Shown here: in pieces, positions 1 to 64,000 of the stretch
Numbering within the stretch: the first letter of the stretch is position 1
Layout: each line of letters begins with the position of its first letter
Assembly: GCA_963665295.1 (NCBI GenBank)
Contig: OY762209.1
Span: 2,624,001-2,688,000, forward strand
Length of the DNA: 64,000 bases
Direction: 5' to 3'
Source of the DNA: Syntrophorhabdaceae bacterium
GTDB taxonomy: Bacteria > Desulfobacterota > Syntrophorhabdia > Syntrophorhabdales > Syntrophorhabdaceae
Notes under the pieces: generated by a model
What the model was told of the DNA's origin: nothing
The model's database searches: none
The model's input: the letters and a program-made list of their open reading frames with translations, nothing else
Made by a program: the position numbers and the translations under genes

Positions 1-387
1 CGTGAGGATTACCCTATTGTCGCCTCTCAGCTTCTCATGGAGCTGGTGGGTCCCCACGTCTACGGCATAGACCTTTGACGCCCCGTGTTTAAGGAGGCAG
101 TCTACAAAACCCCCGGTCGATGAGCCGATGTCGAGGGCAATTTTCCCCGTCATATCGATACCGAAGGCGCTTAAAGCCGCTTCAAGTTTGACGCCGCCGT
201 AGCTCACATAAGGGATCGGGTTCCCTTTTATCACGATCGGAGTGTCATCCGTCACTTTCTTGTCGGGTTTTGTAACCCTCTCTTCTCCGATATAGACCTC
301 GCCCGCCATAACGAGGACCCTTGCTTTCTCCCTTGAAGGGGCAAGGCCCTTTCGCGCAAGGACAACGTCTATTCGCTCTTTAACCAA
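1..387 (-). CDS. tlyA: TlyA-family rRNA methyltransferase, 3' end beyond window
   Basis: Manual translation from TTG at 387: VKERIDVVLARKGLAPSREKAR (S4-like), YVSYGGVKL, LDIGSSTGGF, VYAVDVG; follows dxs as usual. Confidence 0.9.
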   Translation of the reverse strand, partial: MVKERIDVVLARKGLAPSREKARVLVMAGEVYIGEERVTKPDKKVTDDTPIVIKGNPIPYVSYGGVKLEAALSAFGIDMTGKIALDIGSSTGGFVDCLLKHGASKVYAVDVGTHQLHEKLRGDNRVILT

Positions 388-2240
388 TCCAGAACCGCCT
401 TTTTTATTCCCCCTTCGTCGATGCCCGTCCTTTTCCGGAGGCTTGCCTGTGACCCGTGGGGCAGGAAAGCATCGGGAAGACCGATATTTTTTACGGGCAC
501 AAGGATCCCTTTTTCTGCGAGCAGCTGGCATACACCGCTTCCGAACCCTCCCATGACCGTGTTCTCTTCCACGGTAAGGATCCTGCCCGTGTCCGAGGCG
601 ACCTTGAGAAGCGTCTCACCGTCCATGGGTTTTATGAATCTCCCGTTTACCACCGTGCAGTGAATCCCTTCCTTTTCAAGCTCCGACGCGGCGGAGAGGG
701 CGGAGTGGACTGTGCTCCCGCACGCGATGACGGTAATGTCCCTGCCATCCTTGAGTATCTCCCAACTGCCCAGCGGTATTTCGCGTAACTCCGGGTCGAG
801 GGGCACTCCGAGCGCTTCGCCCCGGGGATACCTGATGGCGGCCGGTTTCTCGTAGCAGTACGCGGAGTAGAGCATATGCCTCAACTCATTCTCGTCCTTC
901 GGACTCATGATGATGAGATTGGGGACGGTGCGGAAATAGGAGAGGTCAAAAGCGCCGTGATGGGTGGGTCCGTCCTGGCCCACTATGCCGCTTCTGTCCA
1001 CCGCAAATACCACAGGGAGGTCCTGAAGGCAGACATCCAATATGATCTGATCATAGGCCCTCTGGAGGAATGTGGAGTAGATGGCGACAAAAGGCCTCAG
1101 GCCGCCCAGGGCAAGGGCCCCCGCAAAAGTTACCCCGTGCTGCTCCGCGATGCCGATATCGTAAAACCTGTCCGGGAAGATTTGGGAAAAGTGGTCCAGG
1201 CCCGTGCCGAGTCCCATGGCCGCCGTAACAGCCACAATTCGCTCATCCTTTTCAGCCAGTTCAATGATGGTGTCTCCGAAGAAGTCGGTGTACGTCTTCG
1301 TACCCTTGCTGGTGGAGTTGCCCGTGACCATCTCGAAAGTCGATATACCGTGAAATCTCGCGGGATCGTCCTCCGCATGGGTGTATCCCTTACCCTTCTT
1401 TGTCACCACATGAAGGAGAAGGGGCCCCTTGAGACGTTTTACATTGGTGAGGGTGTCTATGAGGTGAACGATGTTGTGCCCGTCCACGGGGCCGACGTAC
1501 TGAAAGCCCAGGGCCTCGAACAACATGCCGGGCGTAACGAAGGCCTTTATGGTCTCCTCGATGTGGCGCGCGGCCTTATAGACCGTATCGCCTACGGACG
1601 GGGGAAGCCTCTTGAGCCTGTTTTTGATCTCCTCCCTGAGGTTGCTCACAAACTCTCCCGTCATGATCTTGTTCAGATAACTGGAGAGACCGCCTATGTT
1701 TTTCGATATGGACATTTCGTTATCGTTGAGAATGACCATGATATCACTTTTGAGATGTCCCGCGTGGTTCAGGGCCTCGAAGGACATGCCGCCCGTCAGG
1801 GAACCGTCGCCGATGACGGCCACGATCTTGTGGGTTTCCCGTCTCCTCCGCCTTGCCTCCGTGAGGCCGACCGCGATCGATATGGAGTTGCTCGCGTGAC
1901 CCGTATCGAATACATCGTAGGCGCTCTCTTTCTTCGAGGGAAACCCGCTTATGCCCCCGTTCTGCCGGAGAGATCCGAACCTCTCTTTTCTTCCCGTGAG
2001 CAGCTTATGGGTATAGCTCTGGTGTCCTACATCCCATATGATCTTGTCGCGAGGTGTGTCGAGTATGTAGTGAAGGGCAATCGTCAGCTCCACCACGCCG
2101 AGGTTCGACGAAAGATGACCCCCTGTCTTGGATACCGTGTCTATGATATATCGGCGTATTTCGTCGGCAAGTTGCGAAAGTTCGGCAAGATCCAGCGTCT
2201 TCAGGTCCCCGGGACCTTCTATCCTCTCGAGGAACATCAA
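369..2240 (-). CDS. dxs: 1-deoxy-D-xylulose-5-phosphate synthase
   Basis: GGHLSSNLG, WDVGHQSY, GDGSLTGG, GIAEQH, DGPTHHG motifs; 623 aa. Confidence 0.97.
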   Translation of the reverse strand: MMFLERIEGPGDLKTLDLAELSQLADEIRRYIIDTVSKTGGHLSSNLGVVELTIALHYILDTPRDKIIWDVGHQSYTHKLLTGRKERFGSLRQNGGISGFPSKKESAYDVFDTGHASNSISIAVGLTEARRRRRETHKIVAVIGDGSLTGGMSFEALNHAGHLKSDIMVILNDNEMSISKNIGGLSSYLNKIMTGEFVSNLREEIKNRLKRLPPSVGDTVYKAARHIEETIKAFVTPGMLFEALGFQYVGPVDGHNIVHLIDTLTNVKRLKGPLLLHVVTKKGKGYTHAEDDPARFHGISTFEMVTGNSTSKGTKTYTDFFGDTIIELAEKDERIVAVTAAMGLGTGLDHFSQIFPDRFYDIGIAEQHGVTFAGALALGGLRPFVAIYSTFLQRAYDQIILDVCLQDLPVVFAVDRSGIVGQDGPTHHGAFDLSYFRTVPNLIIMSPKDENELRHMLYSAYCYEKPAAIRYPRGEALGVPLDPELREIPLGSWEILKDGRDITVIACGSTVHSALSAASELEKEGIHCTVVNGRFIKPMDGETLLKVASDTGRILTVEENTVMGGFGSGVCQLLAEKGILVPVKNIGLPDAFLPHGSQASLRKRTGIDEGGIKKAVLDWLKSE

Positions 2241-3121
2241 GAAACCCGGCTGCCGATGAATTGCGCGAGTTCTGTGAGTATTGCCGACTCCGCGCCGAGA
2301 AACTGGACGGACCTGATGGCTTCGTCGGTAAGCTGCTCCAGCTTGATCTTTGAGGCGACCACGCCATAGTGCTTCACGTAGGTCTGCTTGTTCGAGTCCT
2401 TTTTGAGCCTCTTTCCCACTGTTTCCTCATCTCCTTCCACATCGAGGAGGTCATCCATGATCTGGAAGGCGAGACCGAGAGATTCGCCGTACCGGGTGAA
2501 CTTCTGGAGGGCCCGCGCTTTCGCTCCCCCCATTATCGCACCTACTCTCACCGCGGCCCGGATGAGGGCCGTCGTCTTATGAGAATGAATATAATTCAGA
2601 ATGTTCTTGGTTCCTTCCTTCCCGTCATAAAGGACATCCACCACCTGACCCGCGACCATGCCCTCGGCGCCCGCCGCGGAAGCGACCTCGAATACCACCT
2701 GCTTGACTATTCTCGGGCTGATCCTTTCGGCATACCGGCTGTCCGCCATGATTCTGAAAGCCTCGGTAAGGAGTCCGTCTCCCGCGAGAATGGCCATTGC
2801 CTCGCCGTAAACCTTGTGACACGTCGGCTTGCCCCGTCTCAGGTCATCGTTGTCCAGGCTCGGCAGGTCATCGTGGATCAGGGAATAGGTGTGGATCATC
2901 TCGATGGCGCAGGCAAAGGGAAGAAGTCCGTCACAGATTTTGCCCTGTGCTTCGCACGCCGCGATGGCCAGGATAGGCCGTATCCTTTTGCCGTGGGAAA
3001 ACAGCATATATCCCATGGCGTCCCTCAATACGGAGGGAGACGTCTTCAAGGAGGAAAAGATATCCTTGAGGCTCTCTTCCACTACTATCTGTTTTTCCCG
3101 AAGGTATGTGGCAAGATCCAT
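2237..3121 (-). CDS. ispA: Farnesyl diphosphate synthase (polyprenyl synthetase)
   Basis: GKRIRP, SLIHDDLP..DNDDLRRG, FQIMDDLLD; xseB-ispA-dxs synteny. Confidence 0.95.
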   Translation of the reverse strand: MDLATYLREKQIVVEESLKDIFSSLKTSPSVLRDAMGYMLFSHGKRIRPILAIAACEAQGKICDGLLPFACAIEMIHTYSLIHDDLPSLDNDDLRRGKPTCHKVYGEAMAILAGDGLLTEAFRIMADSRYAERISPRIVKQVVFEVASAAGAEGMVAGQVVDVLYDGKEGTKNILNYIHSHKTTALIRAAVRVGAIMGGAKARALQKFTRYGESLGLAFQIMDDLLDVEGDEETVGKRLKKDSNKQTYVKHYGVVASKIKLEQLTDEAIRSVQFLGAESAILTELAQFIGSRVS

Positions 3122-3342
3122 TACGCTTCTTCCCGACCGAAGGGTTGTCTTTCCAATGACCCGTCCTCTTTTTTTATGAGTACCTCGACCTTTTTCTCTA
3201 TGTCGTCAAGCCTTCTCGAAAGCTCCTTCGTGAGAGAGAGTCCCTCTTTGAAGAGGCTCAGGGCTTCGTCAAGAGGTATATTGCCGTTGTCGAGGGTTTT
3301 CACTATGTCTTCGAGCTTTTTAAGCCCATCTTCAAATTTCAT
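3121..3342 (-). CDS. xseB: Exodeoxyribonuclease VII small subunit
   Basis: FEDGLKKLEDIVKTLDNGNIPLDEALSLFKEG; synteny. Confidence 0.93.
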   Translation of the reverse strand: MKFEDGLKKLEDIVKTLDNGNIPLDEALSLFKEGLSLTKELSRRLDDIEKKVEVLIKKEDGSLERQPFGREEA

Positions 3343-3546
3343 TGACTTTTAATTATAAAATTTAAAATCGTGCTTAGCAAGTGTTTCGTGAAGATGAATC
3401 CCATCTCCGGTGCGCGGGCGCACTCCGCCGTTCCGGGGGAGCGGAGGGAATTCGTTGACGGGATAAGAAAAATAAGGATATATAAGGACATAACGTGTCG
3501 GGTATCATTGATGATGGACGACCAATTGACAAAGAGGAGGCAGAAC

Positions 3547-4134
3547 ATGAAAAAGGTATTGAGTCTCGCATTGGTTTTCGGTCTTATGGTTGTTTATGTC
3601 GGGTTCGCGTCGGCTCAGGATCAACAGGCAGCGAAGAAAGACGCGGGCAAGCCGGGCGCGGTCCTGGCTGAGGCCGTTACCCTGACCGCCGTGGTGGATG
3701 CGGTGGATGCGGAAAAGCGGACCCTCACCCTCAAGATGGAGGACGGGTCGGCCCGGACCTTCAAAGTGGGCAAGGAAGTAAAGAACTTCGACCAGATCAA
3801 GGCAGGGGACAAACTGAGGACCACGTACCTCGAATCAATGGCCGTTTTTGTGAGGAAATCGGACGAAAAACCCTTCGCGGGCGAGGTTGGCACTGTGAGG
3901 GTCGCGCCGAAGGGTGCGAAACCCGGCATCGTGGTGGCGGACACCTTTGAGATAACAGCGAAGGTTGACGATATAGATTATAAGAAACGGACCGTAACCT
4001 TGAAGGGCCCCGAGGGTAAGGTGAATACATTTACTGTGGACAAAAGGGTGAAGAAGTTCATGAGCGTGAAGAAGGGTGACGAACTGGTGGTGAGGGTCAC
4101 GGAAGCCATGGCAGTTGCCGTGGAGGCGCCTTAA
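3547..4134 (+). CDS. Exported hypothetical protein with two repeated beta-rich (OB-like) domains
   Basis: SD AGGAGG before ATG 3547; signal peptide MKKVLSLAL...ASA; internal duplication TAVVDAVDAEKRTLTLK / TAKVDDIDYKKRTVTLK. Confidence 0.8.
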   Translation: MKKVLSLALVFGLMVVYVGFASAQDQQAAKKDAGKPGAVLAEAVTLTAVVDAVDAEKRTLTLKMEDGSARTFKVGKEVKNFDQIKAGDKLRTTYLESMAVFVRKSDEKPFAGEVGTVRVAPKGAKPGIVVADTFEITAKVDDIDYKKRTVTLKGPEGKVNTFTVDKRVKKFMSVKKGDELVVRVTEAMAVAVEAP

Positions 4135-4253
4135 GCCGAAGACCGCGAAAGCCCGGGGCTGCCGCTCAGGCGGCCCGTCAGGAAGGTTTTTTAACGGGGA
4201 ATGGGAGGGCGGCGCCTGCCTGTTCCCCGCGCACCTTGAGTCTTTCCGGCTCC

Positions 4254-4700
4254 TTACCGGGGGTCTTTGCCGGTTCGAAGCGCCAATGCGTTGAAAAAGG
4301 CCCCGGGCACGGGACTGGGCCTGCGGGAGACATAGTCGAATGTGACCATGCCGGTTTCCGCGAGGGCCACGAGGGTTTCACCCCTTGTCACCCGGTGAAA
4401 CAGTCTGAAACCGGTGCGAGTAAATTCACCGACGTGGGTATCGATGTGAAGCTCCTCCAACATGAATGCTTCAGCCTTGAAATTTACGGAAAGGTCCGAC
4501 ATTATGACACCGGTCTTGTGGCCGCCTAAATGGAGTTCGGTGAAACCCATGGAATGGAGCATGGCCACCCGCGCGGTACCCAGGAGAGAGACGAGGGCAT
4601 CGTTTCCCATATGCCCGCCATAGTTGATATCCCGCGGCTGGAGGGTTATGGTGTGACGAAATTCATATTCCCTCTGAATTGTGAGTTTTATCCTCGACAT
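4254..4700 (-). CDS. Acyl-CoA thioesterase (hot-dog fold)
   Basis: DINYGGHMGN motif; SD GGAGG before ATG 4700. Confidence 0.85.
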   Translation of the reverse strand: MSRIKLTIQREYEFRHTITLQPRDINYGGHMGNDALVSLLGTARVAMLHSMGFTELHLGGHKTGVIMSDLSVNFKAEAFMLEELHIDTHVGEFTRTGFRLFHRVTRGETLVALAETGMVTFDYVSRRPSPVPGAFFNALALRTGKDPR

Positions 4701-5194
4701 GGCCGCCTCCGTCCGTTCTGTCCGTGAGATCTGAATTCTTGTTATCTTCTGTAACACTTCCCGGGGAATTATGTCAATTAGCAGGGAGAACATTTTATTT
4801 GACCCCGCGTCCATTCAATGATACGTTTTGAAAACGGCACATTAATCACAAGGAAAATGTGGAGGTCGGCCCCCCCCTGCGGAAGCAGTCATATTGGTGA
4901 CGCGGCGAGACGCGGCTTGTGGGCCTGAGCGGGGCCGACGCAAGTGGAGCGCGGGTTCCTTCGGATTGAGACAAAGGGAAGACGAAAGGACACCCGAAAG
5001 GATATTCGCAACACCTTGAAACCAGGTCCGGCATATCGGGCAGGGTTACCGGACAGATGCGGCCGCACCTGTCCGGAACAGCCTTGGACAGCATATCGGG
5101 CAGCGATAACGAGCCGCGGGAGACTTTCTTTAATGAGGGCGACAGGAAATCAGGAGCCATATGGGGCGTGCAGCCGGACTGAGCCGTCCGACCG

Positions 5195-6391
5195 GTGTGT
5201 GCGGCGGAGCAGCCGATGAGGTTCCTTCTCGATAACCGGACCCAGGCCGCCTTGCAGTTTGCCGTCCCGGTCATTCTTCTCATGGTCATGTCCGTCTCAT
5301 GGCGAACGCAAAAGACTCATCATGGCTTCGGCCGATGGACAATCAGCAATGCGCCCCTCGCGCTGGGCTCCCTTCTTCTCGGCCTGCGCGGCATGGTCCC
5401 TGACTGGGTGTCCGTGTTTGTGGCGAATGGGCTGCTGTTTATCTCGCCCATCCTGATATATGAGGGTATTCGTCAGTTTCGAGGGAGACCTCCCCGGGAT
5501 ATATTCAATTACGGGTTGATGGCGTTCCTTTTGGGCGCCTTCGCGTTTTTCCTGTGGGTGCGGCCCGATGCGAATGTCCGGCCGGTGGTCATGACCGTGT
5601 GCGCCGCAATCGTTATCCTTCGCTGCGCGGCAAGTCTCTCCAGAGATGTCCCTGCTGAACTGCGCCCGGGCTACCGGTTCACGGCGGCGGCCTTCGGGAT
5701 CTATGGTCTCGCGCTGACCCTGCGTGTTTTCACTGCGCCGACCCTGCCCGAGTTGTCCGACACTGTTGCCGGGGATACGTGGCGGGGCCTCCTGTCCATG
5801 GCGACCGTTGTCATGCCCGTGGTGTGGACCTTCGGGTTCTTTATGATGACCAACGACCGACTTACCCGGAGCCTCAGGACCGCCGAGGTCGAGATGCGCG
5901 AGATGGCATCCACCGACTCTCTGACGGGTCTCCTAAACCGCCGTTCCTTCGTCGAGATGAGTCAGCGCGAACAGGTGCGTATGCGTCGCAATGGCGGCAC
6001 TCTGGCGCTGCTGGTTATGGACATCGATCATTTCAAACACCTGAACGACACCTATGGCCATCTTGTAGGGGACGCCATACTGCGTGAAATGGCAGGCATC
6101 TGCAAGGGCAGCGTGCGGGCCACCGACTTGCTCGCACGGTGGGGCGGTGAGGAGTTTGCCGTGCTTCTACCTGACACCGACTATGCGGGGTGCCTCTACC
6201 TTGGCGAGAAACTGCGCCGCGAGGTGGCCGGTTTGTCCGTGCCTGCGGGCAGGGGGCAGGCCAGGACCACGATCAGTGTGGGTGGAGCGCTCTGGACGCC
6301 GGACGACGAGAATCTCGATTCAGTGCTGCGCCGCGCCGATATTGCCCTCTATAAAGCGAAGCGGCGCGGTCGAAATTGTGTGGTCATGTAA
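5195..6391 (+). CDS. Membrane-bound diguanylate cyclase
   Basis: About 7 TM segments, then TDSLTGLLNRR, DIDHFK, NDTYGH, RWGGEEF. Confidence 0.93.
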   Translation: MCAAEQPMRFLLDNRTQAALQFAVPVILLMVMSVSWRTQKTHHGFGRWTISNAPLALGSLLLGLRGMVPDWVSVFVANGLLFISPILIYEGIRQFRGRPPRDIFNYGLMAFLLGAFAFFLWVRPDANVRPVVMTVCAAIVILRCAASLSRDVPAELRPGYRFTAAAFGIYGLALTLRVFTAPTLPELSDTVAGDTWRGLLSMATVVMPVVWTFGFFMMTNDRLTRSLRTAEVEMREMASTDSLTGLLNRRSFVEMSQREQVRMRRNGGTLALLVMDIDHFKHLNDTYGHLVGDAILREMAGICKGSVRATDLLARWGGEEFAVLLPDTDYAGCLYLGEKLRREVAGLSVPAGRGQARTTISVGGALWTPDDENLDSVLRRADIALYKAKRRGRNCVVM

Positions 6392-6476
6392 TGTCCCTGA
6401 TGATTTTTTTACTCTGATTCTATATAATTATAATCTCCATCCAGTGAAACGGTAAAAGTGTGAGAAGGTCGTACTA

Positions 6477-8078
6477 TTGAAGAAGAAAATATATGAAGAA
6501 GAAGCATTCTTTCCGGCAGAGGGGGACATACCGGAACTGCTGGTGAAAGATATCCCCTTTGTTATGGACAAATACCTCGCGGGAGGCACGCTCAAGGTCT
6601 GGGAAGGTCCTTACCGGGAGGTGTTTTCACCGGTCCTCGCAAGGGCCGGCGCGGGCGTCGTCGAGAGATCGATCGGCAGGTGCCCGCTCATGACGGAAAA
6701 GGAATCCCTGGAGGCGCTTCAATACGCGAAGGGAGCCTTTGATAATGGGAGAGGGGAGTGGCCCGCCATGACCGCCGAGGGGCGGATGGGATGCATGGAG
6801 GAGTTCCTTTCCCGGATGGTCCTCGAAAGGGACCGGGTAACGCATCTTCTCATGTGGGAGATAGGGAAGTCGGTTGGGGACGCTCAAACGGAGTTTGACC
6901 GGACCGTCAACTACGTAAGAGGTGTGATGGGTGCGCTCAGGGAGGCGAAGAAGAATCGCTCCCTGGTGTTGACGGGACACAATATGGCGGGAAGGATCGG
7001 AAGGGCGCCCCTGGGTGTGGTCCTTTGCATGGGGCCCTTCAACTACCCGCTGTTCGAGACCTTTACCGGTCTTGCCTCGGGACTCCTTACGGGGAACACG
7101 GTGGTTTTCAAACTTCCCCGGTTCGGGTCGCTCCTCTATGGACCTCTTTTCGAACTCTTCCGTGATTCCTTTCCACCCGGGGTGGTAAACGTGATTTCCG
7201 GTGAGGGGAAGCGGATAATTCCGCCCCTCCTTGCGACAGGCATGGTGGACGGCCTCGCCTTCATCGGGACGAGTGGCGTGGCGGCATACCTGAGAGGCCT
7301 TCACCCGAAACCTCAAAGGCTCCGTTGTGTCCTCGGGCTCGAGGCGAAGAACCCCGCCATCATTTTGTCTGATGCAGACCTCGACCTCGTGGTGCCGGAA
7401 AGCGTAAAGGGCGCTCTCGCCTTTAACGGACAACGGTGCGCGGCGCTGAAGATATTTTTTGTCCACACATCCCTTGTGGAACCTTTTCTCGAAAGGTTTT
7501 CCCGGGCTTTGGCCGATATCGAGTTCGGGATGCCGTGGGAGGAGGGGGTTTTCGTGACGCCCCTCGTGGAACCGGGCAAGCCCCGATACCTTGCGGACCT
7601 CATGGAGGATGCCGTCGGCCGTGGAGCGCGCCTGATGAATGAAGGAGGGGGGACCATATGGGGAACCTTCTTCCACCCCGCCCTCCTTTTCCCCGTTACC
7701 CCGGCCATGCGCGTATATCATGAGGAGCAGTTCGGTCCCCTCATTCCGGTAGTCCCCTATGATGACCTTGAAGTGCCGGTCCGGTATGTGACGGAGTCGA
7801 GTTACGGGCAGCAGGCGAGCGTCTTCGGAAAGGACAAGGACCGGTTGAGGAGCCTCGTGGATTGTCTCGTGCACCAGGTTTCGAGGGTGAACATCAACTG
7901 CCAGTGCCAGCGGAGTCCCGACACAGCCCCCTTCACGGGAAGAAAAGACTCCGCCGAGGGAAGCCTTTCGGTGTCCGACGCAGCCACGGCCTTCACCACG
8001 CCTTTTTTTGTCGCCTCCAGGGACACGGAGGCCGACGTGGAGATTGTTGACGTTCTGATAAGAGAGAGGGAGAGATAA
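6477..8078 (+). CDS. gapN: GapN-like NADP-dependent aldehyde dehydrogenase
   Basis: PLGVVLCMGPFNYP, LGLEAKN, FNGQRCAALK, EEQFGP, PFTGRKDSAEG. Confidence 0.8.
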   Translation: MKKKIYEEEAFFPAEGDIPELLVKDIPFVMDKYLAGGTLKVWEGPYREVFSPVLARAGAGVVERSIGRCPLMTEKESLEALQYAKGAFDNGRGEWPAMTAEGRMGCMEEFLSRMVLERDRVTHLLMWEIGKSVGDAQTEFDRTVNYVRGVMGALREAKKNRSLVLTGHNMAGRIGRAPLGVVLCMGPFNYPLFETFTGLASGLLTGNTVVFKLPRFGSLLYGPLFELFRDSFPPGVVNVISGEGKRIIPPLLATGMVDGLAFIGTSGVAAYLRGLHPKPQRLRCVLGLEAKNPAIILSDADLDLVVPESVKGALAFNGQRCAALKIFFVHTSLVEPFLERFSRALADIEFGMPWEEGVFVTPLVEPGKPRYLADLMEDAVGRGARLMNEGGGTIWGTFFHPALLFPVTPAMRVYHEEQFGPLIPVVPYDDLEVPVRYVTESSYGQQASVFGKDKDRLRSLVDCLVHQVSRVNINCQCQRSPDTAPFTGRKDSAEGSLSVSDAATAFTTPFFVASRDTEADVEIVDVLIRERER

Positions 8079-8472
8079 AAGCATCTCGACCGTGAAGTCG
8101 CCTACCGTCCGTTCCGTCATCCCGGAAAACCGTTTCATCAAGTGGCGGTCGCAGAGTTATGACTGTACGTTATTGTGTACAGTGTGTCAGCCTCGCAACG
8201 CAATCGGGCAGGCTTGACAATTGCGTTAAATGGAGTGTTATCTTTGACCAAAGATAACGGTTTTAATGTTGATTATTGTGGTGTAGTGTATTATATTTTA
8301 TACAGTGGTAAAATAAGGCAGCAAACCTTACGGAATGCTTATCAAATGGTTTTGCATTTTTAGGAATCGTGTTTTACGTTAATTTACAGGGGTTGCGTGT
8401 TGAGCCTTTTTCTCCTGCCTTATGGAGGTGTAAGGCTCCACGGACATGTGACATACTATAAAAGGAGGCTAT

Positions 8473-10050
8473 ATGATTCACGGAGGTTCAGCAGAGTTCT
8501 TCAATGCAGCGGATTATTTTATCGACAGAAACATACGTCAGGGCCGGGGCCACAAGGTTGCCGTGTACACGGAAAAACGTAACTATACCTATAACGATAT
8601 TCAGAAGATGACCAACAAGACCGCCAATGCATTGAGGGAGCTCGGAGTCCGGGTGGACGACCGCGTGGTGCTTCTCATGCTCGACGTCCCCCAGTTCTAT
8701 GCCATATTCTGGGGCGCCATCAAGATAGGGGCGGTGCCCATCCCCGTCAATACCATGCTCACCCCCGAGGACTACGAATATTACCTCAACGACAGCCGTG
8801 CCCGGGTACTGGTCATATCGGTCCAGCTCGTGCCCACGGTCATGAAGATCCGGGGCGACCTGAGATACCTCAGGGACCTCATCATTATCTCGGAAACCGA
8901 GGGGGCTCACATCCCCTTTAAACAGAAGTACCGCCATGCGCCGGAGACGATCAAGACGGAGTTCACCACGAAAGACGACGTGGGGTTCTGGCTTTACAGT
9001 TCCGGGTCTACAGGAGCCCCGAAAGGTGCGATCCATTCCCATTACGACATGGTGGCAGCAGCTGAAGCATTCGGTCAAGGCGTGTTAGGACTTACCGAGG
9101 ACGACATTCTTTTTTCTGCAGCAAGACTTTTCTTTGCATACGGGCTCGGAAACGCGTGTTACTTTCCCCTGTCCGTAGGAGCATCCGTAGTACTCAATCC
9201 AGGGGCACCCAATCCTGAAAGCGTGTTCCACCATCTCGAGCGATTCCGCCCGACTGTCTTCTTCGGTATACCTACACTCTATGGACAGATGCTTGAATAC
9301 CTTGAGAAACGTGACAAAGAAACGGGCTCCACCCCGGACCCCAACTCGAACCACGAATTCTCGTCTGTCCGTATTTGTGTGTCTGCAGGAGAGGCGCTGC
9401 CGCCCGACATATATTTTCGCTGGAAAAAACGCTTCGGCATAGATATTCTGGACGGCATAGGCTCCACAGAGATGCTTCATATATTCATTTCCAACCGCCC
9501 GGGTGAGGTTAAACCGGGGTCCACGGGAAAACCCGTCCCCGGCTACGAACTCCGGCTTGTGGATGATGAAGGCCGTGATGTGCCGCCCGGCGAGATCGGC
9601 ACCCTCCTTGCGAAGGGGTCAAGTTCCGCCCAGCAGTACTGGAGAAAGCGGGAGAAGACGAGACTCACCATGCAGGGCGAGTGGATCAATACAGGCGACA
9701 AGTACTACATGGACGAGGACGGTTTCTACTGGTGCGCGGGCAGGGGAGACGACATGTTGAAGGTAGGGGGCATCTGGGTCTCTCCCGTGGAAGTGGAGAA
9801 CTGCCTGATTGAACATCACGCAGTGCTCGAAGCCGCCGTGGTGGGCTCCATGGACCCCAAGGGGCTTGTGAAGCCGAAGGCATTCGTGGTGCTGAGCGGT
9901 GGAGAGAGTCCGTCCCCCGAGCTTGAGAAGGAATTGAAGCAGTGGGTCCTTGACCGTATGGCGAAGTACAAGTACCCGAGATGGATAGAGTTCGTCAAGG
10001 AGCTTCCCAAGAGCACCACGGGTAAGATACAGAGGTTTAAACTGCGGTAA
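8473..10050 (+). CDS. Benzoate-CoA ligase family protein
   Basis: FWLYSSGSTGAPKG, LFFAYGLGN, DGIGSTEMLHIF, KVGGIWVSP, TGKIQRFKLR. Confidence 0.92.
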   Translation: MIHGGSAEFFNAADYFIDRNIRQGRGHKVAVYTEKRNYTYNDIQKMTNKTANALRELGVRVDDRVVLLMLDVPQFYAIFWGAIKIGAVPIPVNTMLTPEDYEYYLNDSRARVLVISVQLVPTVMKIRGDLRYLRDLIIISETEGAHIPFKQKYRHAPETIKTEFTTKDDVGFWLYSSGSTGAPKGAIHSHYDMVAAAEAFGQGVLGLTEDDILFSAARLFFAYGLGNACYFPLSVGASVVLNPGAPNPESVFHHLERFRPTVFFGIPTLYGQMLEYLEKRDKETGSTPDPNSNHEFSSVRICVSAGEALPPDIYFRWKKRFGIDILDGIGSTEMLHIFISNRPGEVKPGSTGKPVPGYELRLVDDEGRDVPPGEIGTLLAKGSSSAQQYWRKREKTRLTMQGEWINTGDKYYMDEDGFYWCAGRGDDMLKVGGIWVSPVEVENCLIEHHAVLEAAVVGSMDPKGLVKPKAFVVLSGGESPSPELEKELKQWVLDRMAKYKYPRWIEFVKELPKSTTGKIQRFKLR

Positions 10051-10089
10051 GCCGTAGAGAATAAAGCTGTCACGGTCCTTCGGGATCAC

Positions 10090-10125
10090 AATGCGGGCGC
10101 CTCGATTCGGGACGCCCGCATTTCT
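10090..10125 (+). terminator. Intrinsic terminator candidate
   Basis: aatgcgggcg...cgcccgcatt stem followed by a T-rich tail. Confidence 0.6.
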
Positions 10126-10280
10126 ATTCCCGCCCCCCTTTCCGGCCCCGTAAAGCGTGATGGAGGCGAAGGCGGGGCAAGCCGCCGCCCGACGACGAAC
10201 TGTATACATCAGGTGAGCTCCTATGAAAAAGAAACGTTAAGCAATCAAACTACTTAGAGACGTACAAGCCCGAATGTCAC

Positions 10281-10307
10281 TTAAGAAAATACCGCGCATT
10301 CCGATAA
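10281..10307 (+). promoter_or_regulatory. Sigma-28 (FliA)-type promoter
   Basis: TTAAGAAA-N11-TCCGATAA versus consensus TAAAGTTT-N11-GCCGATAA; precedes a Cache gene. Confidence 0.55.
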
Positions 10308-10366
10308 CTGTTGTGACCCATTAAATCACTTGATTCTATACTACAATTCAAAAAAGGGGGTTTCAG

Positions 10367-10825
10367 ATGAGAAGAGTTTTATCGGGAATGGCATTGGCGA
10401 TAATGGTTGTTTTTGGCATGGTATGTCTGGTTAGCGCTTCGTCGCAGGATGACGCGAAAGCGTTCGCGGAAAAGGCGGCGGCATTCGCGAAGGCGAACGG
10501 CAAGGAGAAAGCCGTCGCCGAGTTCAACAATCCCAAGGGTCAGTTCGTAAAGGGAGACCTTTACATATTCGCCAATGACTTCGGCGGCATATGCCTCGCG
10601 AACGGCGGGACACCTCAACTTGTGGGAAAAAACCTTCTCGGGCTGAAGGATGCGACGGATAAGTATTTCTTTAAGGAAATGACGGACCTCGCGAAGACGA
10701 AGGGGTCCGGCTGGGTCAACTATTCATGGACCAACCCGGTGAGCAAGAAGGTGCAGCCGAAGGTGACGTGGGTCCAGAAGGTGGAAGGGGCCGAATACTA
10801 TATCGGCTGCGGCGTATATAAGTAA
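10367..10825 (+). CDS. Stand-alone periplasmic single Cache-domain protein
   Basis: Signal peptide; GDLYIF, LVGKNL..LKD, GSGWVNYSWTNP..K. Confidence 0.88.
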   Translation: MRRVLSGMALAIMVVFGMVCLVSASSQDDAKAFAEKAAAFAKANGKEKAVAEFNNPKGQFVKGDLYIFANDFGGICLANGGTPQLVGKNLLGLKDATDKYFFKEMTDLAKTKGSGWVNYSWTNPVSKKVQPKVTWVQKVEGAEYYIGCGVYK

Positions 10826-10913
10826 GGGACGGCGATAATGTCTCCCGGCCCGGTTCTCTCACGGGATACCTCCCCTGGTAAAGGCGCTTTTCATCTTTTC
10901 AGGGTGGGGGGCT

Positions 10914-10940
10914 TAAGGGAGAAGGGGTTTTGGTCGATAA
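10914..10940 (+). promoter_or_regulatory. Sigma-28 (FliA)-type promoter
   Basis: TAAGGGAG-N11-GTCGATAA upstream of a chemoreceptor. Confidence 0.6.
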
Positions 10941-11179
10941 TGGGTCAGATACAAAAACAAGTTCGGTAATTGTCAGGTCTCGGAGGCGGCAGATGAGAAA
11001 ACCGGTTTGCAGGATAGGCTGTCCGGCACGGGGACTGAAAGGGACTTGGACCGGCAAGATCAAAGGAGCGGATGGATATACTTTGAGAGGAACGCATTGG
11101 TAAACATAGAGAGCATGATGTCCGGATACGCTCCGCCGTTACCGGGCATCATGCCGGATAATCCAGAGGGGGTCACACA

Positions 11180-12811
11180 ATGAAGGCATGGCTGAGCAAC
11201 CTGCAAATGACGAAAAAACTCTTAGTCTCTCCATTCACGGCAATTCTATTCCTGCTTGTCTTCGGCCTGGTGTCGTACGCCGGGTTCTTCCGGCAGAAAG
11301 CGGCGCTCGACGACATCTTCAACACGAGATTCAAGTACTATCAGTCAACCGCGGGCGTGGTCATCGGCCTCAAGGAGGTCCATGGCAATATCTATAAACT
11401 CCTGAGCTGGGAAAGCTCCAACTATGACAAGGCGCGGATCACCGCCTTCGCCGACGAGCAGTTTGTCACACTCAAGAAGGTGGCCGCCGAACTGGAAGAG
11501 AAGACCAGGAGCGCGAACCTGACCAAAACCGAAAAGGCCTGTTTCCAATCGACTGCGGAGTTGTTGGCCAAGTATCAGGACTCGTTGCGCCAGATTGCGG
11601 GCCTGGACGCGGCCACGGCGTCCATGTTGATGACCCAGGCGGACGACATATTTCAGACTATGAGCAAGAAACTCGATGAACTGATGGCGCTGGAAAACAA
11701 GTTGAGTAAGGACCAGTACACCTCTTCCGGACGGACCTTCCAACTTGTGATCATTGTTTCCGCCCTTGTCCTGATCGCGGCCATTGTGCTGCCTTTCGGA
11801 CTGAGCATGCTCATGCGCGCCATCATCCTCACTCCCATAAACAGGACTGTGGATGCCATAGAAGCTGTTGCCCAGGGCGACCTTACGAAGCGCATTGACG
11901 TTTCTTCCAGGGATGAGGTAGGAGAGATGGCCAAACATTTTAACCTATTTGTCGAAAAGTTGCATGATACGATCAAGCACGTGGCGGAGAGCAGCGACGA
12001 AGTCTCGGCTGCGGCCAATACCCTTGATAATGCAACGGAGCACATGGCCACGGGCGTGGAAGAAGCGGCCATGCAGGTAAACTCGGTGGCCACCGCAAGT
12101 GAGGAGATGTCGAAGACCTCTTCGGAAATAGCGCAGAACTGCATGACCGCCGCGAGAAGCTCGGAGAAGGCGACGAGTTCGGCGGGGACCGGCGAGACTA
12201 TCATACAGGAGACGATCAACGTGATGAACCGCATTAGCGAGCGGGTGAAAGAATCGGCGGGGATCATCAAGAGCCTCGGGGCGCGGTCGGACCAGATAGG
12301 CCAGATAGTGGGTCTCATAAATGACGTAGCAGACCAGACGAACCTTCTCGCTTTGAACGCGGCAATCGAGGCGGCGCGAGCGGGCGAACACGGCAGGGGC
12401 TTCGCGGTAGTTGCCGACGAGGTAAGGAAACTCGCCGAGAGAACGAGCGATGCTACTAAGGAGATCGGCGAAACCATACGGGCAATGCAGTCCGAAACCA
12501 AGAAGGCGGTTTCCTCCATGGAAGAAGGGGTGGGCGAAGTGGGGAGAGGCACTCTGGAGGCCGGCAAATCAGGCGAGGCCCTGAAAGAGATCCTCCACCA
12601 GATCAACAAGGTCACCTCGGAGATTAACCAGATCGCGGTAGCATCGGAACAGGAGACGGCCACGACCAACGAGATAGCGGTGAGCATACAGCAGATCTCG
12701 ATGGTAATGCAGTAGACGGCCCAGAGGATTCAGGACAACGCGGGCGCCTCGGCTCAACTCGCGGACCTCTCGAAGGGATTGCAGAAGACCGTGGGCCAGT
12801 TCCGGATATAA
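11180..12811 (+). CDS. Methyl-accepting chemotaxis protein with in-frame TAG at 12713-12715
   Basis: TM-sensor-[41 protein letters not shown]; frame continues past the TAG as [31 protein letters not shown] to TAA at 12811. Confidence 0.93.
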
Positions 12812-12844
12812 GGACCAAAAAGAAAGAGACTTCAGAGAAATGCG

Positions 12845-12872
12845 GGGGCCGCCTACAGGGTGGCCCCTTTTT
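12845..12872 (+). terminator. Intrinsic terminator
   Basis: ggggccgcc-tacag-ggtggcccc followed by ttttt. Confidence 0.75.
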
Positions 12873-12998
12873 CGTCCATCCCTGCGGGACCTTCCATCGG
12901 GGCCCTCCCCGATCCCGTGTACAGAACCGTGACCGGCGACCCGCGCCGGACCTCTTTTTCTGTTGCTTTATTACCCTTAAGCCTGTTAATTTAGAGAG

Positions 12999-13769
12999 TT
13001 GCTGATGAAGAAAGCCGCTTTCATAAATGTGCCGTTCAGGCAGGTTGAGGGTAACCTGAAGAGGATACTCGACCTGGACATAGGTATAGAGATCTATTTG
13101 GAGAACAACCTCGTCGAGGAAATGGAGCTTCGTGAGGCAAAAGAGATGGGCGCCAGGCTTGAGGGGTATGGAATAGCCTGCACGGTACACGCCCCTTTCA
13201 TGGACCTGAGTCCCGGCGGGTACGACAGGGCCGTGAGGAGGATAACACGGGACAAGCTGAAGAAGACCGTCGAAATGGCGCGACTCCTCCGTGCGCGAGG
13301 CGTGGTCTGCCATCCCGGTTACGACAAGTGGCGTTTTGACCGAAACGAGGAGTTGTGGCTCGAGGGGAGCATAGACACGTGGACGGAGGTGCTCAAAGAG
13401 GCAAAGGATGGACCCCTCATAATGGTGGAAAACATTTTTGAAGAGCATCCTTCCACGCTTATTGCCCTCTTCGATGCCTTCAGGAACCAGAACCTCTGGT
13501 TCTGCTTTGACTCGGGGCATTTCAACCTCTTCTCTACGGTTTCACTGGATGGCTGGCTTGTTCCTTTAAGGGACAGGATCAGAGAGATGCACCTTCACGA
13601 CAACCATGGAGGATGGGACGAACACCTTCCTATCGGAACGGGAACGTTCCCTTTCCGGGAATTGAAGGCCTTCCTCAAAAACGCCGGAGATATCGCATTT
13701 ACCACCGAAGTACACGGTGAAGCTCACGCCTTGGAAAGTCTAAAAAAATTAAAGGAGTTTCTATCATAA
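12999..13769 (+). CDS. Sugar phosphate isomerase/epimerase (AP endonuclease 2 TIM barrel)
   Basis: HAPFMDL, VENIFE, CFDSGH, HLHDNHG..DEHLPIGTG. Confidence 0.88.
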   Translation: MLMKKAAFINVPFRQVEGNLKRILDLDIGIEIYLENNLVEEMELREAKEMGARLEGYGIACTVHAPFMDLSPGGYDRAVRRITRDKLKKTVEMARLLRARGVVCHPGYDKWRFDRNEELWLEGSIDTWTEVLKEAKDGPLIMVENIFEEHPSTLIALFDAFRNQNLWFCFDSGHFNLFSTVSLDGWLVPLRDRIREMHLHDNHGGWDEHLPIGTGTFPFRELKAFLKNAGDIAFTTEVHGEAHALESLKKLKEFLS

Positions 13770-16751
13770 ATGGCCTATAGAATCGAAGTCGCATACAAGA
13801 AAGGGATCAGGGACGTGCCCGGTGAGAAGCTGAGGAAGCGGATTCAAGGGGATTTCGGTCTTACCGTCGAAGCCAATGTGGCGGACGTCTACACGGTGGA
13901 CGCAGACCTGGAGAGCAGGATTATCGATATTCTGTCCACCGATGCCTTCATTGACCCCGTTACGCAGGCGGGATACGTGACTCGGCCCACCCCCACCGAC
14001 GCGGACTGGGTGGTTGAAGTGGGCTATAAACCCGGTGTGACGGACAATGTGGGAAGGACCGCGAGAGAAGTGATAGAAGCCCTCGCGGGCCGGAAATTCG
14101 GCGAGGGTGAGAGGGTTTACACTTCGCGAATGTATTTCCTTAAAGGAAAACTTGAAGAGAAGGACGTCGTAAACATCGCCGAGGGCATGCTGGCCAATAC
14201 ACTTATAAATAGGTATGCCTACAAGAAAGCGGACCAGTATGAAAGGGACGGAGGGATGGGGGTCAATGTGCCCCGGGTCTCCATCCGGCATGAGCCGGTT
14301 GTGGAAAGCTTCCCTCTCACTGCGGGCATCGATGAGATGATGAAGATAAACAGGGAGAGGACGTGGGCGCTCTCGCGGGATGAACTGATGGCCATCCAGC
14401 GTTATTTCCTCCGGACCGGGACCAGGGAAGCGAGAAAAAGCGCGGGCCTCGATGAATCTCCTACCGATGTGGAGATAGAAGTTCTTGCCCAGACGTGGTC
14501 CGAGCACTGTAAGCACAAGATATTCAATGCAGTGATAGAGTACGAAGAAGACGGCGTTGTCCGGACCATAGACAGCCTTTTCAAGACCTATATCGTGGGT
14601 TCGACGGACAAGATACGGAAACAAAAAGGCAGGAAGGATTTTTGTCTCTCCGTATTCAAGGACAATGCCGGGATCATACGGTTCGACGGGAAATCGAACC
14701 TTGCCTACAAGGTGGAGACCCACAACACGCCGTCGGCCCTGGACCCTTACGGCGGAGCCCTCACGGGGATAGTGGGCGTGAACCGGGACCCCTTCGGCAC
14801 AGGCAAGGGGGCGAAACTCATATTCAATACGGACGTCTTCTGTTTTGCCGCCCCGGACTACAAGGGCGAGATACCGCCGCGGCTCCTCCATCCGAAACGC
14901 GTCCTTGAGGGCGTGAGGGAAGGTGTGGAGCACGGAGGGAACAAGAGCGGGATTCCCACGGTGAACGGATCCCTTGTCTTTCATGAAGGTTATCTCGGCA
15001 AACCCCTGGTGTTTTGCGGTACCTGCGGTATTATGCCCCGCGTGATCAAAGGCGAGCCCACCCATGTGAAAGAGGCTCGAAAGGGCGATGCCATCATTAT
15101 GGTGGGGGGCAGGATCGGAAAAGACGGCATCCACGGCGCGACCTTTTCGTCCGAGGAGTTGTCCGAGGTATCACCTACGAGCGCGGTCCAGATAGGCGAC
15201 CCGATCACTCAGAAGAGGATGACCGATTTTCTCCTCATTGCAAGAGATATGGACCTTTATACCTCCATTACGGATAACGGAGCAGGAGGACTTTCGTCAT
15301 CGGTGGGAGAGATGGCTCAGGACACGAACGGCTGTATACTCCACATCGACAGGGCGCCCCTCAAATACCAGGGTTTGTCGCCGTGGGAAGTGCTCCTTTC
15401 CGAGGCCCAGGAGCGGATGAACGTATCCGTGAGCCCGGAAAAACTCGATGCTTTCATGACTCTCTCTGAAAAGATGAACGTTACCTCCACGGTCTTGGGG
15501 GAATTCACCGATACGGGAAAGTTCCACGTCCTTTACAAAGGGAAGACCGTCGCGTACCTGGACATGGAATTCCTTCACAACGGCCTGCCAAAAATGCAGC
15601 TCCCCGCGAAATGGGAGCGGCGGATACGGGACGAGGCGCCCATAGAGGAACCGGGAGATTACGCGCTGACCCTCAAGAATATCCTCCGGCGCTGGAACGT
15701 GTGCAGTAAGGAATACGTGGTCCGTCAGTACGACCACGAGGTCCAGGGAGGCAGTGTGGTAAAGCCTCTCACGGGCAAAACCAACGACGGCCCAAGCGAC
15801 GCGGGTGTGGTGAGACCCGACCTGGGCGGCAGGAAAGGGGTCGTGGCAAGCCACGGCATTTGCCCGAAGTACAGTGAATTCGATACCTACCATATGGTCG
15901 CCTCAGCGATTGACGAGGCCATAAGGAACAATATTGCCACAGGCGGAACCCTGACCAGAATGGCCCTTCTTGATAATTTCTGCTGGTCCGACCCCGTGGT
16001 ATCCGAGAGGAACCCTGAAGGTCCTTACAAACTTGCCCAGCTCGTGAGGGCGAACATGGCCCTCTACGATTACACGACCCTCTTCGGCACGCCCTGCATA
16101 TCGGGCAAAGACAGTATGAAGAATGACTATATGTTCAAAGACATAAAGATTTCCGTGCCCCAGACGTTGCTCGTATCGGCTGTCTCCGTGATCGATGATA
16201 TCGGATGTGTGACCACCATGGACTTCAAAGAGGGCGGTGATCTGATTGTGATTGTGGGAAAGACCTACCCCGAGATGGGAGGGTCGGAATACCTGGCTTC
16301 ACACGGTCTTCACGGAAATATTCCCCCCAGGGTAAGAGGTCCCATGGCAAAGAAGACTTACAAAGGTATGGAGAAGGCGATCAAGTCGGGCATCGTGAGG
16401 TCCTGTCATGACCTGTCGGACGGCGGTCTGGCCGTTGCCCTTGCTGAAAGTGCCTTCGCGGGCGGACTGGGGGTTGATGTGGACCTTTCCTCCGTGCCTT
16501 TCTCCGGTATATTCAGGGACGATTTCCTGTTTTTTTCCGAGTCCCAGAGCCGTTTTATCGTCTCCATAAAAGAGGCTGACTACGAGAGGTTCGCCACGTT
16601 CCTCAAAGGTGTCCCCATGAGCGCCATCGGACGGGTGAGAAAAGACGAGAGCTTTGTCGTGAAAGGCATGAACGGCAATACCATTATCGACACGGGGATA
16701 AAGGGTCTCAAAGAAGCCTGGCAAGGGCCGTTCAAAGAGAACTACGCATAA
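13770..16751 (+). CDS. purL: Phosphoribosylformylglycinamidine synthase PurL with PurS-like N-terminal extension
   Basis: WSEHCKHKIF, KVETHNTPS, GKDGIHGATFSS, SGKDSMKND, HDLSDGGL. Confidence 0.95.
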   Translation: MAYRIEVAYKKGIRDVPGEKLRKRIQGDFGLTVEANVADVYTVDADLESRIIDILSTDAFIDPVTQAGYVTRPTPTDADWVVEVGYKPGVTDNVGRTAREVIEALAGRKFGEGERVYTSRMYFLKGKLEEKDVVNIAEGMLANTLINRYAYKKADQYERDGGMGVNVPRVSIRHEPVVESFPLTAGIDEMMKINRERTWALSRDELMAIQRYFLRTGTREARKSAGLDESPTDVEIEVLAQTWSEHCKHKIFNAVIEYEEDGVVRTIDSLFKTYIVGSTDKIRKQKGRKDFCLSVFKDNAGIIRFDGKSNLAYKVETHNTPSALDPYGGALTGIVGVNRDPFGTGKGAKLIFNTDVFCFAAPDYKGEIPPRLLHPKRVLEGVREGVEHGGNKSGIPTVNGSLVFHEGYLGKPLVFCGTCGIMPRVIKGEPTHVKEARKGDAIIMVGGRIGKDGIHGATFSSEELSEVSPTSAVQIGDPITQKRMTDFLLIARDMDLYTSITDNGAGGLSSSVGEMAQDTNGCILHIDRAPLKYQGLSPWEVLLSEAQERMNVSVSPEKLDAFMTLSEKMNVTSTVLGEFTDTGKFHVLYKGKTVAYLDMEFLHNGLPKMQLPAKWERRIRDEAPIEEPGDYALTLKNILRRWNVCSKEYVVRQYDHEVQGGSVVKPLTGKTNDGPSDAGVVRPDLGGRKGVVASHGICPKYSEFDTYHMVASAIDEAIRNNIATGGTLTRMALLDNFCWSDPVVSERNPEGPYKLAQLVRANMALYDYTTLFGTPCISGKDSMKNDYMFKDIKISVPQTLLVSAVSVIDDIGCVTTMDFKEGGDLIVIVGKTYPEMGGSEYLASHGLHGNIPPRVRGPMAKKTYKGMEKAIKSGIVRSCHDLSDGGLAVALAESAFAGGLGVDVDLSSVPFSGIFRDDFLFFSESQSRFIVSIKEADYERFATFLKGVPMSAIGRVRKDESFVVKGMNGNTIIDTGIKGLKEAWQGPFKENYA

Positions 16752-16762
16752 GAGCCTCCATC

Positions 16763-16792
16763 ATCGGGGCCTCCGCACAGAGGCCCCGATTT
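16763..16792 (+). terminator. Intrinsic terminator
   Basis: atcggggcct-ccgcacag-aggccccgat followed by tt. Confidence 0.7.
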
Positions 16793-16904
16793 GCTGTTTC
16801 AGGGATGAACTTCATAACAGTTCCATAGGATCAGGATCGGTCCCTCCGGGAAGGCGTTTGATTTGCCGACCACCGCTGACCGGGGATATTCACGTTTGAT
16901 TAAT

Positions 16905-18825
16905 CTGAAGTTCCCCGCCCAATATTAACCCATCACCTTGATATTCCAATGATTATGGCAGAAATTGATTTCCCGTTACTGGCTACAGTCCGAGGAGGGC
17001 AAGGGCGCGGGCCTGGAGAGGTGTCGGATCAGTAAGAAGGGTGAAGGCCGGGGCCATGGAGTCCAAAACCATCCTGCACCGGTTTTTGCATCGGGTCCCC
17101 AGTGCGGCAAGGAGGGTACGGAAGCTCTGGACGGGAAGGCCGTCAGGGGTGAGCTTGGTGGTCTTCTTTTTCTTTGCGGAAGAAGATGACTCCGCGGGCT
17201 TTACCGGGTCTCTCGTCGTTCGTGAGAGGGGAAGCTCCTCATCGTCGAAGAGCAGCGGCGTAAGGGCCTCCCTCATATGCCACTCTACGTAATAGGCGAG
17301 GGTGCAGAGAAAGATGTGGGCTCGCACGTGATCCTCGGTACGGTGGTGAATGGGACGGACGAGAAGATCGATGCCCTTCAAGGTCCTGAAGGCCCGCTCT
17401 ACCCGGGCAAGGTTCTTGTAGTTCCGTACCACATCGGCGGGAGGAAGGGCTGGTTCACTCGTACGGATCACATAGATCCCGTCGAGGGCTTCTTCTTCGG
17501 TGATTGACTCCTCGTTCCGGGCGAATGAGAAGGACCCGTCTCCGATGGTAAGGATAAAGTGCTTCGCCATCTTGTGATCGTTGACTACCGCGCCGACTTT
17601 CTTCCCTATCTCCGCTGCGGAAAGAGGCGTCCTTGTCCTTCTCCCGACCGCCCGTACAATGGAGGACAACTTCTTTTCCGTCACATCGAGGAGCGCGTTT
17701 CTTTTCCTCTTTCTCTCTTCGGCAAGAAGGGGGTTGAAGCAAGCGATGAGCCTTTCCCCCGGATACTCGGGAGAGGTGATTTCCGCAAAGTCCTGGGTAT
17801 CGAAGAGGGACATCTGGATGCTCCCCTGTCCCACAAGCTCGCGTATGGCGGAAGACCTGAGGGCCGATATCCACCCTATGCCGGGCATCTCCTTTATCTT
17901 TGTAATCTGTGTCTCCGTAAGCATGCCCCTGTCGCCCACGAGGACGAGGTGATCGAGACCGAATCTTTCTTTGAGCTTTGCCGTCTGGTCGGGAATGGTA
18001 GAGGGATCGCCCGTATTCCCCGGATAGACGGTAACTGCAACAGGTCGGCCTTCGTGATCGGTGAGTACTCCATAGACGATGATCCTCTTTCCCTTTTCAT
18101 CCCGGTCATGGCCGAACTGCGCAAGGGGACAGGTGTGGCCCTCGTAGTAACTGCTCGTCACATCGTAGAGCACGAGCGAGCCCTCGGTAAGGTGCTTATT
18201 CGCCAGCTTCTTCTCGATCCGCTCCTGTCTTGCCAAAAGCCAGTCCAGGGCATCATAGAGTTCGTCCTCATCGGCATCTGCAACCGAGAGTTCCTCCGCC
18301 ACCGAAGTAGTATGCCAGAGCCTCGTAGTTGCTAATTTCGATGAGGGGTGGATGAGGCGTTCCACGATCATGGCGATTACGAGGTCTCTCTCCCTTCCAG
18401 GCTTCGAGGCAATGACCGTATCAAGGCCAAGCTTCTTTATTGTCCCGAGTATGGCCTCCACATGGCCGTGGGGGAGAGACTGCTCAACCTTAAAGGCTTC
18501 CTTCGGAGAGACGAGAGACTCCCCTTTCAATACACGCCTCAAGAGCTCGATCTTCTCTTCCGGCCAATCAGTGAGGTTTGCGACTGTCTTCTTCTTTATC
18601 TTTTTGCCTTCCCTCCATGCCTCCCTCAAGAGGATGGCGGGCCGGGAGTTGCGGTTGGGGATGCTTTCGATGTACATGGAACATATATAGCAAATAGCTT
18701 ACCTACATGTCAAGTACATAATGCACTATTACATGGCAACAAGTAGAAGATATGATTATCACCAACTTTACATAATTTCAACGGGATAGAGTGATATTGG
18801 GGGGATTTCACAGGGGGAACTTCGG
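16905..18825 (-). mobile_element. IS1634-family insertion sequence, complete
   Basis: Terminal IRs ctgaagttcccc (16905) and ggggaacttcgg (ending 18825); 6-bp direct repeat attaat at 16899-16904 and 18826-18831. Confidence 0.9.
16983..18677 (-). CDS. IS1634 DDE transposase
   Basis: LYDVTSSYYEG, VGDRGML, YKNLARVERAFRTLK, RPIHHR..HVRAHIFLC. Confidence 0.93.
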   Translation of the reverse strand: MYIESIPNRNSRPAILLREAWREGKKIKKKTVANLTDWPEEKIELLRRVLKGESLVSPKEAFKVEQSLPHGHVEAILGTIKKLGLDTVIASKPGRERDLVIAMIVERLIHPSSKLATTRLWHTTSVAEELSVADADEDELYDALDWLLARQERIEKKLANKHLTEGSLVLYDVTSSYYEGHTCPLAQFGHDRDEKGKRIIVYGVLTDHEGRPVAVTVYPGNTGDPSTIPDQTAKLKERFGLDHLVLVGDRGMLTETQITKIKEMPGIGWISALRSSAIRELVGQGSIQMSLFDTQDFAEITSPEYPGERLIACFNPLLAEERKRKRNALLDVTEKKLSSIVRAVGRRTRTPLSAAEIGKKVGAVVNDHKMAKHFILTIGDGSFSFARNEESITEEEALDGIYVIRTSEPALPPADVVRNYKNLARVERAFRTLKGIDLLVRPIHHRTEDHVRAHIFLCTLAYYVEWHMREALTPLLFDDEELPLSRTTRDPVKPAESSSSAKKKKTTKLTPDGLPVQSFRTLLAALGTRCKNRCRMVLDSMAPAFTLLTDPTPLQARALALLGL

Positions 18826-18918
18826 ATTAATCTGGAAAGATGGGTAAAGAAAGGTGGATTTGTTCCGGGCGCCCCGGTTACCGCGAGGACGCCCGGTAAA
18901 ATTTGCTATAAGGATTTA

Positions 18919-19356
18919 TTACTTCTTCTCCGGGGCTTTTGCCGCAGGTGCCTTCGCCGCAGGAGCCTTCTCGTCTAATGCAGCTTCTCTGCCTGTTGAT
19001 ATTTCCTTGTTCTCGTCGAACTTCTTGGCTTCTTTTGCCATTTTGGCCTTGTCTGCCCTGGCTTTGTCGCCCTTCAGTGCGGGTCTTTTCTTGGTTGTTG
19101 CTTCTTCAACGCCTGTCGAGATTGCTTTGCTCTCGTCGAACTTCTTGGCTTCTTTTGCCATTTTGGCCTTGTCTGCCCTGGCTTTGTCGCCCTTCATGGG
19201 AGGTGTTTTCTCTCCTGTTGCTTCCTGTACGCCTGTCGATATTTCCTTGTTTGCGTCGAAGGGCTTCTGCTGAGCTACGGCTGCAGAAGCAATGCAAAAA
19301 GTAAAAACGAATAGTGCAGCTACTAAGATTGCTAAGACCCCTCTGTCCTTCTTCAT
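18919..19356 (-). CDS. Exported Lys/Ala-rich protein with 40-aa tandem repeats
   Basis: SD AGGAGG before ATG 19356; signal peptide; repeat unit FDxxKxISTG...KGDKARADKAKMAKEAKK. Confidence 0.8.
   Translation of the reverse strand: MKKDRGVLAILVAALFVFTFCIASAAVAQQKPFDANKEISTGVQEATGEKTPPMKGDKARADKAKMAKEAKKFDESKAISTGVEEATTKKRPALKGDKARADKAKMAKEAKKFDENKEISTGREAALDEKAPAAKAPAAKAPEKK
18992..19260. repeat. 120-bp tandem repeat, about 2.3 units
   Basis: tctcgtcgaacttcttggcttcttttgccattttggccttgtctgccctggctttgtcgcccttca is identical at about 19011 and 19131. Confidence 0.9.
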
Positions 19357-19623
19357 CCTGACGCCCTCCTGTAAGTTTTTATGAATTCTGCCGTTTTCAC
19401 GGTTGCCGAACCAGACACAGTTCGGAATTATATTACTCTGGGAATTGTTATTTGTCAAGGAAGAACCACTGTCTTTATTGGAGGAACGGGGCGCATATGA
19501 GGCCCGGTGAGAGAGGGTTGCACAACGCAACATCCATCAGGCCCGGCGGGAAAAAGAAACCCGGACGGGGTTTTCCGTCCGGGAATATACGCTCCTTAAG
19601 GGGATTTTCCCCGGTGTCTCGTT

Positions 19624-20844
19624 TCAGGCGGTCTTGCGGTGCAATTGGTCGAGGGTCTCGAAATAGGCTTCGATCCGCGTTCTTATCTGGGTTTCGGAAT
19701 AAAACCGCTGGTCTCCCATATCGCTCTCGAAGACGAGGGCGGGGATGCCCGTCCTTTTAACGAGGATCTCCTTGAGGCTGGGAACGGCAAAGGAAACGGC
19801 CTTGCAGCTTCTGTTCATGAACATTATCATCCCGTTCATGTCGTATCTCTTGAAAAGGTCCATGGCCATGTCCGCCCTGTCTTCGATGGTGGAGTTGGAG
19901 AAACGGTCCACATAGTTCTGGGCGAGGGTTACGAGGGGGTCCTCGTTGAGGTCGAAATCAAGACTCCAGGCATGGACATAGAGAGAGGTGAGGATGACCC
20001 CACCGTAAGAGGCAAGAAGCTTCGCGTGGTCACTGAATTTGAACCACACGGGAAGGTTTTCCCAGTAGAGCCGGTACTTTTCGTTCGGGACGACCCCGAT
20101 GCCTTTCTGCACCTTTTCTTCTATCTCGTCACAGAGGGTCTGGTAATACTCCACGCATTCGGGGGTGCCTCTCCGGTACACAGCGATAGCCATGCCTATG
20201 AGGGCATCGAAGATGCTGATGGGCGACGGTTTGTATTGAGCCATGTCGAGAAATTTCTTGTAGAGTATGCTCGACTGGGCCGAATACTGCATGACTTCCT
20301 GTAGTCTGTCGTAATTGAATTTCTTCTTGGTCACGTGTTCAAGCCAGGCAATAAGCTCCTTGAGTTGGAGGACGCAATACTTGACGATCTCCTGTCTCGC
20401 CTTTTTGTCCATCACGTACTCGGGTGTGTCGAATACGAAGACGGGCAGATCACCCCTACGGGCCAGGACCTGGAACCACTTGGTGAGGGTGAAGCACTGG
20501 GCGTTGCAGGCGAGGAAGATGTCGGGCTCCGGTATGCCTTTGGTGATGGTCTTTCCCGACTCCCTGTAACCGAGATCGGTCCTCGCATAGGCGCAGAGGT
20601 GGCTCGTATACCCGAGGTTTTCGGTGATGGAACATATCTCGGCGCCCTTCTTTGCGGTAAGGTTCGCCACTGCGTGGTTTTCAGGATAGATAGGTACTAT
20701 GTCGTGGGCTACAAAAAGCTCCACAGGAGAGATTGCGGTCGTGTATCCCACGAGTTTTCCGAGTTCATGGGCGCGGAACGCTTCATCCATATATTCATCG
20801 GTGATCTTCTTTGATAAAGCCTTGGAAGACAGTTTTTCGCTCAT
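19624..20844 (-). CDS. 2-hydroxyacyl-CoA dehydratase / benzoyl-CoA reductase subunit (HgdA/BzdO-like)
   Basis: YPENHA, LCAYARTDLG, CFTLTKWFQ, RSCKAVS, ESDMGDQRFYSE..TRIEAYFE. Confidence 0.85.
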   Translation of the reverse strand: MSEKLSSKALSKKITDEYMDEAFRAHELGKLVGYTTAISPVELFVAHDIVPIYPENHAVANLTAKKGAEICSITENLGYTSHLCAYARTDLGYRESGKTITKGIPEPDIFLACNAQCFTLTKWFQVLARRGDLPVFVFDTPEYVMDKKARQEIVKYCVLQLKELIAWLEHVTKKKFNYDRLQEVMQYSAQSSILYKKFLDMAQYKPSPISIFDALIGMAIAVYRRGTPECVEYYQTLCDEIEEKVQKGIGVVPNEKYRLYWENLPVWFKFSDHAKLLASYGGVILTSLYVHAWSLDFDLNEDPLVTLAQNYVDRFSNSTIEDRADMAMDLFKRYDMNGMIMFMNRSCKAVSFAVPSLKEILVKRTGIPALVFESDMGDQRFYSETQIRTRIEAYFETLDQLHRKTA

Positions 20845-21974
20845 AGGGAGCCTCCCTTTAAAGATTCAAAAAACGCCTGAAGCCTTGTGCGTACATGGGA
20901 AAGAGACAGGGTCTGATATTCGGTGGACAGGATGTGCATGGGGATGCCCTCTTTTCTGACCATGCTTCTCAGGTCGGGCATGTCATATTCTTCGGATTCA
21001 CAGAACTCTATGTGAATATAGATGATCGCCTCCGGTTTGTGGAGGTCGTAGAGGGCTTTCAGTTCCTTAAACCCTTTATACACATTATCGTGGATAGGAG
21101 AGTAGAACCCTCTTTTGAAATGCCTTTCCGCAAGGGCGTCGATGGGGTCGGCCCCGTCGGTTATCACCCCCTGGAGGTACCTGGACCCGGTGATAAGGGT
21201 GTCACCTACCACATTGAGCTTGATCTCATCAAAGAGGTCGAATATTTCCGGAGGGTCGCAGGTGATGCCTGCGAGGATGACCCTGGTGTAGCCCTCGCCC
21301 TCTTTCTTTTCAAGGCTATCCCGTATGTTCTTCAGTGTCTGGTTAAACTCCGCCTTGTCGACCTGCATGGAAAGTTTGACGAGAGAGAAAAATTCCTTGT
21401 TGGTAATGGCCGCAGGGTATTTCCTCTTTACTTCGTAGATCTCTTTGAGAAGTTCCTTGTTTTCGTTATGAAGGGCAAAGGATCTCCTCAGGTCCTCATC
21501 GGTCACCGATTTGCCGAACCTGTCCGCCAGGGAAGCGATGACCCGCTCGGTCTCCTCTTTGACCCAGTACTTCGCGCTCGGCCTGTCTACCTGTCGGGGG
21601 GCAAGAAAGCACTCCACATAGGTGTTGGGGAAATTGATCCTCCATATGTCGGAGAGGTGCTGGGTAGTATCACATACCTGGGGCAGAACGAATCCGTCAA
21701 AGAGGTCGCCTTCATAACTCAATGCGAGTTCAAGATTGCTTCTTGCGAGAGAACAGGCGTTGTCGGGCAAAAGGCTCGGGGCTTTCTTCAAGGGTTTATT
21801 GGTACCGAGAAGCGCCACAGGAAGGAAACCGAATGCATAAATAACCTCCTCCGGCACATCTGCGATAGTACTCCCGATGACAGTTTTGCCCGTGCTCTTT
21901 TTCCACTGTCGTATTGATGGATAAGGGTCTTTCGCGTACTCCGTTACTTCCTTAAGACTCAGGTTTTCCCACAT
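20841..21974 (-). CDS. 2-hydroxyacyl-CoA dehydratase / benzoyl-CoA reductase subunit (HgdB/BzdN-like)
   Basis: VPEEVIYAFGFLP, CSLAR, VCDTTQHL, FCESEEYD, TRLQAFFE. Confidence 0.85.
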   Translation of the reverse strand: MWENLSLKEVTEYAKDPYPSIRQWKKSTGKTVIGSTIADVPEEVIYAFGFLPVALLGTNKPLKKAPSLLPDNACSLARSNLELALSYEGDLFDGFVLPQVCDTTQHLSDIWRINFPNTYVECFLAPRQVDRPSAKYWVKEETERVIASLADRFGKSVTDEDLRRSFALHNENKELLKEIYEVKRKYPAAITNKEFFSLVKLSMQVDKAEFNQTLKNIRDSLEKKEGEGYTRVILAGITCDPPEIFDLFDEIKLNVVGDTLITGSRYLQGVITDGADPIDALAERHFKRGFYSPIHDNVYKGFKELKALYDLHKPEAIIYIHIEFCESEEYDMPDLRSMVRKEGIPMHILSTEYQTLSLSHVRTRLQAFFESLKGGSL

Positions 21975-22149
21975 AGGTCCTCCAATAGAATGTATACGAG
22001 AAATACGTCTGGGGCAATTATAAAAAGAAGACTCACTTTTGTCAAGAAAGTGTTTCGAAAGGGTAATAGAAACCGGGAATGGACAAAATTATTGAAATCA
22101 GGGACGAAAAAATAGTATTTTTATAGAAGCAAAGGGTATAGGAGAAATC

Positions 22150-22614
22150 ATGAAAGTCCCTATCACAAGAGAAGGCTACGAGAATCTGAAAAAGGACCAC
22201 GCGTTCCTGCTTAACGACAAGAGGCCGAAGATACTGAGGGCCATTGAAGAGGCGAGGGGCCACGGCGACCTCTCCGAGAATGCCGAGTACGACGCGGCGA
22301 GAGAGGAGTACCAGTTCCTCCAGAAAAAGGTGGCGGAAATCGAGGAAATGATAAGAAATTCCGAGATAGTCGATGTCACGCAGGGAGACGGCGAGATGGT
22401 GGCGTTCGGCTGCAGCGTATCGTTGAAAAATCTCGACACCGATGAGGAAGTGGTGTACCAGGTTGTGGGTCCCTACGAATCGGACATACAGAAAGGCTTG
22501 ATATCCTTGACCTCCCCGCTGGGAAGGGCACTCATAGGAAAGTCCGTGGGAGACGAGGTAAACTTCTCCGCGCCGGGCGGGAAAAGGACCTACGAAGTCG
22601 TCAAAATAGTCTGA
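22150..22614 (+). CDS. greA: Transcription elongation factor GreA
   Basis: ARGHGDLSENAEYDAA, ISLTSPLGRALIGK. Confidence 0.96.
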   Translation: MKVPITREGYENLKKDHAFLLNDKRPKILRAIEEARGHGDLSENAEYDAAREEYQFLQKKVAEIEEMIRNSEIVDVTQGDGEMVAFGCSVSLKNLDTDEEVVYQVVGPYESDIQKGLISLTSPLGRALIGKSVGDEVNFSAPGGKRTYEVVKIV

Positions 22615-23037
22615 AATCCTCTTTCCCGGTATTCTTTTGCCCATACACCGCAACCGCTCGAACGGGGCAAGGGTCCGCGCCGCGACATGGCCGGGCCTTA
22701 TGAAGACGCCGGGATGACGTAAGGGATCAAACCTTTTCCACGGTCCCGGTAAAGTGAAGACCCCGGCGTTATGTTTTAAGGAAAGGGTTACCGGAACCGC
22801 ACCGCCCGTTACTTGTATGTAAGGAAGCACGGTAACAGGAACCGGACACACAACGGTGTGTGAGAAAAAACAGTGGCGTTCATATCTGAACGCTTTTTTT
22901 ATTTTTCACTGAAGGACTGCGGCGTCTTTAATCCTTAAGAAGGATGAGGGGCGCTTTTTTGTTTGAACAGGGAAAGCCCGCAGCTTCCGCGCAGGAGGGA
23001 GGTTCCCCTATCCTGGAATCAGACGAGGAGGAATGCC

Positions 23038-23268
23038 TTGAGTGACGAAGCAAAAGAGGTGATACCTGAGGAGTGGTACGTGAGGACGGAGTCCAAACTG
23101 GTCTGTCTTCGTTGCCGTAAAACCTTCAAAAGGGAATATGAGCCGAAGAAGACCCGACGAAGGGGGAAGGCCCACGGCACCAAAACCCTGCTTACGTTAT
23201 GGGCCTGGTACAACTTTAGAAAGCACCTCCTGAGGTGCTGGAATCGACCGGGCGACGACCAGGCGTGA
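23038..23268 (+). CDS. Small basic hypothetical protein, possible C2HC zinc finger
   Basis: SD GAGGAGG before TTG 23038; CLRC...HLLRC. Confidence 0.55.
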   Translation: MSDEAKEVIPEEWYVRTESKLVCLRCRKTFKREYEPKKTRRRGKAHGTKTLLTLWAWYNFRKHLLRCWNRPGDDQA

Positions 23269-23344
23269 TCACAGGCCGGCCGACAGAGCGGGCAGAATCT
23301 CCCGCCCCGGTAAGAGAGACATTACGTGACAAGGAAATCCCCGG

Positions 23345-24415
23345 TCACTCACTTAACCTCGCGTGGCCGAGAAAGGTTATGAACTTTCGGAGCAGTTCCT
23401 CGTCAAAGCAGCGTCGCATGCCCAGATCGCGGTTCTCCCGCTTGGGCGATACCCCCGGCTTGTCGTCCAGGGGAATCCCCACCATGATCTGGACCGCCTT
23501 CGCGGGAGGCAGCGGGTTTTTGTAAGGCCGCCGGGACGTCATGGCGTCGAAGACGTCGATGATCCTGAGCACCCTGGCCAGGGGGCTTATGCTGAGCCCT
23601 TCCAGGCCCAGGGGGTAGCCTCCCCCGTTAAAATCCTCGTGGTGATGCAAAACTGCTTTCTTCACGAAATCAGGAATCTCCGTGTCGAGAAGCATGGACA
23701 CGCTGTTGATGGGATGGCGCTTGATTGCGTCCCACTCGGAGGAGGTGAGGGGGTCGATCTTATTGAGTATCTCCTGGGAAACATACGCTTTTCCGATGTC
23801 GTGCAGGAGCGCCCCCACGCCGCATTGCTTCAGTAATTCCTTCTTGCGGGTCTCGTCGAAGCCCGCGTAATCTTTATGAACCTGCTCCAGAACGGAGGAA
23901 TTGTCTTTCAGAAAGGCCACGGTAAACCAAAGGACCTTGGTGGCGTGCGTATAGGTCTGGTAGTCGTGACCGATCATTTTCGCCAGGGCCTGGAGGGAAC
24001 GGGCCTCTGTGATGAAGTAGAGGGCGTTCTTGACCATGGAGTCGGTCCTCTCGAGGGCCTCCTGACTCATTACTCCCAGTCCCAGGGCATTTTCGAAGGC
24101 GTCTTTCACCACGTTGAGGGATACCCTGCTGAATATCTCCGCCTTCTGATCGTCCGACGGCCCCTGGTTTTGGAGGATCGTTCCCAGGTGATCCTCAAGG
24201 TATTCTTCGTACTTGAACTCCTCGTCGAGGGTAACGAAGACCTCCTTCATCCTGCTGGCCGAGAGTCGCTGGATCTGGTCCTCCGTGACCTCGTTGCCTT
24301 CGCGCGCCCAAAGCACATGCTGGCCCAGTGGGGAAAGTATGTAGATTTTGAATTTCGGCATGCTCCCCGGTATAATCGCTCCCGGGGGGATGGTGATGAA
24401 CTTTTCCTTATCCAT
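23345..24415 (-). CDS. HD-GYP phosphodiesterase
   Basis: LLHDIGK, HHEDFNGGGYPLGL, DVFDAMTSRRPYK. Confidence 0.92.
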   Translation of the reverse strand: MDKEKFITIPPGAIIPGSMPKFKIYILSPLGQHVLWAREGNEVTEDQIQRLSASRMKEVFVTLDEEFKYEEYLEDHLGTILQNQGPSDDQKAEIFSRVSLNVVKDAFENALGLGVMSQEALERTDSMVKNALYFITEARSLQALAKMIGHDYQTYTHATKVLWFTVAFLKDNSSVLEQVHKDYAGFDETRKKELLKQCGVGALLHDIGKAYVSQEILNKIDPLTSSEWDAIKRHPINSVSMLLDTEIPDFVKKAVLHHHEDFNGGGYPLGLEGLSISPLARVLRIIDVFDAMTSRRPYKNPLPPAKAVQIMVGIPLDDKPGVSPKRENRDLGMRRCFDEELLRKFITFLGHARLSE

Positions 24416-24722
24416 GAAACGGACTCCCTGTTGTTTGATTCGAGCAGGCGCTTATTCTCTTGCGTTGAAAGAAAAGCCTCCTATTGCCCGTCTCCCGCCG
24501 TTTTTCCCCGGTCACGTCGCCGGGACCGGGCCGGGAGTCAATTGTTTTCGCATACTTGAGCAAACCGCTAATCAATGTACAATAAATATATCATTATTTA
24601 CCAAAGGTGCAATATAAATGTCACTGTCCGGCCCTTGCGCGGTCCGTCCCCTTCCCGGCGGCCCGGCACCGGGGTTATGGGGTCCGGAAGGGACCGTCAT
24701 TCGGGGTCAACCGGCCTACCGG

Positions 24723-24751
24723 TTGACAAACGCCTGTCTTTTCTTAATAAT
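24723..24751 (+). promoter_or_regulatory. Sigma-70 promoter for alaA
   Basis: TTGACA at 24723, then an AT-rich -10 region (TAATAAT/TAATAT) at about canonical spacing. Confidence 0.55.
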
Positions 24752-24795
24752 ATGGTATACAGGCGCGGGACGCCTTAAAAAGCGATAGGAGCGGA

Positions 24796-26022
24796 ATGAA
24801 CGGTATGCGTGAGATTCGAAAGTCGAACAAGATGGACAACATATGTTATGAAATTAGGGGGCCCCTGCTCAAGGCGGCGAAACGCCTCGAAGAGGAAGGG
24901 TATACTATTATCAAGCTGAATAGCGGGAATCCTCCCGCTTTCGGGATCAACGCACCGGATGAGATAATCCATGACGTGACCCTCAATATCAGGGCCGCCC
25001 AGGCCTATGGTGATTCGAAAGGTCTTTTTTCGGCCCGCAAGACGATTATGCAGCAGTGCCAGTTGAGGGGTATCGAGGGCGTGGAGATTGAGGACATTTA
25101 CGTGGGCAACGGCGTGTCCGAAATGATCATGATGGCTATGCAGGGACTTCTCAACAACGGGGATGAAATGCTTGTCCCGTCCCCCGATTATCCACTCTGG
25201 ACCGCCGCGGTCACCCTTTCCGGAGGGACCGCCGTGCATTACATCTGCGATGAATCATCGGAGTGGATGCCTGACATCGAGGACATGGAATCGAAGGTTA
25301 CCCTGAAGACGAGGGGCATCGTGCTCATCAACCCCAATAACCCCACGGGTGCGGTCTACACAAAAGAAGTGCTCCTGAAGATAGTCGAAATGGCGGAAAA
25401 GCACGATCTTATTATATTCGCCGACGAAATATACGACCAGATCCTTTATGACGGCGCGGAGCATATCCCTGTCGCCGCCCTCTCAAAGGATGTCTTCTTC
25501 GTGACTTTCAACGGGCTGTCGAAGTCCCACCGCATTCCCGGCATGAGGGCGGGCTGGATGATCGTGAGCGGCAGGAAATCCCTTGCGAAAGACTACACCA
25601 ATGAAGGCCTGGATACCCTGTCGAATATGAGGATGTGCGGCAACATGGTGGGCCAGCTTGCCATCCAGACGGCCCTGGGAGGTTATCAGAGCCTCAGGCG
25701 GTTGATAAGCCCCGGCGGCAGGCTCTATGAGCAGCGGAGAGCCGCCTACGAGTGTTTCAACTCGATACCGGGCATTACCTGTGTAAAGCCCATGGGCGCC
25801 CTCTATCTTTTTCCGAAGATCGATGCCGAAAGGTATGGTATTCGTGACGACCAGCAGTTCCTTCTCGACTTCCTCATGGAGAAGAAGGTGCTTATGGTGC
25901 AGGGGACGGGGTTTAACTGGCACGCCCCGGACCACTTCCGGGTCGTCTTCCTCCCTTCCGTCGAAGAAATTCAGGCCGTGGCGGAACGGATGGCCGATTT
26001 CCTGAAGGACTACCACCAGTAA
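24796..26022 (+). CDS. alaA: PLP-dependent alanine aminotransferase
   Basis: CYEIRGP, GNGVSE, INPNNPTG, DEIYD, NGLSKSHR, VQGTGFNW. Confidence 0.92.
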   Translation: MNGMREIRKSNKMDNICYEIRGPLLKAAKRLEEEGYTIIKLNSGNPPAFGINAPDEIIHDVTLNIRAAQAYGDSKGLFSARKTIMQQCQLRGIEGVEIEDIYVGNGVSEMIMMAMQGLLNNGDEMLVPSPDYPLWTAAVTLSGGTAVHYICDESSEWMPDIEDMESKVTLKTRGIVLINPNNPTGAVYTKEVLLKIVEMAEKHDLIIFADEIYDQILYDGAEHIPVAALSKDVFFVTFNGLSKSHRIPGMRAGWMIVSGRKSLAKDYTNEGLDTLSNMRMCGNMVGQLAIQTALGGYQSLRRLISPGGRLYEQRRAAYECFNSIPGITCVKPMGALYLFPKIDAERYGIRDDQQFLLDFLMEKKVLMVQGTGFNWHAPDHFRVVFLPSVEEIQAVAERMADFLKDYHQ

Positions 26023-26043
26023 CCGGGTCGCTGCCGGTGGAGG

Positions 26044-27699
26044 TCAGTAGCGATAAGGCCGTGGGTGATGGTTCCACGCGTCCATGAAACTCATGAGCCC
26101 GAGGTCCCTCATCCTCCGGTGGAGATTGCCCTGCGTTCCTCTATCCCCGCCCACAGCTCGCTCGATGCGCGCCAATCGGTACAGGATATAGCGGTCCAAG
26201 TCCCTGAACTGCTCTTTTATTCCGTCGCTCGCCGCATCATTGAGAAAAGACGCGGGCCAGCCTATCCCCGTCGCATGGGTGAGGACCTTGTTGTCCGCCG
26301 TCATCCGGTCGGGCGGAAACCCGAGTAAGGTGCTGATCCGCCATATCTTCTCCGCGAGGGGCATGATACAGGGGTCGGTGTGGACTCCTGCCGGGGCCAT
26401 GTGACGGGCGTGACATTTCCTTGGGCCGTCCTGCACGGCCTCAATGCGGGTGAGGAACCTGACCCTTCGCCTGATCTTTTCGATGGTCGCGTCCCTTATG
26501 CATATTATGGGCTGGTTATCCTCGTTGATCCTGTAATGGTAGGCACAGAAATCAAACCCGTGTTCGGGGCCCGCCTCGTTTTCCGCCACGGGATAGAGGC
26601 CCGCGATAGTCGCCTTGCCCTCGTTTACCCGCTGACCCAGTTCCGTAAGGACAAAGCGTTTCATGTCTTCCCGCACCTCTTCGGCATAAGCCGGATCGTT
26701 CAGGAAAAGGACCACATCGTCCCCGAAGCGGCAAAAGGGTATGCGCTTGACCTTTATGTAAGTGTCCAACTGGTGGAGGTAGATGTTGGTGAAGAGAGGC
26801 GTGAGGCCCGTGCCCATCCCTATGCCCGTGCCCGGGGTCATGAGGACCTCATCGACCCTTGAAAAATACCTCCCCATGAGCCGCTTCAGAAAATCGCAAT
26901 CCTCATCGCTCCATCCGGCCTTCTGCGCCCGATCGAGGATCAGCGCCACGAGTCGCTCCTGGGGGACGGTTTCGTTGAAGGATTTTACATCGAGGCGAAG
27001 GACGACCCGATAGCCTTTATTGAGCCCCGATATGACCCGCCGCACTGTCTCCTTAGTCCCCCTGTTGGCGATATAGGCGCAGGACTCGCGGAAGAAGTAC
27101 TTCGTGGGAAACAGTTTCCCGAAAAGAGCGGTCAATGCCCCCACCACGAGAGTATCGGGGAAGGTGGGTTTCAGCATGATCCTGTACCGGGACCTCTCCC
27201 GGGGCGTGAGGCTGCGGTACTCGCTTTGGGGCAGGGTGTTCTTTCTGGGACGCATCCCTTCCTTGTCCGGCTCCTGGTACTTGAGAAGGGCCGTTACCCT
27301 CATGCGTGAAAATTCATAGCTGTCCTTCCGCATAAGCCTGCAGAGCCTGTTGATCGCGTTTTCCGCCGCCGGTGAAATGGTAAGGCGGATCGGGTCGGTC
27401 GGCTTTTCAGGGCGGGTCTTCTTTTTCACCGCAAGCCATTTGGGGAGAGGGGCCTTCCTTGGAAAAGGCTGATGGATCCGAGACCTGAGGGCTACGGCCT
27501 CTTCGCCTTTGAAAAGATGGCCCAGGGGGTCCCGCACCAGTATGTGGGACAGGAGCAGCATGGCCAGGGATTTGGACTTCCGCCTGATCACCTGTTGATA
27601 TGTCTTCTCGTCCGACAGGATATCTTTCAGCATAGGGTTAAGAGCCGGCATGGGTTTTCGAGGCTCGTTCCGTTTCGGTGGCCCTTTTAGGGGGACCAT
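26044..27699 (-). CDS. Group II intron-like reverse transcriptase with thumb/X domain and no endonuclease (start uncertain: 27699 or one of two in-frame ATGs 48-66 nt downstream)
   Basis: RT0 INRLCRLMRKDSY; RT2 KPTFPDTLV; RT2a SCAYIANRG; RT3 LDVKSFNETV; RT4 GIGMGTGLTPLFTNIYLHQLD; RT5 RFGDD; RT6 VNEGKATI; RT7 GFDFCAY; X domain GWPASF...LDRYILYRL. Confidence 0.9.
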   Translation of the reverse strand: MVPLKGPPKRNEPRKPMPALNPMLKDILSDEKTYQQVIRRKSKSLAMLLLSHILVRDPLGHLFKGEEAVALRSRIHQPFPRKAPLPKWLAVKKKTRPEKPTDPIRLTISPAAENAINRLCRLMRKDSYEFSRMRVTALLKYQEPDKEGMRPRKNTLPQSEYRSLTPRERSRYRIMLKPTFPDTLVVGALTALFGKLFPTKYFFRESCAYIANRGTKETVRRVISGLNKGYRVVLRLDVKSFNETVPQERLVALILDRAQKAGWSDEDCDFLKRLMGRYFSRVDEVLMTPGTGIGMGTGLTPLFTNIYLHQLDTYIKVKRIPFCRFGDDVVLFLNDPAYAEEVREDMKRFVLTELGQRVNEGKATIAGLYPVAENEAGPEHGFDFCAYHYRINEDNQPIICIRDATIEKIRRRVRFLTRIEAVQDGPRKCHARHMAPAGVHTDPCIMPLAEKIWRISTLLGFPPDRMTADNKVLTHATGIGWPASFLNDAASDGIKEQFRDLDRYILYRLARIERAVGGDRGTQGNLHRRMRDLGLMSFMDAWNHHPRPYRY

Positions 27700-28110
27700 A
27701 GATTAAGATCAGTACTCGAAATTGCCCATACCGCCTGCTCTAATTCTAGCAGCACCGCGGCCTCCCGTAAAGGGGTTAATGCAGGATTCCACTCTTTGCC
27801 CCGCTCGCGCCCGACACTATCCGGATTCCCGGTGGTGAGGCCGGGTAGGGACGAACCGGCCCTTCGGCAAGAACCGGAAGTTGACCATTCATTGGACTCT
27901 TCAGGGGAGGCAAGACATGGTGGGATCGTGGATCGGCTCCCTTTGTCGGTTCCTCGATACATCAGGCTGTCACCACCCCGGCACGCAAATCAATCGGTCT
28001 GCCGTACTCCCGGCGAGAACTACCGTTCATCGGTAGATTGCCGGATTGACCCTGTCAACCCTGTCTCATGCACTGTAACATGCCGATTCGGTCTGCCCCA
28101 TGGCAGGCAC
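27700..28110 (-). ncRNA. Candidate structured RNA upstream of the RT
   Basis: At least five hairpins and one long-range stem (ggtggtga 27831-27838 with tcaccacc 27970-27977); no credible ORF. Confidence 0.45.
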
Positions 28111-28359
28111 TTTGCCTTGCCCACAATAACATTCTACGCATGATTATCATGAGCTTCTGTGTTATCGTGGCAGGGAGCGAGGAGCAACACTGGGAAGATA
28201 TGAGACGTCCTTCTCACCAAACGTTTGCTGGACCTTATTCCCGGTACGAAATCCTCCAAAGTATGTCTTCGTCCTTCTCCGGGAATATGCGGTATCCGTA
28301 CTTCGCCGTCGGCTGGGCGCAGTTGGTTCCGGACGTGACCGGTATTTCGATCCGCGCTA

Positions 28360-30774
28360 TCAATATGCCTGGTTCACAGTGCTTGCCTGTTTCATCCCTC
28401 CCTTTGTGAGGGTTACCTTGATGCCTCCCGACCTGCTTTTCTTGGTGGTATTGGCTTTTACGGTATAACCCACCGACCCACTCCCTGTACCGTGACTCTC
28501 GGAGGTGATTTTGATCCACGAAGCTCCCTGGGACTGTGCGGTCCATCGGCAGTCGCCGGGCGTGACATCCACTGTGAGCGTGCCGGTTCCGCCGTCCTTG
28601 GCAAAAGATGCGGTCGAGGGAGCGAGGGAGGTGACTGCGCATGCCGTTCCCGCCTGGGTTATGGGGAACGAGAGGGGGCCTACGGAGACCCTTCCGGTCC
28701 TTTTGGACGAGGTCGGGTTATTCAACACCCCAATCTGCACTGAACCCTTCTTCCCGTCGAATGTGTAATCGGAATAAGCGATCCAATCTGCGCTTGCTGA
28801 TATGCTCGGCGCGGGACAGTCCGTCCCCGATGCTGTGATTGTTACCGGAAGGTTTCCTTTCGTACCGGTGAATTCCGCGCTCGCAGGCGAGATGACATAG
28901 GTACAGGTATTGTTTGATTGGGCCATTGCGGAGCCCGCTGCCACGAAAGTTCCTTTACCATATGTAACCGAGGAAAACCCGACCATGGACGGAAATGATG
29001 CTTGGTGATAAGGCAACTCTCTTTTCGTCCAGCCAGCCCCGTTTGACGAGGTGAGTAGGAGCGGACGGTCCGAATCTATCCCCACTGCCACGAAGACGTT
29101 GTTGCCATAAGTGACCTGAGATATAATTGCATCGGATCTTGGCATTTTGTGAGCCGACCACGTGATTCCGTCGGGAGACGTAAAGGCATAGGGCACCGAT
29201 CTTTCTCCCACAAGTGCCACGGCAGTGTAAATGCCATTCCCGTATGCGACTGTCGCAAAGTCGATTCCTTCGATAACCGGCGATATCCGAGTCCATGTTG
29301 CTCCATCGAACGAGGTAAGAATGGCGCACCGGTCTCCCACGGCCACGAAGGCACCGTTCCCGTAAACGACGCCGGTGAGATACTTCTCTGACGACTGTGC
29401 CGTCCACGTCGCGCCGTCGCGTGACGTGATGATGACGCCGTTTCCCACCCCTACAAAGGTTCCGTTACCGTACGTGACGGCATCGAGACATGCAGTAGTA
29501 TCGACCAGACTTCTTTTTTGCCACGTTACTCCATCGGGAGAGGTCGCCGTAACGCCGTACCATCCCACCCCCACAAAAGTCCCGTTGCCGTACGTGAGAG
29601 CACGGATGCCGGAAATGCCGGGCGAAATACTTTCCCACGTCACGCCGTCCGGGGAGATCGAGGTAGCGCCCGAAGGTCCCACCCCTACAAAGGTTCCATT
29701 ACCGTACGCGACCGCTTCTATCCCCACAACGGTGTACGAGCGTTCCGTCCAAGTGAATCCGTCAGGGGAGGTATAAATGCAGTGCCGCCATGGGACGTTG
29801 AGCGCGGATCGGGGTAGTGAGCCCTCCTCCCCCACTGCGACAAAAGTATTGTTGCCGTACGCGACGGCGCAAGGATAGCTATGGAAGCCTGATACGACTG
29901 CCTCAAAGGACCAGGTAATACCGTCTGCCGAGGTAATGATCCCATGGTCATGCCATGTTCCCCATTGCGCAATGAAGAGGTCATTGCAGAAGATAATATT
30001 GGACACAGACAGAGGCAGCAGGTTGGAACCTAATGATACCGTGTTCCATGAAACTCCGTCTTTCGACGTAAATACATTGGGACCATACGCAGTCACGAAA
30101 AGGCCATTTCCGTACGCGACGGTCCCAACCATCTTTCCCGTTGACTGATTTGTCCACACAGCGCCGTCAAAGGAAGTGTAGATATCACGATCGCCGGCAG
30201 CCAGAAAGATGCCGTTTCCGTAGACAAGACACTTGATGTCCGAGAGGGCGGCCGCTCTCAGTGTCCATTTTATGCCGTCAGAGGATGTAAGGCAGGAACT
30301 TCCCATTGCTACAAACGTCTCATTGCCAAAGGCAACCGCTTTGAAGTATACACGGTTGTTTGACCACCGTTTCTTCCACTTGATACCGTCCGGGGACGTA
30401 TAGATGGCATTTCCTACTGCGACGAACACATTGCGAGCGAAAATCACTGCCCGAATATTTGCACCTTTTTCCGCAGAGCTCTGGGTCCATGTGATGCCAT
30501 CACGGGAGGTGAGGACCGTATTATACACTCCCATTGCCACGAAGGTGCCGTTCCCGTATGCGATGGTACAAAGGGCATTAGGTTGTGGCAACGGACTCCT
30601 CCATTGCCAGTCATCAAGGGGAGCCGTCGAGGTCGTACGGGCAGAAAGGGCCATCTCCGCTGAAAAGGCTACACCGTGATTTGCCACCACAGAGAGCAAG
30701 AGCAAAGCGCCTAGAACAAACCATATCTCGCGCGTTTTAACAAAGGAAAATGTCCTTACCAAACCATGGTGCAT
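28360..30774 (-). CDS. Secreted beta-propeller (Asp-box repeat) protein with C-terminal BACON-like Ig domains
   Basis: Signal peptide; about 13 repeats of YGNGxFVxVG...TSxDGxTW; C-terminal WI...V..N....RTG/RSG pattern twice. Confidence 0.85.
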   Translation of the reverse strand: MHHGLVRTFSFVKTREIWFVLGALLLLSVVANHGVAFSAEMALSARTTSTAPLDDWQWRSPLPQPNALCTIAYGNGTFVAMGVYNTVLTSRDGITWTQSSAEKGANIRAVIFARNVFVAVGNAIYTSPDGIKWKKRWSNNRVYFKAVAFGNETFVAMGSSCLTSSDGIKWTLRAAALSDIKCLVYGNGIFLAAGDRDIYTSFDGAVWTNQSTGKMVGTVAYGNGLFVTAYGPNVFTSKDGVSWNTVSLGSNLLPLSVSNIIFCNDLFIAQWGTWHDHGIITSADGITWSFEAVVSGFHSYPCAVAYGNNTFVAVGEEGSLPRSALNVPWRHCIYTSPDGFTWTERSYTVVGIEAVAYGNGTFVGVGPSGATSISPDGVTWESISPGISGIRALTYGNGTFVGVGWYGVTATSPDGVTWQKRSLVDTTACLDAVTYGNGTFVGVGNGVIITSRDGATWTAQSSEKYLTGVVYGNGAFVAVGDRCAILTSFDGATWTRISPVIEGIDFATVAYGNGIYTAVALVGERSVPYAFTSPDGITWSAHKMPRSDAIISQVTYGNNVFVAVGIDSDRPLLLTSSNGAGWTKRELPYHQASFPSMVGFSSVTYGKGTFVAAGSAMAQSNNTCTYVISPASAEFTGTKGNLPVTITASGTDCPAPSISASADWIAYSDYTFDGKKGSVQIGVLNNPTSSKRTGRVSVGPLSFPITQAGTACAVTSLAPSTASFAKDGGTGTLTVDVTPGDCRWTAQSQGASWIKITSESHGTGSGSVGYTVKANTTKKSRSGGIKVTLTKGGMKQASTVNQAY

Positions 30775-31150
30775 GGAATCCCCCTAAATGCTAGGCTCGT
30801 GTCGGTATTACTCTTACAAAAGCTGACCAAAGAAGAGCATTTTCAATAATACTATCAAAGCCAACAAGTACAAATCAAACTAATTTTGACGGCCCCATGT
30901 CTTTCTGTTGAAGGTCACTGTATGACCGGTAAGAAGACGGGCCATGACGGTGTGTGGGGGGCATCAGGCGGAGAGGGGCGTGTCAAGGGTTATTTACTTA
31001 TTTACGGTCGTCCCCCAGGTGTCCCTATTTACGGTCGTAACAGTTTAGTCCCCCCGGAACTTTTTCCAGCAAAATATTATGTCTAATTTCCACAAAACCT
31101 TTGATTTCCTTGTTCCATGATGGTATTATAATAGAAGTACTACTACTCAT

Positions 31151-31441
31151 GTGGAGGGTTCAATGGAACAAATCGATCTTCTTAAAAGGCAGCGGGAGAG
31201 ACTTAAGGAGGACATTGTCGCACAGCTGGATTTCTTCCTTATCGGGACGGTGGCCAAGTCCCCTTCCATGACGGGCCACTCCCTTACCACAAAAGTGAAG
31301 GGGAAGACCGTAACCGTGTATGTGAGAAAACAGATTGCCGAGAAGGCGAAGGAGATGACGAAGCGGTACAAGATGATGTGGCTTCTCATACAGAAGCTTT
31401 CTAAGATCAACTGGGAGATACTGAAACAGGAGAGCGAGTGA
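31151..31441 (+). CDS. IS accessory protein (DUF6788-like)
   Basis: GTV...LTTKVKGKTVTVYV; overlaps the transposase start (GTGA). Confidence 0.7.
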   Translation: MEGSMEQIDLLKRQRERLKEDIVAQLDFFLIGTVAKSPSMTGHSLTTKVKGKTVTVYVRKQIAEKAKEMTKRYKMMWLLIQKLSKINWEILKQESE

Positions 31442-32958
31442 AGAGGGTCTATCCTCCATACGGCTACGATTGTCTTTATAAGGACAATTGCCCCCATCTT
31501 AACTTTCTCTCCACCCTATGGGTCTTTGGAGAATATGAGCGGGCCCATGAGGTGTACGAAGAGCATCTTCGGATTATCGATGTGTTCCGGGACAGGCTGG
31601 ATGACACCATGAAGCGTATCCGTCTTTTAGAGAAGGAGAACGAGGAACTGAAGGCGAAGAATACCGCATTGCATCGAAGACAGTTCAAGGCGAACAAAAA
31701 ACCGGAGCATGCGGTCTCTTTGGCAGGGAGGAAGCGCGGCGCTCCGGTCGGACACCCCGGGTGGTTCAGGCCCGAGCCTGCCCGCGTGGATGCGACGGTT
31801 CACGTGCCCGCTCCCGATCGATGCCCCCATTGCGGGTCAGGCCCTCTTGTCCCCGGGGAAGGGATCCGTGAGCATGTGCAGGAAGACATTGTCATAAGAC
31901 CCCGCACGGTGGTGAGACGGTATGTGCATAAGGAAGCATACTGTAGCCGTTGCGGGCGTTCTGTGGTGAAGGCGGCTCCCGACGAACTTCCGAATGCTCC
32001 TATCGGACCGGTTACGAAATCCGTTGCCTTATACTTGCGGTACAGGATAGGTATGAGCTATCGAAAGGTAGAGGAAGTTATGAGGGAGATCTTCGGCCTT
32101 GCCTTTGTCCCTGCTTCGGCAGTGGGGTTTGACAGGGCTGCGGCGAAAAGGGGGACACCTCTTTATGAAGACCTCCGGGAGAAGATACGCGCCTCGGAAA
32201 TAGTTCATGCCGATGAGACATCATGGAGGAACGACGGGACCGGTCATTACGCGTGGTATGCGGGAAACGCCGATCTTGCCCTCTTCCATATCGACCGGCA
32301 CCGCTCGACAGACGTGGCTCAACATCTTCTCGGGGACAACTTCGACGGGGTGCTCATCACCGACCGCTATGCCGCGTATAACGGAGTTCATGCGAGAGAA
32401 AGGCAGACATGCCTTGCCCACCTTATCACCAGGGCCAGGGAGTTGACCCGGGAGCTCGTCCTCATGGAGACAAGAGATACAAAAGCGGAGGCGTTCTGTG
32501 ATGCGGTCGGGAGGCTCTTCTCGGATGCCTGCGCCGCGGGCGGGGATCTTCTTAAGGGAAAGAGAGAGTGGGGAGATGCTCCCCGCATCGAGAAGCAATT
32601 GAGAGCAACCCTCGGGAAGATATGTGCAAAGCCCCTCAAGTATAAGCCGGCGGAAGGGCTCCGTACCTTCCTTACCGGCAAAGACCGGAAGTTTCTCTTC
32701 ACGTTCCTTCGCTATCCGGGAGTACCACCTACCAACAACCAGGCAGAACAGTCGATCCGCTTCCTGGTGATCATGAGGAAGCTCATGTTCGGTACGCGGT
32801 CGGCAACGGGACTGAAGACCCACAGTATCCTGCCGAGTCTCATCATTACTTCCATGAGGCAAGGGAACGATCCACGGAAGTTCCTGGAGACGCTTCTGGT
32901 GTCGGATACCATGACGGCACAGGCGGCACTGTATCGCAATGGGGCGAGGGCTCCGTGA
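31438..32958 (+). CDS. tnpC: IS66 DDE transposase TnpC
   Basis: Coiled coil, GAPVGHPG, CPHCG...CSRCG, HADETSW, TDRYAAY, CLAHL, PTNNQAEQSIR. Confidence 0.93.
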   Translation: MKRVYPPYGYDCLYKDNCPHLNFLSTLWVFGEYERAHEVYEEHLRIIDVFRDRLDDTMKRIRLLEKENEELKAKNTALHRRQFKANKKPEHAVSLAGRKRGAPVGHPGWFRPEPARVDATVHVPAPDRCPHCGSGPLVPGEGIREHVQEDIVIRPRTVVRRYVHKEAYCSRCGRSVVKAAPDELPNAPIGPVTKSVALYLRYRIGMSYRKVEEVMREIFGLAFVPASAVGFDRAAAKRGTPLYEDLREKIRASEIVHADETSWRNDGTGHYAWYAGNADLALFHIDRHRSTDVAQHLLGDNFDGVLITDRYAAYNGVHARERQTCLAHLITRARELTRELVLMETRDTKAEAFCDAVGRLFSDACAAGGDLLKGKREWGDAPRIEKQLRATLGKICAKPLKYKPAEGLRTFLTGKDRKFLFTFLRYPGVPPTNNQAEQSIRFLVIMRKLMFGTRSATGLKTHSILPSLIITSMRQGNDPRKFLETLLVSDTMTAQAALYRNGARAP

Positions 32959-33098
32959 GGGGGACTAAACTGTTACTTACGGTCGTAACAGTTTAGTCCT
33001 CTCGGAACTTTTTCCAGCAAAATATTATGTCTAATTTGCACAACACCTTTGATTCCCTTGTTCCATGATGGTATTATAATAGAAGTACTACTACTCAT

Positions 33099-33389
33099 GT
33101 GGAGGGTTCAATGGAACAAATCGATCTTCTTAAAAGGCAGCGGGAGAGACTTAAGGAGGACATTGTCGCACAGCTGGATTTCTTCCTTATCGGGACGGTG
33201 GCCAAGTCCCCTTCCATGACGGGCCACTCCCTTACCACAAAAGTGAAGGGGAAGACCGTAACCGTGTATGTGAGAAAACAGATTGCCGAGAAGGCGAAGG
33301 AGATGACGAAGCGGTACAAGATGATGTGGCTTCTCATACAGAAGCTTTCTAAGATCAACTGGGAGATACTGAAACAGGAGAGCGAGTGA
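33099..33389 (+). CDS. IS accessory protein (DUF6788-like)
   Basis: Identical protein to 31151-31441. Confidence 0.7.
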   Translation: MEGSMEQIDLLKRQRERLKEDIVAQLDFFLIGTVAKSPSMTGHSLTTKVKGKTVTVYVRKQIAEKAKEMTKRYKMMWLLIQKLSKINWEILKQESE

Positions 33390-34906
33390 AGAGGGTCTAT
33401 CCTCCATACGGCTACGATTGTCTTTATAAGGACAATTGCCCCCATCTTAACTTTCTCTCCACCCTATGGGTCTTTGGAGAATATGAGCGGGCCCATGAGG
33501 TGTACGAAGAGCATCTTCGGATTATCGATGTGTTCCGGGACAGGCTGGATGACACCATGAAGCGTATCCGTCTTTTAGAGAAGGAGAACGAGGAACTGAA
33601 GGCGAAGAATACCGCATTGCATCGAAGACAGTTCAAGGCGAACAAAAAACCGGAGCATGCGGTCTCTTTGGCAGGGAGGAAGCGCGGCGCTCCGGTCGGA
33701 CACCCCGGGTGGTTCAGGCCCGAGCCTGCCCGCGTGGATGCGACGGTTCACGTGCCCGCTCCCGATCGATGCCCCCATTGCGGGTCAGGCCCTCTTGTCC
33801 CCGGGGAAGGGATCCGTGAGCATGTGCAGGAAGACATTGTCATAAGACCCCGCACGGTGGTGAGACGGTATGTGCATAAGGAAGCATACTGTAGCCGTTG
33901 CGGGCGTTCTGTGGTGAAGGCGGCTCCCGACGAACTTCCGAATGCTCCTATCGGACCGGTTACGAAATCCGTTGCCTTATACTTGCGGTACAGGATAGGT
34001 ATGAGCTATCGAAAGGTAGAGGAAGTTATGAGGGAGATCTTCGGCCTTGCCTTTGTCCCTGCTTCGGCAGTGGGGTTTGACAGGGCTGCGGCGAAAAGGG
34101 GGGCGCCTCTTTATGAAGACCTCCGGGAGAAGATACGCGCCTCGGAAATAGTTCATGCCGATGAGACATCATGGAGGAACGACGGGACCGGTCATTACGC
34201 GTGGTATGCGGGAAACGCCGATCTTGCCCTCTTCCATATCGACCGGCACCGCTCGACAGACGTGGCTCAACATCTTCTCGGGGACAACTTCGACGGGGTG
34301 CTCATCACCGACCGCTATGCCGCGTATAACGGAGTTCATGCGAGAGAAAGGCAGACATGCCTTGCCCACCTTATCACCAGGGCCAGGGAGTTGACCCGGG
34401 AGCTCGTCCTCATGGAGACAAGAGATACAAAAGCGGAGGCGTTCTGTGATGCGGTCGGGAGGCTCTTCTCGGATGCCTGCGCCGCGGGCGGGGATCTTCT
34501 TAAGGGAAAGAGAGAGTGGGGAGATGCTCCCCGCATCGAGAAGCAATTGAGAGCAACCCTCGGGAAGATATGTGCAAAGCCCCTCAAGTATAAGCCGGCG
34601 GAAGGGCTCCGTACCTTCCTTACCGGCAAAGACCGGAAGTTTCTCTTCACGTTCCTTCGCTATCCGGGAGTACCACCTACCAACAACCAGGCAGAACAGT
34701 CGATCCGCTTCCTGGTGATCATGAGGAAGCTCATGTTCGGTACGCGGTCGGCAACGGGACTGAAGACCCACAGTATCCTGCCGAGTCTCATCATTACTTC
34801 CATGAGGCAAGGGAACGATCCACGGAAGTTCCTGGAGACGCTCCTGGTGTCGGATACCATGACGGCACAGGCGGCACTGTATCGCAATGGGGCGAGGGCT
34901 CCGTGA
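33386..34906 (+). CDS. tnpC: IS66 DDE transposase TnpC
   Basis: One visible amino-acid difference from copy 1 (RGAPL vs RGTPL). Confidence 0.93.
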   Translation: MKRVYPPYGYDCLYKDNCPHLNFLSTLWVFGEYERAHEVYEEHLRIIDVFRDRLDDTMKRIRLLEKENEELKAKNTALHRRQFKANKKPEHAVSLAGRKRGAPVGHPGWFRPEPARVDATVHVPAPDRCPHCGSGPLVPGEGIREHVQEDIVIRPRTVVRRYVHKEAYCSRCGRSVVKAAPDELPNAPIGPVTKSVALYLRYRIGMSYRKVEEVMREIFGLAFVPASAVGFDRAAAKRGAPLYEDLREKIRASEIVHADETSWRNDGTGHYAWYAGNADLALFHIDRHRSTDVAQHLLGDNFDGVLITDRYAAYNGVHARERQTCLAHLITRARELTRELVLMETRDTKAEAFCDAVGRLFSDACAAGGDLLKGKREWGDAPRIEKQLRATLGKICAKPLKYKPAEGLRTFLTGKDRKFLFTFLRYPGVPPTNNQAEQSIRFLVIMRKLMFGTRSATGLKTHSILPSLIITSMRQGNDPRKFLETLLVSDTMTAQAALYRNGARAP

Positions 34907-34924
34907 GGGGGACTAAACTGTTAC

Positions 34925-35026
34925 GCCAGTGGAAGGTCATCCATTATACTTGCCCCGGACGGGATCATTATGCTTGATCCGTCTGTCCAACGGTGGGATT
35001 ATATCGAGCACTATAGGCAATATTGA
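34925..35026 (+). pseudogene. Truncated C-terminal tip of a paralogous RHS toxin
   Basis: Manual translation ASGRSSIILAPDGIIMLDPSVQRWDYIEHYRQY* aligns with the RHS end KGPGVIYGKDGITVMDPNVKRWNWIVTFDYY*. Confidence 0.8.
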
Positions 35027-35049
35027 TTTCCACGAAACGAGGAGGAATT

Positions 35050-35502
35050 ATGAGACTGCTTGCGACAATTATTGTCCTTGGTATTCTCTTGCCGGGAGTA
35101 CAAATTTACGCAAAGGACACGACAGAAGGGAAGCCATCCTCTGCGATCGGTCCTATTCGGCAGGTATCAATAATCCGACTTATTGCGGCGCCAGAGCAAT
35201 ATGATAAGAGTGTGGTGCGTGTACTGGGGTTCTTTCATCTGGAATTCGAGGGAAGTGCGCTATATTTGCACAGAGAAGATTACGAGAATATGCTATCGAA
35301 TAACTCCGTCCCGCTGGACATTCCAAGAAACCAGGGGTTTGAGCAATACGAGGGGCGGTACGTTATGATTCAGGGTGTATTCAAGAGATGTGATGACACC
35401 AAGAACAACTGTATGTTCAGCGGGATGTTAACACAGATAGAACGCATAGTGATATGGCCGAAAAGACCGAGTACAACGAGTCGGGGGACATTGGGGGACT
35501 AA
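35050..35502 (+). CDS. Exported putative immunity protein, orphan copy
   Basis: SD GAGGAGG; signal peptide; paralog of 35594-36031 (VSIIRLIA.PE.Y...LEFEG..LYLHREDYE). Confidence 0.75.
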   Translation: MRLLATIIVLGILLPGVQIYAKDTTEGKPSSAIGPIRQVSIIRLIAAPEQYDKSVVRVLGFFHLEFEGSALYLHREDYENMLSNNSVPLDIPRNQGFEQYEGRYVMIQGVFKRCDDTKNNCMFSGMLTQIERIVIWPKRPSTTSRGTLGD

Positions 35503-35591
35503 ACTGTTACCCGACACGAAGACCGCACAGAGGGCTCTGTATCGCAATTCAAGTTGATGAGTTGGTCGGAGGTGGAGGACTAAACTGTTAC
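35493..35591 (+). mobile_element. Two extra IS66 right ends with a tnpC 3' remnant between them
   Basis: gggggactaaactgttac 35493-35510; ggaggactaaactgttac 35574-35591; spacer encodes DTKTAQRALYRNSS* versus TnpC end DTMTAQAALYRNGARAP*. Confidence 0.85.
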
Positions 35592-35593
35592 CG

Positions 35594-36031
35594 TTATCTC
35601 CGCGGTTCGTCAAGTGATTTATTAGGCCTGAGAGGCCAAAAGTCTAGACGACTGTCTATATCACTTAGATGGCCGCTGAATACGCAGACGAGCTTTGTCT
35701 CGTCGCAACGGAAAAAAACACCGGAAAGAACGACATATTGACGATCATATTTCTTGAACGGCTTTCTTTGCGATTCCGACAACGAAAGATGGATGCCATT
35801 AGCGGTAAGACTTCTTTCATAGTCTTCCCTATGAAGATACAAGGTGTCACCTTCAAATTCCAACCTGAGAAACCCCCACACCACGACCCTCTTTCCATGA
35901 TATTTTTCGGGCGACGCAATGAGGCGAATTATAGAAACGTTGTACGCGATTTCGTCCGGTCTCTGATCGGCAGCGGCGCAATACCCCGCCGATACAATCA
36001 GTAGAATAGCGATAAGACAAACGGACCTCAT
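35594..36031 (-). CDS. Exported putative cognate immunity protein of the RHS toxin
   Basis: Directly downstream of the RHS stop with SD AGGAGG; signal peptide. Confidence 0.75.
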   Translation of the reverse strand: MRSVCLIAILLIVSAGYCAAADQRPDEIAYNVSIIRLIASPEKYHGKRVVVWGFLRLEFEGDTLYLHREDYERSLTANGIHLSLSESQRKPFKKYDRQYVVLSGVFFRCDETKLVCVFSGHLSDIDSRLDFWPLRPNKSLDEPRR

Positions 36032-36049
36032 AAACAATCCTCCTTCGAC

Positions 36050-42601
<6,552 letters not shown>

Positions 42602-42735
42602 GGGGATATTCCTCCTGTGTCGGAATGGGTGACGCTCTATGTGCAAGGGTGCTTCCCCCCGGAAAGCAGAAAGCGGGAGACAAAACGATGTGGACCTCTC
42701 TCGTTCCGTCGCCGTGCTTATATCGCGTATATTCT

Positions 42736-42766
42736 ACGATAGAAGATTTCGGGGGGGGGGTGTCAA
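42736..42766 (-). promoter_or_regulatory. Predicted sigma-70 promoter of the RHS gene with a C10 tract in the spacer
   Basis: Minus strand TTGACA-cccccccccc-gaaatcttc-TATCGT (19-nt spacer). Confidence 0.55.
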
Positions 42767-43149
42767 GCTCTTTTGTGAATAATTGTACTTATTATGGTCG
42801 TACCGTAGATAAACGGGGAGTTTTACGGATAGGGAATGGATTTATCGACAAGCTCCCCACGGGGCAGGCGTTTCGCGGGGCGGGATGAAATGCGGGACGC
42901 GGCCGGCGCACTATCTTATGGGGAATGCCGATCTCTTTAACATCCTCCTCCCCGGGGTTTTCGTGCCGGTCGCCCTTTTCGCATGAGCGCGCGAGGTGAT
43001 GTGGTCACGCGCGTGAAGGCGGGTCGGGAGGAAATCGAAGTGTAAGCCGGGAAAGTCCATTGCAGTTTTGCAAAGCCTGTGTTATCAAAAGGTATGGGGT
43101 GCGATAGAAGAGGGGGGCCACATCACGACGCGGCCCGGTGGGGTGGCTC

Positions 43150-43827
43150 TTGAAGATCCTTATTGTGGAGGACGAAAAGAAACTGGCGGAATTCGTGCGC
43201 AAGGGACTTCAGGAAGAGGGCTATGTGGTGGATACGGTGGACAACGGAGAAGACGGCCTGAGGCTGGCCGGGGACGATGTCTATGATCTCGTGATCCTCG
43301 ATATCTACCTGCCGAAGCTCGACGGCCTCGAAGTGCTCCGGAGGCTGAGAGAAGACAAGGTGACGACCCCGGTCCTGCTGCTCACGGTGAGGGCCACCAT
43401 CGAGGATAAGGTCCTCGGGCTCAACCTGGGGGCGGACGACTATCTTACCAAGCCCTTTGCCTTCCAGGAGCTTCTTGCGAGGGTGAGGGCGCTCCTCAGG
43501 CGGCGGACCGAAAATCACGCGACCCGGATAGAGGTGCGGGACCTCGTTCTGGACCCTGTGCGGCGGACCGTGACGAGGGCGGGCAGGAAGATCGACCTCA
43601 CCATGAAGGAATTCTCTCTCCTCGAATACCTGATGCGCAACGCGGGGCGCGTTCTCACCAGAACCATGATTATCGACCATGTCTGGAATTATGATTTCGA
43701 CAGCGAGACGAACGTGGTCGATGTGTACGTGAACTACCTGAGGAGGAAAGTCGACTCGGGTCATGATACCAAGCTGATCCATACCATACGCGGCGTGGGG
43801 TATATGATGAACCCGGAGAGTCCATGA
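43150..43827 (+). CDS. OmpR/CusR-family response regulator
   Basis: ILIVEDE, ILDIYLP, GADDYLTKPF, HTIRGVGY. Confidence 0.94.
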   Translation: MKILIVEDEKKLAEFVRKGLQEEGYVVDTVDNGEDGLRLAGDDVYDLVILDIYLPKLDGLEVLRRLREDKVTTPVLLLTVRATIEDKVLGLNLGADDYLTKPFAFQELLARVRALLRRRTENHATRIEVRDLVLDPVRRTVTRAGRKIDLTMKEFSLLEYLMRNAGRVLTRTMIIDHVWNYDFDSETNVVDVYVNYLRRKVDSGHDTKLIHTIRGVGYMMNPESP

Positions 43828-45233
43828 AAATCCGGTCGATCAGGACCAGGATAACCCTCTGGTACACGAGCCTTCTGGCGATCACGTTCCTGATCCTCGG
43901 CGTGGCGGGTTTTACCGTGGTTGCCTATACCCTCTACGAGGAAACGGATTCCGCCCTGAAAAGTGTGGCCGTGGCCCTGGCCGAGAAGAGCAAGGGTGAG
44001 ACCGCCGGTCTGCCCCCTGAAGTGGGGGAGGTATTCCGGCGTTTCTTCGGTCCTCTTCCGGTGGAGCCTTATTTTGAATGGCGTGACCCTCAGGGGAATA
44101 TCCGAAAGGAGTTTCACGAGCCCGCGGGTATCCCCTTTACGCCTGAGGCAAAGCGGAGCGCCATGGAGGGTATTGCGACCTATGAGACCCTTTCGGGCGC
44201 GGACGCGTATCCCGTGAGGGTCCTCACATGGCCGGTCATAGATTCGGGCAGGGTTGTCTCCGTGGTCCGGGTGGGCATGTCCCGGATGAACCTTTACCGC
44301 TCGACCTACCGTTTTCTCCTGATAATGACGATCCTTTTACCTTTTGCCCTCGCCCTCGCGGGGGGCGGCGGGTGGTTCTTTGCGCGCCGTGCCCTGGCTC
44401 CTGTGGACAGGATGATCGAAACCGCCCATGAGATAGACGCGGGTCGCCTTCATGCCCGTTTAGAGCTGACCGGGGCGAGGGATGAACTGGACAGACTGGC
44501 CGACACCTTGAACGGCATGCTGGGCCGCCTCGACGCGGCCTTCAGGGAGATGCGCCAGTTCACCGCCGATGCGTCCCATGAACTGCAAACGCCTCTCACC
44601 ATCATCCGGGGCGAGATGGAAGTGGCCCTGAGGTCGAAGAGGAGTCCGGAAGAGTACGCGGACGTGCTCCGGAGCGCCCTCGAAGAGATAAAGCGCATAT
44701 CGGCCCTCGTGGAAGGGCTTCTCCTTCTTGCAAGGTCGGACGCGGGGGTTCTCAGGATGGACCGGACGCCTGTTGACATGGCCCAACTTGTGGAGGAGGT
44801 CCTGGGCCAGGCGACGCCCCTCGCCCGGACAAAAGGGGTGAACCTTAAATTGGGCCGGATAGAGCCCCTCGAAGTCCCGGGGGATCTTTCACACCTGAGA
44901 AGGCTCCTCCTTAACCTTGTGGATAACGCGATCAAGTACACCCCTTCCGAAGGCAGGGTAAAGGTGTCGGCGGAGTCGGGCGGCGGATGGGCCATATTTT
45001 CGGTGGAGGATACGGGCCCGGGCATCCCCGACGGAGAAGAAGACAAGATTTTTCAAAGGTTCTACCGTTCCCCCGAAGCCCGTTCGGGTGGACAGGGGGG
45101 CTCCGGTCTCGGACTCTCCATCGTCAAGTCCATAGTTGAGGCCCACCATGGAAAGATGGAGCTTGAAAGCTCGCCCGCCAAGGGGAGCATCTTCAGGGTA
45201 TTCCTGCCCATGGAGTCCGGGAAGCCGGATTAG
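43824..45233 (+). CDS. CusS-like sensor histidine kinase
   Basis: 2 TM, HAMP, FTADASHELQTPL, NLVDNAIKYT, GSGLGLSI. Confidence 0.93.
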   Translation: MKIRSIRTRITLWYTSLLAITFLILGVAGFTVVAYTLYEETDSALKSVAVALAEKSKGETAGLPPEVGEVFRRFFGPLPVEPYFEWRDPQGNIRKEFHEPAGIPFTPEAKRSAMEGIATYETLSGADAYPVRVLTWPVIDSGRVVSVVRVGMSRMNLYRSTYRFLLIMTILLPFALALAGGGGWFFARRALAPVDRMIETAHEIDAGRLHARLELTGARDELDRLADTLNGMLGRLDAAFREMRQFTADASHELQTPLTIIRGEMEVALRSKRSPEEYADVLRSALEEIKRISALVEGLLLLARSDAGVLRMDRTPVDMAQLVEEVLGQATPLARTKGVNLKLGRIEPLEVPGDLSHLRRLLLNLVDNAIKYTPSEGRVKVSAESGGGWAIFSVEDTGPGIPDGEEDKIFQRFYRSPEARSGGQGGSGLGLSIVKSIVEAHHGKMELESSPAKGSIFRVFLPMESGKPD

Positions 45234-45240
45234 AAGATTC

Positions 45241-45269
45241 TAATGTTCAACTAATCCCGTTTTAATGTT
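45241..45269 (+). promoter_or_regulatory. Tandem direct repeats, candidate OmpR-family operator
   Basis: TAAT at 45241, 45252 and 45263 (11-bp phasing; TAATGTT twice) upstream of degP. Confidence 0.5.
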
Positions 45270-45355
45270 GCCTCTTTATACTGTTCTTCAGGGGAAAGGG
45301 AACCGGGAGCGTTCCGGCGACCCATCCCCGGAAACCGATTAAAGGAGGTACTATT

Positions 45356-46828
45356 ATGATCAGCAAGGTGAGAACCTATTTAAAGACGGGGACGTTCCGT
45401 TACCCGGCCCTGGCCGCGACGGCCATGGTGTTTCTTTTTGCCGGTATGCTCCTGGCTTCGTCAGCCAGATTTACCGGCTCAACCCATGCGGGGACTCCCG
45501 TTCCGGTCGGCGTTCACGGCGCTCCCCCATCATTTGCGGACCTTGCGGAGGCACTTGGCCCCGCGGTAGTGAATATCAAGGTTACGAAGGTCCAGAAGAC
45601 GGGCTATTCCGACATGTCGCAGTTTTCGGAGGGCCCTTTCGGGGATATGTTCAAGCGTTTCTTCGGGGACGCGCCCCGCGGCCCTGAGACGTTCAAGACC
45701 CAGGGGGCAGGGTCGGGCGTGGTCATCGCCGCCGACGGGACCATCCTCACGAATTACCACGTGGTGGATGACGCGAAGGATATCGTGGTGACCATGAGCG
45801 ACAAGCGGGAGTTCAAGGCCCGCACCATAGGCAAGGACCCGAAGACCGACCTCGCGGTCCTGAAGGTCGACGGAAAGGGGTCGTTCAAGGCGGCGGCCCT
45901 CGGTAATTCGGACGTGTTACGGGTTGGAGACTGGGTCCTTGCCATAGGCAACCCCTTCGGGTTGAGCAACACGGTAACGTCCGGCATCGTGAGCGCCAAA
46001 GGAAGGATAATCGGTGCGGGTCCTTACGACGACTTCATCCAGACCGATGCCCCTATCAACCCGGGCAACTCCGGCGGTCCCCTTTTTAACATGAAGGGCG
46101 AAGTAGTGGGAATCAATACGGCAATCATCCCGAACGGCCAGGGCATCGGGTTCGCCATCCCTGTCAACACCGCAAAGGGCCTGCTTCCGGAGCTTGTGTC
46201 AAAGGGTGGGGTGACGAGAGGATACCTGGGGGTGAGCATCCAGAACATATCGGAGGACCTTGCGGCAACCCTTAACCTCAAGACCGTCAAGGGCGTACTG
46301 GTGAGCGATGTTGTCCAGGACGGACCCGCAGACAAGGGAGGCATCAAACAGGGAGATGTGATCCTCTCTTTCAACGGCAAGGACGTAAAGGAGAGCCACG
46401 AACTGTCGTCGGCGGTAGCGGCTACACCGGTGGACAAGGCGGCGCCTGTCCGAATCCTGAGAGATGGAAAAGAACTGACCATAACGGTAAAGACCGGGAA
46501 GCTTCCTTCCGAAGAACGGACGGCCGAGAACACGGGAGAGGAGACAAAAGGCAAATGGGGCATGCAGCTTCAGGAACTGAACCCCGACACGGCCCGGCGG
46601 ATGGGACTCAGAAACCGGCAGGGTATCGTGGTAGCCGGGGTTGAGCCCGGGAGTCCGGCGGACAACGCTTCCCTTCAGAAGGGGGATATAATCCTTGAAG
46701 TGAACCGCACGCAGGTGAAGGGTATTGAAGAAATGAAACGGGAGTTGAAGAAGCTGGACGGGAAAGGGCCGCTTCTCCTCCTCGTCGAGCGCGGGGGCAG
46801 CAACCTCTACGTCGCGCTCAAAGGCTAA
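45356..46828 (+). CDS. degP: DegP/DegQ (HtrA) periplasmic serine protease
   Basis: TNYHVV, DLAVLK, IQTDAPINPGNSGGPL, two PDZ domains. Confidence 0.93.
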   Translation: MISKVRTYLKTGTFRYPALAATAMVFLFAGMLLASSARFTGSTHAGTPVPVGVHGAPPSFADLAEALGPAVVNIKVTKVQKTGYSDMSQFSEGPFGDMFKRFFGDAPRGPETFKTQGAGSGVVIAADGTILTNYHVVDDAKDIVVTMSDKREFKARTIGKDPKTDLAVLKVDGKGSFKAAALGNSDVLRVGDWVLAIGNPFGLSNTVTSGIVSAKGRIIGAGPYDDFIQTDAPINPGNSGGPLFNMKGEVVGINTAIIPNGQGIGFAIPVNTAKGLLPELVSKGGVTRGYLGVSIQNISEDLAATLNLKTVKGVLVSDVVQDGPADKGGIKQGDVILSFNGKDVKESHELSSAVAATPVDKAAPVRILRDGKELTITVKTGKLPSEERTAENTGEETKGKWGMQLQELNPDTARRMGLRNRQGIVVAGVEPGSPADNASLQKGDIILEVNRTQVKGIEEMKRELKKLDGKGPLLLLVERGGSNLYVALKG

Positions 46829-46856
46829 CGCCCATTCGGGCAAGGGATTCGCTTTC

Positions 46857-46898
46857 AAAAAAAGGGGCCGCCCGCCGGTATGACGGGCGGCCCCTTTT
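46857..46898. terminator. Bidirectional intrinsic terminator
   Basis: A-run, ggggccgcccg / cgggcggcccc stem, T-run; between convergent degP and acr3. Confidence 0.85.
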
Positions 46899-46921
46899 AC
46901 GTTTCCCGATACCGTCGAAGT

Positions 46922-48016
46922 TCAGTCCTTACACGTGTAGTAGCAGATGCCCGCAGGTGTCTCCTTTGCATAAGGGAAATACCTCTTTTTGAACCAGAGG
47001 GACAGGTGGACCAGATTGATGAGGACCGGCACCTCCACGAGGGGGCCTATCACCGCGGCAAAGGCGGCACCCGAATTGATCCCGAAGACGGCCACGGCCA
47101 CGGCGATGGCAAGCTCGAAATTGTTCGACGCGGCGGTAAAGGAAAGCGTCGCGGCCTGCCCGTAGTGGGCCTTCACTTTTGCGCTCATGTAAAAGGAAAC
47201 GAGGAACATGATGATAAAGTAAATGAGCAGAGGAATGGCGATCCTTACCACGTCGAGCGGAATTTTCACGATATACTCGCCCTTCAGGGAGAACATGACG
47301 AGGATCGTAAAAAGAAGGGCGATAAGGGTCAGAGGGCTGATCATGGGAATGAACTTCTCATGGTACCACTGCTTGTTCTTTATGTTGATCAGGGCGAATC
47401 TCGTGATGACCCCTGCAATAAAGGGGATGCCGAGGTAGATGAAGACGCTCCGGGCGATTTGCCCGATGGTGATATTCACCGCCACACCCTTAAGCCCGAG
47501 GAAAGGGGGAAGAACGGTGATAAATATGTAGGCGTACACGGAGAAGAAAAGGACCTGGAAGATGGAGTTGAATGCCACGAGTCCCGCGCAGTATTCCGTA
47601 TCCCCTTTCGCAAGATCATTCCAGACGATGACCATGGCGATGCACCGGGCAAGGCCGATCATGATGAGCCCCACCATGTATTCCGGATAGCCCCTCAGGA
47701 ATATGACGGCGAGGAGGAACATGAGGATAGGACCCACGACCCAGTTTTGAACGAGGGAAAGGCCAAGGACCTTGACGTTCTTGAATACCTCTCCCAGTTC
47801 TTCGTACTTTACCTTCGCAAGGGGCGGGTACATCATGAGTATAAGTCCTATGGCAATGGGAATATTGGTTGTCCCCGACTGGAACCGGTTCCAGAAATCG
47901 ACCACGCCCGGGGAAACGTAGCCCCATCCCACCCCTATGAACATGGCCAGAAATATCCATAACGTGAGAAACCGGTCCAAAAAAGAAAGTTTTCTGCTGA
48001 GTTGTTCTCCGGCCAT
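46922..48016 (-). CDS. acr3: Acr3-family arsenite efflux transporter
   Basis: [41 protein letters not shown]. Confidence 0.95.
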
Positions 48017-48046
48017 CCGTTCTCTCCTCCTTCTATGCAGCGGAAT

Positions 48047-48463
48047 TCATTTTGCGCCCCGTCGTCTGCCCGTCTTGCGGGCACCGGGGCGGGAAGACCG
48101 CGCCATAAGATCCTCCGGCGTTTTCGTCTCGCACAGCTTCTCGGCCTTTACCACTTCCATTCTTGCCGCATCCTCCCGGGACCACTCTAGGGAAGAGAGG
48201 CGCTCGCGCATGAAATCGAGTTGGGCCGACGAGACCCCGTCCAGGGGCTCCTTGATGAAATAGTGCATCCATACTCCCACCCGTTTGCTACCCACCAGTC
48301 CCGAATTCCTGAGGTACGCGAGGTGCCTGGATATCTTTGACTGGGGTTCGTTGAAGATCGCCATGAGGTCGCACACGCATAGCTCTCCGTGGGTGAGGAG
48401 CATCAGGATTCTGAGCCTCATCTCCTCGGAGAGGGCCTTATACAATTGGACGGTCCGTTCCAT
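48047..48463 (-). CDS. arsR: ArsR-family repressor
   Basis: ELCVCDL, SKISRHLAYLR; upstream of acr3. Confidence 0.92.
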   Translation of the reverse strand: MERTVQLYKALSEEMRLRILMLLTHGELCVCDLMAIFNEPQSKISRHLAYLRNSGLVGSKRVGVWMHYFIKEPLDGVSSAQLDFMRERLSSLEWSREDAARMEVVKAEKLCETKTPEDLMARSSRPGARKTGRRRGAK

Positions 48464-48578
48464 GGTCGATCTCCTGCATCGTGATAACCGCATATGCGGA
48501 TATAACGATATCTATACCATTCCGTTCCCGCACGGTCAAGAGAGATTTTCGGGTAGGAAGAGACGACGCGGGTGTGGT

Positions 48579-49229
48579 ATGGTATGTGCATCCATGATGA
48601 TGGTTTGCTTGAATATTCGCGGCGCCCGTACCGGGTCCGTCCTTCTTTTTGCGTCTCTTGCCCTTATGTTTTTTTCGCTCTTCTTCAAGGGGCCGTCGAG
48701 CACCGCATATGGGGCGGAGGCCCTTATCCCTTCTTTCGGGACGGGAAGGGTGGCGGTAAGGCTCTACACGGATTTCTTCTGTCCCCCATGCCGGGCCATG
48801 GAGCCGAAAATGGAGCCGCTCCTCACTGAGTTGATGAGAAGGAATGCCGTCAGTCTCACCATGGTGAATACTCCCCTTACCAGGGCTTCGCGCACCTATG
48901 CGAGGTACTTTCTGTACATATTGAACGAAAAGAAGGAATTTGACCATGCCATGGCTGCACGGTCCGCGCTTTTCAGTGCCTCCCTCGAAGACATAACCGA
49001 TGAGGTGAAGCTGGAGGAATATCTGAGGCGGAAGGGGATAGGGTTCAAGCCCTTCGACGCGAAGCCCTCATTCGATATCATGACCGATTATCTGAAGACC
49101 GACAGGGTAACGTCTACACCCACCTGCATTCTGGTCGAGGGCGGTTTGGTAACGAAGTTGAGGGGCGACGCTGATATCGTAAAAGCCCTGGAGCGGTTGA
49201 GGCGGGAGGCAGGGCCGGCGGCGCGGTAA
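48579..49229 (+). CDS. DsbA/thioredoxin-fold exported protein (start uncertain)
   Basis: YTDFFCPPC, VTSTPTC cis-Pro loop. Confidence 0.8.
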   Translation: MVCASMMMVCLNIRGARTGSVLLFASLALMFFSLFFKGPSSTAYGAEALIPSFGTGRVAVRLYTDFFCPPCRAMEPKMEPLLTELMRRNAVSLTMVNTPLTRASRTYARYFLYILNEKKEFDHAMAARSALFSASLEDITDEVKLEEYLRRKGIGFKPFDAKPSFDIMTDYLKTDRVTSTPTCILVEGGLVTKLRGDADIVKALERLRREAGPAAR

Positions 49230-50276
49230 TCACTCCACGTAACGGAGTCTCCTGAGCTTGATGACCACGTGCACATTGCTCCCTTCTTTCAGGTCCATGT
49301 CATCGAAGACATTTTCCGGCACTTCGGCAACGAGCCTGGTCCTCCCGATGGACACCTTTACCCGGACGAGGGAATGGAAGCGCACGATCTCGGCGACGGA
49401 ACCGCGGTAACGGTTGAGGGTCGGCCCGGGCGGCTTCGTATTGGAGATATAGATATCGTAGGGGGAGATGGCGATCTTCCCTATCTTGTCTCCTTCGTAG
49501 GGGAGGACCATCTTGAGGTCTCCCGTGGCAATCTCCACGAGGCCCGAAGAAAGGACCCTGTATTCATCGCACTTGAGGATATTGGGCATGCCCACAAACT
49601 CGGACACCACATCGGTGGCGGGGTGGAAAAGGATATCAGAAGGACGGGCGATCTGCTCGATAGCACCCTTGTGCATAATGGCGATCCTGTCCGCTATCTC
49701 TTCAGCTCCCCGCAGGTCGTGGATGACGAAGACGGACGTGATCTTAAGCCGTTTGAGGAGCGCTCTGAGTTCCACCCTGAGATACTTCGCACTTTGCACA
49801 TCGAGGCTCGCCGTGGGCTCGTCGAGGAGGAGTACCTTCTGAAAAGGGGCCACCGCCCTCGCTATGGCAACCCTTTGTTTTTCTCCGCCACTGAGGAGAG
49901 AAGGCCGCCTGTCCTTGAGCCTGCCTATATGAAGGGCGTCGGTCAACTCCTTTACCCTGCCCTCGATGACGTCCTTGTCGTACCCCTGCACCTTAAGGCC
50001 ATAAGCGATGTTTCCTGCCACGGTGAGATGGGGAAAGAGGGCCAGGTCCTGAAAGAGATATCCGATCCCCCGTTTATGCGGGGGGACGCGGTCGATCTTT
50101 TTGCCGTCCACGAGGACCTCCCCCTTATACTGGGTGAGCCCGGCGAGGACGTTGAGGACAGTCGATTTACCGGCTCCGTTCGGTCCCACCAGGGCAAGAA
50201 CTTCCTCGTCCTCCACAGCGAGGTTGATATCCCGAAGGGCGTAGTTGGTCACATTCTTGAGTTCTAGGCGGGGCAT
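49230..50276 (-). CDS. modC: Molybdate/tungstate ABC ATPase
   Basis: GPNGAGKS, LSGGEKQR, LLLDEP, C-terminal TOBE-like region. Confidence 0.85.
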   Translation of the reverse strand: MPRLELKNVTNYALRDINLAVEDEEVLALVGPNGAGKSTVLNVLAGLTQYKGEVLVDGKKIDRVPPHKRGIGYLFQDLALFPHLTVAGNIAYGLKVQGYDKDVIEGRVKELTDALHIGRLKDRRPSLLSGGEKQRVAIARAVAPFQKVLLLDEPTASLDVQSAKYLRVELRALLKRLKITSVFVIHDLRGAEEIADRIAIMHKGAIEQIARPSDILFHPATDVVSEFVGMPNILKCDEYRVLSSGLVEIATGDLKMVLPYEGDKIGKIAISPYDIYISNTKPPGPTLNRYRGSVAEIVRFHSLVRVKVSIGRTRLVAEVPENVFDDMDLKEGSNVHVVIKLRRLRYVE

Positions 50277-50306
50277 GGCACCAACCTTCCCCAGGGCCTC
50301 CCTGCC

Positions 50307-51089
50307 TTAGACCCCGACATAGGGCTCCCTTCGCGTGAAGAACCTCACGCCGTAAAGAATGCTCAATCCGATTGCCACAAGGAGCAGTACGAGGACCACC
50401 GTTCCTTCGATGTCGGCGCTTGCAAGCCTCATGTATATGGCAACCGGGATGGTCTCTGTTTTCATGGCCATGGACCCCGCGATAGTGATGGTCGCGCCGA
50501 ATTCTCCGACGGCCTTTGCCCAGGTAAGAATCGAGGAGGCGATGATCCCGCGTTTCGAGAGGGGGAGGGTGACGGTGAAGAAGGCCTTCGAGGGAGAGGC
50601 CCCGAGGGTCCTTGCCACCTCTTCATATCGCTGCGGTATCTCGTCCATGGCGGCCTTGATAAGCCGTATGGCGATCCCTACGGTGGTGACGAACTGGGCT
50701 ATCAGGATGCCGTAGATGGTGAATACGACTTGCATGCCCTTTTCCTGTATGGCGCTGCCGAAGGGGGTATTGAAAAATACGAGCACCATGGCGCCCAGGG
50801 CAACGGGAGAGACGATCATGGGCAGTTCCAGGATCGTGTCGATGATATGGCGGCCGAAGAAGTTATACCGCGAAAGTGCGTAGGCCGCGGGCACGGCGAA
50901 GAAGATGGAGACGATCGTAACGGCCGTGGCAGTCATAAGACTCAGGCGGACCGAAAAGAGCGTCCTTTCCGACAGGAGGATGTCGAGAAAGACCGGTCCC
51001 TTGAAAAAGCTGAACAGAGAGAGGATGAGCCCTCCATAGACGCAAAAGATGCATATGCCGAATCCTATGGAGAGCCGCTTAAAAGTCAT
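50307..51089 (-). CDS. modB: Molybdate/tungstate ABC permease
   Basis: ELPMIVSPVALG, EEVARTLGAS, AVGEFGAT. Confidence 0.88.
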   Translation of the reverse strand: MTFKRLSIGFGICIFCVYGGLILSLFSFFKGPVFLDILLSERTLFSVRLSLMTATAVTIVSIFFAVPAAYALSRYNFFGRHIIDTILELPMIVSPVALGAMVLVFFNTPFGSAIQEKGMQVVFTIYGILIAQFVTTVGIAIRLIKAAMDEIPQRYEEVARTLGASPSKAFFTVTLPLSKRGIIASSILTWAKAVGEFGATITIAGSMAMKTETIPVAIYMRLASADIEGTVVLVLLLVAIGLSILYGVRFFTRREPYVGV

Positions 51090-51943
51090 TTTGAGGTCCA
51101 TTCCTTTGGGAGCGCGTATTCCCCGCCCACGGGTTTTTTCTCCCCTATCCACGCGAAGGCTTCATCGGGGCTCATGAAGTAGTGATATTTTCTGAAGATC
51201 AGACGGCCCTCCTCGGAGAGAATGAAGTCGACAAACTTCTGCGCCAGGGGCCGGTTGGAGGTGAACTTTGATACGGCGATGGGAATGTAGCCCACGCGGA
51301 CGATCTCCTCCTTCTTCAAAGGTATGGTTTCGATGCGGGCGGGGTCCCAGTACTGGAACACCCTCCAGCCGAGGACGGCGTCTGCGGCTTTCAATGAGAC
51401 GACGGTTGCCGTCTTTTCACAACTTTCCGTGTAGTTCACGAGGTTCTTTCTGAACCCGGCGAGTTCCGCCGGTTTGAGGTTCTTCTCCACGATCTCCACC
51501 GCGTAGAGGCCGACGCATACGCCGTCTGGATTCGCGATGGCGACCCGGAGGCCCGGCCGCGCAAGGTCGGTAAGGGATTTTATCCCCTTCGGGTTCCCTT
51601 TCTGGACGTTGATGGCGGGAACAAGATAGACTACGCGTTTTTCCGTTTCAGGGAAGACGACCCCTTTCTTTTTGGCGATTTCCATGAAGTCGGAAGAGCC
51701 GGGGAAATAGATGTCGCCCTTTTTGGAGAGCGTCATCTGGGAAAGAACGAAGCCGGACCCGCCGAAGGTGATGTTGACCTTGACGCCCGTCTTCTTCTCG
51801 AATATCCTTGCCGCTTCCTCGGTAGGGGGTTTGCTCGCCGCCCCGGCGAAGACGAGGATTTCCTCCGCACGGGAAGTGGATGCTGCAAGGATGAAGAAAG
51901 ACATAAGAACAAAGAAAAGGGTACGGGCGACATGGGTCTTCAT
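51086..51943 (-). CDS. modA: Molybdate/tungstate ABC substrate-binding protein
   Basis: Signal peptide, FAGAASK, FGGSG, NPKGIKSLTDL. Confidence 0.88.
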   Translation of the reverse strand: MKTHVARTLFFVLMSFFILAASTSRAEEILVFAGAASKPPTEEAARIFEKKTGVKVNITFGGSGFVLSQMTLSKKGDIYFPGSSDFMEIAKKKGVVFPETEKRVVYLVPAINVQKGNPKGIKSLTDLARPGLRVAIANPDGVCVGLYAVEIVEKNLKPAELAGFRKNLVNYTESCEKTATVVSLKAADAVLGWRVFQYWDPARIETIPLKKEEIVRVGYIPIAVSKFTSNRPLAQKFVDFILSEEGRLIFRKYHYFMSPDEAFAWIGEKKPVGGEYALPKEWTSK

Positions 51944-52037
51944 TTAATTGGGCTCCTATTCCAGATTTGACGGTATATAATGTATTATATAACGGTTGAA
52001 TCTGTCAACGAAATGGAGTCTTTCCGGATTATCTCCG

Positions 52038-53261
52038 CTACGGATGATCGCCGGTCGCCTGCTGATTGTGGTCTGCCTGCGGGATTTCGCCTATACGCTT
52101 GAGGAGCGGGGTCATGGTCAGTCCTTGCACGAATATGGAAAAGGCCACCACCGCGAACGCGACGGAGACAATCATCTCCTGACCGGGCACGGTGGAAGGA
52201 AGACCCAGTGCGAGGGCAAGGGCAAGGGCGCCTCGCAGCCCTCCCCAGAACAACACGTGCTGGTGTCGGACCTGCACGCGAAGGGCGGACGACGCGAAAA
52301 GGGCGGCGCAGGGGTAAACGGCGCATGCCCGTCCCACTATGACAAGAAGGGTGGCGATAATTGCGGGCGTGACTATCCCTGCAAAATTACTACGCGACAG
52401 GTATATGCCGATACCGAGGAAAATAAGAGAGTTGGCCACAAAACCCAGGTATTCCCAAAAGGCGGTAACCGCAACCCTTCCTTTGGGGGAAATAGCGCCG
52501 AGGGGTCCCACGTTCCCTATGACCAACCCGGCGGTGAGTGACGCGAGAATCCCGGAACAATGAAAGTGCTCCGCAAGGAGGAAAGATCCGTATGCCGCGA
52601 CCACGGTAAAGGCAATTTTGACGAGATGGTCTTCCGTCCGTTTTGCGAGGAGCATAAGAGCACCTGCCAGGAGGGCCCCCGACAGTATGCCGCCTCCAAT
52701 GGTAAAGACGAGGGCCTTGACAACACCGCCCGCGCTTAAGCTGCTTCCCGAAGCGATCACGAGCATGACCCCGAAGCCGACCGCTGCCGTGCCGTCATTG
52801 AGAAGGCTTTCCGATTCGACCAGCAGTCTCAGCCGGCCGTGGACCCCCGCTTCTTTAAAGGCGGCGATTACGGAAACAGGATCGGTAGCCGCGATAAGGA
52901 TCCCGAAAAGGAGGGCGCTGATCCACTCCCATCCCGCAAAATATCTCATCCCCAATGCGGTCACGCCCCAAGACAGGCATACCCCGATTGTTGCGAGGAG
53001 GATAACCACCGGAAATTCCTTCCGCAGTTCCTTCCAACGGATCTCCAGGGCCGCCTCGAAGACAAGAGGCGGCAGCAGCACATTGAATATGAGGTCTTTG
53101 GTAAAGGGCACATCCGCGAAGAACGAGTGAAGTGAAAGGATAACGCCGGCAACCACCAGCCCCACCGTGTAAGGGACCCGGACCCGGCGGGTAATTATTG
53201 CCACCACCCCCGAAATAAGGAGTAAAAGCAAAAACCGTTCTATCTGTATGGTTACCTGCAA
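52038..53261 (-). CDS. CPA1 (NhaP-type) Na+/H+ antiporter
   Basis: LLPPLVFEAA, ATDPVSV, ESLLNDG, WGGLRGA. Confidence 0.92.
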   Translation of the reverse strand: MQVTIQIERFLLLLLISGVVAIITRRVRVPYTVGLVVAGVILSLHSFFADVPFTKDLIFNVLLPPLVFEAALEIRWKELRKEFPVVILLATIGVCLSWGVTALGMRYFAGWEWISALLFGILIAATDPVSVIAAFKEAGVHGRLRLLVESESLLNDGTAAVGFGVMLVIASGSSLSAGGVVKALVFTIGGGILSGALLAGALMLLAKRTEDHLVKIAFTVVAAYGSFLLAEHFHCSGILASLTAGLVIGNVGPLGAISPKGRVAVTAFWEYLGFVANSLIFLGIGIYLSRSNFAGIVTPAIIATLLVIVGRACAVYPCAALFASSALRVQVRHQHVLFWGGLRGALALALALGLPSTVPGQEMIVSVAFAVVAFSIFVQGLTMTPLLKRIGEIPQADHNQQATGDHP

Positions 53262-53291
53262 AGTCGTGTCCCCATGGTTTGCGTTATAAAT

Positions 53292-53330
53292 CTGGCCGCT
53301 CGGCGGGCTTAACCCATCCGTCGAAGGGTA
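53292..53330 (-). ncRNA. Candidate Na+-sensing (DUF1646-like) riboswitch
   Basis: Minus strand cttcgacggatGGGTTaagcccGCCGAGcgg in the leader of a Na+/H+ antiporter; resemblance to the motif is from memory. Confidence 0.4.
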
Positions 53331-53511
53331 TGCATCATTATATGCTCAATAGTATATCAGGTATTTTCCCTTTAGGCTATATCCGCTACAGGCTATATCG
53401 GGACTTATGGGCCCACGCAAGCGTGATACTCATCTGACTGGCGAGACGGGCCTTGACTTGTACGGCCGTTGGCCATAAATTTCCCAAGGATACTTGCTGT
53501 TACGGAGTTTC

Positions 53512-53599
53512 ATCGGGTTCGGGGTATGCCGCTCCCCGAAGGGATCACGAAAGGATGGTCGGGCCGCCACCCGGGATTAATCTCTTGGGTGGCGTTTTT
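53512..53599 (+). ncRNA. Candidate nhaA-I (Li+/Na+) riboswitch with overlapping terminator
   Basis: GGGT...GGTCGGGCCGCCA (53557-53569); terminator cgccaccc...gggtggcg followed by ttttt shares the 3' end; upstream of nhaA. Confidence 0.65.
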
Positions 53600-53689
53600 G
53601 TGCGACAGCGCTCCGGAATAAAAGGAAAGGACGTTGTGACCGATGGGGGACCGGCGATGGGTCCCGGGCTGTCTCAGGCGGAGCAAGTT

Positions 53690-54868
53690 ATGAGAACAAA
53701 AATAACTCATATCTTTTTGCAGTTTGTTCAAAACGAGAAGACAGGCGGCCTTGTGCTCGTCTTTGCGACTTTTGCCTCTATTATAATCGCGAACTCGTCG
53801 TTGGGCACTCACTACGCAAACTTCTGGCATTACAATCTTGACCTTCCACTCCCGGGGGTCACGCTGAGGCACAGTATCGCCGAATGGGTAAATGATGGGT
53901 TAATGAGCGTCTTCTTTCTCCTGGTGGGGCTGGAAATCGAGAGAGAGCTATATCACGGTGAACTGTCTGAAATAAAGAACGCCCTTCTTCCCATAGTTGG
54001 CGCTCTTGGAGGAATGATAGTTCCGGGGCTTGTACACTTTTCGCTTAATGCGGGGACCTCCATGCAATCCGGGTTCGGCATCCCCGTGGCAACGGACATC
54101 GCTTTTTCCCTGGGGGTGCTTTCATTGCTGGGCAGAAGGGTCCCCGTGTCTCTTAAAGTGGTCCTTACTGCCCTGGCCATAATCGACGATCTGGGCGCGA
54201 TACTGGTGATCGCCTTCTTCTACGTCCGACTTTTCTCTTTCCTTTCCCTCGCCTGCGCGTTGGGTATCTTTGCGGTTCTGATCGTGCTGAACCGGCTGAA
54301 GATCGACAGCTTACCTATCTATCTCATCGCCGGAGTCATAATGTGGTTCTTCATGCTTAAGTCGGGGGTCCATGCCACCATTACGGGAGTGTTACTCGCC
54401 TTCGCCATTCCGTTCCGGAGAGGAGACAGGTTTTCTCCCTCTTATAGATTGGAGCGATTTCTGGACAGGCCTACGCCCCTCTTCGTTGTTCCCATATTCG
54501 TTCTCGCTAATACCGGGATCATCCTGGCTCCCGGATGGTATGCAAGCCTGGTCGACTATAATACCCTGGGCATTTTTGCAGGGCTTGTCCTCGGGAAGCC
54601 ACTGGGGATTGTACTTTTCAGCTTGATCGCGGTAAGGGCCGGGTTGTGCAGGCTTCCCGACGACCTGAGTTGGTGGCACATGGTGGGAATGGGAATGCTG
54701 GGAGGGGTCGGATTTACCATGTCCATCTTCATTACCAACCTTGCCTTTATGAGCGCAAGAACGGTGCAGAACTCCAAAGTGGCGATTTTGACGGGTTCCG
54801 TGGTGGCGGCTGTAGCCGGCTTTCTTGTTCTGTTCGACAGAAAAAAGCCTGCGCCTTCCGAAAAGTGA
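53690..54868 (+). CDS. nhaA: NhaA Na+/H+ antiporter
   Basis: WVNDGLM, GLEIERE, ATDIAF, LAIIDDLGA, GVGFTMSIFI. Confidence 0.96.
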   Translation: MRTKITHIFLQFVQNEKTGGLVLVFATFASIIIANSSLGTHYANFWHYNLDLPLPGVTLRHSIAEWVNDGLMSVFFLLVGLEIERELYHGELSEIKNALLPIVGALGGMIVPGLVHFSLNAGTSMQSGFGIPVATDIAFSLGVLSLLGRRVPVSLKVVLTALAIIDDLGAILVIAFFYVRLFSFLSLACALGIFAVLIVLNRLKIDSLPIYLIAGVIMWFFMLKSGVHATITGVLLAFAIPFRRGDRFSPSYRLERFLDRPTPLFVVPIFVLANTGIILAPGWYASLVDYNTLGIFAGLVLGKPLGIVLFSLIAVRAGLCRLPDDLSWWHMVGMGMLGGVGFTMSIFITNLAFMSARTVQNSKVAILTGSVVAAVAGFLVLFDRKKPAPSEK

Positions 54869-54970
54869 TGAAAGGCATCCGTATAAGCCATTAGCAAAGT
54901 CAGGAGAATCCTGCTTTGGGTTTGCGAAAAACTTATGGAATCGGACGCGATAGGTGTATAATTACATTAT

Positions 54971-55645
54971 ATGAACAGGAAAGACGATTTCGGCGAACTG
55001 TGGGATGCGTTGCCCGAGGATGTGAGGGAAGAATTGCTCAAGGCCGCAGAGGAATCGACGGCCCAATCGGTGGAGGAGTTCATCTCCGAGATATTTGTGG
55101 GCGAGTGCCCCAAATGCGGCAGCAAAGCCACGAAAGACTGCGAAGAGGCGACCGGAATTGAAGATATGACCGTGGGGCTTTGTGAAAACTGCGGTTATCT
55201 CTGGTGTACCGAATGCGGACGTTCCGTGGAAAAGGGCAAAACCTGCGAACACTGGGCTGTGTGTGAAAAGTGCACCGAGGAAAAGGACGAGTACGGCGAC
55301 TGCGGTCTGGCCACGTGGGAGTGCGAGAAAGTCTCGGTCTTTGAAGAGGCGGAAAGTGATGAGCCTTTACATGAGTGCGCGTGGTGCGGGGGACAGATTG
55401 AGCGGGAGGTCGGAATATTCGCCGTAGGCGCAAAGGCGCGGAAGGGAATGAAACTGAAAGAGTATGAAGGCTCAATCCTGGAAATGGGTCTTGTCCATAG
55501 CGAGAAGACCGTGCCCGCCATAATACCGACCCAGGACTCGGAGGCCAAGAGGAGCGGAAGCGATATTATCTTCCTCGTATGCAGCAGAGAATGCGGCGAC
55601 CTCCTGAAGAAGGCGCTGAGGAAGGAGAAATTCACGTTAGTCTGA
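54971..55645 (+). CDS. Acidic Cys-rich hypothetical protein with multiple CxxC
   Basis: CPKC, CENC, CTEC, CEKC, CAWC, CSREC. Confidence 0.75.
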   Translation: MNRKDDFGELWDALPEDVREELLKAAEESTAQSVEEFISEIFVGECPKCGSKATKDCEEATGIEDMTVGLCENCGYLWCTECGRSVEKGKTCEHWAVCEKCTEEKDEYGDCGLATWECEKVSVFEEAESDEPLHECAWCGGQIEREVGIFAVGAKARKGMKLKEYEGSILEMGLVHSEKTVPAIIPTQDSEAKRSGSDIIFLVCSRECGDLLKKALRKEKFTLV

Positions 55646-55921
55646 TCCTTGTGCCGTACGCGTCTGCGTACCTCTTCGTCCGGCTTTCCGCCGCTGAGAC
55701 AAGGGGTCTTGGGACCCGGTTGCCTTAGCTCAAGATATCGTATCGATTCTGCCGGCGTCAAGCGGGCCGTTCCTGTTCCGGAAAAGGTGTTCGTGATTTG
55801 TGATGAGCGGACGGCGATGAAATGAGACCAAAAATCTCTTATCCTTGCCGGGGGCTGACGGCAAGGATCATATAAGGGCAATTACCTCCTTATCGTCGGT
55901 CGGATGGTTGCTGAAGACAGG

Positions 55922-56206
55922 TTATATCAGTTTTTGAACAAGCTCATCCACGGTAATGACCGGGAGAGTCACAATCTCAATGGTACCCCGTGAGCCAAGC
56001 TCAATGGACGCCTTTGCAATGGCCTCGTTATTCGGGGCTTCGAGAACGCTGAGGAAATCGCTGGATCCGAGCAGCGCATACTGATCCAGCACCTTTACAC
56101 CCATCTTCTCTACTTCCTCGTCCACTTCCAGGATGCGATCGGCGTGCTTCTTGACCGTCTTCCTCCCTTCATGAGTCAGCTTGACAAGCATTATATATAT
56201 GGGCAT
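55922..56206 (-). CDS. GYD-domain protein
   Basis: SD AGGAGG; YIMLVKLTHEG, QYALLGSSDF..EAPN. Confidence 0.8.
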   Translation of the reverse strand: MPIYIMLVKLTHEGRKTVKKHADRILEVDEEVEKMGVKVLDQYALLGSSDFLSVLEAPNNEAIAKASIELGSRGTIEIVTLPVITVDELVQKLI

Positions 56207-56378
56207 TGTGTGACCTCCTGTTGATAATCTTAGTTTCATTGTACCACAGGTTCCGGGGTTGTCAACTGATTCTCGTGCCTGCGAAGGGAACAGGGGACCG
56301 CTCCCCGGGAACCATACCTGTTTGCGGGAAGCGGTCCCCTGACGGGAAACACGCAATTGTGGGTTCGGGAACAGGCGC

Positions 56379-57077
56379 TCAGGAGATTGTTTTCAGTTTC
56401 CGGAAGGGCACAATAAGGCCCTTTGTCCATGACGTGATTGCGTTCCAGTTCCTGAAGTCTCCCTCCGGCACCCCTTTGGCCTGCATTTTAGATTTCATCA
56501 CCATCCGAACCACCACGTTCATTTTGCTGTAGTCGAGGGCGCCGGCGAAGAACCCGGAGTCCACGGGACGCACCTCGGGTGCGGCCTTGAGCGCGGGCTC
56601 CATATAATTTCGGGCGAGCTTTCGGGCCTCCGCGGTATCTTCGTAGAGAGCGAGGCATGTGAGGAAATAGGCTACAGGTATCCTGCTCAAGGCCTCGCGG
56701 TGCCTTTGTGCAAACTCTATGGCGTCAGGCAGCCACGTCGCCCGGTTTACCGCGCTGCCGAGCACGACGGCGGTGTACGGGCCTATATCCTCCACCTGTT
56801 TCGCAAGGCGCGTGTCAACGTCGAAGCCGGCGCCGCACAATGTCCGTCCGATAGTCTCTGCTACGCCGCCGGTGGTCCCGCAACGGCTTGCATAGACTAC
56901 AAGGACCTTTTGGCCCGCCATTTCCCCAGATTTGCAGCTTGATTCGGCAAAATCGACCCCCGCGGCATCTGCCTTCCCCACGGACAAGGTCCTGCCGCCC
57001 GGAGCGACAAGACCGGCGGCAAACCCCGCCAACACCGATCCCACCCACATAAACTCTCTTCTCGTGAAGTTTCTCAT
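56379..57077 (-). CDS. Flavodoxin-fold (HemG-like) protein with Tat signal
   Basis: TRREFM; VVYASRCGTTGGVAE; GDFRNW..I..W. Confidence 0.85.
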   Translation of the reverse strand: MRNFTRREFMWVGSVLAGFAAGLVAPGGRTLSVGKADAAGVDFAESSCKSGEMAGQKVLVVYASRCGTTGGVAETIGRTLCGAGFDVDTRLAKQVEDIGPYTAVVLGSAVNRATWLPDAIEFAQRHREALSRIPVAYFLTCLALYEDTAEARKLARNYMEPALKAAPEVRPVDSGFFAGALDYSKMNVVVRMVMKSKMQAKGVPEGDFRNWNAITSWTKGLIVPFRKLKTIS

Positions 57078-57610
57078 TGTCTTTCCTCCCTGCATACGTC
57101 CATAGCAGCCATCCGTTCCCGAATCCCGGCCACTATCTGTTGCTTCTGGTTCTTGTCGAGGGTCGAATAGAAGGCTGCAAGAAGGTCAAGGTCGTCCTGC
57201 AAGGCCCTGGAAACGCCCTCGATCTTCTTCTTCATCATAGCATTCAAAACCGCAACATCGGGCGATTCTTTTTCCAGTTCGCTGCGAAGGACCTCCCTGA
57301 ACTTCTTTCTGTCCTCTTTGCCGGCCGGCAGGTGCTCCTTCAAGTGGGAGCGTAACTCGTCGTACTTTGCCTTCTGGGCGGGAGTCAGGTTCAGCTTCCC
57401 TATCTCACGGTCCAGCCGCTTCAGTGCGAAACCGGGCATATCTCCATCGAGCCCGCGGCAGCGATGGAACCCTCCGCCGAATGGGCCGAAATGGGGGCCG
57501 CAGCGAGCCTTCCCTCCCGCTCCGAATACCTCGGTAATTCCCAGGGCCGCAAAGACCATGATAACAGCTATTGTACCGCCCACTGCCACGAAACGTCGTT
57601 GTATCTTCAT
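57074..57610 (-). CDS. Spy/CpxP-family periplasmic protein
   Basis: Signal peptide; LNLTPAQ and TLDKNQ (LTXXQ-type) motifs; divergent from a two-component pair. Confidence 0.8.
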   Translation of the reverse strand: MKIQRRFVAVGGTIAVIMVFAALGITEVFGAGGKARCGPHFGPFGGGFHRCRGLDGDMPGFALKRLDREIGKLNLTPAQKAKYDELRSHLKEHLPAGKEDRKKFREVLRSELEKESPDVAVLNAMMKKKIEGVSRALQDDLDLLAAFYSTLDKNQKQQIVAGIRERMAAMDVCREERQ

Positions 57611-57711
57611 TGCTCCCTCCCGGTTTTATTATAAAGAATGATTATGGAGCGGGTGATCCGTCACCCACGCAGAGACAGGATAACGCCGTAATGCTAAGAC
57701 AGTGTTACGGA

Positions 57712-57750
57712 TGTGAAAAAAAGTGTAAGATAAATGTAAAAGAGTGCAAA
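57712..57750 (+). promoter_or_regulatory. CpxR-like tandem boxes
   Basis: tgtgaa, tgtaag, tgtaaa, tgcaaa at 57712, 57724, 57735, 57745. Confidence 0.55.
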
Positions 57751-57764
57751 AAGGGGTGACATCT

Positions 57765-58469
57765 GTGGGGAACAGGGTTCTAATCATTGATGACGATGAG
57801 AAACTGCGCAAGCTCCTTGGAGAATATTTGAAGGACCACGGATTTAACGTCACGAGCCGGGCGGACGGCGCGAACGTACGGGGCGCTCTGTCGATGGATT
57901 CACCCGATCTGGTCATACTGGACATCATGCTGCCGGGAAAAGACGGGTTGGAAGTGCTCAAGGAGATCAGGAAGGACCATGGGTTGCCCGTTATCATGCT
58001 GACGGCCAGGGGAGACGATACGGACCGCATTGTAGGCCTTGAACTGGGTGCGGATGACTATCTGCCGAAGCCGTTCAACCCCAGGGAGCTTCTTGCCCGA
58101 ATGAAGGCGGTCCTCAGAAGGTCCGTCAATGAAAGCAGAGACGGACATGAAAGGACCTCGGGCAATATTATCGATGCTGCGGGGATCTCGCTGAATACGG
58201 CAAAACAGACCGCCGTGGTAGAGGGCAGGGAAATGGAACTATCCAGCGCGGAATTCAGGATTCTCGAAGTGCTCATGAAGAACCCGAACGCGGTAATGAG
58301 TCGCGACCAGATTATGACCCTTGCCCGGGGGCGTGATTTTACGGCCTTCGACAGAAGTATCGACGTTCACATCAGCAAGCTGAGGTCTAAAGTGGAGGTC
58401 GATCCCGGCGCGCCGAAAAGAATAAAGACCATATGGGGAGCAGGCTACATGCTGGTGGATTCCCCGTGA
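57765..58469 (+). CDS. CpxR/OmpR-family response regulator
   Basis: LIIDDDE, GLELGADDYLPKPFNPREL, FDRSIDVHISKLR. Confidence 0.93.
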   Translation: MGNRVLIIDDDEKLRKLLGEYLKDHGFNVTSRADGANVRGALSMDSPDLVILDIMLPGKDGLEVLKEIRKDHGLPVIMLTARGDDTDRIVGLELGADDYLPKPFNPRELLARMKAVLRRSVNESRDGHERTSGNIIDAAGISLNTAKQTAVVEGREMELSSAEFRILEVLMKNPNAVMSRDQIMTLARGRDFTAFDRSIDVHISKLRSKVEVDPGAPKRIKTIWGAGYMLVDSP

Positions 58470-59854
58470 AGTTCAGGTCGACGTATACAAAGATATTCCT
58501 GTCTTTTCTTGTAATGCTTCTCATCACGGAAATCCTTGTCTTCTTTCTCTTCATCATGCTTCCCGCGCGGCATTTCGCTGTCCGCTTCGAGGAATTGTTC
58601 AAATCAAAGGTTCAGTCGGTCAAAGGAATTGTGGAGGACAAGATCTTGTCCGCTCCTGATGTCGAATTGTCTCAGAATGCCCTTCTTAAGACATTCATTA
58701 CAGACTTCGGCAGGGTTTCCGGAGGGCAGGTATGGCTGACACGGCGTGACGGCAGGCCGGTGCTGAAGTCTTTTTCCGGTGAACCCCCTGATCTGTCCGA
58801 GGTCTCCGGAAAGGGCCGTCCGCGGAGGCACAGATTTTTCAGGCTCTATGCACCGAGAGATGTGGACGTGCACACGGCTATTCCCCTCACGCCTTCGGGA
58901 GAATATGCAGGAGACCTCCATATTCTCTTCAAGAGACCGGCGTCCGCTCCTCCCAGGGGCCTTTTTGCCATAGGCCTCCTCATGATAGGTACTGTTGTCG
59001 CCCTCGCCGCAATCCCCGTTTCCGGGCTCATCACCAGGCGGATCAGACAGCTCCGCATATCCGCGTCCCTGATTGCGGAAGGGGATCTCTCTCACAGGGT
59101 TGTCGTCCGGGGCAAGGATGAGATCAGCGATCTCGCCCGGACGTTCAACGATATGGCGGACAAGGTGGAAGACATGATAAAGGGCCGAAAGGAGCTTACC
59201 GCAAACATATCCCATGAACTACGAGCGCCCCTGACGAGAATTCGGATTGCGGAAGAACTACTTGGTGAGAAAGTGGCTGAGGGAGGTACGGGCGCAAAGG
59301 ATCTGGCGGGATATCTCGACGGAATCCGGGAAGACATAAATGAACTCGACGGCCTGATAGGTCGCATACTGGATTTGTCGAAACTGGACATGGGGCAATC
59401 CCCGCTCCGGCCCGAACCTCTCGATCCTTCTGATCTGATAGGAGAGTTAATGGAGAAATTTCACCCTGTCATGGAGCGAAGGGGCCTGCGCGTCGCCGTC
59501 GATCTTTCCCGTGACGGAACCTGTCTTGCAGACAAGGAGACACTGCGCCTCGCCCTCGTCAACGTTTTGGATAATGCAATCAAGTACTGTCCTGATGGAG
59601 GAGATGTTTCCGTCCATGTGGCGTGGAAGCCCGACGCCGCTGAGATACGTATCATGAACACCTCCGAGGAACTCTCCCCGGAAGACCTTTCCCGGATATT
59701 CGATCCTTTTCACCGGTCAAAGCGGTCCGGCGCCGCAGGTTCGGGATTGGGTCTTACCATCGCCAGGAAAGCCGTCGAAAGACTCGGAGGCACGGTTGAG
59801 GCGACAAACAGGGAAAGAGGATTTGAGATCATGATAACCCTGCCGCGACGGTGA
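58466..59854 (+). CDS. CpxA-like sensor histidine kinase
   Basis: 2 TM, HAMP, ISHELRAPLTR, NVLDNAIKY, GSGLGL. Confidence 0.92.
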   Translation: MKFRSTYTKIFLSFLVMLLITEILVFFLFIMLPARHFAVRFEELFKSKVQSVKGIVEDKILSAPDVELSQNALLKTFITDFGRVSGGQVWLTRRDGRPVLKSFSGEPPDLSEVSGKGRPRRHRFFRLYAPRDVDVHTAIPLTPSGEYAGDLHILFKRPASAPPRGLFAIGLLMIGTVVALAAIPVSGLITRRIRQLRISASLIAEGDLSHRVVVRGKDEISDLARTFNDMADKVEDMIKGRKELTANISHELRAPLTRIRIAEELLGEKVAEGGTGAKDLAGYLDGIREDINELDGLIGRILDLSKLDMGQSPLRPEPLDPSDLIGELMEKFHPVMERRGLRVAVDLSRDGTCLADKETLRLALVNVLDNAIKYCPDGGDVSVHVAWKPDAAEIRIMNTSEELSPEDLSRIFDPFHRSKRSGAAGSGLGLTIARKAVERLGGTVEATNRERGFEIMITLPRR

Positions 59855-60096
59855 CTTTTTCTGCCATGGCTCCCAAAATATGTGCTTTAAAAAGAATAGC
59901 CCTGTCCGGGGGTGTCGCCGCGGCGCTACGAGACCTGCCCCGTACCGGGCGTCCCCCGAAAATAACCGACGACGATAAAGCGTGGGTGCGAAGTCTTGCC
60001 TGTTCCAAACCATCCGCATGGGGGTATGTGTCGGACAGATGGTCTTATTCTCAGTTGGCCGGCCACATCCGTAAATATGCAGAGTTGATCTGCTGA
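59851..60096 (+). pseudogene. IS630-family transposase fragment (HTH region only)
   Basis: ALRDLPRTGRPPKIT...LACSKP...G....WSYSQLA; no DDE domain follows. Confidence 0.8.
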
Positions 60097-60224
60097 TTAT
60101 CTACTAATCTCGTTACCATTAGTATATCATATTATTGCTGCTAATGTGCTAATTTGGTCAGAATTAGCATTTTGATTTGCAATTACTAATTATGTGCTGG
60201 CATTTTCAGCATTAGCAGATAATC
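60095..60224. repeat. AT-rich array of TRCTAAT/ATTAGYA with 14-bp terminal inverted repeat
   Basis: gattatctactaat (60095) and attagcagataatc (60211); seven heptamer copies. Confidence 0.75.
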
Positions 60225-60930
60225 GGATTGAAAGCGACAGGCGCCGGGCAACTTCAGGATCGGCGGCTTGTTCCATCGACTCGATGGTTGCCCGGGAGTT
60301 TCCCAATACGAATTCGCGATGGAAGATTTCCACCCCCGTTCACCTCCGCGAAATGGGAAATTCAGCTTATTTCACCCCCTCTAACCGTCCTTTCCCTTCC
60401 CGTTTTGCTCCCTATTGGGAATAGGCTCGCCCGGGAAACGAACAGACTTGTTCGTGGCACCGTGGTTTAGCCTGGGCGTGCTCCTGACGTTAAATAAGTG
60501 ACTGCGAAATTGTTCTGTTTTCACTCCGGAAAATGTGGTAGACAAAGAGACAGTCGAAAAGGGCTTGGAGGAAAAATGGCGAGAATCCAAGTGCGTTGGA
60601 GGAACGGAAAGCCCTTTGCGACTGGGCGCGGAAATTCAGGGAGCCGGCCGGGTGAGGGATGACGGCTGCAGAGTCGTCCTGTGCAGGGGCGGCAAGGAGT
60701 GCATGGACGGACGGTGAGGTATGACGCGGATACGTAGATGATCTGAATGGGGTGCGCCGGGCGGCGCACGGAAACCAGCCCCGGCACTCCGGATCAGGGA
60801 GCGGGTCTCGCCTGAAAGAACGTAGGTTCCCGAGGGCTCCTCCCTTTGCGCCGGTGTGTGAGGGCGCAATATGGAACGGCGGACGCGTTGAAGCGTCGGA
60901 GCCGCTTCAGAAAAAGGAGGAAGAGCGGGA

Positions 60931-61383
60931 ATGGACCGTTTTGAGCCTGAGATTATTGCCTTTTGTTGTGAATATTGCAGTTATGCGGCTGCCGATCTGG
61001 CCGGTTCGATGAGAATTTCCTATCCCACCAATGTGAAGATCGTAAGGGTTCCCTGCACGGGGAGGTTTGACATCATCCACGCCCTCAAGGCCTTCGAATC
61101 AGGCGCTGACGGCGTCTTCGCCTTCGGATGCCTTGAGGGGAACTGCCATTTTGAGGTGGGGAACCTGAGGGCCCGGAAACGGATGGAACACCTGCGCGCG
61201 CTCCTCGAAGAGTGCGGCATCGGCGGGGAGCGGGTAGGTATGTACAACATGTCATCTGCCATGGGTCTCAGATTTGCGGAGACGGCCCGGGAAGTGACGG
61301 AAAGGATACGGGCCCTGGGCCCCAATCCGGGGCGAACCCATGAGAGAAGCGGGGGCGACGCGCAGCAAGGGGAAGACCATTGA
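60931..61383 (+). CDS. mvhD: Hydrogenase iron-sulfur subunit MvhD/FlpD
   Basis: IIAFCCEYCSYAAADLAG, RVPCTGR, GADGV..GC..GNCHF..GN. Confidence 0.92.
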   Translation: MDRFEPEIIAFCCEYCSYAAADLAGSMRISYPTNVKIVRVPCTGRFDIIHALKAFESGADGVFAFGCLEGNCHFEVGNLRARKRMEHLRALLEECGIGGERVGMYNMSSAMGLRFAETAREVTERIRALGPNPGRTHERSGGDAQQGEDH

Positions 61384-61923
61384 CAACACAGCGGACATCG
61401 AGATTACTGTTGAAGAGGCGAAAGACCTCCTTTCCCGTGAGCCCCGCACCATCCTTATCGATATCAGGTCGAACAGGGAGACGTGCCTGGGCTACCTCAA
61501 AGGGGCCTGCTTTGTTGTCCCGGGCCTCATAGGGGAAGAACGGAGCAGGCTGAGCCCCGACCCCTCAACTCCCGTCGTCGTCTATTGCTCTGTCGGCGAC
61601 CGTTCCATCCCCGTGACCTGAAGCTGAGAGAAATGGGCTTTATGAACTCGCACTCTCTCAAAGGGGGCTATGATGCCTGGCTCCCGGGAGGGGGCGAAAT
61701 CGTCTCCGAAGGGCAGCTCTCCGTTGCCCGGCTTAACCGGTACAGCAGGGATATGCTGGTCGGGGAGATAGGGAAGGAAGGGCAGGGCTGGCTCCTCCAG
61801 GCAAAGGTGTTCGTTGTGGGCGCCGGGGGCTCGCCTCCTCCGCGCTCCTTTACCTCACCGCCGCCCCTGGGTATCGTCAATTACGACCGGGTGGACCTCT
61901 CGAATCTCAACGAGAAAGCATAA
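61340..61923 (+). pseudogene. moeB: Frameshifted, truncated rhodanese-MoeB/ThiF fusion
   Basis: Rhodanese VVYCSVGDRS shifts frame near 61619 into SLKGGYDAW...RYSRDMLVGEIGKEGQ...VVGAGG; shifts again near 61830 (LASSALLYL); ends after DRVDLSNL. Confidence 0.8.
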
Positions 61924-62020
61924 CTCACCAATATAACATCATCTCCCGCTACAGGGCGGCAGGCCGAAAGGGCTGCGTTCCGGCCCTTTCACCTTCCTCG
62001 AAAAGAAAACAAGCTTGTGC

Positions 62021-62050
62021 TTGACACTTTGAGAGTCGCTATGGTATACC
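62021..62050 (+). promoter_or_regulatory. Sigma-70 promoter candidate
   Basis: TTGACA at 62021 and tggTATACC at about 62042-62050. Confidence 0.55.
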
Positions 62051-62624
62051 GTATTCAGTAATACGATGAAACCAGGAAAAACGATAAGGAGAGGTATGGA
62101 AAACGTGCAGAGAAGAACGGGTATTTCCAACTCATCTGTCTGAGGGTGTTTCGAGGCGCCCGTGAGGCGTCCCTTGGCAACAAGAACCGCGATTTCCTCG
62201 CCCTAATCCCATCATCCGCTTCCCGGGAGCCCGGCGCGAGCCTTTCGCGGCCGGGTTTTTTGCATACGGGAGGTGCATATCTCAGTATTATCTCCACACT
62301 TCAGGACCTGTGGCTTTTTCCGTCAGTCCATGGCGCACACCCCGGCCACGGGCAGAGACCCCCCTTTTTCTTTTCTACGGCGTGTGCGGGGCGCAGGAGA
62401 TCATGACAGGGTACAGCGCCCTGCCCTCCCGGAAGAGAGGTGGCCCGTCCGGGGGATGATGCGCCCCGGTCCCGGCTTCTTCATTGCGGCGGGAACGGTG
62501 AGGGGCAGCGCGCAGTGGAAGTCTGATATAGCGATAAAGTTGGCGTAATGAAGGTATCTCCCTTTCATCTACAGCGCCGTGGGACCTCGGGAAGGAGAGA
62601 CCGCACAAAGATGAGGAGGAAAGT

Positions 62625-63101
62625 ATGAAGAACGAGATCATGTTCACTTTGAACGGTGAGCCGGTGGATGTGGAGGTGGACCCCGAGTGGACTCTCCTTA
62701 GCGTGTTGAGAGAGGTTCTTGGGCTGACCGGGGCCAAGGAGGGCTGCGGGTATGGAGAGTGCGGCGCGTGTACGGTGATCGTGGACGGACTGGCGGTTAA
62801 CTCCTGCCTCTATCCGATCATGGAAGCGGAGGGAAGGTCAATCGAGACCATAGAGGGCGTGGCGAACCCCGACGGAACTCTCCATCCCCTCCAGCAGGCG
62901 TTTATCGAGAACAACGGCGTGCAGTGCGGGTATTGCACGAGCGGCATGATCATGTCTGCCAAGGCGTTGCTCGACACAAAGCCGAACCCCACGGAAAAGG
63001 AGATACGGGCGTGCATCGAGGGTAACCTGTGCCGGTGCACCGGGTATGTCCAGATCGTTGAATCGATTCAGCAGGCGGTAAAGGCGAAAGGACGCCCCTA
63101 G
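62625..63101 (+). CDS. (2Fe-2S)-binding subunit, xanthine dehydrogenase/CoxS family
   Basis: GCGYGECGACTV, QCGYCTSG, GNLCRCTGY. Confidence 0.94.
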   Translation: MKNEIMFTLNGEPVDVEVDPEWTLLSVLREVLGLTGAKEGCGYGECGACTVIVDGLAVNSCLYPIMEAEGRSIETIEGVANPDGTLHPLQQAFIENNGVQCGYCTSGMIMSAKALLDTKPNPTEKEIRACIEGNLCRCTGYVQIVESIQQAVKAKGRP

Positions 63102-63152
63102 ACTGCCGTCGAAAGACCGCGCTCGCAGACACGCGCATAATCAGGAGGAACA

Positions 63153-64000
63153 ATGTCAAGCCTTCTCCATGTAGGAAGAGATGTCCCAAGGACCGCCGAG
63201 ATCGATAAGGTGACCGGGCGGTCCGTATATATCGATGACCTTGAAAGGCCGGGTATGCTCTACGGGAAGATACGCTACAGCGAGCACGCCCACGCAAAGA
63301 TCAAATCCATCGACACCGGGAAAGCCCGGAGGCTGCCCGGCGTGCGCGCCGTCATCACAGGTTACGACATACCGGACGTGCGGGTCGGCTTTATCAACGA
63401 CCAGTCCGTGTTGAAGCGCGGCGTGGTCCGCCAGTTCAGGGACGAGGTCGCAGCAGTGGCGGCCGTAACCCCGGAAATTGCGGCGGAGGCGGTGAGCCTG
63501 ATAGAAGTGGAATACGAGCCCCTTCCCGCCGTCTTCGACCCTATTCTCGCCATGGAGCCGGATGCGCCCCTTGTCCACGAGACGGATGCGAGGGGCCGCC
63601 CCTTGAGGAGCAACATCCTTCCTTTGCCCTGGAGGTTTTCCGCAGGAGACGTGGACCGGGCCAGGGAGGAGTCCGCGTTCGTGGTGACGGACAACCTCAC
63701 CACCACGTGGGTCAACCAGTGCTGCATGGGGACGAGCGGCTGCGTCGCCGAGTTTGACAGCAGCAACAACCTCACATTCCACAGCCAGACCAACGTCATC
63801 TTCGGCGCCAAGGGGAGGATCGGCGCGTACCTTGCAAAGATCGGCCTGAAAGGAAAAAAGATACGAGTCCTGAACCCCGTGGTGGGCGGCAGCTTCGGAA
63901 CCAAGCTCGACACGGACATCTATGAGTTCATCTGCATTCAACTGGCCTTGAAAAGCCGGAAACCAGTCAAGATCAGGTTCACGAGGGAAGAGGAGTTCAT
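63153..64000 (+). CDS. Molybdopterin-binding large subunit, xanthine dehydrogenase/CoxL/HcrA family; runs off window
   Basis: SD AGGAGG; manual translation DKVTGRSVYIDDL...HAHAKIKSID...PGVRAVITG...VGGSFGTK. Confidence 0.9.
   Translation, partial: MSSLLHVGRDVPRTAEIDKVTGRSVYIDDLERPGMLYGKIRYSEHAHAKIKSIDTGKARRLPGVRAVITGYDIPDVRVGFINDQSVLKRGVVRQFRDEVAAVAAVTPEIAAEAVSLIEVEYEPLPAVFDPILAMEPDAPLVHETDARGRPLRSNILPLPWRFSAGDVDRAREESAFVVTDNLTTTWVNQCCMGTSGCVAEFDSSNNLTFHSQTNVIFGAKGRIGAYLAKIGLKGKKIRVLNPVVGGSFGTKLDTDIYEFICIQLALKSRKPVKIRFTREEEF

Follow-up and report, generated by a model that had tools for sequence, protein, structure and literature searches.

A group II-like reverse transcriptase clade with a conserved structured RNA encoded directly upstream

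Analysis of a 64,000-nucleotide stretch of a Syntrophorhabdaceae genome (hereafter the window) suggests, from sequence comparison, that a reverse transcriptase (RT) and a small structured RNA encoded directly upstream of it constitute a previously undescribed RNA-and-enzyme system. We interpret the locus as a two-part module, composed of a promoter followed by an 84-94-nt RNA and a 529-aa RT, in which the RNA templates DNA synthesis, a reading to which we give roughly even chances. Retrons, DRT2, DRT9, DRT10 and DRT3, in which a bacterial RT is paired with an RNA of its own, each brought to light a new mode of DNA writing, and several are now used as tools. Their RTs fall within the retron and UG lineages, whereas the RT described here belongs to a separate group II-like clade. 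Its nucleotide pocket is remodelled, with Met for Gln, Gly for Ala and Asn-Glu for Phe-Asp, and its putative RNA partner measures just some 90 nt and is accompanied by no effector gene.

A divergent reverse transcriptase of group II descent

The gene was recognized as a 551-codon ORF on the minus strand (26044..27699), and the first-pass annotation had the reading frame begin at 27699. Comparison of loci instead places the start at the ATG at 27633 (MLKD), 66 nt downstream, because the ATGs upstream of it are not conserved across loci, being replaced by ACG in three loci and accompanied by in-frame stops in others. The RT gene as revised spans 26044..27633 (minus strand; 529 aa plus stop) and encodes an N-terminal basic region, fingers and palm, a thumb, and C-terminal helices ending in RPYRY. 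Codons 1-22 of the 551-codon ORF are conserved structured RNA read as protein.

The product is a genuine and intact reverse transcriptase. It matches Pfam RVT_1 at 31.0 bits (cut-off 29.6), and the family profile matches the group II RT GsI-IIC with an E-value of 2.2e-24. Its AlphaFold model (pLDDT 90.9) aligns to the GsI-IIC RT (PDB 6AR1/6AR3) over 372 residues with a Z-score of 26.0 and an rmsd of 2.8, and fingers, palm and thumb/X were all identified on this structural match. The top fold match was the bRT of diversity-generating retroelements (DGR; Z 26.8, rmsd 2.5, 318 residues), while G2L4 scored Z 23.6 and the DRT9 RT gave the longest alignment (403 residues; Z 20.6). The initial description of the gene as a group II-like RT is borne out by these matches. 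No GIIM domain was detected in the RT by Pfam at E-values up to 1, and Pfam revealed no endonuclease or integrase domain. The whole protein is about 110 residues longer than the GsI-IIC RT, and the region before RT1 exceeds its GsI-IIC counterpart by about 56 aa and is basic (30 K+R vs 14 D+E in residues 1-135). Of the roughly 110-aa N-terminal extension that had been described, the basic character holds and the length does not. Similarly, the fingers insertion put at 25-30 aa corresponds in the HMMER alignment to a gap of just 8 residues against GsI-IIC.

All three catalytic Asp residues are present, in agreement with the first reading of the sequence, as are the FNE, GMG and FGDD motifs that it had pointed out. 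The RT3 block (26971..26991, minus strand) contains the catalytic Asp at 26989-26991 followed by FNE (26971-26979), which replaces FFD but retains its first Phe; all 20 sequences of a family alignment have the D, F and N. The RT4 block GIGMG (26812..26826, minus strand) is likewise invariant in that alignment, and its Met occupies the Gln position of QGxxxSP in group II, retroviral and non-LTR RTs. The RT5 catalytic block FGDD (26716..26727, minus strand) reads YGDD in the sister group and among the family's most distant members. In the HMMER alignments, the group II counterparts of FNE, GIGMG and FGDD are FFD, PQG and YADD. One further proposed substitution, of FLG by FCA, turned out to be a misalignment, since HMMER pairs LGFSF of GsI-IIC with HGFDF and the Gly is therefore retained. 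With Met for Gln and Gly for Ala, the dNTP pocket probably handles nucleotides differently. DGR RTs likewise carry a hydrophobic residue in place of the Gln, within the motif [I/V/L]GxxxSQ (PMC7826257, available portion), and it is from this shared change that the first-pass annotation's altered fidelity or substrate would follow.

The first-pass annotation had proposed examining homologues, motifs and dN/dS, and this comparison revealed no decaying relic: the 19 homologues (38-57% identity) retain FNETV, GIGMG and F/YGDD, and dN/dS is 0.097-0.145 for the three pairs with dS below 1.1. By this measure the three motifs are family characters under purifying selection and not products of decay. 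Two of the nine loci (L004 and L008) carry a truncated or frameshifted RT. The C-terminal tail RPYRY (26047..26061, minus strand) places Tyr as the last residue, a candidate protein-priming residue by analogy with other systems. R[PS][YH]RY ends 15 of the 20 family sequences (one has one extra residue and four differ) and none of 15 sister-group sequences; the pLDDT of the RT's last block is 68.

Curated models did not claim the RT for any known class. It scored 83.1 bits on the NCBIfam group II model TIGR04416 (cut-off 300), on which the true group II RTs sampled score mostly about 260-420 bits. Other NCBIfam scores were also far below their cut-offs, including 57 for Drt3a (200), 17.5 for Drt2 (390), 10.8 for Drt5 (550), 10.4 for Drt4 (450) and 25.9 bits for the retron model NF038233 (235). 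The class-specific models of PADLOC v2, which come without a curated cut-off, gave 63 bits for UG26 (the best), 62 for Drt3a, 55 for UG4, 44 for UG17 and 42 for Drt9, and its retron RT model gave 25.8 bits or less. In an LG+G4 tree whose references were 32 group II and 9 RT-Cas1/CRISPR RTs, with no DRT/UG, G2L4, DGR or retron sequences, the family (SH-aLRT 100) and the family plus its sister group (SH-aLRT 99) stand apart from all of the RTs sampled. The scores and the tree identify the RT as a new clade, group II-derived and claimed by no curated model for group II, G2L4, DRT/UG, retron or CRISPR RTs. Indeed, the suggestion that it is a domesticated RT of an unclassified lineage agrees with its non-intron setting and with scores below all curated cut-offs. 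The literature, as far as the sources were available, contained no description of an F/YGDD group II-like clade or of the 90-nt RNA.

Moreover, the RT is not an intron protein. As had been proposed, Rfam scans of positions 20000-34000 and 27600-27800 gave no sign of group II intron RNA beside it, and the genome's one true group II intron was detected: as a positive control, RF00029 located domain V/VI at 685591-685660, next to the other RT gene of this genome. Nor was a second copy of 27634-28400 found in the 5.5-Mb genome (best other match E 0.43). Because no TR/VR repeat was found, the RT is not assigned to the DGRs.

A structured RNA at all nine loci

The RT had been described as standing alone without RNA. 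This is correct with respect to intron RNA, but a covarying RNA of 84-94 nt lies upstream of the RT in nine of nine loci. In the window it is 90 nt long (27645..27734, minus strand) and is predicted to fold into a 10-bp P1, an invariant 2-nt CA bulge, an 8-bp P2, a large internal loop and a GC-rich apical hairpin, P3, with a variable loop. Both strands of the internal loop are conserved, the 5′ side being U-rich and the 3′ side A/C-rich. In the alignment, 93.2% of cells are paired, as compared to 22-55% in slid controls, and predicted folding energies range from -30 to -43 kcal/mol. Compensatory changes occur in 8 of 23 pairs against 2.4 expected, a count reached by none of 500 shuffles, with the qualification that this covariation rests on nine sequences from about 5-6 lineages and that kinship can inflate shuffle tests. 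RNA identity exceeded CDS nucleotide identity in all 28 locus pairs. The RNA is present once in its own genome, and E-value scans against Rfam over the same two intervals (20000-34000 and 27600-27800) returned no match to it. As judged from these alignments, the RNA is conserved, covarying, and encoded only alongside the RT and at every RT locus.

A motif scan placed a sigma-70-like promoter, TTTACG-17 nt-TAGAAT with TG preceding the -10 box, at 27743..27771 (minus strand), from which transcription is predicted to start at the 5′ end of P1 or within about 2 nt of it. It was the sole promoter-like site in 25900-28400; since shuffles average 1.0 site, the scan by itself is weak evidence. A -10-like hexamer occurs at the matching position before the RNA in nine of nine loci. 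P1 is joined to the start codon by a pyrimidine-rich linker, CTCTTAACCCT (27634..27644, minus strand), which has no Shine-Dalgarno sequence; GGAG-like sites precede four neighbouring genes, and the RT gene lacks one. The linkers of all nine loci are 6-17 nt long and free of purine runs. A U-tract follows P1 in only two of the nine loci, and no conserved terminator follows the RNA.

Several additional features of the RNA were considered. A second helix, GUGUUUAG/CUGAAC, pairs by eye in just 4-5 of the nine loci and was left out of the model. A DRT2-like endless ORF was rejected as unlikely because the RNA lengths (84-94 nt) are not conserved modulo 3, and a leader peptide was rejected as well, the short ATG/GTG frame shifting in frame and length among loci and having no Shine-Dalgarno sequence. 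The A/C-rich strand lies directly 3′ of P3 in nine of nine loci, and the A-B-A′ repeat of a telomerase-like template was not found there beyond chance (shuffle p 0.05-0.49 per sequence). When the RNA was written as an IUPAC pattern and compared with a viral collection, a single chance match resulted, which lies within an ORF and has no covariance-model match.

The module is sparsely distributed. Among 96 genomes of the class, six carry the RT, as a single copy in each, and the same six carry the RNA. The RT is found in none of the three other genomes of the genus and in two of 401 sampled genomes of the phylum (G000 and G040). In the window its stop codon lies 21 bp from that of a convergent aminotransferase gene (alaA), exactly as first measured. 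This gene is retained in the three same-genus genomes, where the DNA past its stop is unmatched to the window, so that no empty insertion site could be defined. Homology between loci stops at the RT stop codon, and neighbouring Pfam families change from locus to locus, even the close relatives L003 and L007 having different flanks; the neighbourhood comparison that had been suggested therefore returned unrelated neighbours. In keeping with the first-pass annotation, no cas1, avd, retron effector or abi gene was found near the RT. Similarly, no cas gene adjoins it in the window or in the eight other loci, and no SLATT or other effector gene lies beside it. None of the nine window neighbours matched a defence model, nor did 41 of 44 neighbours in other loci. 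IS elements occur nearby in the window. A search for longer fused RT forms found none, which is weak evidence; the sister-group profile recovered just weak RTs (20-26% identity) from the viral collection, and the ESM Atlas yielded generic RT clusters only.

Possible roles of the RNA

In the mechanism that we propose, the RNA and the RT mRNA would be made as a single transcript from the promoter at 27743-27771, and P1/P2 together with the conserved internal loop would provide the binding site for the RT. The RNA would then serve as scaffold and template for DNA synthesis by the RT, as RNAs do in retrons, DRT2, DRT9, DRT10 and DRT3a. The A/C-rich strand immediately 3′ of the stable P3 hairpin is the candidate template and the conserved C-terminal Tyr the candidate protein primer. 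By analogy with these systems, the locus probably performs RNA-templated DNA synthesis of a retron- or class 2 DRT-like kind. If the RNA is a template, the module could represent a compact and possibly programmable DNA-writing RNP, and a missing link between intron RTs that bind their own mRNA leader and domesticated RTs that are RNA-templated. A more specific version seems doubtful, namely a telomerase- or DRT10-like repeat-adding RNP in which an A/C-rich template of 5-nt period, bounded by P3 and primed from the C-terminal Tyr, yields tandem-repeat DNA. Were it true, RNA-templated repeat synthesis would have arisen independently of the UG lineage, and no smaller natural RNA partner would be known.

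Several observations speak against this reading. RNA-templated repeat synthesis is known from the UG lineage, to which the RT does not belong, the A-B-A′ repeat is not beyond chance, and two of the nine loci carry a defective RT. The RNA also forms the 5′ leader of the RT's mRNA with no conserved terminator, an arrangement equally compatible with a regulatory leader. As the main alternative it is indeed possible, though not what we would expect, that the RNA is a mere autoregulatory leader, through which the RT binds its own 5′ UTR and limits translation while acting on other substrates, for example in G2L4-like repair. In group II introns the RT binds subdomain IVa at its own start codon, and the present RT is of group II descent with an RNA that ends 6-17 nt before an ATG lacking a Shine-Dalgarno sequence and is followed by a U-tract in only two of nine loci. 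As far as the available accounts go, G2L4, also group II-like, can work without a dedicated RNA. However, a simple operator hairpin would call for far less conservation than the internal-loop strands show, and in all 28 pairs the RNA is better conserved than the ORF. Nor is occlusion evident, since the structure includes neither the start codon nor the linker, and a G2L4-like role is further opposed by weak similarity to G2L4 (E 6e-7) and the absence of YIDD. Should the RNA prove to be an operator, the autoregulatory site of introns would have a free-living descendant here.

The other alternatives fare worse against the same data. We consider improbable a minimal selfish retroelement that copies and reinserts its own RNA-tagged mRNA, with the 5′ RNA as recognition handle. 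Its patchy spread (6/96 class, 0/3 genus and 2/401 phylum genomes), the differing flanks of L003 and L007 and the nearby IS elements are what such an element might produce, but all six genomes hold one copy, no endonuclease or integrase domain was found by Pfam, and no terminal repeats were noticed. Furthermore, retrotransposition would leave behind a promoter that is not itself transcribed, and yet the -10 box is conserved. That the palindrome works as DNA, as an operator or recombination site, is very improbable. It is a long imperfect inverted repeat adjoining the promoter, and its five sense-strand C-A mismatch cells would be G-U pairs on the opposite strand; against these stand nine sense-strand G-U cells, compensatory changes that keep single-strand pairing, asymmetric and conserved loops, and covariance model scores of 76-102 bits for the sense strand as compared to 28-36 bits for the antisense strand. 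Finally, the results contradict both the decay of a group II intron protein and a mutagenic RT of the DGR type, and such a reading is hardly credible. Although the nearest solved structures are DGR bRT and the GsI-IIC RT and the residue at the Q position is hydrophobic as in the DGR motif, dN/dS is 0.10-0.15 with motifs invariant across the family, intron RNA is missing where the genome's true intron was detected, the genome holds neither a second copy of the region nor an adjacent avd, and the motif ends in TP, not SQ.

Comparison with known RT systems

The templating module that we favour resembles several known systems in part. Group II RT/maturases are the closest by sequence (GsI-IIC, E 2.2e-24) and tied closest by fold (Z 26.0), and they share the fingers-palm-thumb order and the catalytic Asp triad. 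They differ in having FFD, PQG and YADD where this RT has FNE, GMG and FGDD, and an intron RNA where this RT has its own upstream RNA of unrelated shape. G2L4, which acts in double-strand break repair, is likewise a free-standing, intron-less, group II-like RT with an altered YxDD. However, it is defined by YIDD (PMC4244168, available portion) as opposed to F/YGDD here, and sequence similarity is weak (E 6e-7 to 9e-7, vs 2e-24 for GsI-IIC). The abstracts on G2L4 mention no dedicated RNA, whereas the present RT has one.

DGRs provide the top fold match, bRT, and share a hydrophobic residue at the Gln of QG. Unlike them, the present motif, MGTGLTP, ends in TP and not SQ, no avd was found near the RT, the genome has no TR/VR repeat, and the RNA is conserved among species, which is unexpected for a template repeat. 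Retrons share a structured RNA with a closing terminal stem directly upstream of the RT and under one promoter, but their matched RT chains measure about 310-370 aa as compared to 529 aa here, and the RNA here is much smaller, blunt-ended by prediction and shows no evident conserved branching-G context.

Class 2 UG/DRT systems differ from the module in that sequence scores place the RT outside them (by PADLOC, Drt9 42, UG17 44 and Drt3a 62 bits), in that the RNA is 84-94 nt long and abuts the RT start codon, as compared to 137 nt (DRT10) and 281 nt (DRT2), and in that there is no SLATT or effector gene and no significant A-B-A′ pattern. Nevertheless, DRT2/UG2, DRT9/UG28, DRT10/UG17 and DRT3a share with it the pairing of an RT with a conserved structured RNA in cis. 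In the available portions of the sources, one upstream promoter serves both ncRNA and RT in DRT2 (PMC11100668), and class 2 UG RTs have cis-encoded RNAs bearing a template loop (PMC13174585, PMC12632851). In DRT10, as far as it is described there, the template is a single-stranded loop just after a stable stem-loop, comparable to the A/C-rich strand after P3, and synthesis is primed on a C-terminal Ser or Tyr, much as the RT described here ends in a conserved Tyr.

The reverse transcriptase gene and its family

The open frame at 26044..27699 on the minus strand (551 codons) encodes a reverse transcriptase (RT), as the first-pass annotation had claimed. Pfam RVT_1 scores barely above its cut-off (31.0 versus 29.6 bits), the family profile matches the group II intron RT GsI-IIC at E 2.2e-24, and an AlphaFold2 model of the RT (50 sequences) has a mean pLDDT of 90.9 and a pTM of 0.89. 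By fold the model is tied between the DGR RT bRT (Z 26.8, 318 residues) and the GsI-IIC RT (Z 26.0, 372 residues), with lower matches to G2L4 (Z 23.6), DRT9 (Z 20.6, 403 residues), DRT2 (18.6) and retron RTs (about 17-19). The frame is convergent to an aminotransferase gene at 24796..26022, the two stops being separated by 21 bp, just as had been noted, and its base composition carries no foreign signature. The sole start kept in the window and all eight other loci is the ATG at 27633, which gives a 529-aa protein.

Nineteen homologues at 38-57% identity, 18 of them 512-546 aa long, came from a word-indexed search across 5.8 billion proteins. When 1.84 billion cluster representatives were searched exhaustively with HMMER, 1788 matched at E <=1e-3, of which just 9 were below 1e-30, and the RT family is therefore very small. 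Throughout the 20-sequence alignment the three catalytic Asp, the F-N of FNETV, P-G-x-G-I-G-M-G and R-x-G-D-D are invariant, position 325 is Phe or Tyr, and HMMER pairs these odd blocks with the FFD, PQG and YADD of group II RTs; as judged from the alignment, the odd motifs are characters of the family. The earlier proposal to check homologues for motif conservation and dN/dS can thus be answered, since values of 0.145, 0.108 and 0.097 in the three locus pairs with unsaturated synonymous distance rule out a decaying relic. At the sequence level, the RT is intact, catalytic and under selection. Two details did not survive alignment with GsI-IIC: its LGFSF aligns to HGFDF, so that the RT7 Gly is retained rather than FLG having become FCA, and the supposed fingers insertion of about 25-30 aa is an 8-residue gap.

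The first Phe of the FFD block, which we take to be the steric-gate equivalent, is retained and, if that assignment holds, would argue for dNTP use. According to PMC7826257, the position of HIV Q151 and bRT I181 contacts the incoming dNTP; the Met found there in the family RT suggests changed nucleotide handling, as does the Gly in YxDD.

Placement against known classes of reverse transcriptase

Exactly one other RVT_1 gene is present in the same genome, at 686034-686660, where RF00029 places an intron domain V/VI beside it. This locus, outside the window (G000:C1:685591-686660, G000 being the source genome; RVT_1 131 bits, RF00029 45.8 bits), encodes a true group II intron protein and served as an internal positive control for the intron-RNA search. 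With the RF00029 control positive, Rfam scans of 20000-34000 and 27600-27800 found no intron family, in agreement with the first-pass annotation.

Known classes were rejected on model scores: group II intron RT (TIGR04416, 83 bits versus a cut-off of 300), the DRT classes of NCBIfam (Drt3a, 57 versus 200; Drt2, 17.5 versus 390) and retron (St85 model, 26 versus 235 bits). The best PADLOC match was a generic group II/CRISPR-type RT model (80.7 bits), and the best class-specific scores were UG26 63, Drt3a 62, UG4 55, UG17 44 and Drt9 42 bits. G2L4, defined by YIDD according to PMC4244168, was matched by the family profile only at E 6e-7. No second copy of the 767-bp region upstream of the RT was found in the 5.5-Mb genome (best other match E 0.43); there is therefore no TR/VR pair, and DGR was rejected. 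By these comparisons the RT is not an intron, DGR, retron or CRISPR RT or a known DRT.

The next tier of relatives comprises 15 cluster representatives, 449-573 aa in length, one of them carrying the name of a Limisphaerales MAG. Proteins P0029-P0039, P0047, P0021 and P0169-P0173 belong to this sister group, which has FNETV as in the family, a hydrophobic residue where QG has its Gln, [YF]GDD, and a C-terminal LRxxGLRTFxDxxNR block common to both. Among 11 sister-group RTs scanned, none reached an NCBIfam model at E 1e-30 and none was strong in a PADLOC class. In a quick maximum-likelihood tree (LG+G4, SH-aLRT) of 74 rows taken from 150 listed matches (15 family, 15 sister group, 3 intermediates, 9 RT-Cas1/CRISPR and 32 group II; near-duplicates P0004, P0007, P0009, P0013 and P0015 and fragment P0020 excluded), support was 100 for the family, 96 for the sister group and 99 for both jointly. 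The joint clade lies apart from every group II and CRISPR RT in the tree, and its nearest neighbours are three proteins that still have YADD and QG. The suggested tree placement thus covers group II and CRISPR RTs; separation from the DRT/UG, G2L4, DGR and retron classes rests on HMM scores.

A structured RNA upstream of the reverse transcriptase

The flanks of the window RT were compared with eight loci, five from species-representative genomes and three from metagenomes. Nucleotide homology begins about 100 nt 5′ of the MLKE start and ends at the stop codon. Upstream of ATG 27633 other loci have in-frame stops, or ACG for ATG, and this stretch is therefore non-coding. It holds a structured RNA at 27645-27734 on the minus strand (84-94 nt at other loci), closed by a 10-bp stem, P1, which an invariant CA bulge separates from the 8-bp P2; beyond P2 a large internal loop, whose strands are conserved (U[UG]A[GU]C[CU]U[UA]AUC on the 5′ side, A/C-rich on the 3′ side), leads to P3, a GC-rich apical hairpin with a variable loop. 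The description of a stand-alone RT was therefore right as to intron families, but missed this cognate RNA.

Single-sequence minimum free energies are -30 to -43 kcal/mol, and RNAalifold recovered both P1 and P2, 6 of 15 pairs being compensatory. Cells were paired at 91.3% on the MAFFT alignment and 93.2% on the model-guided alignment, as against only 21-57% in slid controls. Both sides changed in 8 of 23 pairs versus 2.4-2.6 in shuffles; none of 500 shuffles reached the observed value, a figure that is not a probability because the sequences number only nine and come from about 5-6 lineages. In all 28 locus pairs RNA identity exceeded that of the coding sequence (L005 excluded, its RT being cut off where the contig ends). 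A covariance model found a single copy in the source genome (E 1.2e-12) and, across the class, RNAs in exactly the six of 96 genomes that have the RT, one copy each and adjoining it; these six largely built the model, and it is the lack of the RNA in the remaining 90 genomes that is informative. No Rfam family matches. Indeed, the upstream RNA covaries and is strictly linked to the RT.

Within 25900-28400 a single sigma-70-like site was found, TTTACG-17-TAGAAT (27771-27743; its -10 box is preceded by TG), in a scan that is weak by itself, shuffles averaging 1.0 such sites. Transcription from it is predicted to start at the foot of P1, and a -10-like hexamer occupies the equivalent place in 9/9 loci. 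A U-run follows P1 in L003 and L007 only, and read-through into the RT frame is therefore the rule. The P1-to-ATG linker is pyrimidine-rich, spans 6-17 bases and contains no Shine-Dalgarno sequence; GGAG-like sites are clear in four neighbouring genes. On these signals, the conserved unit is promoter, RNA, linker and RT. The roughly 590 bp between the BACON/DUF6242 stop and the promoter (27772-28359) are not conserved at other loci and hold no convincing gene, a 115-aa plus-strand ORF there having no Pfam or PADLOC match.

Genomic setting and comparison with RT-plus-ncRNA systems

Nine window neighbours gave no defence-model match and belong to ordinary Pfam families (GreA, HD domain, aminotransferase, BACON/DUF6242 protein, IS66, RHS), which bears out the earlier statement that no cas1, avd, retron effector or abi gene is adjacent. 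At 31026-34921, 3.3 kb upstream of the module, two IS66-family elements of about 1.95 kb stand in tandem (98% identity in a comparison of 300 nt); each contains a small DUF6788-like ORF along with a 506-aa transposase. Ordinary neighbours unrelated to the RT are a 1310-aa RHS-repeat protein (36050-39982) and two paired genes of the HGD-D family (2-hydroxyglutaryl-CoA dehydratase D-component; 19624-21974).

The gene-neighbourhood check proposed for the homologues showed different neighbours at every locus, and 41 of 44 neighbour ORFs at L001-L008 lacked a defence-model match. The exceptions were a mad3/AriA-like ATPase (L007), a second RT fragment (L006) and a GAF-cyclase (L003). The 561-aa ATPase (L007:2108-3793; PADLOC mad3, 179 bits, and AriA) is directly upstream of the RNA-RT module; L003, a close relative (88% protein identity), has the downstream genes in common and an unrelated gene in its place. 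The module thus has no partner protein gene.

The RT gene is single-copy wherever present, occurs in 6/96 class genomes and in 2/401 sampled in the phylum, and is absent from the genus's three further genomes, which are 93-100% complete. In two of nine loci it is truncated or frameshifted, whether truly or by assembly error: it is split into two overlapping ORFs at L004:6034-7622 (genome G077) and cut to 353 aa at L008:1869-2930, and both loci keep an intact upstream RNA. The observation holds up and is out of the ordinary: this is a new, very rare, group II-derived clade of RT with a new dedicated RNA.

In the reading favoured here the RNA would work with the RT, and both would be made from one promoter, here predicted; the RNA-then-RT layout matches that of retrons and DRT2, and in DRT2 one promoter drives ncRNA and RT, as PMC11100668 describes. 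The main rival reading takes the RNA for an autoregulatory leader whose origin is the site near the start codon at which introns bind their RT, and it explains the position of the RNA and the missing Shine-Dalgarno sequence equally well. DRT10 is described as priming on a C-terminal Ser or Tyr (PMC12632851, PMC13174585), which the C-terminal Tyr of the family tail may recall. That tail, R[PS][YH]RY, ends 15 of 20 family proteins and none of 15 in the sister group. An A/C-rich single strand follows P3 in 9/9 RNAs, with no A-B-A′ repeat beyond chance (p 0.05-0.49). Strand and tail in a DRT10-like role are leads only. We rate the module as a variant of the RT-plus-ncRNA theme known from such systems, with a new clade and a new RNA.
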